A DNA stretch of 55,884 nucleotides from Eubacteriales bacterium (lineage in GTDB: Bacteria > Bacillota > Clostridia > Oscillospirales > CAG-272): positions 1-55,884 of the forward strand of contig JAZSPS010000011.1 in assembly GCA_045537595.1 (NCBI GenBank), written 5' to 3'. The notes under the pieces are model-generated. The model had not been told where the DNA came from. It made no database searches and saw only the letters and a list, made by a program, of their open reading frames with translations. Position 1 is the stretch's first letter. Each line of letters starts with the position of its first letter. The translations under genes were made by a program, and so were the position numbers. Shown here one piece after another: positions 1-55,884 of this stretch.

Positions 1-101
1 CCACCAAGATTCTGCCTCGTTCCTCGGCACCTGCCTATGGGCAGGTTCGACTGCGCAAACGATTCACAGGATCGTTTGCTCCGCTCAGAATGACACGGTG
101 G
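1..101. repeat. REP-like multi-hairpin extragenic element (may be truncated by window edge)
   Basis: Stems ACCTGCC/GGCAGGT (29-46) and GCAAACGAT/ATCGTTTGC (55-79); GATTCT...TCGACTGCG...CTCCGCTCAGAATGACA resembles a palindromic repeat family I recall from clostridial genomes; outer CCACC/GGTGG pairing possible. Confidence 0.55.
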
Positions 102-128
102 GGTGAAGTTATCTAAAAAATTAAAAAC

Positions 129-187
129 CGTGTCGATGTACTTTATCGACACGCTCTGGGGTGTCACGCTGATTTGCGTGACACCCC
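129..187. repeat. Two tandem perfect hairpins with TGTC...GACA cores
   Basis: CGTGTCGAT/ATCGACACG (129-153) and GGGGTGTCACGC/GCGTGACACCCC (158-187). Confidence 0.6.
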
Positions 188-189
188 TC

Positions 190-218
190 TTGACTTGCGA
201 AAATGAGTATGCTATAAT
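190..218 (+). promoter_or_regulatory. Sigma-A promoter of the cobalamin uptake unit
   Basis: TTGACT-17 bp-TATAAT with extended TG. Confidence 0.8.
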
Positions 219-227
219 AACAATGCT

Positions 228-448
228 TGGGGTGCTTGTACAAAGCTTAAAAAGGAAACAGGTGGAAATCCTGTACGAGTGCGTCGCCGTAAGCGGTCAC
301 GGTAAACAAGAAAAACGGCATAGCCGCATATACCGAAACCATTGGACTTTTGTCTGAGAAGGGATTTTCTTGTGTCTCCTGAATCGGGTTGAAGCTTAAT
401 GAATTCAACTGAAAAGGGGAACGCCGCAAAGTCGGAAGACTTGCCCTG
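228..448 (+). ncRNA. Cobalamin (B12) riboswitch
   Basis: GGTGC...AAAAGGAAACAGGTGGAAATCCTGTAC...CGCCGTAA, CCATTGG...GAGAAGG, 3' box AGTCGGAAGACTTGCC; upstream of B12-uptake-type genes. Confidence 0.88.
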
Positions 449-541
449 TGTTATTCTGAATGTCGCGCATACCGACCTCGGGAAACCGACAGAATGACGG
501 CAAAATATCAAGATATCAAAACAAAAAGGAGAAAGAAAGGT

Positions 542-1000
542 ATGAAAAAAATAATGGGAAAGCATTCATTTTTGTCACTTCTGTTTCTGATCCTGCTGTC
601 TGCGGCGATAGCATTATCGGTTACAGCTTGTGCAAAGGACGATGGAGGAGATCCTTCCGAAACCGAAGGTATTAAAGAGTCGGGTATGGAAAACGGAAAA
701 GTGTTGGGTACGGGGCAAACACAAATAACCGTGGAGGTATACCATGCTGACGGAACGGTAAAAAGCTTTACGGTGAAAACCGATAAGACCACGGTTGGTG
801 ACGCTCTGACCGAGGTCGGTCTTATTTCGGGTAGCAATGGGCAGTATGGCTTAGAGGTGTTTACGGTAGACGGAAAAAAACATGAATATAGCAATGGCGG
901 AAAGTATTGGGCTTTTTATATCAACGGAGAATACGCGATGAACGGTGTCAGCTCAACAGATGTTGTTGGAGGATCCACCTACGCGTTTAAGGTAGAATGA
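542..1000 (+). CDS. DUF4430 (transcobalamin C-terminal-like) lipoprotein, likely corrinoid binding
   Basis: ATG 542 after GAAAGG; signal peptide with lipobox VTAC; C-terminal YWAFYINGEYAMNGV motif; under B12 riboswitch. Confidence 0.78.
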   Translation: MKKIMGKHSFLSLLFLILLSAAIALSVTACAKDDGGDPSETEGIKESGMENGKVLGTGQTQITVEVYHADGTVKSFTVKTDKTTVGDALTEVGLISGSNGQYGLEVFTVDGKKHEYSNGGKYWAFYINGEYAMNGVSSTDVVGGSTYAFKVE

Positions 1001-1557
1001 GACGAATTCCGATATCAACATACGAACTGTTGCGAAGAGCGATTGTATTTACCATGCTGGGAACCATTATGTATGTCTCGGATGTAATGATGGATTTTTT
1101 GCCGAATGTGCATCTGGTAGGTGCGCTGATCATGGTTTATACAGTGGTTTACCGCGCAAAAGCACTGATCCCCATATATATTTATGTTTTTATCAGCGGA
1201 TTTTACGCGCTTTGCTTTGGAACGGTTCTGTGGTGGCTTCCGTATCTATATGTATGGGCGGTCTTGTGGGCAATCGCCATGCTTCTTCCTCAAAAAATGC
1301 CGCCGAGGGTGGCAGTCCCTGTATATATGATCGTTTGTGCCTTGCACGGATTGGGATTTGGAATCCTGTACGCTCCCTTTCAGGCGCTTGCTTTCGGACT
1401 GTCGGGAAAACAGATACTTGCATGGATCGCTGCCGGCTTTCCCTTTGACGTAATACACGCTGTCGGAAATTTCGCGGCAGGCTCGCTGATCCTTCCTTTG
1501 TCTCAAGCATTGACCAAAATGGAGAAAAAATTCAGGAAAAGTAATTCGCATGGTTAA
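997..1557 (+). CDS. ECF transporter S component, CbrT-like (cobalamin)
   Basis: 186 aa multi-TM protein, FLPNV and GFPFDVIHAVGN motifs, ATGA overlap with upstream gene, B12 riboswitch context. Confidence 0.78.
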   Translation: MRRIPISTYELLRRAIVFTMLGTIMYVSDVMMDFLPNVHLVGALIMVYTVVYRAKALIPIYIYVFISGFYALCFGTVLWWLPYLYVWAVLWAIAMLLPQKMPPRVAVPVYMIVCALHGLGFGILYAPFQALAFGLSGKQILAWIAAGFPFDVIHAVGNFAAGSLILPLSQALTKMEKKFRKSNSHG

Positions 1558-1629
1558 AACATACAAATAAATATTCAGCGGCAGATAAAAAATCTGATAA
1601 AAATTGACGTGAAATCGTACGTTTTTCTG

Positions 1630-1658
1630 TTGACTTTATCGGTCAAATATGATATAAT
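1630..1658 (+). promoter_or_regulatory. Sigma-A promoter of the pur operon
   Basis: TTGACT-17 bp-TATAAT with extended TG. Confidence 0.8.
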
Positions 1659-1688
1659 CATATTTGTAGGAAAAAGTATAATTTTAAA

Positions 1689-1763
1689 GCTTTTTGTAAC
1701 CGGCGGAACCTGTGGAAATAACCACAATGGGAGCAAAAAGCAATAGCGCCGACCGCCTGGGCA
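1689..1763 (+). ncRNA. ZMP/ZTP riboswitch (pfl motif)
   Basis: P1 GCTTTTTG/CAAAAAGC, GTAACCGGCGGAA, TGTGG/CCACA, GGGAGC and 3' GCCGACCGCCTGGGCA; upstream of purine genes. Confidence 0.9.
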
Positions 1764-1804
1764 AACCTGTTGCGTTAGGATGGGTTTGCCCATATTTTTA
1801 TTTT
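1758..1804 (+). terminator. Riboswitch-controlled intrinsic terminator
   Basis: TGGGCAAACC/GGTTTGCCCA stem plus T-rich tract, overlapping the aptamer 3' hairpin (ON-switch layout). Confidence 0.8.
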
Positions 1805-1826
1805 AACGTATTTAACGGAGGAAAAA

Positions 1827-2321
1827 ATGAAAAAAATCGGTATCGTTATGGGCAGTGACAGTGATCTGCCAATCGTTCAAAAAGCGATTGATATGTTGAA
1901 GGAATTTTCCGTTCCCTTTGAGGTGCACGTATATTCCGCTCACAGAACTCCGGCAGAGGCAAAGGATTTTGCGTCGGGAGCAAGAGAAAATGGCTTTGGA
2001 GCTATTATCGCGGCAGCGGGAATGGCGGCACATCTGGCAGGAGCAATCGCGGCAAATACAACCTTGCCTGTTATCGGAATTCCCGTCAGCACAAAATATT
2101 TTGGCGGAATGGACGCACTGCTTTCAACCGTTCAAATGCCCTCAGGTATGCCGGTGGCAACGGTGGCGGTAGACGGCGCGGCAAATGCTGCCTTGCTTGC
2201 TATTCAAATTTTAGCGGTGAATGATAGCGAGCTTGCGCGAAAGCTTGATGACAAGCGCGGAGCGGGAGCGGAAGCTGTATTGGAAAAAAATAAAAAGATC
2301 GAGCTCCAGTTTAATGCGTAA
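1827..2321 (+). CDS. purE: N5-CAIR mutase / AIR carboxylase
   Basis: MGSDSD, SAHRTP, AGMAAHL, QMPSG motifs. Confidence 0.97.
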   Translation: MKKIGIVMGSDSDLPIVQKAIDMLKEFSVPFEVHVYSAHRTPAEAKDFASGARENGFGAIIAAAGMAAHLAGAIAANTTLPVIGIPVSTKYFGGMDALLSTVQMPSGMPVATVAVDGAANAALLAIQILAVNDSELARKLDDKRGAGAEAVLEKNKKIELQFNA

Positions 2322-2374
2322 ATTGAAATTTTGGATGAATATAAAGAAAATATAAAAGATAAAGGAGACAGAAA

Positions 2375-3412
2375 ATGAAAAGCTACAGCGAAAGTTACAA
2401 GGCAGCAGGCGTGGACATTACCGCAGGCTATAAAGCAGTCGAATTGATGAAAGCACATATCGCGAGAACAATGACAAGCGGAGTGGTGTCCGATATCGGA
2501 GGCTTTGGTGGATTGTTTGAGTTGGATATCGAGAATATCCGAAAACCCGTTTTGGTAAGCGGAACAGATGGCGTAGGAACTAAGCTCAAAATTGCTTTTT
2601 TGATGGACAAGCACGATACGGTCGGTATCGACTGCGTTGCGATGTGTGTCAATGACATTATCTGTTGCGGAGCAAAGCCCTTGTTCTTCTTAGATTATAT
2701 CGCTTGCGGTAAGAACGTTCCCGAGAGAATCGCGGCAATTGTTTCGGGTGTTGCGGAAGGCTGTGTGCAGGCAGGCTGTGCGCTCATCGGCGGAGAAACA
2801 GCGGAAATGCCCGGCTTCTACCCCGTGGATGAATATGATTTGGCAGGATATTCCACAGGCGTGGTAGATAAAGAAAAGATCCTTAATAATAAAACGATCA
2901 AAGAGGGAGATATTATTATCGCGTTGCCCTCCAGCGGCGTTCATTCCAACGGATTTTCCTTGGTAAGAAAGGTGTTTGATGTTGAAAATGCCGATATCAA
3001 GCGTCCTTGCGCTGAGCTTGGCGGTAAGTCAGTAGGCGAAACACTGCTGATACCTACAAGAATCTATGTAAAGCCGATGCTTCGTTTGTTTGATGAGGTA
3101 AAGGTTAAGGCAGTCTCCCATATTACCGGAGGCGGCTTCTATGAGAATATTCCGAGAAGTATTCCCAAGGGATATTCCGCGAAGATCGAAAAGAGCAGCG
3201 TGCGGGTTCTCCCCATTTTTGATCTGATCGAAAAAACAGGTCACGTTGATAACAGAGATATGTTTAACACCTTCAATATGGGTGTGGGTATGAGTGTTGT
3301 GGTTGACCGAGACGATGCGGACAAGGCATTGCAGGTTTTGGCACAAAATGGCGAAAATGCCTATATTATCGGAGAGGTCGTTAAATCCGATGAAGGCGTA
3401 ATTCTTTGCTGA
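2375..3412 (+). CDS. purM: AIR synthase
   Basis: [34 protein letters not shown]. Confidence 0.97.
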
Positions 3413-3442
3413 TTGCGGCAAAGCGCAGAGAAAGGAGAAAAA

Positions 3443-4078
3443 ATGAAAACCGATAGCAAAGTAAAAATAGCGGTTTTTGTTTCCGGCGGCGGTACAAATC
3501 TTCAAGCGCTGATTGATGCGGTTCATTCCGATATCATTCGCCATGGAGAGCTTGCCCTCGTTGTTTCCAATAATCCGGAAGCGTATGCCATTACCCGTGC
3601 GGAAAACGCAAAAATCCCAACGGTAATTGTTTCAAATAAGGAATATCAAACACAGGAAGCCTTTGAAACGAAATTGCTTTCTGTGTTGCAAGAGCAAAAA
3701 ATCGAGTTGATCGTTCTTGCGGGATTTATGAGGATCCTTAGCGCAAATTTCACCTCAAAGTACCCGAAACGAATATTAAATGTTCATCCGTCCTTGATCC
3801 CTTCCTTTTGCGGAAAGGGATTTTACGGACTAAAGGTTCATGAGGCGGCGTTGAATTACGGGGTAAAGGTTACAGGAGCTACCGTGCATTATGTAAATGA
3901 GATCCCCGACGGAGGAGAAATTATTATGCAAAAAAGTATTTGCGTAAAAAAAGGAGAGACCCCGGAAAGTCTTCAGCAGCGGGTTATGAGGCAGGTGGAA
4001 TGGGTGATCCTTCCCAGATCGGTTGAGCTTGTTTCCAAGGAAATTATTATGCAAAAGAAAGGAAAAAATAAAACATGA
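3443..4078 (+). CDS. purN: GAR formyltransferase
   Basis: SGGGTNLQA, LAGFMRIL, NVHPSL; start moved to ATG 3443 after AAAGGAG. Confidence 0.95.
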   Translation: MKTDSKVKIAVFVSGGGTNLQALIDAVHSDIIRHGELALVVSNNPEAYAITRAENAKIPTVIVSNKEYQTQEAFETKLLSVLQEQKIELIVLAGFMRILSANFTSKYPKRILNVHPSLIPSFCGKGFYGLKVHEAALNYGVKVTGATVHYVNEIPDGGEIIMQKSICVKKGETPESLQQRVMRQVEWVILPRSVELVSKEIIMQKKGKNKT

Positions 4079-4794
4079 GTGTATACGGAATCAATTCTAT
4101 TGAGGAGCTTCTTTCCTCTAATACCTATCCCGGCCGCGGAATTATCATCGGCAAAAGCGCCGACGGAAAGCAGGCGATGATCGCGTATTTTATTATGGGC
4201 CGAAGCGCGAATAGCCGCAACCGTGTGTTCGAAAGCTTTGACGGCGGCATGCGTACTAAGGCTTTTGACGAAAGCAAATTGGTGGATCCCAGCCTGATTA
4301 TTTACAATCCCTTTCTCAAGAGAGAAGCAATCGATATTATTACCAACGGAGATCAGACAGATACAATTTACAATGCGTTGGAAGAGGGAAAGAGCTTTGA
4401 GGATGCGCTCATGACACGTGAGTTTGAACCCGATTGCCCCAACTATACACCCAGAATTTCCGGAATCGCTTATTACGGGAATTTAGATTTTACCTATTCG
4501 CTTTCGATTTTGAAAAGCGCTTACGGCAATCCTGAGGCATGCAATCGCTATTTTTACAGATATATACCTCAAAAGGGAATCGGACACTTTATCCATACTT
4601 ACGAAAAGGACGGCGATCCCATTCCTTCCTTCTACGGCGAGCCTGAGACGGTAACTCTGCCCAATACGGCTGAGGAATTGGCGGAAATTGTTTGGAAAAA
4701 TTTGAATGAGGATAATAAGGTCTCCCTTTTTGTACGTACCGTTCCGCTGAATGGCGGAAAGCCCACTGAGATTATCATCAATAAAAATGTATAA
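4075..4794 (+). CDS. Stand-alone IMP cyclohydrolase (PurO-like)
   Basis: YPGRGI, YFIMGRSANSRNR, TNGDQTD, EPDxPNYTPRISG; position in pur operon. Confidence 0.85.
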   Translation: MSVYGINSIEELLSSNTYPGRGIIIGKSADGKQAMIAYFIMGRSANSRNRVFESFDGGMRTKAFDESKLVDPSLIIYNPFLKREAIDIITNGDQTDTIYNALEEGKSFEDALMTREFEPDCPNYTPRISGIAYYGNLDFTYSLSILKSAYGNPEACNRYFYRYIPQKGIGHFIHTYEKDGDPIPSFYGEPETVTLPNTAEELAEIVWKNLNEDNKVSLFVRTVPLNGGKPTEIIINKNV

Positions 4795-4816
4795 AAATGT
4801 TTAAGGAGAGAAAGAA

Positions 4817-6001
4817 ATGAAAGAATTTGAATTGAAATACGGTTGTAACCCCAACCAAAAGCCCGCTAAAATCTTTATGGATAACGGAAAAGAGCTTCCT
4901 ATCGAGATCCTTTGCGGTAAACCGGGATACATCAACTTTTTGGATGCTTTTAACAGCTGGCAATTGGTAAAGGAATTGAAGGAAGCAACCGGGCTGCCTT
5001 GCGCAACCTCCTTTAAGCATGTTAGCCCTACTTCCGCTGCCGTAGGCCTTCCTTTATCCGATGTCCTCAAAAAGGCTTGCTTTGTAGATGATGTGGAGGG
5101 CTTGGATGATTCTCCCCTGGCATGCGCATACGCTCGCGCGCGAGGAACTGACAGAATGTCTTCCTTTGGCGACTGGATCGCGCTCAGCGATGTTTGTGAC
5201 GCAACCACGGCAATGCTGATCAAACGAGAGGTATCCGACGGAATTATCGCTCCCGGATATACAGATGAAGCGTTGGAAATTTTGAAATCAAAGAGAAAAG
5301 GAAATTATAACATCGTAAAGATCGACGAAAATTTTGTTCCCGACGCGATCGAGCGTAAGCAGGTATACGGAATCACATTTGAGCAGGGAAGAAACAATTT
5401 TGAAATCAACCGTGAGCTTCTGTCCAATATTGTAACCGAAAATAAGGATCTGCCCGAAAGTGCGGCTCGTGACCTCATGATCGCTTTGATTACATTGAAA
5501 TATACACAGTCTAACTCGGTTTGCTATGCTTATGACGGACAGGCAATCGGAGTTGGCGCGGGACAGCAGTCCAGAATTCACTGTACACGCCTTGCGGGCA
5601 ATAAGGCGGATATTTGGCATCTGAGACAGCATCCGAAGGTATTGGCTTTGCCTTTCCTTGATACTCTGGGACGTCCTGACCGTGATAATACCATTGATGT
5701 CTACATCTCCGAAGAGTGTGACGATGTGCTTGCTGACGGAAAATGGCAGAATTACTTTACGGAAAAGCCTGAGCCTCTTACCGCAGCGGAAAAGAAGGAA
5801 TATTTGGGGCAGATTACCGGAGTGGCACTTGGAAGCGACGCGTTCTTCCCCTTTGGCGATAACATTGAGCGCGCGAGAAAGAGCGGCGTAAGCTATGTAG
5901 CGGAGCCCGGCGGATCGATTCGTGACGATAATGTTATTCAGGCGTGCAACAGCTACGGAATGGTTATGTGCTTTACCGGTATGAGACTGTTCCACCACTG
6001 A
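4817..6001 (+). CDS. purH: AICAR transformylase (PurH formyltransferase domain only)
   Basis: LKYGCNPNQ, SFKHVSP, KYTQSNSV, GQQSRIHC, SDAFFPF, GMRLFHH; no N-terminal cyclohydrolase domain. Confidence 0.9.
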   Translation: MKEFELKYGCNPNQKPAKIFMDNGKELPIEILCGKPGYINFLDAFNSWQLVKELKEATGLPCATSFKHVSPTSAAVGLPLSDVLKKACFVDDVEGLDDSPLACAYARARGTDRMSSFGDWIALSDVCDATTAMLIKREVSDGIIAPGYTDEALEILKSKRKGNYNIVKIDENFVPDAIERKQVYGITFEQGRNNFEINRELLSNIVTENKDLPESAARDLMIALITLKYTQSNSVCYAYDGQAIGVGAGQQSRIHCTRLAGNKADIWHLRQHPKVLALPFLDTLGRPDRDNTIDVYISEECDDVLADGKWQNYFTEKPEPLTAAEKKEYLGQITGVALGSDAFFPFGDNIERARKSGVSYVAEPGGSIRDDNVIQACNSYGMVMCFTGMRLFHH

Positions 6002-6022
6002 TAACATAGGAGTGGTAAAAGA

Positions 6023-7288
6023 ATGAAAATTATGGTAGTCGGTGGTGGCGGAAGAGAACACGCTATCATCAAAAAAATCAAAAAAAGTCCTCTTGCGGAA
6101 GAGATTTACGTTTTGCCTGGCAATGCCGGAATGAGTGAGGACGCTACCTGTGTCAATATCGGTGCTAAGGATTTGGACGGAATTGTTACCTTCGCAAAAG
6201 AGAATTCCATTGATTATGCCATCGTTGCACCCGATGATCCTCTGGTTTTGGGAGCGGTGGACCGCCTCAACGAGGTGGGAATTCCTTGCTTTGGACCCCT
6301 TGCCAATGCCGCGATTATTGAGGGAAGTAAGATCTTCTCAAAGAACTTGATGAAAAAATACAACATACCTACCGCAAAATATGAGGTGTTTACCGAATTG
6401 AGCGCGGCGTTAAGCTATTTGGACGGAATCGGTTATCCGACGGTTGTAAAGGCGGATGGACTGGCGCTGGGCAAGGGTGTTGTGATCGCCGTGAATAAAG
6501 AAGAAGCGGAGGCTGCGGTTCGTTCCATGATGGAGGACCGTATGTTCGGAGAGAGCGGAAGCCGTGTTGTAATTGAGGAATTTTTAACAGGCCCCGAGGT
6601 ATCGGTGCTTGCGTTTACAGACGGAAAAACCGTGGTTCCCATGATCTCATCCATGGACCATAAGCGCGCTCTTGACGGAGACGAGGGCTTAAATACAGGC
6701 GGCATGGGAACGATCGCTCCCAACCCATATTATACGGCGGATATTGCGGAGCAGTGTATGAAGGAAATTTTCCTTCCCACCATTAACGCGATGAATCAAG
6801 AGGGAAGAACCTTTAAGGGCTGCTTGTATTTTGGATTGATGCTCACCCCCAACGGACCGAAGGTAATTGAATATAATTGTCGCTTCGGTGATCCCGAAAC
6901 ACAGGTGGTATTGCCGTTGTTGGAAAGCGATCTGCTGCAGGTCATGATGGCATGCACAAACGGAACATTGGCGGAAACGGAAGTGAAGTTTTCCGATAAA
7001 TCAGCGTGCTGTGTTATTATGGCATCAGGCGGATATCCCAAAGCATATAAAGGTGGTTACGAAATTTCAGTGGAAAAGGATATGACCGCGGAAATATACT
7101 TTGCGGGAGCAAAGGAAGAGAAGGGACATTTGGTGACAGCAGGCGGAAGAGTTCTGGGGGTCACGGCAGTAGCGGATAGCCTTTCTGAGGCAATTCATGC
7201 GTCTTACGCAAATGTCAAGAAGATCAGCTTTAAGGATGTCCATTATCGAACAGATATTGGACAGAGAGCATTGAAAGCATCTAAATAA
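6023..7288 (+). CDS. purD: Phosphoribosylamine-glycine ligase
   Basis: GGGGREHA, KADGLALGKGV, NTGGMG, EYNCRFGDPE. Confidence 0.97.
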   Translation: MKIMVVGGGGREHAIIKKIKKSPLAEEIYVLPGNAGMSEDATCVNIGAKDLDGIVTFAKENSIDYAIVAPDDPLVLGAVDRLNEVGIPCFGPLANAAIIEGSKIFSKNLMKKYNIPTAKYEVFTELSAALSYLDGIGYPTVVKADGLALGKGVVIAVNKEEAEAAVRSMMEDRMFGESGSRVVIEEFLTGPEVSVLAFTDGKTVVPMISSMDHKRALDGDEGLNTGGMGTIAPNPYYTADIAEQCMKEIFLPTINAMNQEGRTFKGCLYFGLMLTPNGPKVIEYNCRFGDPETQVVLPLLESDLLQVMMACTNGTLAETEVKFSDKSACCVIMASGGYPKAYKGGYEISVEKDMTAEIYFAGAKEEKGHLVTAGGRVLGVTAVADSLSEAIHASYANVKKISFKDVHYRTDIGQRALKASK

Positions 7289-7315
7289 CAGAATAAACAG
7301 ATTCGAGGAGAAACT

Positions 7316-10300
7316 ATGGTTTACAGAGTTTATGTTGAAAAGAAGAAGGAGCTTGCGAATGAGGCACGAAATCTTTTCAATGAAATAAAAAATCTTCTTT
7401 TTATTGAAAATTTGGAAGATTTGCGGTTGTTGAACCGCTATGATGTGGAAAATATCGAAAAGCCGCTCTTTGATTACGCGGTGAATACGGTTTTTTCAGA
7501 GCCGCAGTTGGATCTGGTAACCTATTCTTTGCCTGAGGATGGCGCTACGGTGTTTGCGGTAGAGTATCTGCCCGGTCAGTTTGATCAGCGTGCCGATTCA
7601 GCCGCGCAGTGTATTCAGTTGTTTTCTCAGGGGGAACGCCCCACGGTAAAAACGGCAAGAGTATATTTGCTGTACGGAGCTTTGAGCGAGGAACAGATTG
7701 CTACCATCAAAAAATATGTGATAAACCCCGTAGAAAGTCGGGAAGCATCCTTGGATGCGGTTGAAACATTGAAGGTTACTTATGAAATTCCTACTTCGGT
7801 TAAGACCTTGGATGGCTTTACCGCGTTGGATGACGAGGGGCTTGCTCAATTTATCAAAAATTACGGTCTCGCTATGGATCTGGATGATATTCGTTTTTGT
7901 CGGGATTATTTTTCAAAAGAACAGCGTGATCCTACCATAACCGAAATTCGAATGATCGATACATATTGGTCCGATCACTGTCGGCATACAACCTTCTTAA
8001 CGACGATCGATCATGTAACCTTTGAGGACGAGCGTTTGGAAAAGGCATATGAGGAATATATGGCGGTTCGCCGTGATTTGGGAAGAACTAAGCCCGTCAA
8101 CCTTATGGATATCGCTACTCTGGCAGTCAGATATTTGAAAGCGGAAGGCTTGCTTCCTCATTTGGATGAATCGGAAGAGATCAATGCGTGTACCGTAAAG
8201 ATCAAGGTGGATGTAGAAGGGGAAAAACAGGATTGGCTGTTGCTCTTCAAAAACGAAACGCATAACCATCCTACCGAGATCGAGCCCTTCGGCGGCGCCG
8301 CGACCTGTATCGGCGGAGCAATTCGCGATCCTCTTTCGGGAAGATCCTATGTTTATGCCGCAATGCGTGTAACGGGCGCGTCTGATCCAAGAAAATCGGT
8401 TGCTCAAGCCATGCCCGGTAAGCTTCCTCAGAGAAAGCTGGTTACAACAGCGGCGGCAGGATATTCCTCCTACGGTAACCAGATTGGTTTGGCAACAGGT
8501 CAGGTTGACGAGATCTATCATGACGGATATGTTGCAAAGCATATGGAAATTGGCGCGGTCATTGCCGCGGCACCCGCGAAAAACGTAAGACGTGAGGTTC
8601 CTGAGGACGGCGATATTGTAATTTTGTTGGGAGGAAGAACCGGAAGAGACGGTTGCGGAGGCGCGACAGGCTCATCAAAATCCCATACACTTCAATCCTT
8701 GGAAACCTGTGGCGCAGAGGTTCAAAAGGGAAATGCGCCCGAAGAAAGAAAGCTTCAAAGACTATTCCGTAATCCGGAGGCATCCGCGATGATCAAGCGT
8801 TGTAATGACTTTGGCGCGGGAGGCGTTTCGGTTGCGATCGGAGAGCTGGCGGACGGACTTGAGATCGATCTGAATGCGGTACCTAAAAAGTATGAGGGCC
8901 TGGACGGAACAGAGCTTGCCATCAGTGAGTCGCAGGAAAGAATGGCAGTCGTGGTCGAGAGCAAGGATGCGCAACGCTTTATTGAGCTTGCGGGTAAGGA
9001 AAATCTGGAGGCAACCATTGTTGCCCGTGTTACAAAGCTTCCTCGTCTGGTCATGCATTGGAACGGTAAAACCATTGTGGACCTTTCCAGAGAATTTTTG
9101 AATTCCAACGGAGCGGAAAAGCATATTGATATCGTTGCGGCAAAGCCCACCGAATTCGCTAAAGAAGTGACCGAAAGCTTTACGGAGCAGATGAAGGCGA
9201 TCCCCACAGATATCAATATCTGTTCCAAACGAGGCTTGGTAGAGCGCTTTGACTCAACCATTGGTGCCGGAAGCGTTACCATGCCATTTGGTGGAAAGAA
9301 TCAAAGCACACCTTCTCAGGTTATGGTAAATAAAATTTCTGTTGAGGCGGCAGACACCGATACCTGTTCCTTTATGGCATGGGGATATAACCCCTTTATT
9401 TCCGAGAAGAGCCCCTACCACGGAGCATATCTTGCCGTGGTTGAATCGGTTTCCAAGCTGATTGCGGGAGGCGCGGAATTCAGAGATGTTTACCTGACCT
9501 TCCAAGAGTATTTTGAGAAGCCGCTTAAAGATCCCAAGCGTTGGGGTAAGCCTTTGTCTGCCTTGCTCGGTTCCTTTATGGCACAGAAGGAGCTTGGAAT
9601 CGGAGCAATCGGCGGTAAGGACTCGATGAGCGGAAGCTTTGAAAACATTGATGTTCCTCCCACACTGGTTTCTTTTGCTGTTACAACAGGAAAGACCAAT
9701 CATGTCGTTACACAGGAATTTAAGGTGGCAGGTCATTCTGTATACTTGCTAAAGCCTGACTATACAGCAGACGGATTGCCAAAGGCAGAATCTCTTAAAA
9801 AGCTGTACCGTACAATTCATACTCTTGTTCAAAGTAAGAAGATCCTTGCGGCATATACTCCGACTTACGGCGGTGTTGCCGAGGCGATCATGAAAATGGG
9901 CTTTGGAAACGAGATCGGCTTTGCGTATGATGATTCCGTTTCATTGAAGGACATTTTCGGCTATCATTACGGATCCTTTGTTATTGAGGTGGCAGAAGGA
10001 TGCTCGGTTGACGGTATCCTGTTAGGTAAAACCACCGATGAATACGCTATCGTGTATAAAAACGAAAAGCTTCTCCTGACAGAGTTGTATGCTGACTATG
10101 AGAATACATTGGAAGGTGTATACCCTGTCAACGCGGCTGAATCCAAGAAAGCAATTCCCGCGTTTAGCTATGAAGGAAAATCTGTCGCGAAGCCGGCTTT
10201 GCTCTGCAAAAAGCCGAAAGTCCTTATCCCTGTATTCCCCGGAACAAACTGTGAATACGATACACAAAAGGCATTCCTTAAGGCCGGAGCGGATGCGGAG

Positions 10301-11008
10301 ATTTTTGTAATTAATAATCTGTCCTCCGCGGGTATATCCGAGTCGGTAGAGGCTTTTGCGAAGAAGAGTCAGGATGCGCAGATCATCTTTATTCCCGGAG
10401 GATTTTCGGGCGGAGATGAGCCGGATGGATCGGGTAAGTTTATTACCGCCTTCTTCCGAAACGGAGCGATCAAAGAAGAGGTTAATAAGCTGTTGAAGGT
10501 AAGAAAGGGACTTATGGCAGGAATTTGTAATGGATTCCAAGCGATAATCAAGCTGGGACTTGTTCCGTACGGCGAAATTATTGACACCGATGAAAATTGT
10601 CCCACCTTGACCTTTAATACCATCGGACGTCACCAGTCCAGAATCGTTCAGACAAGAATCGCCTCAAATATGTCTCCTTGGCTTGCGAAGACCAAGGTGG
10701 GCGAGATCTATTCTGTGCCGATCTCTCATGGAGAAGGACGTTTCCTCGCGTCCGATGAATTGATCATGGAGCTGGCTAAGAACGGACAGATTGCCACACA
10801 GTATGTGGATCTTTCCGGAAAGCCCACTTCCAATATTCTGTATAATCCGAATAATTCCTGCTTCGCGGTGGAGGGAATCACCTCGCCCGACGGTTTGGTG
10901 TTCGGTAAGATGGGACATTCCGAGCGGTATAATAATGGACTGTACCGGAATGTACCCGGAAATTACGACAGTAAAATTTTTGAAGCCGCAGTAGACTATT
11001 TTAACTGA
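7316..11008 (+). CDS. purL: FGAM synthase, single-chain clostridial type
   Basis: YWSDHCRH, ETHNHPTEIEPFGGA, GICNGFQ, SHGEG, MGHSER. Confidence 0.97.
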   Translation: MVYRVYVEKKKELANEARNLFNEIKNLLFIENLEDLRLLNRYDVENIEKPLFDYAVNTVFSEPQLDLVTYSLPEDGATVFAVEYLPGQFDQRADSAAQCIQLFSQGERPTVKTARVYLLYGALSEEQIATIKKYVINPVESREASLDAVETLKVTYEIPTSVKTLDGFTALDDEGLAQFIKNYGLAMDLDDIRFCRDYFSKEQRDPTITEIRMIDTYWSDHCRHTTFLTTIDHVTFEDERLEKAYEEYMAVRRDLGRTKPVNLMDIATLAVRYLKAEGLLPHLDESEEINACTVKIKVDVEGEKQDWLLLFKNETHNHPTEIEPFGGAATCIGGAIRDPLSGRSYVYAAMRVTGASDPRKSVAQAMPGKLPQRKLVTTAAAGYSSYGNQIGLATGQVDEIYHDGYVAKHMEIGAVIAAAPAKNVRREVPEDGDIVILLGGRTGRDGCGGATGSSKSHTLQSLETCGAEVQKGNAPEERKLQRLFRNPEASAMIKRCNDFGAGGVSVAIGELADGLEIDLNAVPKKYEGLDGTELAISESQERMAVVVESKDAQRFIELAGKENLEATIVARVTKLPRLVMHWNGKTIVDLSREFLNSNGAEKHIDIVAAKPTEFAKEVTESFTEQMKAIPTDINICSKRGLVERFDSTIGAGSVTMPFGGKNQSTPSQVMVNKISVEAADTDTCSFMAWGYNPFISEKSPYHGAYLAVVESVSKLIAGGAEFRDVYLTFQEYFEKPLKDPKRWGKPLSALLGSFMAQKELGIGAIGGKDSMSGSFENIDVPPTLVSFAVTTGKTNHVVTQEFKVAGHSVYLLKPDYTADGLPKAESLKKLYRTIHTLVQSKKILAAYTPTYGGVAEAIMKMGFGNEIGFAYDDSVSLKDIFGYHYGSFVIEVAEGCSVDGILLGKTTDEYAIVYKNEKLLLTELYADYENTLEGVYPVNAAESKKAIPAFSYEGKSVAKPALLCKKPKVLIPVFPGTNCEYDTQKAFLKAGADAEIFVINNLSSAGISESVEAFAKKSQDAQIIFIPGGFSGGDEPDGSGKFITAFFRNGAIKEEVNKLLKVRKGLMAGICNGFQAIIKLGLVPYGEIIDTDENCPTLTFNTIGRHQSRIVQTRIASNMSPWLAKTKVGEIYSVPISHGEGRFLASDELIMELAKNGQIATQYVDLSGKPTSNILYNPNNSCFAVEGITSPDGLVFGKMGHSERYNNGLYRNVPGNYDSKIFEAAVDYFN

Positions 11009-11018
11009 TATCTCAACT

Positions 11019-11061
11019 AAAAAGAGAGACAATATGGAAAAATCCGTATTGTCTCTCTTTT
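11019..11061. terminator. Bidirectional terminator between purL and ruvB
   Basis: AAAAGAGAGACAATATGGA/TCCGTATTGTCTCTCTTTT stem between convergent genes. Confidence 0.85.
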
Positions 11062-11110
11062 GTCATTAAGAGCATAAAATTTTTGTTTAAAAATTCCCTT
11101 TGATAGTAGG

Positions 11111-12187
11111 TTATTCTTCATCTGAAGGAAACATGTTGATTTGTTCCGCTGGACGAATCGTAATCTTAGGCTCGTACGGAAGACTAAGATGCTCATATGC
11201 CAATCGGGTAACACAACGTCCTCTGGGAGTTCGACTTAAAAAACCGATTTGAAGAAGATAAGGCTCATAAACGTCTTCCAATGTGATAGCCTCCTCACCA
11301 ACGGTTGCAGCCAAGGTTTCCAAGCCAACAGGGCCTCCATCATAAAATTTAATAATGGTTTCCAGCATTTTTCGGTCGGTATTGTCCAGTCCCAATTGAT
11401 CGATCTCAAGACGCTGTAACGCAATATTTGCGATCCTACTGTCAATTTTATCATTTCCGTTTACTTGCGCGAAATCACGAACTCGTTTTAAAAGACGATT
11501 GGCGATACGAGGCGTTCCTCGGGAACGGGAAGCGATTTCAAAGGCTCCGTCCTCGGTAATGGCAAAGCCAAGAATAGCGGAGCTGCGAATGACGATTGTA
11601 GCCAACTCCTCAGGGGTATACAATTCCAGCTTTAACATTACGCCAAAGCGATCACGCAAAGGGGTGGTAAGCTGTCCCGCACGAGTCGTGGCGCCGATTA
11701 GGGTGAAGCGAGGAAGGTCAATTCGGATGCTTCGGGCGGCGGGACCCTTTCCGATAATAATGTCTAAGGCATTGTCCTCCATAGCAGGGTACAGAATCTC
11801 CTCAACCGAACGGGAAAGCCTGTGGATCTCGTCAATAAACAGAACATCGCCCTCAGATAAATTGGTAAGAAGGGCGGCAAGATCGCCTTGCTTTTCAATG
11901 GCAGGTCCCGAGGTAACACGAATGTTGACGCCCATTTCTGCCGCGATAATATTGGAAAGTGTTGTTTTTCCCAAGCCGGGAGGACCGTATAGCAAAACGT
12001 GGTCAAGACTTTCTCCGCGGATCTTTGCCGCTTCAATATAGATCTTTAAATTGTCTTTTACCTTTTCCTGACCAATGTAGTCATCTAAGGTCTTGGGTCG
12101 TAAAGAGGTGTCGGTGGTGCTGTCATCTTTTGTGTAGGAGGTAGTCATAATTCGATTTTCAAAGTCAAATTCTTCCGAAATATCCAT
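11111..12187 (-). CDS. ruvB: Holliday junction branch migration helicase RuvB
   Basis: [43 protein letters not shown]. Confidence 0.98.
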
Positions 12188-12205
12188 GTAACTTCAGCGC
12201 CTCCC

Positions 12206-12838
12206 TTACTTCATAATTTTTTTCAAAGCGAACCGAATAATATCATCCAGCTCTAAGTGTTCGGTATCAATGGTTCGCAAAACAGCGTATGCTTCATTGC
12301 GAGAGTACCCAAGCGCTATCAGCGCGTCCTGCGCGTCAGAAAGCTTTTGGGAGCCGCTGGGAGCGGTATAGAGAATGTCTTCCGCAGAGGCGGAGACCTC
12401 CATCATGTCGGGGGATACGGTCTTTTTAAGCTTGTCCTTTAATTCCAAAACAATTCTCGCGGCGGTTTTCGGACCGATTCCGTTGGCTTGGGAAATGGCT
12501 TTTTTGTCATCGGAACAAATCGCGCGAACCAGCTTTTGAGGGGTCAGCTGAGAAAGAATCGCAATTGCCGCCTTTGGACCTACCCCGGAAACCGTGATCA
12601 ACAGCTTAAAGCTTTCCAGCTCCTCCTCGCTGAAAAATCCAAACAGTTCTATCCCATCTTCTCGTACAGCCATGTACGTGTATAGCTTAACCGAGGGCGG
12701 GGTATCCGAGGGGGGACGGTGGGGCAACGCCGCGTAGGTGGTTTGCGAGATCGTCAGCTTGTAACCGACACCGCAGCTGTCCACAACAGCGTAGCTTATG
12801 TCCAATATCGTTAAATTTCCGCTTATATAATAAAACAT
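12206..12838 (-). CDS. ruvA: Holliday junction branch migration protein RuvA
   Basis: GVGY, VRED..LFGF, VSGVGPK, GIGPKTA, ALIALGY. Confidence 0.97.
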   Translation of the reverse strand: MFYYISGNLTILDISYAVVDSCGVGYKLTISQTTYAALPHRPPSDTPPSVKLYTYMAVREDGIELFGFFSEEELESFKLLITVSGVGPKAAIAILSQLTPQKLVRAICSDDKKAISQANGIGPKTAARIVLELKDKLKKTVSPDMMEVSASAEDILYTAPSGSQKLSDAQDALIALGYSRNEAYAVLRTIDTEHLELDDIIRFALKKIMK

Positions 12839-15780
12839 TAAGGCTCTCCTTTCGGTGTGTTTTCGTCGGTGTTTTCTTGTGTTGTTTCGTCAGCTTTTCT
12901 TAGCTTAAGAGCAGAAAACAGCTCTTTTATAGATGTCCCTTGCTCTAAGCTTTCTTGCGGCATGCTTATGCGAAGAATATGGTCCTCGTCAAAATCCTCC
13001 AGGATCCATTTTTCTCCTAAAATAGAATCATGATCGGGATGTGATTGACGCCGTTTACGCCAAAGGATCATGTCACCAAGACAAATAATTATAAATATAA
13101 GAAAACCGATCAAGGATATGATCGCACCCGTTCGATATATTTCGGGGCTGTATTTCATTTCCAAAGTATGCTCACCGACATCGGCAATGTTAAACGCAAT
13201 CAAAGCGTCCAGCGTTTTGTAGATCTCAACCTCTTGTCCATCAACAAAGATCTTCCAGCCCTCATCATAGGGAAGGGTGGTTTGGATCATCTGAGCCTCC
13301 TTTTGCGTTGTAATGGTGCCTGTAAGATGATCCTCTGTGTAATTTTGATCCACGGTAAACTGCGGATTGGCGCGTAATTTAGTAAATGCGTCGGTAAAGG
13401 CAGCATCGTCAATATACCAAATGTAGTTGTAGTATTTGTAGATGGAAATGGGATCCTCGTTTAAAGCGATGCAAACACGAACGGTTTCATTGGCTTTGAA
13501 ATAGCCAAGGGGGATAATATGTCTGGAATCGTTTCCGAGGTAGTCACCTAAACTGACATTGTTAACAAAGATCTCGGTTTCCGCCGTGGTAACGGTAGGC
13601 GTGTAAAAATAATATTCCGCAGCCTTGGGGGCAACAAAAGTAAAGGTTATGGTTGCCTCCGCGTCCGTGATTGATGGGGAATAGGTGGTCAGCGAGCCGG
13701 AATTTCTGACCGAACAATTGGAAATGCTGTCCTCATATTGCCGCACCGCGCAAAAGATATCGTCAGACTCCTCGTCAAGCATAGAGGCAACTAACATGTT
13801 TAAGCGTTCAAAATACGTGTTGTACTTTTCAAGCTTTAGATCAGCGACAGAGGAATTAACGCCGTAGGCAATGGAAAGAGCATAAGGATTTTGATATACG
13901 GAATAGTTTTCGTCTGAAACAAATTCCTCGTAAAAATGCTCCAGTTTTTCAGAATCGGTTTCGTCAATCAGATATTTTATACCTAAAAGGGAATCATTAA
14001 CAGGGGTTCCTCCACGGTATTGCGATAAATGGGAACGGGAGGTATAGCCCATATTCTTTAAAAATTGAATGGTTTCCGCGTTGAGGGTGGAGGTTGAGCC
14101 TGACAAACCTCGCAGCCCTAACGCCATGTTGTCATTGTATTTTCTGTGGATCAGCTTTTCCATGCGATAAAAACCGCTGTCCTTTTCCTTCACCTCCTCC
14201 ACAACGGGGCGAAGCTCTTGAATGAAATCATTATAGCTGCTGTATGAGGAATAGATCACATCGTCGTCAAATTGGACAACGCAGGTCAAGCCGCTACAAA
14301 ACAGTTCAATGCAAACAGCCGCCAGTAAAATTAAGGAGACGCTTTCACGCGTTTTTGGATGCTTGTGGCGAATCAATAAGCAGAGGAGAACCAAAAAGAT
14401 AATGCACGCGAAAATCGTCAGCCAAACGGTCTCTAAGGTTAATAACGACTTTTCGGTTACCGTATAGGTTTCAAATTCCAGCTTGTCACAAACCGTAACA
14501 AATAAGATCAAAAAGGCACAGATACCAAGAACAAATTTTTCGCCGACGGAACGAAGATTACCAAAGCCCTTGTAGGCAAATACCAGCAAAATAAAGCAAA
14601 GAATAAAGCTGTAGCGGTAATTTAACCAGTTGGGTGCTTGAAAGCCGTGCCAAATCAAATCCAAAGGACTTCCTATAAAGGAAAGGACAAAAAACGAGAT
14701 CAACCCCAGAGAGGCAATTTTTTCTCTGGAAGTGATTCTATTTGACATAAAATAAATGGGGAGCAAAATTAAAGTGAGAACGCCGCAATATACAAAGGGA
14801 AGACCTTCAGGGCGAACGGTATCATAGGATCCCGGCAAAAATTTTGTGAAGAAATCCAAAAAATTAAATTTTACCTGAAAACTCCAATTGGGATCGGAAA
14901 AGGTATTTTTTCCGAAGGACAAGGAATAATATGCGGCGAAAAGAATGAAACAGGAAATCGCCGCGGAGAGTAAAGCGAAAAAGGTAAGTCGGAGTCCCGA
15001 ACGGAGAAAATGGAGTCTTTCTCCGCGAGGGTTGCTTGAGTTCTCATTATAAGCAGCAAAATAGAAGAGAAAATACAGCACCACAAAAATGCAGATCATA
15101 TAACCGATATAGTAATTGCTCATTATGGTAAGTGTTAAGGAAACCACAAAAAGCTTGTAGCGGCGATTCTTGATCAGCTGCTCAATGGAATAGGTCAAAA
15201 TTGGAAGCCATATCAGGGCATCGATCCACATCTGATTGCTTTGGTAAACAACAGCGTACGCGCAAAGGGCATACATGATGGAAAAGGCAACCGTGACCGC
15301 TTTGCTTGGGTGAGCGGTGTTTTTGTGCAAATAAAAACCGAAGGAAAGTCCGCATAAGCCCGTTTTTAAAAGAATAATGGTTAAAATGGCTTCCAAAATC
15401 CTGTCTTGCGGAAAAAGAGCGACAATATAAGACAGCGGGCTGGCAAGATAATAAGCAAACATTCCCAAAAATTCGCCGCCCAAAGCACGGAAAAAGGTAT
15501 AGATAAAACTTCCTTCTCCATAAATGGCATTTCGCAGACCCTCAAAGAAATAGACATATTGACCGTTCATGTCCAAAACAAGGACCGAGCCGTTGCCGAA
15601 TGGGTGAAGCTCCATTGCCAGATAGATCAAAAACATCAAGGCAACGGGAAAAAGAAAGCAGTATGCCAAATAAGAGGACGGAGAGGTAGCGATACGAAGC
15701 TGAATGCTTTGTAAAAAGGCACGAATACCTTTAGGTTGGGAAGGCTTGTCAGCAACATGGGCGAGGGGTTTAATTTTCAT
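12838..15780 (-). CDS. YfhO-family membrane protein (GT-C glycosyltransferase-like)
   Basis: 980 aa multi-TM; DMNGQY, YYLASP, WHGFQAPNWLNYRYSF, LPYDEGW motifs. Confidence 0.85.
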   Translation of the reverse strand: MKIKPLAHVADKPSQPKGIRAFLQSIQLRIATSPSSYLAYCFLFPVALMFLIYLAMELHPFGNGSVLVLDMNGQYVYFFEGLRNAIYGEGSFIYTFFRALGGEFLGMFAYYLASPLSYIVALFPQDRILEAILTIILLKTGLCGLSFGFYLHKNTAHPSKAVTVAFSIMYALCAYAVVYQSNQMWIDALIWLPILTYSIEQLIKNRRYKLFVVSLTLTIMSNYYIGYMICIFVVLYFLFYFAAYNENSSNPRGERLHFLRSGLRLTFFALLSAAISCFILFAAYYSLSFGKNTFSDPNWSFQVKFNFLDFFTKFLPGSYDTVRPEGLPFVYCGVLTLILLPIYFMSNRITSREKIASLGLISFFVLSFIGSPLDLIWHGFQAPNWLNYRYSFILCFILLVFAYKGFGNLRSVGEKFVLGICAFLILFVTVCDKLEFETYTVTEKSLLTLETVWLTIFACIIFLVLLCLLIRHKHPKTRESVSLILLAAVCIELFCSGLTCVVQFDDDVIYSSYSSYNDFIQELRPVVEEVKEKDSGFYRMEKLIHRKYNDNMALGLRGLSGSTSTLNAETIQFLKNMGYTSRSHLSQYRGGTPVNDSLLGIKYLIDETDSEKLEHFYEEFVSDENYSVYQNPYALSIAYGVNSSVADLKLEKYNTYFERLNMLVASMLDEESDDIFCAVRQYEDSISNCSVRNSGSLTTYSPSITDAEATITFTFVAPKAAEYYFYTPTVTTAETEIFVNNVSLGDYLGNDSRHIIPLGYFKANETVRVCIALNEDPISIYKYYNYIWYIDDAAFTDAFTKLRANPQFTVDQNYTEDHLTGTITTQKEAQMIQTTLPYDEGWKIFVDGQEVEIYKTLDALIAFNIADVGEHTLEMKYSPEIYRTGAIISLIGFLIFIIICLGDMILWRKRRQSHPDHDSILGEKWILEDFDEDHILRISMPQESLEQGTSIKELFSALKLRKADETTQENTDENTPKGEP

Positions 15781-15998
15781 TGCTCTCTCCTTGCGTGGGA
15801 TGGGGTGGGTGTGGATTGCAATATCTTTTTTGTCGATTTTTCCAGCTTGATGCGATCGATGACCAGATCATGGGAACAGCCTTGACAAACAATACGCATA
15901 TCGCTGCCAACACGTAAAATTTTAAATTGCTTGCAGCCGCACGGATGCGGCTTTTTTAATTCAACAATATCATTCACTTTGAATTTAATAATTTCCAT
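15777..15998 (-). CDS. DUF951 family protein
   Basis: KKPHPCG...ILRVGSD...CQGC. Confidence 0.88.
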   Translation of the reverse strand: MEIIKFKVNDIVELKKPHPCGCKQFKILRVGSDMRIVCQGCSHDLVIDRIKLEKSTKKILQSTPTPSHARREQ

Positions 15999-16028
15999 AA
16001 GACCACCGATAAAAAATTATATAATATT

Positions 16029-16057
16029 ATTTTACCACACTATCAATATTTTGTAAA
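16029..16057 (-). promoter_or_regulatory. Sigma-A promoter of DUF951-yfhO-ruvAB
   Basis: Minus strand TTTACA-17 bp-TAAAAT with extended TG. Confidence 0.65.
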
Positions 16058-16093
16058 TAAGTATTCAAAATTTTACAAATTTATAAATTGTAT

Positions 16094-16122
16094 TTGACTT
16101 GAAGAAAAGTATGTGGTATAAT
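16094..16122 (+). promoter_or_regulatory. Sigma-A promoter of the ruvC operon
   Basis: TTGACT-17 bp-TATAAT with extended TG. Confidence 0.78.
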
Positions 16123-16151
16123 TTAATGTGGAATATTTTTGGGAGGCGGAA

Positions 16152-16652
16152 ATGATCATACTTGGAATTGACCCCGGATTGGCAATTGTGGGATGGGGTG
16201 TAATTGAATATAACGGATCGCGTTTTCGCACTCTGGGGTACGGTTCTATACAAACACCGGCGGGAATGGAGACCGAAGAAAGACTGTCACTGATATACGA
16301 TGGAATCAAGAAGCTCATAGAAACATATCACCCACAGCATGTGGCAGTGGAGGAGCTGTTTTTTAATACCAATCAGACAACCGGAATACGGGTGGCGGAG
16401 GCAAGAGGCGTTATCCTTATGTGCGCATATCGTATGGGGGTGAAAATATTTGAATATACACCTTTGCAGGTAAAACAAGCGGTTGTCGGTTACGGACGCG
16501 CGGAAAAAAAGCAGGTTATTACGATGGTTACCATGTTTTTGGGATTGCAAAAGCCTCCCAAGCCGGACGATACCGCGGATGCGCTTGCCATCGCGGTTTG
16601 CCATGCCCATTCGGGAACCTCCCGCTTGGCGGATTATTATAACAAGAAGTGA
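16152..16652 (+). CDS. ruvC: Holliday junction resolvase RuvC
   Basis: ILGIDPG, VEELFF, EARGV, EYTPLQVK, GYGRAEK, DDTADALA; ATG 16152 after GGGAGG. Confidence 0.97.
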   Translation: MIILGIDPGLAIVGWGVIEYNGSRFRTLGYGSIQTPAGMETEERLSLIYDGIKKLIETYHPQHVAVEELFFNTNQTTGIRVAEARGVILMCAYRMGVKIFEYTPLQVKQAVVGYGRAEKKQVITMVTMFLGLQKPPKPDDTADALAIAVCHAHSGTSRLADYYNKK

Positions 16653-16663
16653 GGCAGAAAGCT

Positions 16664-17530
16664 ATGTGGATTGCTGATCAGTGGAAGGAATATGAATTAT
16701 TGGATGCCTCCGACGGAGAGCGGCTGGAACGCTGGGGAAGGTATATCCTGCGGCGCCCCGATCCTCAAATTATATGGAAAAACGCCGATAAAAACGGCTC
16801 GTGGAAGCAGGCGGACGCTATTTATAAGAGATCCTCAAAAGGAGGCGGCGGATGGATCAAAAACGAACTCCCCGAGCAGTGGAATATCGGATATAAAAAA
16901 CTGAATTTTGTGCTTAAGCCCATGGGATTTAAGCATACAGGTCTTTTTCCGGAGCAAGCGGCAAATTGGGATTGGTTCTCAGAGCTGATCGCGAAATCCG
17001 GAAGAAACATTAAGGTGTTGAATCTATTCGCTTATACAGGCGGAGCCACGATTGCGGCAGCGGCGGCAGGAGCGTCGGTGGTTCATGTGGATGCCGCAAA
17101 GGGAATGGTAGCGCAAGCAAAAGAAAATGCGGCTCTCTCGGGGCTTTCGGATGCGCCCATTCGATATATTGTGGACGATTGTAAAAAATTTGTGGAACGA
17201 GAAATTCGACGCGGAAACCGTTATGACGCGATTATTATGGACCCTCCCTCCTATGGAAGAGGCCCGTCGGGAGAGGTGTGGAAGATTGAGGAATGTGTGG
17301 ATGAGCTGGTCACGCTTAGCGCAAAGCTCTTGTCGGACAACCCTTTGTTCTTTTTGATCAACTCCTATACCACAGGTCTTTCTCCTATGGCAATGCAGTA
17401 TATTCTCGGATTAAAGGTAGCATCTGTCTATGGTGGGACAATGGAATCGGGTGAGCTTGGGTTGCGGACAAGGTCAACCGGCTTGTGTATCCCGTGCGGA
17501 GCCAGCGCGCGCTGGTATGCGAGCTCATAA
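16664..17530 (+). CDS. Class I SAM-dependent methyltransferase (RlmI/RlmK-like)
   Basis: FKHTGLFPEQ, VLNLFAYTGG, IMDPPSYGRG; start moved to ATG 16664 after GAGG. Confidence 0.85.
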   Translation: MWIADQWKEYELLDASDGERLERWGRYILRRPDPQIIWKNADKNGSWKQADAIYKRSSKGGGGWIKNELPEQWNIGYKKLNFVLKPMGFKHTGLFPEQAANWDWFSELIAKSGRNIKVLNLFAYTGGATIAAAAAGASVVHVDAAKGMVAQAKENAALSGLSDAPIRYIVDDCKKFVEREIRRGNRYDAIIMDPPSYGRGPSGEVWKIEECVDELVTLSAKLLSDNPLFFLINSYTTGLSPMAMQYILGLKVASVYGGTMESGELGLRTRSTGLCIPCGASARWYASS

Positions 17531-17550
17531 TGAAAAATTGAGGTAAATTC

Positions 17551-18432
17551 ATGAAGGACGTGAAGGAAATGAAGGAAGCGTTTATAAAAATTGAACATCT
17601 TCGGTATCGTTATGAAGGCGAGGAGGGCTTGGGAAGTCCTGTACTGAATGACCTTTCCGCGGAAATTCAAGAAGGCGAATTTGTAGCGGTTCTGGGACAT
17701 AACGGCTCGGGTAAATCTACTCTTGCCAAGCTTCTCAATATGATTCTGACACCGACAGACGGAAAAATATATATCGATGGTAAAGATATTACCGATGAAA
17801 ATATGACAGATGAGGATGTTCTCGCCCTGCGAAGGAACATAGGCATGGTCTTTCAAAATCCCGATAATCAGCTGATTGCCACAATCGTTGAGGATGATGT
17901 GGCGTTCGGACCGGAGAATTTGGGCGTTCCGTCCGAGGAGATCCGCCAACGGGTCAATCGTGTTTTGGGAGAGGTTGGTATGCTGGAATATGCAAAGCAT
18001 GAGCCTCACCGCCTGTCAGGAGGACAAAAGCAACGAATCGCCATCGCGGGTGTTCTTGCCATGATGCCAAGGTGTATAATCTTTGATGAGTCAACAGCAA
18101 TGCTGGACCCTGTCGGACGACGTGAGGTTATGGACGCGATCCTTCGGTTAAACCGAGAAAAGAAAATGACCGTGATTATGATCACACACTATATGGAAGA
18201 AGCGGCGCTGGCGGATAGAATTTTGGTGCTGAATGACGGAAATGTCATTTTGGACGGAACGCCCGCCTATGTGTTTGAACAGGAGGAGCTGTTGAAAAGC
18301 TGCAGCTTGAATATTCCGCAATGCACCGAGCTGATCCACCGCTTGCGGGAGCACGGAATCGCGCTGGAGGGAGAGTGCGTCTCCACGGAGCAGTGCGCAA
18401 TGCTTATTAAACAATCACTAAATAAGGAATGA
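17551..18432 (+). CDS. ecfA1: ECF transporter ATPase A1
   Basis: GHNGSGKST, VFQNPDNQ, LSGGQKQR, DESTAMLDP (start could be 17569). Confidence 0.93.
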   Translation: MKDVKEMKEAFIKIEHLRYRYEGEEGLGSPVLNDLSAEIQEGEFVAVLGHNGSGKSTLAKLLNMILTPTDGKIYIDGKDITDENMTDEDVLALRRNIGMVFQNPDNQLIATIVEDDVAFGPENLGVPSEEIRQRVNRVLGEVGMLEYAKHEPHRLSGGQKQRIAIAGVLAMMPRCIIFDESTAMLDPVGRREVMDAILRLNREKKMTVIMITHYMEEAALADRILVLNDGNVILDGTPAYVFEQEELLKSCSLNIPQCTELIHRLREHGIALEGECVSTEQCAMLIKQSLNKE

Positions 18433-18436
18433 TAAA

Positions 18437-19288
18437 ATGTCAGAAATTAAGTTGGAGAATCTCAGCTATTTCCACGGAAAGGATACGCCGTATCAGATAA
18501 AGGCCTTGGATTCGGTGAATTTGACCATTCCCAACGGAATGGTTACCGGATTGATCGGGCATACAGGCTCTGGAAAATCTACCCTGGTTCAAATGTTTAA
18601 TGGGTTATTGCGACCCGATGAGGGAAGGGTGCTGTTGGACGGTACGGATATCTGGGAGAAGCCCAAGAATATTCGCAATATACGGTTTCGTGTCGGATTG
18701 GTCATGCAGTATCCCGAGTATCAGTTGTTTGAGGAGACGATTTATAAGGATATTGCGTACGGCCCGAAAAATATGGGTTTAAGCGAAGAAGAGATTCGTG
18801 TCCGTGTTGAGGAATCCGCGCGCTTTGCGGGATTGGATGAGGCGCTGCTTGAAAAATCACCCTTTGATCTGTCAGGCGGTCAGAAAAGACGGGCGGCAAT
18901 CGCCGGAATAATCGCTATGCGCCCTGAAGTATTGGTTTTGGATGAACCCGCGGCAGGGCTTGACCCCAAAGGAAGAGATTCTATTTTTGCCAACATCCTT
19001 GAATATCATGAAAAGACCCAAAATACCGTGGTAATCGTAAGTCACAGTATGGAGGATATGGCACGGTATTGTGATAACTTGGTGGTTATGAATGATGGAA
19101 AAATATTTATGCAGGGAGATCGGGATTATGTCTTTTCCCGTTCGGACCGCTTGAGGCAGATCGGGTTGGATATTCCTCAGATTACAAAGCTTATGCTGGA
19201 TCTTCAAAAGGAAGGCATTGAAGTGGACGGAGGAATATATACGGTGGAACAGGCGATCGAAAGAATGTTAAAAATATATAGAAAATGA
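18437..19288 (+). CDS. ecfA2: ECF transporter ATPase A2
   Basis: GHTGSGKST, QYPEYQLFEET, SPFDLSGGQKRR. Confidence 0.93.
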   Translation: MSEIKLENLSYFHGKDTPYQIKALDSVNLTIPNGMVTGLIGHTGSGKSTLVQMFNGLLRPDEGRVLLDGTDIWEKPKNIRNIRFRVGLVMQYPEYQLFEETIYKDIAYGPKNMGLSEEEIRVRVEESARFAGLDEALLEKSPFDLSGGQKRRAAIAGIIAMRPEVLVLDEPAAGLDPKGRDSIFANILEYHEKTQNTVVIVSHSMEDMARYCDNLVVMNDGKIFMQGDRDYVFSRSDRLRQIGLDIPQITKLMLDLQKEGIEVDGGIYTVEQAIERMLKIYRK

Positions 19289-19305
19289 ATGGTAAATAAT
19301 AAATT

Positions 19306-20127
19306 ATGAAAAGTATTGCTTTTGGGCAATTTTATCCGGCTGATTCGGTGTTGCACCGCTTAGACCCGAGAGTCAAGGTCATTTTAACTGTTTTGTATAT
19401 CGTTTGCTCTTTTTTGTGCAAAAATATACTAAGCTTTGCGCTTTTGGTTTTATCAGCGATCTTACTGGTATTGGCAGGAAAAATTCCGCTTAAAATGGTT
19501 CTTCGCGGATTGCGCCCTGTATTGATCATTCTGGCTTTTACGGCAATTTTGAATATTTTTTGGACAAAAGGAGAAATTTTGCTGTTAAGCTGGAGGTTTA
19601 TTAACATATACGCCGAAGGACTTTATTCCGCACTGTTTATCATGGTCAGAATCGCCACGCTGATTATCGGTACGGGGATGTTTTTAACCTACACGACAAC
19701 ACCGATCGCTTTGACGGATGCGCTGGAGGATCTTCTTTCTCCGCTGAAAAAGCTTCATGTGCCCGTCCATGAATTTGCTATGATGATGACGATCGCGTTG
19801 CGCTTTATTCCAACCTTAGTTGAGGAAACCGATAAAATTATGACAGCGCAAAAAGCCCGCGGAGCGGACTTTTCCACAGGAAGTATTATCGATAGGGTAA
19901 AGGCGTTGATTCCCGTGCTGATCCCCTTATTTGTGTCGGCATTTAATCGGGCGGGAGATTTGGCAATCGCTATGGAATGTCGCTGTTACCACGGCGGTGA
20001 CGGACGGACAAGGATGCATGTTCGTCATGTGCGCTTTGCGGATTTTGTGCCTCTTGTTCTGGTTGTTCTGTTAGGGGCAGCGTTGATTGCTTTAAATATT
20101 GTTGGTATTGGCTATACTATGCGATGA
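19306..20127 (+). CDS. ecfT: ECF transporter transmembrane component T
   Basis: HRLDPR, ALRFIPTL, AQKARG, AMECRCY. Confidence 0.93.
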   Translation: MKSIAFGQFYPADSVLHRLDPRVKVILTVLYIVCSFLCKNILSFALLVLSAILLVLAGKIPLKMVLRGLRPVLIILAFTAILNIFWTKGEILLLSWRFINIYAEGLYSALFIMVRIATLIIGTGMFLTYTTTPIALTDALEDLLSPLKKLHVPVHEFAMMMTIALRFIPTLVEETDKIMTAQKARGADFSTGSIIDRVKALIPVLIPLFVSAFNRAGDLAIAMECRCYHGGDGRTRMHVRHVRFADFVPLVLVVLLGAALIALNIVGIGYTMR

Positions 20128-20154
20128 GAAACAGCGAAGAGGATAAAAGAAATC

Positions 20155-20913
20155 ATGAAGGTTTTGTTGCATCTTTCTTTTCTTGGAACACATTATTGCG
20201 GTTATCAAATTCAACCGAATGGAGTTACCGTTCAGCAAAAATTAAATGAAGCCACCAAGGCATTATTTGGATATGATTGTGATATCGTGGGCTGTAGCCG
20301 TACCGATAGCGGTGTTCATGCCAACCATTTTTGCGCCGCGGTTTCTAAAAAAGGCGGTGTCGGCTTGGAAACTACAATCCCTCCCGAGCGGATCCCCTTG
20401 GCGATCGCCCAATTTTTGCCGGAGGATATCTCGGTATTTAAAGCGGAAACCGTATCCGATGAATTTCATCCGAGGTATGACGTAAAATATAAGGAATATG
20501 TGTATCGGATTTGGAACCGACCGGAGCGAAATCCATTTTTATGTGATCGGACTTGGCATTATCCAAAGCCAATCACGAAGGAAAACATAGAGCGAATGAA
20601 TCAAGCGGCAAGACGTTTTAAGGGAACGTGGGATTTTGCCTCGTATATGGCTGCGGATTCCAAGATTCGTGATACCGTGCGAACGATTTATGATTCGGAG
20701 GTTACCGAGCATGAGGGCGTGATAGAATTTCGTGTTTCGGCAAACGGGTTCCTTTATAATATGGTGAGAATATTGACAGGAACATTGATTTCCGTGGCGG
20801 AAGAAAAAATACAGCCGTCGGATATTGAACGAATTACCGCCTCGCGGGATCGGAAGCAAGCGGGAATTACCGTACCGGCACAGGGCTTATTTCTGAATAA
20901 GGTTGTTTACTGA
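20155..20913 (+). CDS. truA: tRNA pseudouridine(38-40) synthase
   Basis: SRTDSGVHA, GFLYNMVR, PAQGLFL. Confidence 0.95.
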   Translation: MKVLLHLSFLGTHYCGYQIQPNGVTVQQKLNEATKALFGYDCDIVGCSRTDSGVHANHFCAAVSKKGGVGLETTIPPERIPLAIAQFLPEDISVFKAETVSDEFHPRYDVKYKEYVYRIWNRPERNPFLCDRTWHYPKPITKENIERMNQAARRFKGTWDFASYMAADSKIRDTVRTIYDSEVTEHEGVIEFRVSANGFLYNMVRILTGTLISVAEEKIQPSDIERITASRDRKQAGITVPAQGLFLNKVVY

Positions 20914-20922
20914 TTTTTGAAT

Positions 20923-20952
20923 TTGACGATGCGTACCATAATGCTGTAAAAT
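20923..20952 (+). promoter_or_regulatory. Possible sigma-A promoter
   Basis: TTGACG-18 bp-TAAAAT ahead of RBS GAGGAGG. Confidence 0.5.
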
Positions 20953-20973
20953 GCCAAAGAGAGGAGGCCATGT

Positions 20974-22299
20974 ATGAAAAATCCCTTTTCAAACTCAAAA
21001 AAAGAAGAAAACCATGCAAATATGGGAAACCGAAAAAACGGAAATGAATATTCTTTTGCGCAAAAGGTAGGCAGATTTTTCAGCGCTGAGCCTCAAAAGG
21101 AAAAGGTATTGCGTCGGGAGGATTTTCATGCCGCGGGAGACCCGTATTACGCTACTGTTTCCGCGGGCTATAAAATCGCGCAGCGGATTCTTTGGGTGTT
21201 TTTTGTGTTTTTTATGGTGATATCGATTATCGCGAATCATCAAGAAATTACATACGATAATTTTTTCTATTTGATCAAAGATTTCACAGGGGCGGTGGAT
21301 ACCGATAGCAATCGGTATGAAACTCTTTCTTATGAGGCGGACGCGAGACAAAATTTCGCGCTTTACCGAGGGGGAGTGGCAACGGTCAGTCCTTCTAAAA
21401 TTTCTGTATTTACCTCAACAGGGCGCCGAACCTTAAATTCAACCTCTTCGTTTTCCTCTCCTTACATGGTCACCTCGGGAAAATATATTTTGATCTACGA
21501 TACCTCGGGAACCGGCTTTTCAATTTATAACTCTTTCGCGAGGGTCTATACGGAAACCTTGGAATATCCTGTAACCGGAGCCTGCTTTGCGGAGGATGGA
21601 TCCTTTGTTATCGTAACACGGTCCGCTGACAGCCGCTCTGTGATTTGTATTTATAATAAAAGCTTTAAGAAAATATCGGAATTGCGAAGTGACGCGTATG
21701 TTTTCGGTGTGTCGGCGGATAAGGAGCGAGATCGAATTGCCGTGCTTTCATATGAGAGCGGAAACGGAATCGGCAGAGCGGTGCTGTCCTTGCGGGAATG
21801 GTCAACCCTGGAAGAGGAAAAACGAATGACCTTTGATGGAGAATTCCCCCTGTCATGCGGATTTTTGGAAAACGGATACTGCGCGCTCCTGAGCGATCAC
21901 TGTATACGAATTTTTGACAGAGAGCTTGAGGAGCATGAAAAGAGCGGAGATTATTCGGGCGGTAATATTACAGGATATAGCCTGACATCGGAAGGTGTTG
22001 CGGTGTGTACCATTGAGGCGTCAAAAAATACAGTATGCGCATTTGATAAATCAGGAAAAATATTATATAATGGCGATGTACGGCATAATGTTGGAGATAT
22101 TTGCGTTTATGAAGACTTTGTTTTTTTGCGGACCGAAAGCGGTGTGGTTCGGTTACATGGTGACGGTAGCAAAAAAAATGACGAACAACAAGAGGAAACG
22201 CTTCCATCCGGACAGGGAAAAATGCTTGTTTACAACGAACGAACCGTCATTGTTTGCGGTGAATCGAAAGCAGAGTATTTGATTTTCTCAAATAAATAA
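20974..22299 (+). CDS. Membrane-anchored beta-propeller-like protein (DUF5711-like)
   Basis: Single TM near residues 72-88 followed by repetitive beta-rich segments. Confidence 0.6.
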   Translation: MKNPFSNSKKEENHANMGNRKNGNEYSFAQKVGRFFSAEPQKEKVLRREDFHAAGDPYYATVSAGYKIAQRILWVFFVFFMVISIIANHQEITYDNFFYLIKDFTGAVDTDSNRYETLSYEADARQNFALYRGGVATVSPSKISVFTSTGRRTLNSTSSFSSPYMVTSGKYILIYDTSGTGFSIYNSFARVYTETLEYPVTGACFAEDGSFVIVTRSADSRSVICIYNKSFKKISELRSDAYVFGVSADKERDRIAVLSYESGNGIGRAVLSLREWSTLEEEKRMTFDGEFPLSCGFLENGYCALLSDHCIRIFDRELEEHEKSGDYSGGNITGYSLTSEGVAVCTIEASKNTVCAFDKSGKILYNGDVRHNVGDICVYEDFVFLRTESGVVRLHGDGSKKNDEQQEETLPSGQGKMLVYNERTVIVCGESKAEYLIFSNK

Positions 22300-22393
22300 A
22301 TTTTAGTAAATTACGAAAAATTATAGAATGATATTTATTAAAGGATGACATTTTACAAAATGAAAATAAAATTCATAGGGGACGGTAAATCAA

Positions 22394-22972
22394 ATGAAAT
22401 TAAAAAATATTCCTAATATGTTGTCAATTGCGAGAATATGCTTGGTATTTGTTTTTATCGCGCTGTTCTTCACAGGAAATATCTATGCCGCATTGTTTGT
22501 ATTCCTTTTGGCAGGAGCTACCGATGTAGTAGATGGATATTTGGCAAGACGCAATAATTGGATCACCAATTTAGGTAAGATATTGGACCCATTTGCGGAT
22601 AAATTAATGCAGTGTACGGTGCTTGTAAGCCTGTGTGTGAAGGGATATATTCCCCTTTGGTTTGTTATTCCGTTCTTTGTAAAGGAAATCCTAACCCTGT
22701 TGCTTGGCGCGATCGTAATCAAACGTCGCAGCGTGGCGGTAGTCAGCCGATGGTACGGAAAACTGACTGTTTGCGTATTCTATCTTACCATCGTTGCGTC
22801 CATTGTATTCCGTGCCTTCTTGGCAGACCATGCGGTGATCCGTATCCTTATCTTCATTCCCGCAATCGCCATGGCAGCCTTTTCCTTGGCGGCGTATGTA
22901 AAGCATTACGCGTGGTTGAGGAATGAGACTCCGAAGCGCGGAAATATATTAAAAACCCGAAAGGAACAGTAA
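22394..22972 (+). CDS. pgsA: CDP-alcohol phosphatidyltransferase (PgsA-like)
   Basis: NIPNMLS, TDVVDGYLARR...GKILDPFADK. Confidence 0.8.
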   Translation: MKLKNIPNMLSIARICLVFVFIALFFTGNIYAALFVFLLAGATDVVDGYLARRNNWITNLGKILDPFADKLMQCTVLVSLCVKGYIPLWFVIPFFVKEILTLLLGAIVIKRRSVAVVSRWYGKLTVCVFYLTIVASIVFRAFLADHAVIRILIFIPAIAMAAFSLAAYVKHYAWLRNETPKRGNILKTRKEQ

Positions 22973-23005
22973 GACGTTTTTTCGTCTTTGTGTAAATAAA
23001 GTACT

Positions 23006-25327
23006 ATGGTTATGTGTTCAAAATGCCATAAAAGAGTGGCAGTTGTATTTGTAAATAAAATTGAAAACGGAAATAATAAAATGGGGGAGGGACTTTGCAT
23101 CAAATGTGCCCGAGAGCTGGGAATACCGGTGGATAATATGCTCGGAAGCATGATGAACCAAATGGGAATTTCCCCTGAGCAATTGGAAAATATGGAGGAA
23201 GAGGTCAATCAATTTATGACAGAGGCGCAAAATCTTCCGATAGGAGAGGATGACCTTGAAGACGGAGGAGCTCCCGCCATAGATTTGCCAAAGCTGTTTA
23301 AGGAAAGCGGGCTTCCCCCTGTTCCTCAAAGGGATGCCGATTCATCCAAGAATGGAAAGCAGACAAATAAAGGCGAGACACCTAAGAAACGATATAAATT
23401 TCTTGACACGTACTGCCGAAATTTAACAAAGCGGGCAGCGGACGGAAAGCTTGACCGTATCGTAGGTCGTGAAAAGGAGTTGGAACGGATCATTCAAATT
23501 CTTTGCCGCCGTCAAAAAAACAATCCCTGCCTGATCGGTGAACCGGGTGTAGGTAAAACTGCCATTGCGGAAGCGTTAGCTCAGCGCATCGCGGATAATG
23601 AAGTGCCATATAAATTAAAGGGAAAACAGATCTACTTGGTAGATCTTACCGCTATCGTGGCAGGAACACAGTTCAGAGGGCAGTTTGAATCCAGAATTTT
23701 GGGACTGTTGAATGAGGTCAAAGAAGCGGGAAATGTTATTTTGGTAATCGATGAGGTTCATAATATCGTGGGAGCTGGTGACGCGGAAGGAAGCATCAAC
23801 GCAGCCAACATTTTAAAGCCCGCGCTTTCACGAGGAGAGGTGCGCATTATCGGAGCCACAACGCTGAATGAATACCGTAAATATATCGAAAAGGACTCGG
23901 CATTGGAAAGAAGATTCCAGCCTGTGTCGGTCAATGAGCCCTCTATCGACGAAACCATTGAGATGCTGGAAGGAATCAAGCATTATTATGAGGAATTCCA
24001 TTCCATAAAAATCCCCGATACGGTAATACGACGTGCCGTTATTCTCTCAGAGCGATATATAACGGACCGATATTTGCCCGATAAAGCCATTGACCTTTTG
24101 GATGAGGCAGCCTCCAAGCTCTCCTTGAGCAGTGCGGCTCTGAATGAATCCCAGCAGATACGTGAGGAGCTCTTGATCCTTCGAGAGAAAAGAGAAGGGC
24201 TGGAAAGTGAAACACCCTCCGATGAAAAACAAGCGCAAAAATGCTACGAGGAAATCGCCGAAATTAAGGCAAAGGAGATTCAACTTTCCGAACGCCTTAA
24301 GGAGCTGGAGCCTTCTTGTGAGCAGGTATATTTGGATGAGGCGGATATTGCTTCAGTCATTGAAATTTGGACAGGAGTACCTGCTACCGATATTACCGAA
24401 AATGAATTTGAGAAAATCGATAAGCTGGAGGAGCGCTTAAAGCAGCGTATTATCGGTCAGAACGAAGCGGTTGAAGCGGTCGCAAAGGCGATCAAGCGAA
24501 ATCGCGCGGGAATTTCCTATAAAAGAAAACCGGTTTCCTTTATTTTTGCCGGCCCCACGGGTGTGGGTAAAACAGAGCTGGTCAAAACACTTGCGGCAGA
24601 TCTGTTCCATTCACCCGAGACCCTGATCCGACTGGATATGTCGGAGTTTATGGAGAAGCATTCGGTATCCCGTATCATCGGAGCGCCTCCCGGATATGTT
24701 GGATACGATGAGGCAGGGCAGCTTACGGAAAAGATTCGGCGCCGTCCGTATTCGGTCGTCCTGTTTGATGAAATTGAAAAGGCACACCCCGATGTTTTGA
24801 ATATCCTTCTTCAGATTCTGGATGACGGAAGAATTACCGATTCTCACGGAAAGACCGTCAATTTTGAAAATACGGTTTTGGTCATGACCACCAATGCGGG
24901 CTCCGATCACTCCGCGGCAACGGTGGGATTTTCCGCCACGGAGAATTCAGCGGCGTCAGATAAGACGATGAAAGCCTTGTCGAATTTCCTTCGCCCTGAA
25001 TTTATCAATCGCGTGGACGAAATTATAACCTTCCATTCGCTTACCGAAGAGGATTTTGGTAAGATCGCCTGCATCATGCTGGATGAATTGAAAACGGCGC
25101 TTGCCGAAAAGAATATTTTGCTGAAATATTCACAATCGGCTGTGGAATATATCGCAAAGAATTCCTATTCCCATAAATTCGGAGCCCGAAATATGCGACG
25201 CTTTATTTGCAGCCATGTGGAGGATCCCATTGCTGAGCGTATTATTTCAGATTACACGCGCAAGATCTCCGCGATTTCTTTAAAATATTCCAAAAAGGAA
25301 AATAAATTGGTTATAGAGTGTATTTAA
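23006..25327 (+). CDS. clpC: Class 1 Clp ATPase (ClpC/ClpE-like) with N-terminal Zn finger
   Basis: CSKC...CIKC N-terminus; [13 protein letters not shown] and [16 protein letters not shown]; [11 protein letters not shown]; VGF loop. Confidence 0.85.
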
Positions 25328-28102
25328 ATGAAGAACGAAAAATGGTTTAACCTCGGAATTCCCGAGGTGGAAAAAATTTTAAAAACCAATGCCGCCTCGG
25401 GATTGACCCGCAAGGCGGCTCGTTCTCGTGTCAATCGAAGCGCAGGAAGCCTTTATCGAATCATATCAAAATCGCCGTTAAAGCTTTTGCTTGAGATCTT
25501 ATCGGATTTTGCGCTGATCCTTCTCTTGCTTGCCGCGGTTATTTCTCTGTTTTTTGAGGAAACACAAAGAGGAATCACGATCCTTACCTTAAGCGGCGCC
25601 CAAATTTTAATTCTTTGGCTTATGTATTACCGTTCACAGCGCACTATGGAATCTCTTTCCTCCTTTTTTTACCCCACCGCTCGGGTAATTCGGGGGGGGA
25701 AGCTTTTCCATGTGGACTTTCGAAGCGTGGTAGTGGGCGATGTTATGCTCATTGAAGAAGGAGATGTAATCTGCGGTGACGCAAGGCTGGTTACCTCGGA
25801 TGGCTTGCGTGTGAAAATGCGCGTGGACCGAGATAACTATAAGGTGCTGGAAAAAATGGCGGAGGGACATGTAAACCCACGGGAATACCGTGCCTCGGAA
25901 ATGGTCAATATGGTCCATGCGGGCTCGGTGGTGGAAAAGGGAAGCGGACGAGCCATTGTTACGGCAGTAGGCATGTATACATACTTGGGCACTATGACAG
26001 GAGGAATAGAAATAACGATTCCGGAGGGCGTGTCCAAAATAATCAAAAAGATACAAAAGCTATGCGGTAAGATCAATTTGATCACACTCTTGGCAGTTCT
26101 TCCGTTTTGTATTATCAGTCTTTTGCTCGGTCATATAAATGGGGGTACGGTGGTGCTTTCCGAGGCTTTTTTGACAGCGGTCTCACTGGCGGTTACCACG
26201 GTTTCTCAAATGACATGTATTCTTCTTAAGCTGTTTTATACAAAGAAGATCCGAGAAATGGTTGCTCCTCCCGATTCGGCGATCATACGGTCTGTGGAGG
26301 CATTTGATAAATTGGCGAGCGCGGACTATTTGTTTATGCTGGACGGATGCGCACTGACAGACGGAATTCTGCATTTTTATGCCGGAGCCTGCGGAGACGG
26401 GGAAATCCGAAATTATGAATCACCCGGTCCAACCACACGGTATTTTTCGGAGCTTGTTGCGCTCTATTATTCCGCGGCAAGCCGTGCGTTGACGACAGGC
26501 ATCAGCGACGCGGGAAACTATTTTGCCGCGATCAAAGAATTTATACGTAAAATCGGCGTAGATGAAGGAGCGCTCAAGATACGTTGTTCCATCTTGTCCT
26601 ATGCATCGGGAAATTTAAGGGATTCGAGTGAGTTAATGTATTTTAGCGATCAAGGCGAGAGAAGACTGTTAAAAATTTCCTGTTCCGCAACGGCAATTTC
26701 AAAGTGTGACAGCATTCTCATTGGCGGAAAACGGCAAAAATTAAGCGCCGAAGGTATGGCGAAGCTGGAAGAAATGAGAACGCGATATGCATCAAAATCC
26801 TGCGCTCCTATGATTTTTTCTCTTTCCTCTGACGTAAATGACACAGATACTTGTTTTATTGGAATGTTGTCCTTTGCGGAGGGCGTAGATCCGCAATGGC
26901 AAAGAAAACTATCCTATATTGAAAAAATGGGATGCCGTGTTATACTGTTTTCGGGAAGGATGTCACAGAGCGCTCCGCATATTCCAAAGGAAATCGCGGC
27001 ACATGGAGGCGCTTCAAAACAGGATTTTATAAAAAACAATCTTCCGCTGACTTACAGCTTTGGAAAGATCAGAATTTATTCTGATTTTTCTCAAGAGGAT
27101 ATTATAACACTTTTGAACTATGCGCATGCCCATGGAAAGAATGTGGTGACAGTCGGATTTGATGAGGAGTCCTTGGCAATCGCTGAGCACTCGGAGGCAT
27201 TCGTTACATGCGCGCCCGTACATACACGGACAGCCGGATATTTGGATGAGGAGATTCAAACGTTGGAGGTCGTAGGACAGCAATACAGTACCTCTTGTAA
27301 GCAAACGGTAAGGGAAAACGCCGATTTTTTGATTCCGCGTCCTTATATGGGAAAAGGCGGCTTAAGCTCTCTTGCGGCAATCTTTTTGCAAATTAAACGG
27401 ATCCATCGAAATATTTCGGATTTTCTACAATATTTGATAGGGACTCAGATGATTCGTCTTCTCGTTACAGCGCTTCCCATGCTGTTCGGATATACGGTTT
27501 TGAACGGGATCCATATTCTCTTCTGTAGCTGCGTTTTGGACATTTTCGCGTTTCTTATCATAACGAGAAATAATGATCCTGTAAAAACATTAAAAACAGA
27601 GGAGACGGGATTAAAGGGCTTAAAGGAAGGGAAAGCTCAAGATAGAGCGATTTTGAAACGGAAGGAATTTTTCTTGGACATTCAGGCTTTGCTTATGGCA
27701 AGCTTGCTCTCGTCATTGGCAACGGTTTTTTTGCCCTTGATTTTAGATTTTTCAGGGATTATGGGACAGTATTTTTATAAAACAGAATTTTGTTTCATGT
27801 CCTTGATTCTGCTTCACGTGTGTGCTTTATTTGTATTGCGTTTTGATTCATTGCAAGCCGCAAGGAAGCTATATCGCAGTCTTTTGTTCGTCTCAGAATT
27901 AATGTTGGTGACGATTTTCTTGTTCCTTTGCTTGACATGGGAATCCTTTGGCGGTCTTTTTTATATGGATAAACATCCTTTGCCCTATTTTATTCTCTCC
28001 TTTGCTCCTGTCGTGATTTTTTTCTGTGTGATTGCGGGATTTAAAAAATTCTCCAAACGAAACAAATCAGATAATCCGAATAAAAAGACAAATAAAAAAT
28101 GA
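25328..28102 (+). CDS. Type II P-type ATPase-like membrane protein lacking catalytic motifs (putative pseudoenzyme)
   Basis: Colinear with Ca2+-ATPase-like pumps (N-terminal WFNLG..GLT, ARVIRGG..VVGD..GD...DARL, NMVHAGS..G.G.AIV..G) but TGES, PEGL, DKTGT, KGAPE, TGD and GDGVND are all replaced; ORF intact. Confidence 0.8.
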   Translation: MKNEKWFNLGIPEVEKILKTNAASGLTRKAARSRVNRSAGSLYRIISKSPLKLLLEILSDFALILLLLAAVISLFFEETQRGITILTLSGAQILILWLMYYRSQRTMESLSSFFYPTARVIRGGKLFHVDFRSVVVGDVMLIEEGDVICGDARLVTSDGLRVKMRVDRDNYKVLEKMAEGHVNPREYRASEMVNMVHAGSVVEKGSGRAIVTAVGMYTYLGTMTGGIEITIPEGVSKIIKKIQKLCGKINLITLLAVLPFCIISLLLGHINGGTVVLSEAFLTAVSLAVTTVSQMTCILLKLFYTKKIREMVAPPDSAIIRSVEAFDKLASADYLFMLDGCALTDGILHFYAGACGDGEIRNYESPGPTTRYFSELVALYYSAASRALTTGISDAGNYFAAIKEFIRKIGVDEGALKIRCSILSYASGNLRDSSELMYFSDQGERRLLKISCSATAISKCDSILIGGKRQKLSAEGMAKLEEMRTRYASKSCAPMIFSLSSDVNDTDTCFIGMLSFAEGVDPQWQRKLSYIEKMGCRVILFSGRMSQSAPHIPKEIAAHGGASKQDFIKNNLPLTYSFGKIRIYSDFSQEDIITLLNYAHAHGKNVVTVGFDEESLAIAEHSEAFVTCAPVHTRTAGYLDEEIQTLEVVGQQYSTSCKQTVRENADFLIPRPYMGKGGLSSLAAIFLQIKRIHRNISDFLQYLIGTQMIRLLVTALPMLFGYTVLNGIHILFCSCVLDIFAFLIITRNNDPVKTLKTEETGLKGLKEGKAQDRAILKRKEFFLDIQALLMASLLSSLATVFLPLILDFSGIMGQYFYKTEFCFMSLILLHVCALFVLRFDSLQAARKLYRSLLFVSELMLVTIFLFLCLTWESFGGLFYMDKHPLPYFILSFAPVVIFFCVIAGFKKFSKRNKSDNPNKKTNKK

Positions 28103-28164
28103 GAGGGATTTATGTTAAGGAAATGAATGGAATTTATTGAAATTATTTGAATGTTTGTGCATAT

Positions 28165-28194
28165 GAATATATAAAAAACTCCTTTGCATAAAAT
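28165..28194 (+). promoter_or_regulatory. Possible sporulation sigma (E/G-type) promoter
   Basis: GAATA-17 bp-CATAAAAT upstream of ylmC/ymxH. Confidence 0.45.
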
Positions 28195-28235
28195 GATAGC
28201 AATGATAGCATTGTTTTATGTAAAGGAGTTTTGTT

Positions 28236-28529
28236 ATGGAACGATTGAGTACCTGTGAGTTGAGGGAAAAGGAAGTGATCAATCTTTGCGATGGGGCAAG
28301 ACTTGGGTGCCCCGGTGATTTTGAATTAAACATCAGCGACGGGAAAATCACCGCGATCATTGTCCCGCGTCCTTGCGGCTTCTTGGGATTAAGTCACGCA
28401 AATGATATTTTTATTCCGTGGAACCGCATTGAATGTATTGGCGAGGACGCGATTTTGGTTCGACTTTCGGTTGCTGAATATTGTATTCCGGATAAGGATA
28501 AAAAGAAAAACAAAAAGGGAATATTGTAA
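28236..28529 (+). CDS. YlmC/YmxH family sporulation PRC-barrel protein
   Basis: ELREKEVINLCDGARLG...G.I.AIIVP...IPWNRIECIGEDAILV. Confidence 0.9.
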   Translation: MERLSTCELREKEVINLCDGARLGCPGDFELNISDGKITAIIVPRPCGFLGLSHANDIFIPWNRIECIGEDAILVRLSVAEYCIPDKDKKKNKKGIL

Positions 28530-28562
28530 TTGTAAATATTTTGTAAATAAGATAAAAGAGTA

Positions 28563-28591
28563 TTGCTTAATATAAAAAAATATGATATAAT
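28563..28591 (+). promoter_or_regulatory. Sigma-A promoter of rpsB-tsf
   Basis: TTGCTT-17 bp-TATAAT with extended TG. Confidence 0.75.
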
Positions 28592-28635
28592 TTTTTCAAT
28601 TGCGTGGATTAATGAGAATCAACGCAAAAATAAAA

Positions 28636-28712
28636 TACACACACATTTGCAGGGAGCGATGCGGTGTTGCCAAAAGGCAATAAAATCGCTGTGCAATGTG
28701 GTGGAAAAACCG
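28636..28712 (+). ncRNA. rpsB (S2) leader RNA, putative autogenous control element
   Basis: Nested stems CACATT.GCA/TGCAATGTG, AGCGAT/ATCGCT, TTGCC/GGCAA in the rpsB 5' UTR. Confidence 0.65.
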
Positions 28713-28727
28713 AAGGAGGACATTGAA

Positions 28728-29498
28728 ATGTCTATTATCTCAATCAAACAGCTTCTCGAAGCAGGTGTACATTTCGGACACCACACCAGAAGATGGAACC
28801 CCAAAATGCAGGAGTACATCTACACCGAAAGAAACGGTATTTACATCATCGACCTTCAGAAGACCGTAAAGAAGTTTGACGAAGCGTATGCTTTTGTTCG
28901 TGACGTAGCGGCTCAGGGCGGAAACATTTTGTTTGTAGGTACCAAAAAGCAGGCAGCGGATGCTATCAAAGAGGAAGCAACTCGTTGCGGCATGTACTAT
29001 GTAAACGTTCGTTGGCCCGGCGGAATGATGACAAACTTTAAGACCATCAAGCGCTCTATCGGCCGTTTGAACAGTCTTGAAAAGATGCAGGAGGATGGAA
29101 CCTTCGATTTGCTTCCTAAGAAGGAAGTTGCCGCAAAGCAGAAGGAAATCTTTGACCTTGAGAAGAACTATGGCGGTATTAAGACCATGGAAGATCTTCC
29201 CGCCGCAATCTTTATTGTTGACCCCAAGAAGGAAAGAAACGCTGTGCTGGAAGCAAAGAAGCTGGGTATTCCGGTTGTCGCAATCGTTGATACCAACTGT
29301 GACCCCGATGACGCTGATTACATTATCCCCGGTAACGATGACGCGATCCGCGCAATCAAATTGATCTCCTCCGCGCTGGCAGACGCAGTGATCGAGGGCA
29401 AGCAGGGCGAACAGCTTGAGGCAGAGGGCGAAGAGGTCGCTGCGGAAGATGCTGTTGTAGCCGAGGATGAGACTGCTGAAGCAGCAGATGCTGAATAA
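28728..29498 (+). CDS. rpsB: 30S ribosomal protein S2
   Basis: [32 protein letters not shown]; ATG 28728 after AAGGAGG. Confidence 0.98.
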
Positions 29499-29566
29499 TC
29501 AGATTATATAATAAACCGAAAAATTAAGAAATTTTAAGAAGTATTAATTGAAAGGACGACAATAAC

Positions 29567-30496
29567 ATGGCAAATATAACCGCAAAAGATGTTGCCGCAC
29601 TTCGCGCAAAAACCGGTATCGGTATGATGGAGTGTAAGAAGGCTCTTGTTGAGGCAAACGGCGACGTAGAAGAAGCAATTAAGATCCTTCGTAAGAGAGG
29701 CGAATTGAAGGCAGAAGCAAAGGCAGCTACCAGAATCGCCGCTGACGGTATTGTTGATATCATGAAGGAAGGCGATATTACCGCAATGATCGAGGTTAAC
29801 TCCGAGACAGACTTCGTGGCTAAGAACGCATCCTTCCAGGAATTTGTAAAGAATCTGCTGAAAACGATCATCGCGAATAAGCCTGCGGATATCGATGCAT
29901 TGATGGCATCCACATACGTGGACGGTTCCGCGACGGTTGAGGCAAAGCTGAAGGAAATGATCTTCGTGATCGGTGAGAAGCTTAGCATTCGCCGTTTCGT
30001 AATCGCAGAGGGCTTGACCAGCACTTATATTCACGGAACAGGTACAATCGGCGTTATCGTTACCTTTGACGCGGATGAGGCTGTTGCCGCTAAGGATGAG
30101 TTCGCTGAATTCGCAAAGAATATCGCTTTGCAGGTTGGCGCATATCCCACTCCTTATCTGAATCGTGAGTCGGTTCCCGCATCTGTTTTGGAAGAGGAAA
30201 AATCTATTTTGATGGCTCAGATCGCTAACGATCCCGCAAACGCAAAGAAGCCTCCTCAGATCATTGAGAAAATGGTTACCGGTAGAATCAGCAAGTTCTA
30301 CGATAATAACTGTCTCTTGGATATGGGTTACGTTAAGGACGATGACATGAAGGTTGGTCAGTATGTAGACGCAACAGCCAAAGCACTGGGCGGAAATATT
30401 ACTGTAACAGGCTTCTACCGCTTTGAAAAGGGCGAAGGAATCCAGAAGAGAGAAGAGAACTTCGCGGAAGAGATCGCAAAGCTCACAGGAAATTAA
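29567..30496 (+). CDS. tsf: Elongation factor Ts
   Basis: LRAKTGIGMMECKKAL, EVNSETDFVAKN, RFEKGEG. Confidence 0.98.
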   Translation: MANITAKDVAALRAKTGIGMMECKKALVEANGDVEEAIKILRKRGELKAEAKAATRIAADGIVDIMKEGDITAMIEVNSETDFVAKNASFQEFVKNLLKTIIANKPADIDALMASTYVDGSATVEAKLKEMIFVIGEKLSIRRFVIAEGLTSTYIHGTGTIGVIVTFDADEAVAAKDEFAEFAKNIALQVGAYPTPYLNRESVPASVLEEEKSILMAQIANDPANAKKPPQIIEKMVTGRISKFYDNNCLLDMGYVKDDDMKVGQYVDATAKALGGNITVTGFYRFEKGEGIQKREENFAEEIAKLTGN

Positions 30497-30503
30497 TCGT
30501 AAA

Positions 30504-30536
30504 AGTGCACCTCAAACAAATTGTTGGAGGTGCACT
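30504..30536 (+). terminator. Stem-loop after tsf (weak terminator or processing site)
   Basis: AGTGCACCTC/GAGGTGCACT, no immediately adjacent T-tract. Confidence 0.5.
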
Positions 30537-30587
30537 CCGCGTTTTATGCTTTAAAAACATAAACAGGAAGAGCTGATTAGGAGAAGT

Positions 30588-31442
30588 ATGTACAAAATAG
30601 TAAAAAAGGAAAAATTAAATCAAACAGTTACCTTAATGGAGATTGAGGCTCCCTTTGTTGCGGCTAAAGCGGAACCGGGTCAGTTTATTATACTCCGTGT
30701 GAACGAAGACGGAGAGAGAATTCCTCTTACTGTGGCAGGCTATGACAGAGAGAAAGGTACGGTTACGATCATTTTTCAGGTTGTGGGTGCTACAACGGCG
30801 CTGTTGGATCATAAAAATGAAGGAGAATTCATTTGTGATTTTGTGGGACCGCTCGGAAATAAAACTGAGGTTGAGGGACTGCGCAAGGTATGTATCGTAG
30901 GCGGCGGAGTTGGTTGCGCGATTGCGTTGCCTGTTGCTCAAAAGCTACATGAATTGGGCTGTCATGTCACATCGATTATCGGTTTTCGCTCAAAGGAGCT
31001 GCTGATCCTTGAGAAGGAATTTAAATCGGCATCGGATGAATTGATCGTTATGACAGATGATGGGTCATATGGAAGAGAAGGAAATGTTTGCGTACCGCTT
31101 CGTGAAATCTTCGAACGAGGTGAAAGCTTTGATAAGGTAATCACCATTGGACCGCTTATTATGATGAAATTTGTGGTAGAAGAGGTTCGGCCTACAGGGA
31201 TTCCGTGTATTGCGTCTATGAATCCTATCATGATTGATGGAACGGGTATGTGCGGCGGATGCCGTCTTACATTAAATCGAGACGGAAAGAAGATAACGGA
31301 ATTTGCCTGCGTCAATGGCCCCGAATTCAATGGATATGAGATCGATTTCGATGAAGCCATGTCCCGAGGCAATATGTACCGAGACTTTGAACGTCACGCG
31401 TATGAAAAAAACTGTAACCTTTTCGCAAAGGAGAGCGAATAA
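30588..31442 (+). CDS. nfnA: NfnA, small subunit of NADH-dependent reduced ferredoxin:NADP+ oxidoreductase
   Basis: PGQFIILR, GERIPLT, GGGVG, DGTGMCGGCR...C [2Fe-2S] motif; paired with nfnB. Confidence 0.88.
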   Translation: MYKIVKKEKLNQTVTLMEIEAPFVAAKAEPGQFIILRVNEDGERIPLTVAGYDREKGTVTIIFQVVGATTALLDHKNEGEFICDFVGPLGNKTEVEGLRKVCIVGGGVGCAIALPVAQKLHELGCHVTSIIGFRSKELLILEKEFKSASDELIVMTDDGSYGREGNVCVPLREIFERGESFDKVITIGPLIMMKFVVEEVRPTGIPCIASMNPIMIDGTGMCGGCRLTLNRDGKKITEFACVNGPEFNGYEIDFDEAMSRGNMYRDFERHAYEKNCNLFAKESE

Positions 31443-31444
31443 AA

Positions 31445-32884
31445 ATGGCAAATATGAGCTTAAAAAAGAATCCTATGCCTACACAGGATCCTCACGAGCG
31501 CGCACGTAATTTTGAAGAGGTAGCTTTGGGATACAGTGAGGAAGCCGCCATTGATGAGGCACTTCGTTGCTTGAACTGTAAGAATATGCCGTGCGTGACG
31601 GGGTGCCCTGTTAATATTCATATTCCTGAATTTATAGCAAAGGTTAAAGAAGGGGATTTTGAAGGCGCCTACCGAGTGATCCTTCAAAGCTCCAGTCTTC
31701 CGGCAGTGTGCGGCAGAGTATGCCCTCAGGAGAGCCAGTGCGAAAGCAAATGTGTGAGAGGAATCAAAGGAGAGCCTGTTGGAATCGGACGCTTGGAACG
31801 CTTTGTCGCGGATTGGCATAACGCTCATTCTGATGAAGCGCCAAAGACAGAAAAAACAAACGGACATAAGGTAGCGATAGTAGGAGCAGGTCCATCAGGG
31901 CTGACCTGCGCGGGGGATCTTGCGAAAAAAGGATACAAGGTGACCGTGTTTGAAGCATTACATGCCGCGGGCGGTGTCTTGGTGTACGGAATTCCCGAAT
32001 TTCGTCTGCCCAAATCCATCGTAAAAAAGGAGGTGGATAATTTGATCGCCATGGGCGTGGATATACAAACCAATATGGTAATCGGAAAAACCCTGACCGT
32101 GGATGAATTGTTTGAAGACGGATATGAGGCAGTGTTTATTGCGTCGGGAGCGGGACTTCCCAATTTTATGAATATTCCGGGCGAATCGTATAAGGGTGTG
32201 TATTCCGCTAATGAGTTTTTGACACGCTCTAACCTGATGAAAGCATACTTGGATGAACCTGTTACTCCCATTATGAAGGGCGGTCGGGTCGCTGTTGTGG
32301 GTGGCGGAAATGTAGCCATGGATGCGGCGAGAACTGCCTTGCGTTTAGGAGCGGAAAAGGTATATATCGTTTACCGACGATCCATGGAAGAGTTACCCGC
32401 TCGCCGTGAGGAGGTAGAGCATGCCATGGAGGAGGGAATTGAATTTATGCTCCTCAATAACCCCGTGGAAATTTTGGGATACAATAATTCTGAGGATAAA
32501 AGAGATCCTAAAAACGGTTTTGTCACAGGAATGAAATGCGTTCAAATGAAGCTTGGAGAGCCTGATGAACGAGGACGCCGCAAACCGATTCCCGTGGAGG
32601 GAAGTGAATTTGTTTTGGACGTGGATGCTGTTGTTATGTCTATTGGAACTTCTCCCAACCCTTTGATAAAAATGACTACATCGGGCATGGAGGTCAATAA
32701 ACGAGGCGGAATCATAGTCGAGGAAGCTACAGGAGCGACAACTCGTGAAGGCGTTTATGCAGGCGGCGATGCTGTTACAGGAGCGGCAACGGTAATATCC
32801 GCTATGGGAGCCGGGAAGATTGCCGCAAAGGCAATTGATGAATATATTGTAGGATCTAAAAACAATGAAACGGAAAGGATTTGA
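31445..32884 (+). CDS. nfnB: NfnB, large subunit (GltD-like; often annotated gltA)
   Basis: RCLNC..PC..GCP, CGRVCPQE..CE, GAGPSG, YGIPEFRLPK, GGGNVAMD, GGDAVTG. Confidence 0.88.
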   Translation: MANMSLKKNPMPTQDPHERARNFEEVALGYSEEAAIDEALRCLNCKNMPCVTGCPVNIHIPEFIAKVKEGDFEGAYRVILQSSSLPAVCGRVCPQESQCESKCVRGIKGEPVGIGRLERFVADWHNAHSDEAPKTEKTNGHKVAIVGAGPSGLTCAGDLAKKGYKVTVFEALHAAGGVLVYGIPEFRLPKSIVKKEVDNLIAMGVDIQTNMVIGKTLTVDELFEDGYEAVFIASGAGLPNFMNIPGESYKGVYSANEFLTRSNLMKAYLDEPVTPIMKGGRVAVVGGGNVAMDAARTALRLGAEKVYIVYRRSMEELPARREEVEHAMEEGIEFMLLNNPVEILGYNNSEDKRDPKNGFVTGMKCVQMKLGEPDERGRRKPIPVEGSEFVLDVDAVVMSIGTSPNPLIKMTTSGMEVNKRGGIIVEEATGATTREGVYAGGDAVTGAATVISAMGAGKIAAKAIDEYIVGSKNNETERI

Positions 32885-32896
32885 CCTAACCGAAAA

Positions 32897-32940
32897 AAAT
32901 AATGAGGTGTCTCACTTGTTTGTGAGACACCTCATTATTT
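32897..32940. terminator. Bidirectional terminator between nfnB and PHP gene
   Basis: 19-bp perfect stem AAATAATGAGGTGTCTCAC/GTGAGACACCTCATTATTT. Confidence 0.85.
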
Positions 32941-32969
32941 TGGCTGGGAGTGTCGCCTTGTGACAGCTC

Positions 32970-33728
32970 CTAAAATATTTTTTCTTCAAAAGCTAAGGGA
33001 ATTCCTAATTCCGTAATTTTTTTGCATGCCTCTATTACACGTTCAGGGGCATAATCCTCTACTCTGTGACCGTCAAAGCCAACACTTAACCGAACACCGG
33101 ATTCGCGGACGATGGCTTGCTGCTCTTTATTTTTAAAGAATTCAAGCACATATGGATGCAGTCGGTAATGATGGGTGCTGTCGTAATTTACATTAATTTC
33201 CCAAAAGATTCCCTGATCTGCCATGCGCTTAAAATAACGGGAAGGATCTTCCCCTAAATGCCTGATAAAGGAAAATAGATCGGTGTGAGCCACGCCGGCA
33301 GGACAGCCGCAACGCTCAGCAAAGGAAAAGAGATCGCCTTTGGCAATAGAATTTTCGGGATTATCTAAATGTTCAATAAGACAGTAATCAAAAAAGGAGA
33401 TATCCTCACAGGGAGGTAAAGCATAACGGTGTCCCTCTTGAACTAAGGTTCCAACCTCAATCCCGCGAAGAATACAAATTTTTTTGGCATATTTTTCCTG
33501 AATGAGGGAAATATGATCAAAATATCTCCTCAAAGTAAGCCCATATTCATCGGGAACCACTTCCACAGGTAAATGACGTATCTCTTTTCGGGAGTTCCCG
33601 ATTCCATGATTGTGGTCGCATATACCGAATAATTCAATTCCGGCTGAAATTGCTGCTTCCACGATCTTTTCGGGATTGTCTTTTCCACAAAAGGAATAGT
33701 AGGTGTGAGAGTGTAGATCTTGAATCAT
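32970..33728 (-). CDS. PHP-domain phosphoesterase
   Basis: DLHSHT, CDHNH, GIE, AH, EIN, DGH metal-binding motifs. Confidence 0.85.
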   Translation of the reverse strand: MIQDLHSHTYYSFCGKDNPEKIVEAAISAGIELFGICDHNHGIGNSRKEIRHLPVEVVPDEYGLTLRRYFDHISLIQEKYAKKICILRGIEVGTLVQEGHRYALPPCEDISFFDYCLIEHLDNPENSIAKGDLFSFAERCGCPAGVAHTDLFSFIRHLGEDPSRYFKRMADQGIFWEINVNYDSTHHYRLHPYVLEFFKNKEQQAIVRESGVRLSVGFDGHRVEDYAPERVIEACKKITELGIPLAFEEKIF

Positions 33729-33771
33729 ATAAGCTCCTTAAAAATCATTCTCCAAGTGTGAAATATGAATT

Positions 33772-35256
33772 TTACTTGTGATATAATTTTTTTGTTTCGT
33801 AAATTGGTTCACAGGTAAGATCTATACCCAATTTTCTGTAAATGTTTTTGTCAACCGCGGAAACGATTACACTAACATGGGCCTGACAGCCCCTCAATTT
33901 GGGAAGCTGCTCCATGGCATGCGCTGCCATAGGATTGGTCGTGGCGGAAATAGCCAAAGCCATCAAAATTTCATCCGCGTGAAGACGGGGATTCTGGTTC
34001 CCCAAATTTTCTATTTTTAGCTTTTGCAAAGGCTCGATTACAACAGGGGGAAGAAGTAAGAATTCGTCATTGATTCCTCCCAGCTTCTTTAAAGCGTTTA
34101 GAAGAACCGCGGCAACAGAACCCATGAGCTTAGAGGTCTTTCCCGTGACGACAGAACCGTCCGGTAACTCAATCGCAGCGGCAGGCGCGCCAGTTTCCTC
34201 GGCTTTCGTTAAAGCGAATTTCACGACTTGACGAAAACCCGTGTCGATTCCGGCTTGATTCATAATTAACTCTGCCTTATAAACCTCATCCGCATCAGCT
34301 AAGCCGTTTCGTTTGCGGCAAAGCGTATCATAGTATCGTCTTACGATCTCCATTTTTGAGGCATAGCAAGCGGCATCATTATCGGTGATGCAATAACCCG
34401 CCATATTTACTCCCATGTCAGTAGGTGATTTATAAGGGCACTCTCCATAAATCTTTTCAAAAATAGCCTTTAAAACAGGGAAAATCTCAATATCTCGATT
34501 GTAATTTACCGTAGTGACCCCTGTCGCCTCTAAATGAAAAGGATCGATCATATTGACATCATTTAAATCGATGGTGGCAGCCTCATATGCCATGTTGACA
34601 GGATGCTTCAGAGGAAGGTTCCAAACAGGGAAGGTCTCAAATTTTGCGTATCCCGCTTTAATACCGCGCTTATGGTCGTGATAAAGCTGTGAAAGACAGG
34701 TCGCCATCTTACCGCTTCCGGGACCGGGGGCGGTAATAACGATCAGAGATTTGGTGGTTTCGATATATTCATTTTTTCCGTAGCCGTTGTCACTTACGAT
34801 CTTGCGGACATTGGTGGGGTATCCTTCAATAGGATAATGGCGGTAAACCTTGATGCCAAGGTTGTCCAATCGTTTAATAAAAGCATCAACGGAGGGCTGC
34901 TGCATATACTGAGTAATGACGACGCCGCCTACAAAGATTCCGATATCAGAGAATGTGTCGATCAAGCGCAACGCATCCAGGTCATAAGAAATTCCTAAAT
35001 CACCGCGCATTTTGTTTTGCTCAATGGAGGTAGCGGAAACAACAATAATAACCTCAGCGTCTTCCTTCATATTCAAAAGCATTTTTATTTTGCTGTCAGG
35101 CTGGAAGCCGGGCAAGACACGGGAGGCGTGATAATCATCAAATAATTTACCTCCAAACTCAAGATATAATTTACCGCCAAAGCTTGAAATTCTCTCTTGA
35201 ATTTTTTTGGACTGCAATTGAATATATTTATCATTATCAAAGCTAATCGAGATCAT
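33772..35256 (-). CDS. DUF1846 (UPF0371) protein with P-loop
   Basis: KLYLEFGGKLFDDYHASRVLPGF, APGPGSGKMATC, GYAKFETFP; start moved to ATG 35256 after GAGG. Confidence 0.88.
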   Translation of the reverse strand: MISISFDNDKYIQLQSKKIQERISSFGGKLYLEFGGKLFDDYHASRVLPGFQPDSKIKMLLNMKEDAEVIIVVSATSIEQNKMRGDLGISYDLDALRLIDTFSDIGIFVGGVVITQYMQQPSVDAFIKRLDNLGIKVYRHYPIEGYPTNVRKIVSDNGYGKNEYIETTKSLIVITAPGPGSGKMATCLSQLYHDHKRGIKAGYAKFETFPVWNLPLKHPVNMAYEAATIDLNDVNMIDPFHLEATGVTTVNYNRDIEIFPVLKAIFEKIYGECPYKSPTDMGVNMAGYCITDNDAACYASKMEIVRRYYDTLCRKRNGLADADEVYKAELIMNQAGIDTGFRQVVKFALTKAEETGAPAAAIELPDGSVVTGKTSKLMGSVAAVLLNALKKLGGINDEFLLLPPVVIEPLQKLKIENLGNQNPRLHADEILMALAISATTNPMAAHAMEQLPKLRGCQAHVSVIVSAVDKNIYRKLGIDLTCEPIYETKKLYHK

Positions 35257-35305
35257 AAAATCCTCACTCATATACTTATAAAGTAAAAATATCACCAATA
35301 CATAT

Positions 35306-35334
35306 ATTTTAATACATTTTGAAATTTTTTTCAA
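35306..35334 (-). promoter_or_regulatory. Possible sigma-A promoter of DUF1846-PHP
   Basis: Minus strand TTGAAA-17 bp-TAAAAT; region is very AT-rich. Confidence 0.45.
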
Positions 35335-35491
35335 GTGTTTATATAAAATATATTTAATTATTTTTCTATATTTTATAATTGTTATATAAATAATGATATG
35401 CAGGAATTGTCAAAAAATGTTTGCGCGCATATGCTGATAAAGAAGAAAAGCCATTGGCTTTGATATTTGATTTAGGAGGAATAACTATAAT

Positions 35492-36334
35492 ATGTCAGAT
35501 AACAAATTTTGCTGTACAGGAAACGAAAGAAACTCCGCTCGATCAGAAATGGTGTGCATTGAAACCAACCGTATCCTTGATTCATGCCGAGATCGGGATT
35601 GCTTCGAGGATGTAAAGGTGTTATTAACCGATTTTGGTAATGATATATTGGAGCATACAACAAACATTCGCGCGAAAAGCGCATGTATTACATGGACCTA
35701 TATCGGCATTGATCCGGTAAAATTTAACAGGGGATTTTATTCGGTAAATATCAAATTTTATATTAAGATCCTCTTTGAGGCATGCCTGTGCGGAGGACGC
35801 AGTCAGGAATTTGAAGGGGTAGCTGTTTTAGAAAAGAAGGTTATTCTTTATGGAAGCGAAAGCAATGTAAGTATATTTAAGAGCAATCCCGATACGTCGG
35901 ATTATTGCGCTGTGCCCGAACCCTGCTGTTCTACCAAAAACGTTCCCATTGCTATCGTAGAGGTAGTAGATCCTATTGTTTTGAATATGAAGGTTCGTGA
36001 AGCGGAGGAGTGCTGCTCGTGCTGCTGTTGCTGCTGTAGCGATCTTCCCGAGACGGTGTCTTCAAGAATCAACGGAACCTTGAATGACAGTGATGGAAGA
36101 TATCTTACGGTATCTCTCGGCGTGTTCTCCGTCGTTCGTATCGTTCGCCCCGCGCAATACCTGATCAACGCTACCGAATACTGCGTTCCCGATAAGGAAT
36201 GTGTTTCCGCGGAAGAGGATAATCCTTGCGCGATCTTCCGCAATATGGCATTTCCCACATCGGAATTTTGCCCCCCCGATTTCGTTCCGGTCAAAGGAGA
36301 CAAAAATAACGGCAAATGCGGATGCGGTAATTAA
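35492..36334 (+). CDS. Cysteine-rich putative spore coat/exosporium protein
   Basis: RBS AGGAGG; 25 Cys in 280 aa including CCSCCCCCC; N-terminal CIxxxRILDSCxxxDC pattern. Confidence 0.6.
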   Translation: MSDNKFCCTGNERNSARSEMVCIETNRILDSCRDRDCFEDVKVLLTDFGNDILEHTTNIRAKSACITWTYIGIDPVKFNRGFYSVNIKFYIKILFEACLCGGRSQEFEGVAVLEKKVILYGSESNVSIFKSNPDTSDYCAVPEPCCSTKNVPIAIVEVVDPIVLNMKVREAEECCSCCCCCCSDLPETVSSRINGTLNDSDGRYLTVSLGVFSVVRIVRPAQYLINATEYCVPDKECVSAEEDNPCAIFRNMAFPTSEFCPPDFVPVKGDKNNGKCGCGN

Positions 36335-36348
36335 ATAAGAAAATAAAT

Positions 36349-36389
36349 AAAGAATTCGGCTGCCGCTTTGGGCGACAGCCGAATTCTTT
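36349..36389. terminator. Bidirectional terminator
   Basis: AAAGAATTCGGCTG/CAGCCGAATTCTTT between convergent genes. Confidence 0.85.
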
Positions 36390-37177
36390 TAAAATGACTC
36401 AAAAGATTTATTAAGAAAAGCTTGGGTTAAAGGGGAATGAGGATGATCAAAAATATCTGTCGGACTGCCTTGCTCCTCAATAATGCCGTTTGCCATAAAA
36501 ATGACCTCATCCGAAACGTTTTTCGCGAAATCCATTTCATGGGTTACAACAACCATAGTGCAATCCGATGATTTTAAATCTCGTATAACACGTAAAACCT
36601 CACCGGTCAATTCAGGATCAAGAGCAGAGGTTGGCTCGTCAAAACAGAGAATATCAGGAGCGAGAGCCAATGCTCTTGCAATGGCAACACGCTGTTGCTG
36701 ACCTCCGGATAACTCACAGGGATAGGAAGTTGCTTTTTCCGTAAGGCCTACCTTTTTCAAAAGCTCCCAAGCATTGGAAACAATTTCCTCGGATCTGAGC
36801 TTAGCGTCTTCCTTTGAAAGCTTTTCATCCTTCAAACGAAGAATGGGTGCCAAGGTAATGTTATCCAAAACATTGTATTGAGGAAAGAGGTTGAAGGACT
36901 GAAAAACAAGACCGAAATGCAATCGATTGCTACGGATCTCAGGCTCCTTTACTTTTTTATGAAGGGAAGCATCAAAAATGACCTCACCATTAATGGCAAT
37001 GGTACCGGTATCGGGTGTTTCTAAAAAATTAAGGCAACGGAGTAAGGTTGTTTTTCCGCTTCCGGACGAGCCAATGATGGAAAGGACCTTTCCTTTTTCC
37101 AAAGAAAAATCAATTCCTTTTAATACTTCAACCTTTCCAAAGCTTTTTGTAATATTGGAAACTTCAAGTAACGCCAT
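36389..37177 (-). CDS. Polar amino acid ABC transporter ATP-binding protein
   Basis: [36 protein letters not shown]. Confidence 0.93.
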
Positions 37178-37192
37178 AACGCCCTCCTTCCT

Positions 37193-37837
37193 TTATGCTT
37201 TGAAATAACTTAATTTCTTTTCGAAAAATCCGAAAAGGATCGTAAGCAGTCCCACAAAGATCAAATAGAAAACAGCAGTATAGAACATAGGCCATATCAA
37301 ACCGTAGCTGGTGAAAAATTCAGCCGCTTTCAGTATTTCAACGATCATGATAACACGCGCGAGAGCGGTATCCTTGACCAGTGTAATCACCTCATTTGAC
37401 ATAGGCGCAAGAATTCGCTTAATAACCTGAATCAGAACGATCTTAAAAAAGATTTGAGATTTTGTTAATCCTAAAACCTCACCGGCTTCATATTGTCCCT
37501 TGGAAATGCTTTCAATACCTCCGCGATAGATCTCAGAGAAATAACAGGCGTAATTTATTACGAACGCAATGATTACGGAAGCAAACCTTGATAGACCGGA
37601 AATATTAAAAACAAGACCGGGGACATAAAAAACAACAAAAATTTGAAGCATCAACGGAATACCGCGAATGATCCAAACAAAAACTCTGGTAATAGTAGCC
37701 AGCGGTTTAAATTTAGACATGGAGCCGAAAGAGATCACCAAACCCAAAGGAAGCGCTAACACAAGTGTTAGCGCAAAAATCAGGCAGGTCATTTCGAGCC
37801 CATTAAGTAAACTTAATGTAATTTCCCAAAAACCCAT
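37193..37837 (-). CDS. Polar amino acid ABC transporter permease
   Basis: RGIPLMLQ, SEIYRGGI..I.KGQYEA, LVKDTAL. Confidence 0.93.
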   Translation of the reverse strand: MGFWEITLSLLNGLEMTCLIFALTLVLALPLGLVISFGSMSKFKPLATITRVFVWIIRGIPLMLQIFVVFYVPGLVFNISGLSRFASVIIAFVINYACYFSEIYRGGIESISKGQYEAGEVLGLTKSQIFFKIVLIQVIKRILAPMSNEVITLVKDTALARVIMIVEILKAAEFFTSYGLIWPMFYTAVFYLIFVGLLTILFGFFEKKLSYFKA

Positions 37838-37876
37838 TTTATTTTCCTTTGTAAAAGTTATAATTCAGCGAAGAGA

Positions 37877-38662
37877 TCACTCAATGGTAACCTGCAAGCT
37901 GTTTTCCAAACCGTATTTTTTAGCGATTTCAAGAAGCTTTCCATTGTCATTGAGGGTCTTGATTGCTTCATTTACCTTAGCGGTAAGCTCGCTGCCTTTC
38001 TCAAAGCCGATGGCGTAGTATTCCGCATCCAAAACGATGCTCTCAACGATCGCGAGATCGGTGTAGTCACCCGAGCCGCAGATATTTTTAGCAAGAAGAA
38101 TGTCAACTACAGCAAAATCAGATGTGCCGGCCTTGATTTCGGTGAAAGCATTGATCTGAGCTGTTGTGGTGATGAGACTTCCGTTTTCGCCGATTACACC
38201 TTCAGCGTAAGAAGCACCGGCACTGCCGCCTTCGGCAACTGCCTTTTTGCCGGCAAGATCAGCCTCAGTGGAGTAAGAAGCCAAATTGTCCTTTTTAACA
38301 ACGATGCACTGCTGATTCAGCATATAGGTGTAAGAAAAGTCAACAAGATCCTTTCTCGGAATTCCATCATCAGAAGAGTTTGCGGTAAAACCGTTCCAGA
38401 TACAGTCAATATTTCCGGATTTTAACTCGGAATATTTCTGAGACCACTCGATGATCTGGAATTCAACTTCCATACCAAGCAACTTTCCAACTTCCATAGC
38501 AAACTCAGACTCAAAGCCGGTCCAGTTGCCGTTTTCGTCTTGCTCGTTCATGTTTTCAAAAATAGTTACTCCGCATACAAGGGTGTTATCATCCTTGCCG
38601 CAAGAAGCAAAAGAAAACAGGCACATAATCGAAACAAGTGCCAAGCAAATAATTTTTTTCAT
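37877..38662 (-). CDS. Amino acid ABC transporter substrate-binding lipoprotein
   Basis: Start ATG 38662 after GGAGG; lipobox FASC; family 3 SBP motifs (GFESE, IDCIWNG, EYYAIGF). Confidence 0.9.
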   Translation of the reverse strand: MKKIICLALVSIMCLFSFASCGKDDNTLVCGVTIFENMNEQDENGNWTGFESEFAMEVGKLLGMEVEFQIIEWSQKYSELKSGNIDCIWNGFTANSSDDGIPRKDLVDFSYTYMLNQQCIVVKKDNLASYSTEADLAGKKAVAEGGSAGASYAEGVIGENGSLITTTAQINAFTEIKAGTSDFAVVDILLAKNICGSGDYTDLAIVESIVLDAEYYAIGFEKGSELTAKVNEAIKTLNDNGKLLEIAKKYGLENSLQVTIE

Positions 38663-38734
38663 AATAAAAATACCTCCATCCGCCATAGCGGAAAATAAAA
38701 TTGTCTCGCAAAGCCGCAAGTAAAAAAATTTACC

Positions 38735-38752
38735 GCTTTACTTTGCTAAAGC
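38735..38752. promoter_or_regulatory. Palindromic candidate operator GCTTTA-N6-TAAAGC
   Basis: Perfect inverted repeat at the predicted transcription start of the ABC operon. Confidence 0.55.
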
Positions 38753-38758
38753 ATTATT

Positions 38759-38787
38759 ATATTACCATAGAAAGTAGTTTTTGTCAA
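38759..38787 (-). promoter_or_regulatory. Sigma-A promoter of amino acid ABC operon
   Basis: Minus strand TTGACA-17 bp-TAATAT with extended TG. Confidence 0.75.
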
Positions 38788-38878
38788 GCCTTTTTTGGAA
38801 ATTTTTCAGAAAATGACAAAATAAAACCAAGTGTCGAAAAAAATTAGTATTTTTAGGAATTATTTTACTTTTTTTCTA

Positions 38879-38907
38879 TTGAAATTTACGGTCAATTGAT
38901 ATATAAT
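38879..38907 (+). promoter_or_regulatory. Sigma-A promoter of phosphohexomutase gene
   Basis: TTGAAA-17 bp-TATAAT. Confidence 0.65.
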
Positions 38908-38938
38908 AAAAATATAATTACTTTGTGAGGTGGAAATA

Positions 38939-40618
38939 ATGAACTATCGCGAAAATTATGAGCATTGGCGTAACAATTTGACAGCGGATGATGCAATGCT
39001 ATCTGAATTGAAAAATATGGAGAATAATGAGCAAGAGATTAAAGAACGCTTTTATTGCGATCTTGAATTTGGAACAGGCGGTTTGCGCGGTCTGATTGGT
39101 GCGGGAACAAACAGAATCAATAAATATATGATCCGAAAAACAACACAGGGATACGCCGAATACATAAAAAAAGCGGGAAAAGCCGCTTGCGAAAGAGGCG
39201 TTGTCATCGCGCATGACAACCGCCGCTTTAGTGTCGAATTTTCAGAAGAGACTGCGGGCGTATTGGCTGCGAATGGAATCAAAGCCTACCTGTTCGACTC
39301 CTTGCGTCCCACTCCCGAGCTTTCCTTTGCCGTAAGAGAACTGAACGCCTTTGGCGGCGTTGTTATTACCGCGTCTCATAATCCTCCCGAATATAACGGA
39401 TATAAGCTTTATGACGAGCGAGGATGTCAGCTGGTTCCCGAGGTGAATGACCTTGTGGTGGAAGAGATCAACGCTGTATCCGATCCCTTGGCGGTTAAGA
39501 GCTTGCGTAAGAGCGAGGCGGGAGACCTGATCGAAATTCTCAGTGCCGAGATAGATGAAACCTATTATAAAACCGTTATGGCACTGGCACTTCAGCCGGC
39601 GCTTGATAAAAAGGCAATTAAGATCGTATATTCTCCTCAGCACGGAACAGGAAATGTGCCTGTAAGAACGGTTTTGGATCGTTTGGGATATCATGTAATT
39701 CCCGTAGAAGAGCAGTGTACACCCGATACCGAGTTCAGTAAGACCTTGAACCCAAACCCCGAAACAGCGGAGGCGTACGTTTTGGCTCTGGAGTACGCGG
39801 AGAAAAACGACGCGGATATTGTGATCACCACGGACCCCGATTGCGACCGTCTCGGTGTGGCAGTTAAGCATAAGGGCGAATACGTACGTATGACAGGAAA
39901 CCAATCGGCGGCTGTGCTTTTGGAATACATCCTGTCACAGCGTAAAGCTCAGGGAACCTTGCCTGAGAATGGTGTAATGTTCAATACCATCGTAACCTCG
40001 GATCTTGGCGACCGCATTTGCGCGGATTACGGTGTGTCGGTTGAAAAAACATTGACAGGCTTTAAGTTTATCGGAGATAAGATCTATACACACGAGCTTA
40101 AGCGGGATAAGGTATTTGTGTTTGGATATGAAGAAAGCTACGGCTGCTTGATCTCCGATTGTGTTCGTGATAAGGATGCGGTGCAAGCGGCAATGATGCT
40201 ATGCGAGGCGGTGGCACACTACCACGCCAAAGGCTTGACATTGATCGATGCTCTTGAAGTCTTGTACGAAAAATATGGATTTTTCATGGATGCGTTGGAT
40301 AATTTTACCTTCAAGGGCTTGGACGGAGCAGATAAAATTACCGCTCTCGTTAACGGCTTGAGAAACGATCCTCCCAAGAAAGCAGGGGAGATCGAGGTGC
40401 TGGAAATGGAGGATTACCAGTCCAAAAAAATGCTGGACGCAGGCTTCCCCCGTTCCAATGTGCTTCGCTTCATTATGAAGGATGGAAGCTGGGTAGCTGT
40501 TCGTCCCAGCGGAACCGAGCCTAAGTGTAAATTCTATTTCAGCATTGTGGCTAAGAATCGTGAAGAGGCAACAAATAAGCTGAAGGATATGCGCGATACC
40601 TTTGAAAAGAATTGCTGA
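38939..40618 (+). CDS. pgm: Phosphoglucomutase/phosphomannomutase
   Basis: FGTGGLRG, ITASHNP, DPDCDR, GYEES, RPSGTEPK; ATG 38939 after GAGGTG (GTG 38930 alternative). Confidence 0.92.
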   Translation: MNYRENYEHWRNNLTADDAMLSELKNMENNEQEIKERFYCDLEFGTGGLRGLIGAGTNRINKYMIRKTTQGYAEYIKKAGKAACERGVVIAHDNRRFSVEFSEETAGVLAANGIKAYLFDSLRPTPELSFAVRELNAFGGVVITASHNPPEYNGYKLYDERGCQLVPEVNDLVVEEINAVSDPLAVKSLRKSEAGDLIEILSAEIDETYYKTVMALALQPALDKKAIKIVYSPQHGTGNVPVRTVLDRLGYHVIPVEEQCTPDTEFSKTLNPNPETAEAYVLALEYAEKNDADIVITTDPDCDRLGVAVKHKGEYVRMTGNQSAAVLLEYILSQRKAQGTLPENGVMFNTIVTSDLGDRICADYGVSVEKTLTGFKFIGDKIYTHELKRDKVFVFGYEESYGCLISDCVRDKDAVQAAMMLCEAVAHYHAKGLTLIDALEVLYEKYGFFMDALDNFTFKGLDGADKITALVNGLRNDPPKKAGEIEVLEMEDYQSKKMLDAGFPRSNVLRFIMKDGSWVAVRPSGTEPKCKFYFSIVAKNREEATNKLKDMRDTFEKNC

Positions 40619-40670
40619 AATAAGTAAAAAGTAAAAGAAGGATGCTGTATTAAGACAACTCCAACATCAT

Positions 40671-40716
40671 AAAAACATCAAAGCCATCGGCAAACGCCGA
40701 TGGCTTTGATGTTTTT
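40671..40716. terminator. Bidirectional terminator
   Basis: 21-bp perfect stem AAAAACATCAAAGCCATCGGC/GCCGATGGCTTTGATGTTTTT. Confidence 0.85.
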
Positions 40717-40784
40717 GAGCTTGCGAGACAATGTTGTATAAAAGAAGCTTCCCCAAAATCGTTAGGGAATAAAAACCTTAAAGA

Positions 40785-41648
40785 TCAGATCGTTCCCGTA
40801 ATAACATATTCCACAACACCGGGGGTGACGGTAACCACACCGGTAACAGGATCACGGGTAAAGGTAGCTGCCGGCACCGTGTCGGCGGTTGCCGTATCGG
40901 CGGGAACTGTCAATACTCCGTTTTCATATACATAATCGGTGGCAGGTACCGCAACACCGTTGCGCGTAACCGTAATATTGGAGGGAGCGGGATCAAAGCT
41001 GTCGGTAATCTGAACATTCTCAGCGGCAGCGTTTCCATAGTTATAAATTCTGATGGTGTAAGTCAGGGTGTCGCCGCATACAGCGGGATTGGGGCTCATC
41101 TGCTTAAAGACCGTAACATTGGCACCGCTTTCCACGGTAACCGTAGCGGAGGCGGTTCCGCTGGCACATTCCGCGTCTGCGGAAAGCGTGGCGGTATTCA
41201 CAAGAGTAGAGCCTTCCTCAAGAGGAGCAAATTCATTGACCTGAACATTGTAAACAATGTTTGCGGTGGCACCGGAGGGGAGCGACGCGATAATAAATAC
41301 CAATTGAGCGGGATCGGAATCATCCACGGTCAGCTGAGCGGTGGAATTCTGTCCGTTGATCAATAGGATCGCGTTTTCGGCGAATGATAGGGGAGTAAGC
41401 TCCGCTGTATTGAAAGAAAAGGTTGCTAAATTGTCTTCAATACGCACATTGCTTAAAGGTGCTCCCGATGTGTTTTGAACGGTTAAAATATACGTGAGGG
41501 TGGAATTTTCACCGTAAACAGAGCTCAACGGAGTTTTCGATAAAGAAACCGATGATTCTAATTCGATTTCAGCCAGATTGGAAACTCTGGTCGCTTCAAC
41601 ACCGTTTGAGGTGTATCGTACGGTTGCGAAATTTTCTATGGTTGCCAT
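40785..41648 (-). CDS. Tandem DUF11 (Ig-like) domain protein without signal peptide
   Basis: Two K...G..LTY.(L/I).(V/I).N.G..A..NV.I.D repeats; ATG 41648 after AGGAGA. Confidence 0.75.
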   Translation of the reverse strand: MATIENFATVRYTSNGVEATRVSNLAEIELESSVSLSKTPLSSVYGENSTLTYILTVQNTSGAPLSNVRIEDNLATFSFNTAELTPLSFAENAILLINGQNSTAQLTVDDSDPAQLVFIIASLPSGATANIVYNVQVNEFAPLEEGSTLVNTATLSADAECASGTASATVTVESGANVTVFKQMSPNPAVCGDTLTYTIRIYNYGNAAAENVQITDSFDPAPSNITVTRNGVAVPATDYVYENGVLTVPADTATADTVPAATFTRDPVTGVVTVTPGVVEYVITGTI

Positions 41649-41706
41649 AATATCTCCTGTACAAATGAATAATAAAAAATTATTGGAAGAAGTGCTTCCT
41701 TTAAAC

Positions 41707-41734
41707 AGGATATGCGGCAACAGGAAAAAATGTC
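41707..41734 (-). promoter_or_regulatory. Possible sigma-K promoter of DUF11 gene
   Basis: Minus strand GACA-16 bp-CATATCCT matches ACA-N16-CATANNNT. Confidence 0.5.
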
Positions 41735-44700
41735 AAAGCTTGTCGAGGATATCCTCGGAAAGAAGCAGGGGTAAGGGCTGAATATCAAACAATTTGGCGG
41801 CATGGGTGGAATAGATACAGAGCCGATCGCAGGGACGGTTAAAAAGCTGGGCTGTAGCTGCTGCATAATAAGAGAGCTGAAGACCGTGAAGCTGATTCAT
41901 CTTTTTCTCGGCGAGGTGAAAGTCGCTCTTTTCCCTCAAGGTCAAACGATCGGTTTTGTAATCATATAGCTCAAGACTGCCGTCTTTTCCGATCAAAATC
42001 AAGTCTATTACGCCCTGAACCGCCAACTGCTCGGATTTTAGCTGGGCACGAAAGTTCTCATCCCGAGTAAAGTTTTCAGGGGAAAGCAATACATTAAAGC
42101 GTTGCTCCCGAATCACCTCAGACGCTCCTTCAATTCGTTCCATCAGCTCACTTTCCAAAAACAATTCCAAGTCTTCCACATGAATAAGCTCGGCAATATT
42201 GGATGGAATAAAACGCATCTCGATCAATCTCGCAATCTCGTTTTTTATCCCGTGGCGTTTTGCATAGCCAAAATCGCAAAATTGAAAAAACAAGTGGGTG
42301 GCAGTGCCCCTCTCAGCGGCGCTGCTGCGAGATATTTTTCCGCTGATAAAGAAATCGGGGAGGGAGGTCTTTTTTTGAATGGGGAAAAGGTCAAAAGAGG
42401 AATCGTTTTCATCCAATACATCAGGAGAGAGTCGGGAAACCGATAATTTGGCAGGAATTCGTCTTAAAACGGAATGGGGATATGAGAAAGCGAATTTCTC
42501 CTTTAATGTTTCCAATAAAGCCTGATCCGGTTCAATGGGTGCGGAGGAAATCGCCTCATCATGCGTGTCCAAAACATCATCCTCAGTCGGAAGTATGGTA
42601 TCTTGACGCTTCGGAACTAAAAAAGAAAGACGCGCGCAATTGGCAGGCTCTGCGGGATCCGCAAAAGGAATCAAGATCCAGTCTAAATAGGAATTGCATT
42701 TGAGTAAGGTGTGACGGTTGCAAAATTGAGCGCGCAATCCTGCTTGCTCTAATAGCTTTTCCTCGGTAGAGGAGCTGGCGGCAGTGATGTAAAGTCTTTC
42801 ACGGGCACGGGTCAGCGCTACGTATAGAATTCGCATTTCTTCTTCGCTTTGTCGAATCCCGTTGTTTGCGGCAAGAGCCTCGCGCATGGGGGTGTTGATC
42901 CTTGCAAATCCGGTGCTGTCCGAGATTTTCATGGCAACACCTGTGGGATATTCAAATAAAAGACTTGCCTGTTGATCCCGTCTGTTAAAACGATTGGCGG
43001 TTCCGCAAACAAAGCAAATCGGGAATTCCAATCCCTTGGATTGATGAATCGTCATAAGATTTACACGGTCGGGAGAAGCTCCTTTTGGGGGGACCTTCAT
43101 TTTTTTGCCTTCCTCAATTATGGTGTTGATAAATTCGATAAAATTATAAAGACCTTTGAAAGAGCCGGCTTCAAAGCTTCTGGCATATTCATAAAGCTGA
43201 AGGAGATTTCCACCCTCTCCCGATTCATTTTGTCCTCCCAGCAGTCCGGAAGCTACAAAAACGTCGGTGTCAAACAGAATCTGTAAGAATCGGTCAACAG
43301 GAAGAGCAATGGAAGCTTGCTGCCATTGCGTAAGTGTCGCGTCGAACCTTGCGCATTTTTCCGCCAGCGGAGTGTCTCCTTGCTTGTACGCCAGTAACGC
43401 ATCGTAAAGGGAATAGGAAGCATCACAGCTTTTTCGTATGCGGATAATATCATCCATGGTAAAGTCAAAAATCGGAGACCGAAGGGCACCGGTCAGAAAA
43501 ATATCTCGGTGGGGATTGTCTACCGTGTTTAAAATACAAAGAACCATTAGGACATCAGGGCTTTCAAAATAACGGTCTCCGTCATTTTCAGAGGAAAGAA
43601 TTCCACGGCTGTTCAATGCTTTGGCAACATAGGCACTCATGGAGCGCGATCGGAAGAGAACCGCAATATCTCCGGCAAGAATGGGGGAGCCGTCAGCCTT
43701 CTTTTCCTCCTTGATTAGCCTTTCGATTTCTTTGGATATATAAACCGCTTCCAGCATTTTTTTCTCGGGAGGCTCATCCTCAGCGTCATCGTCAGCTTCC
43801 TCGGTGTCGTTTTGATCTAAAATGACAGCGACCTCAACAGAGGGAGAAGAATACGAGGGAGAAGGGGAGAGCTTGGAACATACAAGGTCATCCTCCTTTT
43901 TGTATCCGATGCTTTCTGTGCATGCCGAAAAAATACGGGAACAGACCATATTGGTGAAATCAATAATATTGCTGTCACAGCGGAAATTATTCGACATAAA
44001 TACCGTTACGGAATCCGAATTGCTTTGGTCAGTATCGGAATAATCGGGAAAAGCGGCGCGGTATTCGGAAAAAACTTGTGGCTCGGCACCGCGGAAGCTG
44101 TAAATGCTTTGTTTGATATCGCCTACCATAAAACGGTTGGTAGGACGTGAAATAGAACGGAAAATCAGATCCTGCACTCGGTCAACATCTTGATACTCAT
44201 CAATATAAATATCTGAAAATTGATCGGCGTATTGCAAAGCGATCGGCGTGGGAGAGCCATCGGGGTTCACTAAAAGACGAAGCGTATATCTGCGGATATC
44301 GTTAAAGTCCAAAATGCTTCTTCGCTTTTTTTCTTCGGTCATTCTGGTGTCATATTCTGCTAAAACCTTATATAATACGTCGGTATAACAAGCGGTGTCC
44401 CTCATTGCCCGTACAATGATCTCGGGGGACTTGGAAAAAGAATTTTGTGCCAGCTTTCGGAGCTGGGCATGGAGATTGGTTCGCAGTGATTTGTAGCGCT
44501 CACTTTCTTCGGTGGTATATTCGGGTCTTAAACGCTTTAAGCGTACCGGGGCAAATCCTTCAAGAAGATTCTTGGTGCGAAAATATCCGTTTTCGGAATC
44601 AGAAAGAGCATCCAAAAGCGATAGGCAAAAATTCCGGTCGTAATCAAAAGAGGCGAGCATGGCATCGGACATTTCAGGATATTGTGATATGTAATCGCAG

Positions 44701-45404
44701 GCAGATTGAAAAACCGATAAACAATGCTCCGCCATATCCGAAACGCGAGCTTGCAGGACCTTTCCAAAGGAAGTAACAAAAAAATCAGACTGCGCTTCGG
44801 CATCTGCCAGCGTTTTCTCCGCGGATATCCTTAAAAATTCAATGCCCTCAGGTACCGAGGAAACACGGGAAGAAAGGGAAAGAAGCAGCTCTGTAAGCTG
44901 AGCATTGCTTCGTGTTCCCGTAAAGCACTCCGCAAAGGAAGGGAATGCTGTGTCCGTCTCATAGAAAAACTCTACTGTATCGTCCATAACGGATTTTGCA
45001 AGAAGCTCAAGCTCAGAGGCGTCGGCGATACGGAACGAAGCGGAAATTCCAAGATGAGAAAAATTGGATCGAACCAGCTCCAAATAAAAGGCATCAATCG
45101 TGCAGATCCGAGCGCTGCCTAGCTTGACCAATTGAGAGGTCAAATGGCGGTTAGACGGATTTTTTGCCAAAACATCGCCCAAGGCGGAAAAAATACGGCT
45201 TTTTAATTCCTCGGCGGCAGCACGCGTAAAGGTCACGATCAGCATTTCAGAAATGTTTTTCGGGGAGACAGGATCCGTAATTGCCCGAATAATTCGCTCG
45301 GTCAGCGTGGCTGTTTTGCCCGATCCGGCGGCAGCGCTGACCAACAGGGTTTTGTCTTGAATATTCATTGCGGCAGATTGCGCCGCAGTCCAATGTCTTG
45401 ACAT
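41733..45404 (-). CDS. addA: Helicase/nuclease AddA
   Basis: AAAGSGKT, VTFTRAAA, IDEYQD, VGDIKQSIYSFR, TIHQSKGLEF, YVALTRA, GVID..DYKT. Confidence 0.95.
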   Translation of the reverse strand: MSRHWTAAQSAAMNIQDKTLLVSAAAGSGKTATLTERIIRAITDPVSPKNISEMLIVTFTRAAAEELKSRIFSALGDVLAKNPSNRHLTSQLVKLGSARICTIDAFYLELVRSNFSHLGISASFRIADASELELLAKSVMDDTVEFFYETDTAFPSFAECFTGTRSNAQLTELLLSLSSRVSSVPEGIEFLRISAEKTLADAEAQSDFFVTSFGKVLQARVSDMAEHCLSVFQSACDYISQYPEMSDAMLASFDYDRNFCLSLLDALSDSENGYFRTKNLLEGFAPVRLKRLRPEYTTEESERYKSLRTNLHAQLRKLAQNSFSKSPEIIVRAMRDTACYTDVLYKVLAEYDTRMTEEKKRRSILDFNDIRRYTLRLLVNPDGSPTPIALQYADQFSDIYIDEYQDVDRVQDLIFRSISRPTNRFMVGDIKQSIYSFRGAEPQVFSEYRAAFPDYSDTDQSNSDSVTVFMSNNFRCDSNIIDFTNMVCSRIFSACTESIGYKKEDDLVCSKLSPSPSYSSPSVEVAVILDQNDTEEADDDAEDEPPEKKMLEAVYISKEIERLIKEEKKADGSPILAGDIAVLFRSRSMSAYVAKALNSRGILSSENDGDRYFESPDVLMVLCILNTVDNPHRDIFLTGALRSPIFDFTMDDIIRIRKSCDASYSLYDALLAYKQGDTPLAEKCARFDATLTQWQQASIALPVDRFLQILFDTDVFVASGLLGGQNESGEGGNLLQLYEYARSFEAGSFKGLYNFIEFINTIIEEGKKMKVPPKGASPDRVNLMTIHQSKGLEFPICFVCGTANRFNRRDQQASLLFEYPTGVAMKISDSTGFARINTPMREALAANNGIRQSEEEMRILYVALTRARERLYITAASSSTEEKLLEQAGLRAQFCNRHTLLKCNSYLDWILIPFADPAEPANCARLSFLVPKRQDTILPTEDDVLDTHDEAISSAPIEPDQALLETLKEKFAFSYPHSVLRRIPAKLSVSRLSPDVLDENDSSFDLFPIQKKTSLPDFFISGKISRSSAAERGTATHLFFQFCDFGYAKRHGIKNEIARLIEMRFIPSNIAELIHVEDLELFLESELMERIEGASEVIREQRFNVLLSPENFTRDENFRAQLKSEQLAVQGVIDLILIGKDGSLELYDYKTDRLTLREKSDFHLAEKKMNQLHGLQLSYYAAATAQLFNRPCDRLCIYSTHAAKLFDIQPLPLLLSEDILDKL

Positions 45405-45438
45405 AATCTCTCCTTAATTTTTGATTTCTTCCAATCCG

Positions 45439-48400
45439 TTATTCCACCGCCTTGCGGCAGATCGGCTTCATGTTGCAATACGCGCAGGGATCCATTTGCT
45501 TGTATCGTATGGGTTTGGCATCCGCTTGACCATCACGAAGCTCTTTTGTTATTTTTTCTACAGTGGAGCGGATTTGGCAATAGAGCGTGTCAAAAGCCTC
45601 GTTTGAGGTGAGCGCGTTTCCTATAAGAAGTCCCTCCTTGTTCCTTTTGATTCCCGCGAGAAATTTAGGGGAAAGCTCTTGATTCATGGATAAAAGAATT
45701 TCCTCATTGTCCAAAAGCAAGCCGCTTCTCTTTAAAGAATCGGAGGCTTTTTCTAAAACCGAAGCCTCGCTGTCATAGTCCTCCGCTTGAATCACAGGGA
45801 TATTCGCGGAGAGATAAATAATTCCGGCAGGGGTTGGAAGCTGATCCTCCTTCAATCCGAGAGATCTTGTAAACTCGTTGTTCGCGTTGCGGCAAAGGGT
45901 GAATAAATATAAAAGCATTTGAATGTTAATGCCATGAGCGACATCGTCCACGGAAAAAACCTTGGTCCCTGTTTTGTAATCCACAATGCGAATATATACC
46001 TCTCCGTTTTTATTCAAGATATCCACACGGTCAATAATACCGGAGAAGGATACACGGAAGCCGTCGTCCAACACAAATTCCATAGGGGGAGGATTGCCAT
46101 CACGGCCGTTAGTGGAAAGCTCAAAAAATGTCGGACGGAACTGGCTGTGGGAAAATTCCTCCACAATGTTTCGTACCATTAGCAAGGAGAGCTTTTTCAA
46201 ACGCTCATACAAATGCAACAGCTTCCGAGAATTTCTCAGCTCTGCAGGGCAAACCTTATCGATGTATTCCGCCACTGTTTTTTCTGTCTGAGCAATTAAG
46301 GTCTCGTCGTCGGGAAGAGTACCGTCTTTGGTCTGGGTAACAGCAAATCGGAGAAGCTGCTCCAATATGTAATGAATAAAGGTTCCCATGTGAGAAACAC
46401 GAAAATCGGCTTGCTTTTTTTCACGGAGAGCGAGAATGTACGTGCAATAATAGTTAAAAGGACACGTCACATACGATTCAAAGCGTGAGGAGGAAAAACG
46501 TAAGCTTTTTCCAATTGAATCTGATACGACCGCGGGATCCACATGACAAGAGGCGGAGGAGGATGAGGCCTCCGATAAAATGTCAATCGATGGAATATAA
46601 GGCAATAAGGCTTGTGTAAGAGCCAATTTCTCGGAGAAATTTTTGAGAGAACGAATATGCGGGGCGGCACTTCTTGGAGACCCCGCCAAATAATGGAGAT
46701 CGGCACCCGAATAACGGTGAGGAATCAGCTCGGGAAACAGCGCTTTGACACGGTTAAAAGCAAGTGAAGGAGTACGCGCGGAGCCGCTTACTTCGGAAAC
46801 AGAGGTAAAGAGATAGAGACCGTGAGAGGGGGCGGAAAACGCTCGCTGAACATACATCAGCTCGTCCGAGGAACGGGTGTCCGTGTCGGAGGTAAGCTCG
46901 ATTCCAAGCTTGGAAAGCGTGCTTCGGTCGCCGGAGGAAAATAAACCGATATCATTCACAGCCGCGGGGAATTCTCCTTCGCACAATCCCAAAACAAAGG
47001 TGTATTTGGGATTTGACGGGCGTAACATGGCGGCAGAACCGATCATGACCTCGTCTACCGATGTGGGGATGGTACCGATAGAGGTTTGGGAGAATACCAT
47101 CTGTAAAAGGATCGAAAGCTCTTCCGTGCTTATCCTCTCATCAGGTAAAGCGAAGGCAATATCCGCGAGAGTGTTTAATATTATGCCGAATAAAGCTTGA
47201 AGCTCCTTTGAAGCTTTGCGATTTCCGCTGTTCCATTCCTTTTGCGCGAGAGAGAAAAGATGGTTTTCCAAATCAATATCGGAAAAATAGTCAAAGATGG
47301 CGCGGCACATGGCAGGAATATTGTCAGCAGCATCTAAAAGAATAAAAAGCTTTTCCAACTTTTTAACAAGCTCATTACGGATCTTGTTGGCGGCGAAAAG
47401 AATATTTTTTCCTCTCTCGGAGATAAGCTCGGTAAATCCGTCAGGATTCATGGTCCAGTCACTGTCTGTAAAGCGAGAACCGTGAATATTCCAAGTATCT
47501 AAATATTCCTCAAAAAGACAAATATCACGATCCTCAAAGTCATACATACCTGTCTTGATATGTGAAATGATATCATTTTTTTGCCAATTAAATTGCTTGA
47601 TACGTAAAGCGGACAGTAAAAGCTTAATGGGGGGGAGCACGGAAAGATCGGTCTTTTCCGAGAAGAAAAAGGGAATATTGTTTTTCTCAAAGGCGGGTTC
47701 AATAATTCCTTTGTATTTTTTGGGATCGCGCATCAGAACAACAATGTCCCGACACCGTTCTCCGGAACGCAGCAATTCCAATACATGGGCGGCAGTTGCC
47801 TCTGCCTCGGCGTACGGAGTGTCACAGATCTCCATGTGGATCGATTCATCCGCGTTTGCGGGGGAGTCCTCAGAGGAGACGTCGAGTCGCCAAAGGGCAT
47901 CGGAAAGATAAGCAAGGGCAGGAGCGGCGGCTCTCCGATTTCCACGCAAAATCATTTGCCTGTGACCGCCATGCAGAGCCGCGGAATTTATCAGCTTTTG
48001 CAGAGAAAAACGTATTCCTTGTGTATGAATATCATTGGATTCAGGATGTGGGAGAGCAATTGTCACGGTTACATTATCGGCTTGAGCAAATATCTGCTCT
48101 ATGATCCGATGCTCTACCGCGGTAAAGGAAGTAAAGGAATCCAAATATACATGGCATCCCGAAAAAAATTTTTCTTTTTTCAGTATTTCGTTCAATCGGG
48201 CAAGATCATCTGAGGAATCACTGTAATTTTCGGAAATCAGACGATCATAAGAGGAAAATATCAGAGCGAGGTCCCGAAGTCGCTTCGATAAGGGATCATC
48301 GGTTTTCAGTTTGCTTGCGGCAAACTCTAACTGCTCAGGAGAAACGCCGCAGGATTTACATTCATTCATAGCGGAAAGCATGATCTGGGTCATAGAGGAA

Positions 48401-48738
48401 TCGTTAGCGGCAGAGGTATCGTATTCTTCAAGCAAAGGCATCAGCTCACGCAGATTTTGCCACATCATCAGATGACGGATCGGGGGAGTGATGTAGCGAT
48501 AGCACAAGCCTCCGTATTCCCGACATACTCGGTTGTAAAGACGAGAGAAATTTAAAATTTCCAGATGGAGCTGGGCAGACGGAGGTAAAAGCTCCAAAGC
48601 GGCACGCTCAGCTTGAACCGCCTCTTGCTCGGGTATAATTAAAAAGGTGTGAATACCTGCGGCGGTATCCTTTGCGATAGATTGAAGAAGAGCGGTCGTT
48701 TTTCCGCTTCCGTAGGTTCCGTAAATAAAAGTAATCAT
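45439..48738 (-). CDS. addB: Helicase/nuclease AddB
   Basis: GTYGSGKT, IPEQ, CPF, GIIDRVD..IVDYKTG, QMLLY, CAYC...C; ATG 48738 after AAAGGAG. Confidence 0.92.
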   Translation of the reverse strand: MITFIYGTYGSGKTTALLQSIAKDTAAGIHTFLIIPEQEAVQAERAALELLPPSAQLHLEILNFSRLYNRVCREYGGLCYRYITPPIRHLMMWQNLRELMPLLEEYDTSAANDSSMTQIMLSAMNECKSCGVSPEQLEFAASKLKTDDPLSKRLRDLALIFSSYDRLISENYSDSSDDLARLNEILKKEKFFSGCHVYLDSFTSFTAVEHRIIEQIFAQADNVTVTIALPHPESNDIHTQGIRFSLQKLINSAALHGGHRQMILRGNRRAAAPALAYLSDALWRLDVSSEDSPANADESIHMEICDTPYAEAEATAAHVLELLRSGERCRDIVVLMRDPKKYKGIIEPAFEKNNIPFFFSEKTDLSVLPPIKLLLSALRIKQFNWQKNDIISHIKTGMYDFEDRDICLFEEYLDTWNIHGSRFTDSDWTMNPDGFTELISERGKNILFAANKIRNELVKKLEKLFILLDAADNIPAMCRAIFDYFSDIDLENHLFSLAQKEWNSGNRKASKELQALFGIILNTLADIAFALPDERISTEELSILLQMVFSQTSIGTIPTSVDEVMIGSAAMLRPSNPKYTFVLGLCEGEFPAAVNDIGLFSSGDRSTLSKLGIELTSDTDTRSSDELMYVQRAFSAPSHGLYLFTSVSEVSGSARTPSLAFNRVKALFPELIPHRYSGADLHYLAGSPRSAAPHIRSLKNFSEKLALTQALLPYIPSIDILSEASSSSASCHVDPAVVSDSIGKSLRFSSSRFESYVTCPFNYYCTYILALREKKQADFRVSHMGTFIHYILEQLLRFAVTQTKDGTLPDDETLIAQTEKTVAEYIDKVCPAELRNSRKLLHLYERLKKLSLLMVRNIVEEFSHSQFRPTFFELSTNGRDGNPPPMEFVLDDGFRVSFSGIIDRVDILNKNGEVYIRIVDYKTGTKVFSVDDVAHGINIQMLLYLFTLCRNANNEFTRSLGLKEDQLPTPAGIIYLSANIPVIQAEDYDSEASVLEKASDSLKRSGLLLDNEEILLSMNQELSPKFLAGIKRNKEGLLIGNALTSNEAFDTLYCQIRSTVEKITKELRDGQADAKPIRYKQMDPCAYCNMKPICRKAVE

Positions 48739-48855
48739 AACAAAGGCTCCTTTCAATCAAACAATCATATAATCAAACATTCAAATCAATGCTAAGCAAT
48801 ATTGTATATATAAAATTAAAATTAGTAAGTGGCAGATATCGTCCGTGATAAAGAT

Positions 48856-49635
48856 CTAATAAATTTCGGTAATATGGGCAGAGGAAGAAAGAACTTTCTT
48901 TTTTAACGTAAAAAAATAATGTCTGCGAATCATTAAAATATTATCTTTCTCTAAGCGAGAGGCTAAAAAAGGTTTTCCTTTTTTTCCGTGTAAGCCTGTG
49001 GAGCTCCAAAAATATGGGGAGACAATAATGCAAAAGTTTGATTCATCTTTGGCAATATCCTCTGCCATAGAGCAGAAGTAAGAGTTCGGAGTAAAAGGGT
49101 GTCCCTTTTGTGGAAAAAGAATGGTTACCTTTTTTTCGAGGATTCGTTCTTTGTTGGCCGCATTGATCTGCTTGCCTTTAAAAAAGGTAAGAATTAACGT
49201 CGCATTGGAAATAAAAAGGGTAAATGGAAGAGAAATAACAAAAAAAGAAGCTGAAATAACAAAAATAGCACTGGATTCTATCGCTCCCAGTAAAATGGCT
49301 AAAATTTTCAGAGTGGTTTTTATAAAGGTAAAGCGTCGCACACTTCGAATGATTTTTGCGTATACCTGAAAAACCGAGGTGCGCCGGATTTGATCATAAA
49401 TATAAGCGGAATATCGATTTTTTGAAAAAAGATATTCATTTTGCGCCTGCTTTTCAAATTCGGAATGTACAAAATCATTTTTGGACTGGGAAGCTTCTCC
49501 TTTAATTTCCTCAAGCTCTAAGTGTAATGTGTCTATTTCACGTCTTAACCTTCGATTTTCCTTTTTCAGCTCTTTGAGCGTCTCCTCTTCTTTATCTATT
49601 TTGTGGGCTTGTTTCCTTGAGCTTTTTTTAGACAT
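48856..49635 (-). CDS. Hypothetical membrane protein with N-terminal coiled coil
   Basis: ATG 49635 after GGAGA; heptad-like K/E-rich stretch then central hydrophobic hairpin. Confidence 0.65.
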   Translation of the reverse strand: MSKKSSRKQAHKIDKEEETLKELKKENRRLRREIDTLHLELEEIKGEASQSKNDFVHSEFEKQAQNEYLFSKNRYSAYIYDQIRRTSVFQVYAKIIRSVRRFTFIKTTLKILAILLGAIESSAIFVISASFFVISLPFTLFISNATLILTFFKGKQINAANKERILEKKVTILFPQKGHPFTPNSYFCSMAEDIAKDESNFCIIVSPYFWSSTGLHGKKGKPFLASRLEKDNILMIRRHYFFTLKKKVLSSSAHITEIY

Positions 49636-49744
49636 AACGGTCTCCGTGCGATACAATATTCTTAATAATATTATAACAGAAAAATAATATAAAAACAACA
49701 GTCAAAATTATTTTATGAAGGTTTTTATCGGAATTCAGCAAGTA

Positions 49745-49787
49745 TTACATAATCCGTCAAAAAACTGTCACATTTCGATTTTATAAT
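49745..49787 (+). promoter_or_regulatory. htrA promoter: TATAAT with 11-bp-period repeats instead of a -35
   Basis: TTACAT (49745), GTCAAA (49756), GTCACA (49767), TATAAT (49782). Confidence 0.45.
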
Positions 49788-49832
49788 GTATACAGAACAG
49801 AAAGGCGTAAAGCCAAAAATCGGGAGGCATGT

Positions 49833-51446
49833 ATGAAGGATGAAAATATACAGAATAACTTCCATGAGACACAGGATCATTTACATGATGACGTAACCAA
49901 ATCCGAAAGGACAGACAATCATGATGCTGACTTATATCAAAATAACGAAAAAAGCGGTTCGGAAGCTTCGACAGAGCTTAAAGAAGAAATCCAAGCTTCT
50001 ACAGAAAAAAAAGAAGTTACTGAGGAGCAACGAGAAGCATTTGACACACAAGAAGAAGCAGCTTCAAAAGAAGCGGCTTTTGATAACGAAAAAAGTGAAG
50101 AATTTGCGGAATCCGCCAGAAGTGAAAAACGTGAGACCTCCGATGTGAGAAATGAAAAAGCTGAGATTCCCAAAGAAGAGGAAGGACAGTCCGCACAGCA
50201 GTATTCATGCAGTTATACACCGCCATACTATATTCCAAATTTTACAGTTTCGGAGCCAAATGAAAATCAAGTGAAAGCGCAAAAGAAAGAGAGAAAATCA
50301 GGCTCAAGCAAAGGTGTTGCAATCATCGCGATTGCTGTTGTTTTGTGCTTGCTGGTTTCTTTTGTGGTGGGAAGCTATGCGGGATACAAAGCGGCATCCT
50401 ATTACGGATCTGGTTCTGTTGTCGAGGGCGACAATGGTGTTACGGTCATAAAAAACGACGGCAGTATTAAAGTAAACGAAAAGGTGGGCTCCACAGGTTA
50501 TTCCAATTTAAGTGTTTCGGGAGTAGTTGATCTGGTTGCGGATAATGTGGTTGAAATTTTCACGTCACAGGTTCAAACGGATATATTTTATGGACAGTAT
50601 ATTACAAGCGGAGCGGGAAGCGGCGTTATTATTACCGAAAACGGATATATTATTACCAATAATCATGTAATTGAAGGCGCTACCGAGATCTATGTCCGCT
50701 TGACAGACGGAAGTGAGTATAAAGCGGAATGCATCGGCGGAGATGCGGATTACGATATCGCCGTGATAAAGATTGAGGCGGCACAAGCTTTCCCTCCGTT
50801 GGCTTTGGGAAAGAGCTCCGAGCTTCAGGTAGGTGAATCGGTTGTTGCCATCGGAAATCCCTTGGGATCCTTGGGCGGTACGGTGACCAATGGTATTATC
50901 AGCGCTCTTGACCGCAAGGTCACGGTGGATGGTCACCAAATGACACTGTTGCAAACCAATACAGCAATTAATCCGGGAAATTCGGGCGGAGGACTGTTTA
51001 ATATGGCGGGAGAGCTTATCGGTGTTGTAAATGCCAAGCAGTCGGATACAGGAATTGAAGGCTTGGGATTTGCCATTCCCATTGATGTGGCTTGGAATGT
51101 CGCTAAGGATATCATGGAACACGGCTATGTTACCGGAAAGCCTTTCTTGGGCTTCTCCGTGCAAGAGGATACAGACGGATTTGTTTTGCGTGACGGATGG
51201 TATTATTATTCCTATCCCGCGGGTGTCTATATTGTAGAGACAAGCAATAGTCAGTTGGCAATATACGATAGGATTGTGTCCATTGACGGCATTACCATTA
51301 ACTCTATCAGTGACTATTATGCCGCTATCAATGAAATGAATATTGGTGATACTTTTGAAATAACAATAAGCCGAAGAGACGGGCAGAACTTTAAAGAAAG
51401 CAAAGTTAATATTACAGTGACAGAATATGTGCCGCAGGGCTCATAA
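49833..51446 (+). CDS. htrA: HtrA/DegP-family serine protease with PDZ domain
   Basis: Acidic N-terminus, TM, GSGVII, TNNHV, DIAVIK, AIGNPLG, INPGNSGG, GLGFAIP. Confidence 0.93.
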   Translation: MKDENIQNNFHETQDHLHDDVTKSERTDNHDADLYQNNEKSGSEASTELKEEIQASTEKKEVTEEQREAFDTQEEAASKEAAFDNEKSEEFAESARSEKRETSDVRNEKAEIPKEEEGQSAQQYSCSYTPPYYIPNFTVSEPNENQVKAQKKERKSGSSKGVAIIAIAVVLCLLVSFVVGSYAGYKAASYYGSGSVVEGDNGVTVIKNDGSIKVNEKVGSTGYSNLSVSGVVDLVADNVVEIFTSQVQTDIFYGQYITSGAGSGVIITENGYIITNNHVIEGATEIYVRLTDGSEYKAECIGGDADYDIAVIKIEAAQAFPPLALGKSSELQVGESVVAIGNPLGSLGGTVTNGIISALDRKVTVDGHQMTLLQTNTAINPGNSGGGLFNMAGELIGVVNAKQSDTGIEGLGFAIPIDVAWNVAKDIMEHGYVTGKPFLGFSVQEDTDGFVLRDGWYYYSYPAGVYIVETSNSQLAIYDRIVSIDGITINSISDYYAAINEMNIGDTFEITISRRDGQNFKESKVNITVTEYVPQGS

Positions 51447-51462
51447 AATAAGAAAATAAAGG

Positions 51463-51491
51463 TTGAAAAAAAATAAGAAACGGTGTATAAT
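51463..51491 (+). promoter_or_regulatory. Sigma-A promoter of the two-component operon
   Basis: TTGAAA-17 bp-TATAAT. Confidence 0.6.
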
Positions 51492-51522
51492 AAATGTAAG
51501 GTAATAAAATGTATGCCGGAAA

Positions 51523-51554
51523 AAATAAGCCGCCGGTCCTTCGGCGGCTTATTT
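51523..51554 (+). terminator. Stem-loop between htrA and response regulator
   Basis: AAATAAGCCGCCG/CGGCGGCTTATTT. Confidence 0.65.
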
Positions 51555-51603
51555 AATAAGGAAGATTTAGTAAAAATTAAAAAAGTATGGAAGGGAAAAT
51601 CAA

Positions 51604-52293
51604 ATGTATCATATCTTGGTCGTGGATGATGAATCCCGAATTCGTTCAATTATAAAAAAATACGCGGAGTTTGAGAATCATACGGTTACTGAGGCGGCAG
51701 ATGGTATGGAAGCAGTTCGCCTGTGCCGAACAAAGGAATTTGATATTATCATTATGGATATTATGATGCCGGAATTGGATGGCTTTTCCGCTTGCCGTGA
51801 GATACGAAAGCAATCTCAAACGCCCATCATAATGCTTTCCGCGCGGGGAGAAGAATACGATAAAATTAATGGATTTGAATTGGGAATTGATGATTATGTA
51901 GTAAAGCCGTTTTCTCCCAAGGAATTGATGCTTCGAATTGAGGCGGTGATGAAACGCGTGCGCCGTTCTCCCGCCGAATCACAAAAAAAGGAAAATATAA
52001 TCATCAGTCTGGACGAAGGCGGACTTCGTGCCGATGTTACCGCAAGGCTTGTCTTTATTGATGGGGAACGCGTGGAAATGTCACCAAAAGAATATGATCT
52101 GTTCTTTTATATGTTGGAAAATCGGAATGTGGCGCTGTCCCGTGAAAAGCTGATCAGTGATGTGTGGGGGTATGATTTTTTCGGGGATGTACGAACATTG
52201 GACACACATATCAAGCTGCTGAGAAAAAGCCTCGGACGGTACGCAGGCTTAATTGTAACGCTTCGAGGCGTTGGATATAGATTTGAAGGATGA
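51604..52293 (+). CDS. OmpR/PhoB-family response regulator
   Basis: ILVVDDE, MDIMMP, DDYVVKPF, RTLDTHIK.LR, TLRGVGY. Confidence 0.95.
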   Translation: MYHILVVDDESRIRSIIKKYAEFENHTVTEAADGMEAVRLCRTKEFDIIIMDIMMPELDGFSACREIRKQSQTPIIMLSARGEEYDKINGFELGIDDYVVKPFSPKELMLRIEAVMKRVRRSPAESQKKENIIISLDEGGLRADVTARLVFIDGERVEMSPKEYDLFFYMLENRNVALSREKLISDVWGYDFFGDVRTLDTHIKLLRKSLGRYAGLIVTLRGVGYRFEG

Positions 52294-52345
52294 TAAATGC
52301 CGACACAATCAATAAATAAGCAATAAAAAAGGATAAAGCGGAGAA

Positions 52346-53938
52346 ATGGCAAAAATCAGAGAAGGGTATCGCTCTTTTTCAAACCGCAAGAACGCTAAAA
52401 ATCATATCGGTATTCAATGGAAGATGTATGTAATTTTGGTGGTCTTTATTGGAATTATCGTAGGGGTAATTTGGTTCTTCCAAGTCCAGATGCTAAATTA
52501 TTTTTATCAAGTAACAAAATTTAATGAATTGGAAATTTCAGCATCGGAAATTGCTTCAAAGTTAGACGATGAGGACGAACTGAAAGCTGTCGCGACACAG
52601 TATGCCACAGAATATTATACGGACATATGGATCTACCGAGTAAGCGATCAAGCGGATTTGATTTTTGATGTAAAAGGTACGGGAGCGCCGGGAATTCCTT
52701 TTATGGAAACAAAGTTTTCCAAATTATATGATAAAGCAATGTCAAATGGCGGTGTATATATAGTGATGGTTCCAAGAGATCAATTTCATGAGGATTTTGA
52801 ATTAAAAATTCTTCGCGATAATAGCGAGGACCCATCCGCCTATCCGATTTTGGCTCATTATGCCGGCAGTGTATCGGCAATATATGTGGGGATACGGACG
52901 GTAAACAATGATCAGTATATGATCGTGCAAAGCACGAATCTGACACCGATCCAGTCGATGGTTAAAACCTTGCAGAATCAGTCGCTGTGGATTGGATTTA
53001 TCCTCTCGGTCATGGCACTTATGATGGCATATATTATGTCTCGCTTGATTACAAAGCCGATTATTAAAATGAACGAGGCGGCAAAGCAATTGGCGGAGGG
53101 GCGGTACGACGTAAACTTTTACGGAAAAGGCTATCGGGAAATCAGTGAGCTGGCGGATACCTTAAATTATGCCTCGTGTGAGCTTGCGAAGATAGACCAC
53201 CTACAAAAGGAGCTTATATCTAATATTTCCCATGATTTGCGAACCCCTTTAACAATGATCAAAGGCTACAGTGAGGTCATGAGAGATATACCGGGAGAAA
53301 ATACGCCCGAAAATATCCAAATTATAATTGATGAAACCTCGCGGTTATCCGAGCTGGTTAACGATATGTTGGATATTTCCAGAATTCAATCGGGAACCAG
53401 AAAACCCGAAAGGCAGGTATTCAGCTTGACCGAAACGGTTCGGGATACTCTGCAACGGTATGAACGCCTCACAATGCAAGATGGATACCAAATCGATTTT
53501 ATTGCGGATCGGGATGCGGCTGTGCTGGCGGATCGAGGAATGATCTTGCAGGTGATCTATAATTTAATTAATAACGCTATCAACTATACGGGTGCCGATA
53601 AATACGTCTCGGTCAAACAGGAAATTGTAGAGGATCGAGTTCGTATTCAAATTACCGATACAGGAGAGGGAATCGCGGAAGATCAGCTTTCAATGATATG
53701 GAATCGCTACTATAAAGTAGACAAGGTCCATACAAGAGCCAGAGTGGGAACAGGACTTGGATTATCCATTGTTAAGGAAATTTTGGAAATGCACCATGCG
53801 GCGTACGGAGTTCAAAGCACCTTGGGAAAGGGCTCGGTTTTTTGGTTTGAACTAAAAATCGCCGAGGAAGCTTCAAATCCTATATTATATGGGGACTATA
53901 TAGAAGCAGACTATGAAAAACAGGATACAAAAAGATAA
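52346..53938 (+). CDS. Sensor histidine kinase with HAMP domain
   Basis: 2 TM, HAMP, SHDLRTPL, NLINNA, DTGEGI, GTGLGL. Confidence 0.95.
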   Translation: MAKIREGYRSFSNRKNAKNHIGIQWKMYVILVVFIGIIVGVIWFFQVQMLNYFYQVTKFNELEISASEIASKLDDEDELKAVATQYATEYYTDIWIYRVSDQADLIFDVKGTGAPGIPFMETKFSKLYDKAMSNGGVYIVMVPRDQFHEDFELKILRDNSEDPSAYPILAHYAGSVSAIYVGIRTVNNDQYMIVQSTNLTPIQSMVKTLQNQSLWIGFILSVMALMMAYIMSRLITKPIIKMNEAAKQLAEGRYDVNFYGKGYREISELADTLNYASCELAKIDHLQKELISNISHDLRTPLTMIKGYSEVMRDIPGENTPENIQIIIDETSRLSELVNDMLDISRIQSGTRKPERQVFSLTETVRDTLQRYERLTMQDGYQIDFIADRDAAVLADRGMILQVIYNLINNAINYTGADKYVSVKQEIVEDRVRIQITDTGEGIAEDQLSMIWNRYYKVDKVHTRARVGTGLGLSIVKEILEMHHAAYGVQSTLGKGSVFWFELKIAEEASNPILYGDYIEADYEKQDTKR

Positions 53939-53940
53939 TC

Positions 53941-54855
53941 ATGATAATTTTACCGGAAAATAAAATTTTAAAATATGTAAAATGCCCGATTTGCCAAAGT
54001 ACAGTGGATATATCATCTGTAAATGAGGCAGGATGCACGAGCCTATATTGCAGAGGTCCACGCCGTCATTGCTTTGATTTCTCAAAAGGGGGATATGTTA
54101 ATTTAATGCCGCCGGGATATGCGTCGGGCGGTGACTCCAAGCAAGCGGTTCGGGCAAGAACGGATTTTCTGAATTTGGATTTTTACCGTCCGGTGGCAGA
54201 CACTTTGGCAGAGCTGATGACACAATATGCGGATCCCAAGCAGGGATATTTGATAGACGCGGGCTGCGGAGAGGGCTATTATACTTCTGCTTTGGCAGAA
54301 AAAGGCTACTGTGTCGCAGGAGTTGATCTCTCACGCTTTGCTGTAAACGCGGCAGCCAAACGGATGCGGAAAACAGAAATAGACTCTTCATTTTTTAGTG
54401 TGTCCAGTGTTTTCGAGTTGCCATTTGTCAGCGAAAGCGCGTCGGCAATCGTCAATATCTTCGCGCCATGCGCAGAGGCTGAATTTATGCGTGTTCTTCA
54501 ACCTAACGGCATACTTGCGGTGGTATATGCGGGACCCGAACATTTGATGGGCATGAAGCGGGCAATGTATGAACAGATAAAGGAAAATGATGAGCGCGCT
54601 GATCTTCCCGAAAAAATGGAATTGCTAAAAAAACAAAGACTTCAATTTACCATTTCGGTGAAGGGAAGCGATAATCTGCAAAATCTCTTTGCGATGACAC
54701 CCTATTATTGGAGAACGTCCTTGGCGGATAAGGAAAAGCTTTATGCCTTGGAATCCTTGGAAACTACCGTGGATTTCATAATTTCGCTGTATAAAAAAGC
54801 CGAAGCTCCTGAGCCGCGCGGATCAGACAAGGAGGAACTATGCAAATATCTTTGA
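53941..54855 (+). CDS. RlmA-like 23S rRNA m1G methyltransferase
   Basis: CPIC...C...H Zn finger, GYVNL, DAGCGEGYY, MTPY. Confidence 0.8.
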   Translation: MIILPENKILKYVKCPICQSTVDISSVNEAGCTSLYCRGPRRHCFDFSKGGYVNLMPPGYASGGDSKQAVRARTDFLNLDFYRPVADTLAELMTQYADPKQGYLIDAGCGEGYYTSALAEKGYCVAGVDLSRFAVNAAAKRMRKTEIDSSFFSVSSVFELPFVSESASAIVNIFAPCAEAEFMRVLQPNGILAVVYAGPEHLMGMKRAMYEQIKENDERADLPEKMELLKKQRLQFTISVKGSDNLQNLFAMTPYYWRTSLADKEKLYALESLETTVDFIISLYKKAEAPEPRGSDKEELCKYL

Positions 54856-55574
54856 TCATTCCCATGTATAATGAGAGCACGATCATTGAAAAGACCGCGC
54901 AAGCTCTTTCGGAGTATATGAAAGGTCGGTTTGATTCCTATGAAATTTTGTTTTGCGATGACGGTTCTTCGGATGGTAGTGCCGAGCTGGTCAGAAAAAT
55001 GAATTTGCCTAATACCCGTGTGATAGGCTACGCCGAAAATAAAGGAAAGGGCAGTGCCGTACGGTACGCGATGCTTCAGGCACAGGGGGAGCTTCTTATG
55101 TTTACCGATGCGGATTTGGCATATGGCACGAATGTTATCGAAAAAGCCTATCGGCATTATCATGAGCTTCCCAAGGAAAAATCAGAGGATTATATGCTGA
55201 TAGGATCGAGAAATCTGGATAAAAACGGTTATGAAGGATATACATTGCTCCGCAAAATTATGTCCAGGATGTATATTCGTGTGCTTTGTCTTGTGGGAGG
55301 ATTTCGCCTTACAGATTCACAGTGCGGATGTAAAGCGTTTTCAAAAAAGACGGCAAAAGAAATTTTCAGTCGCTGTAAGGCAGATGGATTTTCTTTTGAT
55401 TTTGAAATGATCTTGTGGGCAGAAAAACTGAATATTCCAATTTATGAAATGCCGGTTACCATTATCCATCACCATGAGTCTAAGGTTCGATATGTAAGGG
55501 ATTCCTTCAAAATGCTAAGAGACCTAAAGCGCATCCGAAAAAATGTTAAGAAAACACCTGTAAATCCTTCGTAA
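54840..55574 (+). CDS. GT2 polyprenol-phosphate glycosyltransferase
   Basis: SLIIPMYNE, DDGSSD, NKGKG, FTDAD, IGSR, DSQCG, FSFDFE. Confidence 0.88.
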   Translation: MQISLIIPMYNESTIIEKTAQALSEYMKGRFDSYEILFCDDGSSDGSAELVRKMNLPNTRVIGYAENKGKGSAVRYAMLQAQGELLMFTDADLAYGTNVIEKAYRHYHELPKEKSEDYMLIGSRNLDKNGYEGYTLLRKIMSRMYIRVLCLVGGFRLTDSQCGCKAFSKKTAKEIFSRCKADGFSFDFEMILWAEKLNIPIYEMPVTIIHHHESKVRYVRDSFKMLRDLKRIRKNVKKTPVNPS

Positions 55575-55606
55575 AAATACGACGCTCAATTAAATTCAAA
55601 ATAAAA

Positions 55607-55884
55607 GTCAAGACCACCGGCCGTGCCGGTGGCTTGCACAAGCCCCCTTAGGGCATGTCACAGGCTGAGCCTATAGACTCGCCGAAAAGTCTGCCAACCG
55701 CACGACTTTCACAGGCATGCCCCTAAAGGGGCTTTAATTATTTGCCCTCTTTTACCGGCTGACCCGTGAACGGGTCGACAAACTCTTTTATACTCAATTG
55801 CTCTTCTTCGTAATCTTGTTGCAATTGATTTCTTATGTACTGCTCAATAACTTTTTTATTGCGCCCCACTGTATCAACGTAATA
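55607..55884 (-). mobile_element. IS200/IS605-family element, end distal to tnpA start (partial)
   Basis: tnpA C-terminus plus subterminal hairpin CCACCGGC/GCCGGTGG (55614-55632); boundary approximate. Confidence 0.8.
55738..55884 (-). CDS. tnpA: IS200/IS605 Y1 transposase, C-terminal 48 aa (runs off window)
   Basis: Manual translation YYVDTVGRNKKVIEQYIRNQLQQDYEEEQLSIKEFVDPFTGQPVKEGK*, with the catalytic YIxNQ motif. Confidence 0.9.
   Translation of the reverse strand, partial: YYVDTVGRNKKVIEQYIRNQLQQDYEEEQLSIKEFVDPFTGQPVKEGK

Follow-up and report, generated by a model that had tools for sequence, protein, structure and literature searches.

The window analyzed here is a 55,884-nucleotide stretch of DNA from Eubacteriales bacterium, and all features described below lie on its forward (+) strand. 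Two of its genes abut. The first (23006..25327) encodes a 773-amino-acid (aa) double AAA+ ATPase of the ClpC/ClpE class, identified by the Pfam models AAA_2, AAA, AAA_lid_9, and ClpB_D2-small, and the second (P0001, 25328..28102) starts with ATG and encodes a 924-aa protein with no internal stops that, from the intactness of its reading frame, its homology, the family alignment, and dN/dS, we characterize as a pseudo-P-type ATPase, hereafter the pseudo-pump. The first-pass annotation had described an uninterrupted 924-aa frame whose ATG directly follows the stop codon of the Clp gene, and both observations were borne out: the TAA occupies 25325-25327, and the gap at the junction (25325..25330) is 0 nt. 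Within the genus, the two genes belong to a syntenic block, EcfT-TruA-DUF5711-PgsA-Clp-pump-PRC-RpsB-Tsf. After the pump gene, RNA folding predicts a long hairpin (28170..28238) that takes in both the AAGGAG and the start codon (ATG) of the following gene, which encodes a PRC-barrel protein; the hairpin has an energy of -34.8 kcal/mol (z -4.85), and none of 200 shuffles folds as well. A scan for promoters and terminators gave little beyond what shuffled sequence gives, and nothing clear between the Clp and pump genes, and Rfam gave no gathering-score match in positions 20000-30000. A look-up of sequencing runs for positions 22394-28529 returned none, nor any holder of RNA.

The Clp protein comprises an N-terminal CxxC...CxxC segment (residues 4-34), two AAA+ modules, a short middle region, a VGF loop, and a conserved linker motif of 12 residues. 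The two modules, the short middle region, and the VGF loop are shared with the ClpE and ClpC unfoldases, and the N-terminal segment, in which C4, C7, C31, and C34 are invariant among 50 orthologs, is presumably a ClpE-like trait. The Cys4 segment and the VGF loop we take to be, respectively, ClpE-type and ClpP-docking features, and ClpP is encoded in the same genome. Among solved structures, ClpC (6em8, E 6e-199) is a slightly better match than ClpE (29hb, E 7.6e-188), and a search of the PDB with the N-terminal 102 residues returned only McsA, at a nonsignificant E of 0.2.

A calcium pump scaffold without the catalytic motifs

Few enzymes are understood as well as the P-type ATPases, whose motifs are regarded as universal: DKTGT, TGES, and the ion-site motifs are needed for phosphorylation, dephosphorylation, and ion binding. 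By sequence comparison, the pseudo-pump is homologous end to end to the P2A Ca2+-ATPases, far above chance, which confirms an alignment with type II pumps that had originally been made by eye. In each library searched, nothing matched better than the P2A Ca2+-ATPases of Firmicutes (Listeria LMCA1, PDB 9euq/6zhf; TIGR01522), to which the homology extends over the whole length. LMCA1 (9euq_A), the best solved match, was recovered with E 1.5e-25 in a single-sequence search and with E 1.1e-47 against the family profile, in two stretches spanning profile positions 41-626 and 678-867. Ten hydrophobic segments are discernible, and the order of parts is that of the calcium pumps (N-terminal segment, M1-M2, A-domain, M3-M4, P/N headpiece, M5-M10). 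The structure comparison suggested earlier as a check on the fold points in the same direction: the ESM Atlas model of P0021, a stored homolog with 47% identity to the window protein and not that protein itself, matches Ca2+-ATPase clusters with TM 0.78-0.81 over 849-864 residues, so that the predicted fold of this relative is that of a calcium pump.

Only the actuator-domain region with M3-M4 (residues 116-295, 25673..26212) scores above a Pfam threshold, matching PF00122 (E1-E2_ATPase) with E 5.6e-18 and a score of 65.5 bits, where the cut-off is 28.1; the Pfam Hydrolase model has no match in the window protein at E up to 0.1, and the models TIGR01522 (PMR1-type) and TIGR01116 score below their equivalog thresholds (82 bits vs 798.3 and 49.8 vs 703.4, respectively). 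With an A-domain above threshold and homology along its entire length, the protein belongs to the P-type ATPase superfamily by fold and descent. It lacks, as a set, the features of a P2A Ca2+-ATPase, namely, the equivalog score, the Glu of PEGL in M4, Asn/Glu in M5, and Asp in M6: the M4 and M5 columns of the ion site both hold Gln, which leaves the M6 Asp as the only one retained. It also lacks what would make it a P-type ATPase in the enzymatic sense, that is, the Asp of DKTGT, the TGES loop, and HAD motifs II-IV.

The same genome encodes an active P2 paralog, P0122, in which all motifs are present, and alignment against this protein served to check the motif positions; each substitution reported at first pass was found in its place. 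The former TGES loop now reads KMRVDRDNY (residues 163-171, 25814..25840), and the former PEGL in M4 is TTVSQMT (residues 290-296, 26195..26215), with Gln in the Glu column. The DKTGT region has become LFMLDGCALT (residues 335-344, 26330-26359), where the Asp had been noted to be out of register, as is indeed the case: L338 occupies the column of the phosphorylated Asp, and D339 lies one column downstream. Over residues 338-346 (26339..26365), D-K-T-G-T-L-T-E-G is replaced by L-D-G-C-A-L-T-D-G, a conserved motif specific to this family. In the N-domain, KGAPE gives way to KISCS (residues 449-453, 26672..26686); farther along, TGD is replaced by FSGR (residues 541-544, 26948..26959), the P-domain Lys column holds I592, and GDGxND has become VGFDEES (residues 609-615, 27152..27172). 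The WINLxxD region reads FCSCVLD (residues 732-738), of which the M6 Asp, D738 (27539..27541), is the one retained ion-site residue. In addition to these replacements, the family departs from the P2A Ca2+-ATPases in possessing motifs of its own and an insertion of about 28 residues, seen in the alignments within a P-domain stretch (residues 626-690, 27203..27397) that carries the conserved SC.QTVK..AD.LI.RP....GGL.

As judged from these alignments, which leave little doubt on this point, the ORF codes for a protein that descends from a P2A-type Ca2+-ATPase and is catalytically dead. The protein has kept the N-terminal segment, the A-domain, the scaffold of the P- and N-domains, and the ten membrane segments, and has lost the in-register Asp, the TGES loop, the phosphate- and Mg2+-binding HAD motifs (TGD, Lys, GDGxND), the KGAPE Lys, and the PEGL of M4, a combination with which an ATP-driven transport cycle would be impossible.

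Motif loss and purifying selection across the family

The loss of these motifs extends to the whole family. In the column of the phosphorylated Asp, 120 homologs have Leu (93), Val (12), Thr (8), or Met (7) and not a single Asp, and the two columns that follow, occupied by D339 and G340 in the window copy, are Asp and Gly in 120/120. The P-domain Lys column is Ile (100) or Val (19) in 119 of the 120; the first Asp of GDGxND is Phe in 102/120 and the second is Ala in 83/120; and the columns of TGES, TGD, and the KGAPE Lys are variable. At the ion site, the M4 Glu is replaced by Gln in 97/120 homologs, with Glu kept in the majority of the distant syntenic relatives, and the M6 Asp persists in 112/120. 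A search for the degenerate headpiece among 1.84 billion representatives yielded 102 clusters, 82 of them full-length; neither DKTG[TS] nor GDGxND occurs in any of the 82 full-length representatives, and a TGE[SNPA] string is present in only four of these, plus a few deep-branch relatives. Some distant syntenic relatives have no Asp at either position, reading LLGTCALNDG (L081/L063) or P-K-x-G (L091-L097), and one distant relative (G031, family f8) keeps an in-register D-K. A single origin is indicated, in a quick tree only, by a branch (SH-aLRT 100) that has all 33 pseudo-pump rows on the same side. The motif loss is, to judge from these sequences, an old family trait, common to every detectable relative and found in at least three families of one Clostridia order. 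The motif-less clade that the first-pass annotation had proposed to look for, with conserved residues of its own, is what these comparisons recovered, the new residues including those of the LDGxALTDG-type segment.

Conservation outside the ancestral motifs is extensive: 124 columns are at least 90% conserved among the 120 proteins, and the window copy deviates at 10 of these positions, compared with a median of 4. The N-terminal segment (MKNEKWF...KTNAASGL..KA, residues 1-30, 25328..25417) is the most conserved part of the family, with a conservation index of 0.84, the highest of all 30-residue windows. Together with the A-domain and LDGxALTDG, it places the best-conserved parts of the pseudo-pump in the cytoplasm and not at the membrane ion site.

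For the estimation of selection, 62 complete pseudo-pump ORFs of 878-928 aa were extracted, the window's own locus (L069) being left out of the extraction and the identical coding sequences of L060, L070, L075, and L078 being dropped. The 15 of 1653 pairs with 0.05<dS<1.5 gave dN/dS of 0.066-0.21, similar to the values for the neighbors DUF5711, PgsA, and TruA (RpsB was left out of this comparison), and the range was 0.066-0.12 when only the ten closest of the pairs whose dS is unsaturated were considered. Every domain and pair tested stayed below 0.25, and the LDGCALTDG segment had the lowest mean dN of nine regions, with dN/dS <=0.05 in all five pairs. Given that close orthologs diverge at dN/dS of about 0.07-0.12, we conclude that the pseudo-pump is under purifying selection, which these estimates place in all of its domains; the earlier proposal of selection rather than decay is upheld by this non-neutral evolution and by the family-wide nature of the motif loss. 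The pseudo-pump is, at the same time, the fastest-evolving of six genes of the block that were compared, with a median identity to the window copy of 37% against 79% for Clp, and in one relative (G090) the pump gene contains an in-frame TAA.

Association with the Clp gene

The synteny check suggested at first pass yielded a consistent picture. Clp lies directly upstream of the pseudo-pump in all 59 loci that have upstream DNA, in 20/20 distant loci that belong to the same family, among them loci within which no downstream PRC-RpsB-Tsf genes were found, and in four genomes from two further families, such that the adjacency persists while flanking genes change and at pump identities of only 23-30%. 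The distance from stop to start is between -4 and +5 nt in 63 of 84 loci. These locus counts include duplicates: L057 is the same metagenome-assembled genome as L060, with identical genes, L063 and L081 are one and the same contig, and L070, L075, and L078 repeat L059, L016, and L029. In a single case (G218), the pump gene is about 80 kb away from Clp, and in another (G126, 98% complete) it has been lost, the only P-type ATPases of that genome being motif-bearing ones. No fused Clp-pump protein was found at E<=1e-10 among longer proteins, which is weak evidence.

Viewed from the Clp side, the association is looser. Clp orthologs of this type are present in 81/81 genomes of the order, and of the 29 Clp loci with the best scores, just 6 are followed by the pump gene. 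The Clp linker motif is of an APAxD type in 7/7 pump-adjacent loci, and also in G218, where the pump is not adjacent, and of a TATFPF type in 20 of 23 pump-less loci. In the Clp tree, all pump-bearing Clps form one clade (11 rows, support 99), which includes three rows without an adjacent pump; we therefore rejected the linker motif as independent evidence of co-evolution, given that it may be a trait of that clade.

Possible roles of the pseudo-pump

The pseudo-pump qualifies as a pseudoenzyme in being homologous to an enzyme, having lost the catalytic residues, and evolving under purifying selection, and that it is a pseudoenzyme kept by selection is well supported by these comparisons. As to its function, we tentatively favor, with a probability of roughly 0.45, a role as membrane partner of the Clp unfoldase without catalysis of its own, the Clp part of this reading being drawn from gene order only. 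The two proteins are probably made together, and the dead pump could serve as a membrane-embedded anchor, receptor, or regulator of Clp that would bring Clp, and with it ClpP, to the membrane; alternatively, a membrane or ion signal might be coupled to Clp via the retained M6 Asp and the Gln site of M4 and M5. The first-pass annotation had offered a menu of roles, namely, scaffold, sensor, channel, regulator, and Clp adaptor, of which gene order, the one kind of evidence to bear on the matter, favors the link to Clp, with no gain for the rest. FtsH is a membrane-anchored AAA+ protease that carries its own membrane anchor, and by analogy the proposed pair would be a membrane-tethered unfoldase with the anchor on a separate protein. 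We know of no Clp adaptor that is a P-type ATPase homolog. A more elaborate version, which we consider doubtful, is a two-part machine for handling membrane proteins, in which the dead P2 pump would be the gate or receptor, the ClpE-like ring would supply the force, and ClpP the degradation; acting on membrane or secreted proteins by extraction, unfolding, or degradation, it would be a bacterial counterpart of the P5A-ATPase dislocases, of ERAD retrotranslocation, or of FtsH, derived from the fossil of a pump.

Several observations weigh against a partnership with Clp. Inherited operon order could account for the adjacency, the entire block being syntenic within the genus; Clp evidently needs no pump, being ubiquitous in the order where the pump is not; loss and separation each occur, and no fusion was found; the pump evolves much faster than Clp; and the window copy itself departs from the family at more of the conserved positions than is typical. 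A possible, if less probable, alternative is a non-catalytic membrane protein without any role in Clp function, such as a scaffold for other membrane proteins, a cation sensor, or a passive channel or leak, whose position next to clp would reflect inherited operon order and shared expression. The retention of the M6 Asp, Gln or Glu in the ion-site columns of M4 and M5, and purifying selection on all ten membrane segments fit such a role, as do the Clp orthologs without a pump in most sampled families of the order, the genome in which the two genes lie far apart, and the failure to find a fusion. It is harder to reconcile with the persistence of the pairing among divergent pumps in changing surroundings, with stop and start codons that overlap or abut in most loci, and with the cytoplasmic location of the most conserved parts. 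The same gene order that suggests a partner would also suit a dedicated Clp substrate, decoy, or inhibitor, with regulated unfolding or degradation of the pseudo-pump carrying a signal, and rapid divergence relative to Clp fits a protein with few fixed interfaces; this reading has no specific support, and a 924-aa protein with ten membrane segments and dN/dS of about 0.1 in every domain would be a costly one for a mere substrate, which makes it improbable.

Two further alternatives concern the premise that the protein is a selected pseudoenzyme. It is very unlikely that the pseudo-pump still acts as an enzyme or pump using D339 of LDGCALT, or some other chemistry: D339 and G340 are indeed invariant in the 120 closer homologs, the segment around them is the most constrained of any region, and G031 retains an in-register D-K, but the Thr and Asp of TGD, the Lys, both Asp residues of GDGxND, the TGES loop, and the KGAPE Lys are gone family-wide, and L081/L063 and L091-L097 dispense with an Asp at either position. 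That the gene is a decaying or neutrally drifting copy, or an artefact of assembly or annotation, is hardly credible. Its rapid evolution and the in-frame TAA of G090 might be cited in favor of decay, which is nevertheless refuted by the recovery of 62 complete ORFs and by dN/dS of 0.07-0.2; the 124 conserved columns and the presence of the gene across families of the order likewise speak against it.

In PMC13460109, the N-terminal regions of CtpH and CtpI of Mycobacterium tuberculosis are described as 'degenerate P-type ATPase' and as uncharacterised; a module so described is presumably non-catalytic. The likeness to the pseudo-pump, both being degenerate P-type ATPase-like modules of bacteria, is one of description only, and in CtpH/CtpI the degenerate region is part of the same protein as a canonical pump that is presumably active (PMC13460109), whereas the pseudo-pump is free-standing, forms a family of its own, and is paired with Clp. 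Alveolate guanylate cyclases carry an appended P4-ATPase-like domain, and in GC-alpha the ATPase residues are reported to be largely conserved, which the authors read as consistent with a functional ATPase domain (10.1101/2020.09.07.285734). These proteins resemble the pseudo-pump in that a P-type module, together with another machine, is employed beyond simple pumping, and differ from it in being eukaryotic, P4-type, and covalently fused. In the literature searched, outside which most subscription journals lie, we found no description of the pseudo-pump family or of a pairing between ClpE and a P-type ATPase.

A free-standing bacterial family with the full pump architecture and none of the chemistry shows the fold to be open to reuse in a role other than pumping, and the findings suggest that a group of gut bacteria has kept the gene for just such a job. 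The family is, in addition, old, selected, and linked through gene order to a Clp unfoldase, a link that offers a lead, open to testing, on the means by which Clp might be brought to membranes in Clostridia. The few source names that we saw for pseudo-pump proteins read 'cation-transporting P-type ATPase'; if proteins of this kind are generally named so, calcium pumps would be over-counted in inventories of transporters from rumen and gut metagenomes.

Descent and motif content of the pseudo-pump

The uninterrupted ORF at 25328-28102 (forward strand, 924 codons) encodes P0001, a protein that is by descent a member of the P-type ATPase superfamily, nearest to the P2A Ca2+ pumps, and that we call the pseudo-pump; its ATG abuts the TAA of the clp gene (23006-25327, forward strand, 773 codons), as the first-pass annotation had read it. 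The actuator-domain family PF00122 is the sole Pfam match above threshold (E 5.6e-18, residues 116-295), the Cation_ATPase_N match being sub-threshold and Hydrolase, Cation_ATPase and Cation_ATPase_C giving none at E up to 0.1, and the top NCBIfam model, a PMR1-type Ca2+-ATPase equivalog, reaches 82 bits where its cut-off is 798. The closest solved structure is the Listeria Ca2+-ATPase LMCA1 (E 1.5e-25 for a single-sequence query; 1.1e-47 against a profile of 53 family members, aligned over 41-626 and, weakly, 678-867); family-averaged hydropathy shows a hydrophobic segment at each of the ten positions expected for M1-M10; and the ESM Atlas model of P0021, a homologue 47% identical to the pseudo-pump (pTM 0.68), superposes on genuine Ca2+-ATPase clusters with TM 0.78-0.81 over 849-864 residues. 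Taken together, the Pfam match, LMCA1, the ten segments and the P0021 model identify a full-length type II homologue, bearing out, with the fold now seen in a homologue's model, the end-to-end alignment originally made by eye.

In P-type ATPases, the phosphoryl group is transferred to the DKTGT Asp; phosphate and Mg2+ are held, as in the HAD superfamily, by the Thr of TGD, the P-domain Lys and the Asp residues of GDGxND; TGES catalyses dephosphorylation; and ions are bound by the PEGL Glu together with residues of M5, M6 and M8. The active type II paralogue of the same genome, P0122 (908 aa), carries TGEN, PEGL, DKTGT, KGAPE, TGD, the P-domain Lys, GDGIND and the M6 Asp; its gene lies on contig C64 of G000, the window genome (L006:902-3628), and the TGEN of its A-domain loop, in place of the usual TGES, is its one non-canonical motif. 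Alignment of P0122 with the 120 family proteins (119 homologues plus the window protein) gave the state of each motif column, counted over these 120. The phosphorylated-Asp column holds Leu (93), Val (12), Thr (8) or Met (7), never Asp (0/120), and the two columns that follow are Asp and Gly, each in 120/120, the family motif at the former DKTGT being L-D-G-[SCA]-A-[LV]-T-D-G. The TGES, TGD and KGAPE Lys columns are variable; the PEGL Glu is Gln in 97/120, the P-domain Lys is Ile or Val in 119/120, and the two Asp residues of GDGxND have become Phe (102/120) and Ala (83/120), respectively. The M6 Asp persists in 112/120. All the substitutions listed in the first-pass annotation were found in place. 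Because everything except the M6 Asp is gone, the pseudo-pump would be incapable of the E1-E2 cycle, and because it lacks every enzymatic feature of P-type ATPases that was tested, classing it under 'cation-transporting P-type ATPase', the name in some source records, would be wrong.

Several cytoplasmic Cys residues (positions 420, 460, 509, 628 and 657) are conserved in the family, with C460 invariant in the 53-sequence family alignment and C657 (SC.QTVK) at least 90% conserved; possibly, they form a metal or redox site.

A motif-less family under purifying selection

A word-indexed search with a limit of E<=0.001 recovered 436 homologues; the top-ranking 120 are 37-52% identical and about 900 aa long, and their precomputed Pfam assignments include PF00122 and never the Hydrolase domain. 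Searched against 1.84 billion representative proteins, the headpiece alone (residues 320-700) matched 102 clusters at E<=0.001, 30 of them at E<=1e-30; among the 82 representatives of at least 780 aa, none has DKTG[TS] or GDGxND, and four have a TGE[SNPA] string. Hence, no active pump resembles residues 320-700, and, judged by its motifs, no detectable relative is active: what surrounds the pseudo-pump is the motif-less clade that had been anticipated, not relatives that keep DKTGT.

Complete orthologous ORFs (62, of 878-928 aa, from 71 sources) yielded 58 distinct coding sequences after removal of four identical copies, and 15 of the 1653 pairs fell in the unsaturated range (0.05<dS<1.5). Nei-Gojobori dN/dS in these 15 pairs is 0.066-0.21, and 0.066-0.12 in the ten closest; in the same genome pairs, the values are 0.023-0.11 for Clp, 0.067-0.19 for DUF5711, 0.018-0.13 for PgsA and 0.045-0.12 for TruA. 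The ratio is low in all nine regions of the pseudo-pump (top single value 0.22), and the LDGxALTDG segment has the lowest mean dN, with dN/dS of at most 0.05. Selection on the pseudo-pump is purifying, in agreement with the original claim of selection rather than decay. The pseudo-pump nevertheless evolves fastest of six compared block genes: across 29 loci, its median identity to the copy in the window is 37%, against 47% for DUF5711, 62% for PgsA, 63% for TruA, 79% for Clp and 87% for Tsf. Within the family, the window's copy is itself somewhat divergent: of the 124 highly conserved columns, it deviates at 10 (median 4), including the LDARH loop between M5 and M6.

The pseudo-pump is, with little doubt, a conserved pseudoenzyme, and the conservation of a protein without the motifs is a solid finding, unexpected for P-type ATPases. 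The nearest precedents found are the N-terminal regions of CtpH and CtpI in M. tuberculosis, which resemble P-type ATPases in degenerate form (PMC13460109) and are fused to canonical pumps whereas the pseudo-pump is free-standing, and the P4-ATPase-like modules of alveolate guanylate cyclases (10.1101/2020.09.07.285734). In a literature search covering few subscription journals, neither a comparable free-standing family in bacteria nor a connection with Clp turned up, and terms searched for such proteins were absent from a 2023 review of the field's open questions.

The Clp neighbour and possible roles

The product of the upstream gene is a ClpC/ClpE-class ATPase with two AAA+ modules, an N-terminal CxxC...CxxC segment whose four Cys are invariant in 50 orthologues, an acidic linker containing a conserved motif of 12 protein letters, and a VGF loop; ClpP and a second paralogue, which is ClpC-like, are also encoded in the window genome. 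The pseudo-pump gene has clp as its immediate upstream neighbour in 59/59 loci with upstream DNA (two further loci begin too near the gene for adjacency to be read), in 20/20 distant loci of the same family and in four genomes of two other families of the order, f8 and f17, these counts, like those of the gap, including a few duplicate records; the synteny suggested as a check holds in these loci. In several of the 20 distant loci, the downstream PRC-barrel, rpsB and tsf genes were not found within the locus. The interval from Clp stop to pseudo-pump start is -4 to +5 nt in 63/84 loci; it widens in the most distant loci, where a GGAGG-like site often shortly precedes the start codon. Translation of the two genes is probably coupled.

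From this gene order, we tentatively propose, with a probability of roughly 0.45, that the pseudo-pump partners the ClpE-like unfoldase at the membrane without catalysis of its own. The ATP-driven cycle would have been lost and the pump architecture kept at the membrane, where the protein might serve the unfoldase as anchor, receptor or regulator, conceivably through its conserved cytoplasmic N-terminal segment, its A-domain and its LDGxALTDG surface. Several observations speak against an obligate link: a Clp orthologue occurs in 81/81 sampled genomes of the order, whereas the pump gene follows clp in only 6 of the 29 best-scoring loci; the P-type ATPases of one nearly complete genome of the family are all motif-bearing; in one genome the pseudo-pump gene lies about 80 kb from clp; and a search for Clp-pseudo-pump fusion proteins found none. 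A sensor, channel or scaffold independent of Clp is a possible if less probable alternative, set against the recurrent adjacency. All eight pump-bearing genomes fall in one Clp clade (11 rows, support 99, FastTree), consistent with one gain and occasional later losses.

A dedicated substrate or decoy of Clp, which the adjacency would also accommodate, seems unlikely. Residual chemistry at D339 is more doubtful still: although the Asp following the former acceptor column is invariant, the phosphate- and Mg2+-holding columns are altered around it. Decay or artefact, to which the rapid divergence might point, is scarcely credible for an intact ORF under purifying selection.

In the Clp linker, at residues ~85-100 after the Cys4 segment, pseudo-pump-bearing lineages have the 12-letter motif type and most lineages of the order without the pseudo-pump a TATFPFLxxLFG-type motif; since the pump-bearing Clps form one clade, this correlation is confounded by descent, and the difference may simply mark the clade. 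Ahead of clp (20974-22972) lie genes for a 441-aa DUF5711 protein and a PgsA-like CDP-alcohol phosphatidyltransferase, and the phosphatidyltransferase-clp pair occurs in many families of the order without a pseudo-pump gene downstream. Between the pseudo-pump and PRC-barrel genes, a long hairpin (28170-28238; MFE -34.8 kcal/mol for a 146-nt stretch, z -4.85), not among the sites from a simple terminator scan, pairs an A-run with a U-run, and both the AAGGAG and the start codon (ATG, 28236) of the PRC-barrel gene fall within it; termination or control of translation are possible functions.

Distribution and origin

All 61 pseudo-pump loci from species genomes belong to uncultured Clostridia, chiefly from ruminant guts. 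Within the window's genus, the pseudo-pump is present in 23 of 24 sampled genomes at 34-47% identity, the lacking genome being 87% complete, and among 150 other genomes of the family, from 97 genera, there are matches in 27 genera (E<=1e-35, 23-38% identity). DKTGT is absent from all 20 fetched distant loci of the family. A deep branch (L091-L097) keeps TGES or TGEA, the P-domain Lys and the M4 Glu, and has P-K-D-G-T-F-T where pumps have D-K-T-G-T-L-T, RGE at the place of KGAPE, and L-D-D/E as a remnant of GDGxND, a pattern suggesting that an active ancestor lost its motifs step by step. The copies in f8 and f17 are equally degenerate, one having an in-register D-K with the other motifs absent. 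Of the 47 rows in a quick maximum-likelihood tree, 33 are pseudo-pumps, which one branch (SH-aLRT 100) separates from 11 active type II and three P1B pumps, a grouping of degenerate sequences that may possibly reflect long-branch attraction; a single origin is supported by the shared gene order.

One distant pseudo-pump copy (G090:C286:9777-12509) has an in-frame TAA, and one Clp orthologue (L091:1734-2714) is open for 327 codons only; these are either broken genes or MAG assembly errors. Two contigs of one MAG (L057 and L060) carry identical Clp and pseudo-pump genes, with an rpsB dS of 0.006, probably a duplicated assembly and not a real duplication. Finally, a 480-aa hydrophobic protein at L154 (G218:C28:52872-56213) resembles the A-domain over one short piece only (PF00122, E 1e-7), which includes a GD...PADG-like stretch; it may be a further case of a P-type ATPase fragment adapted to another purpose.
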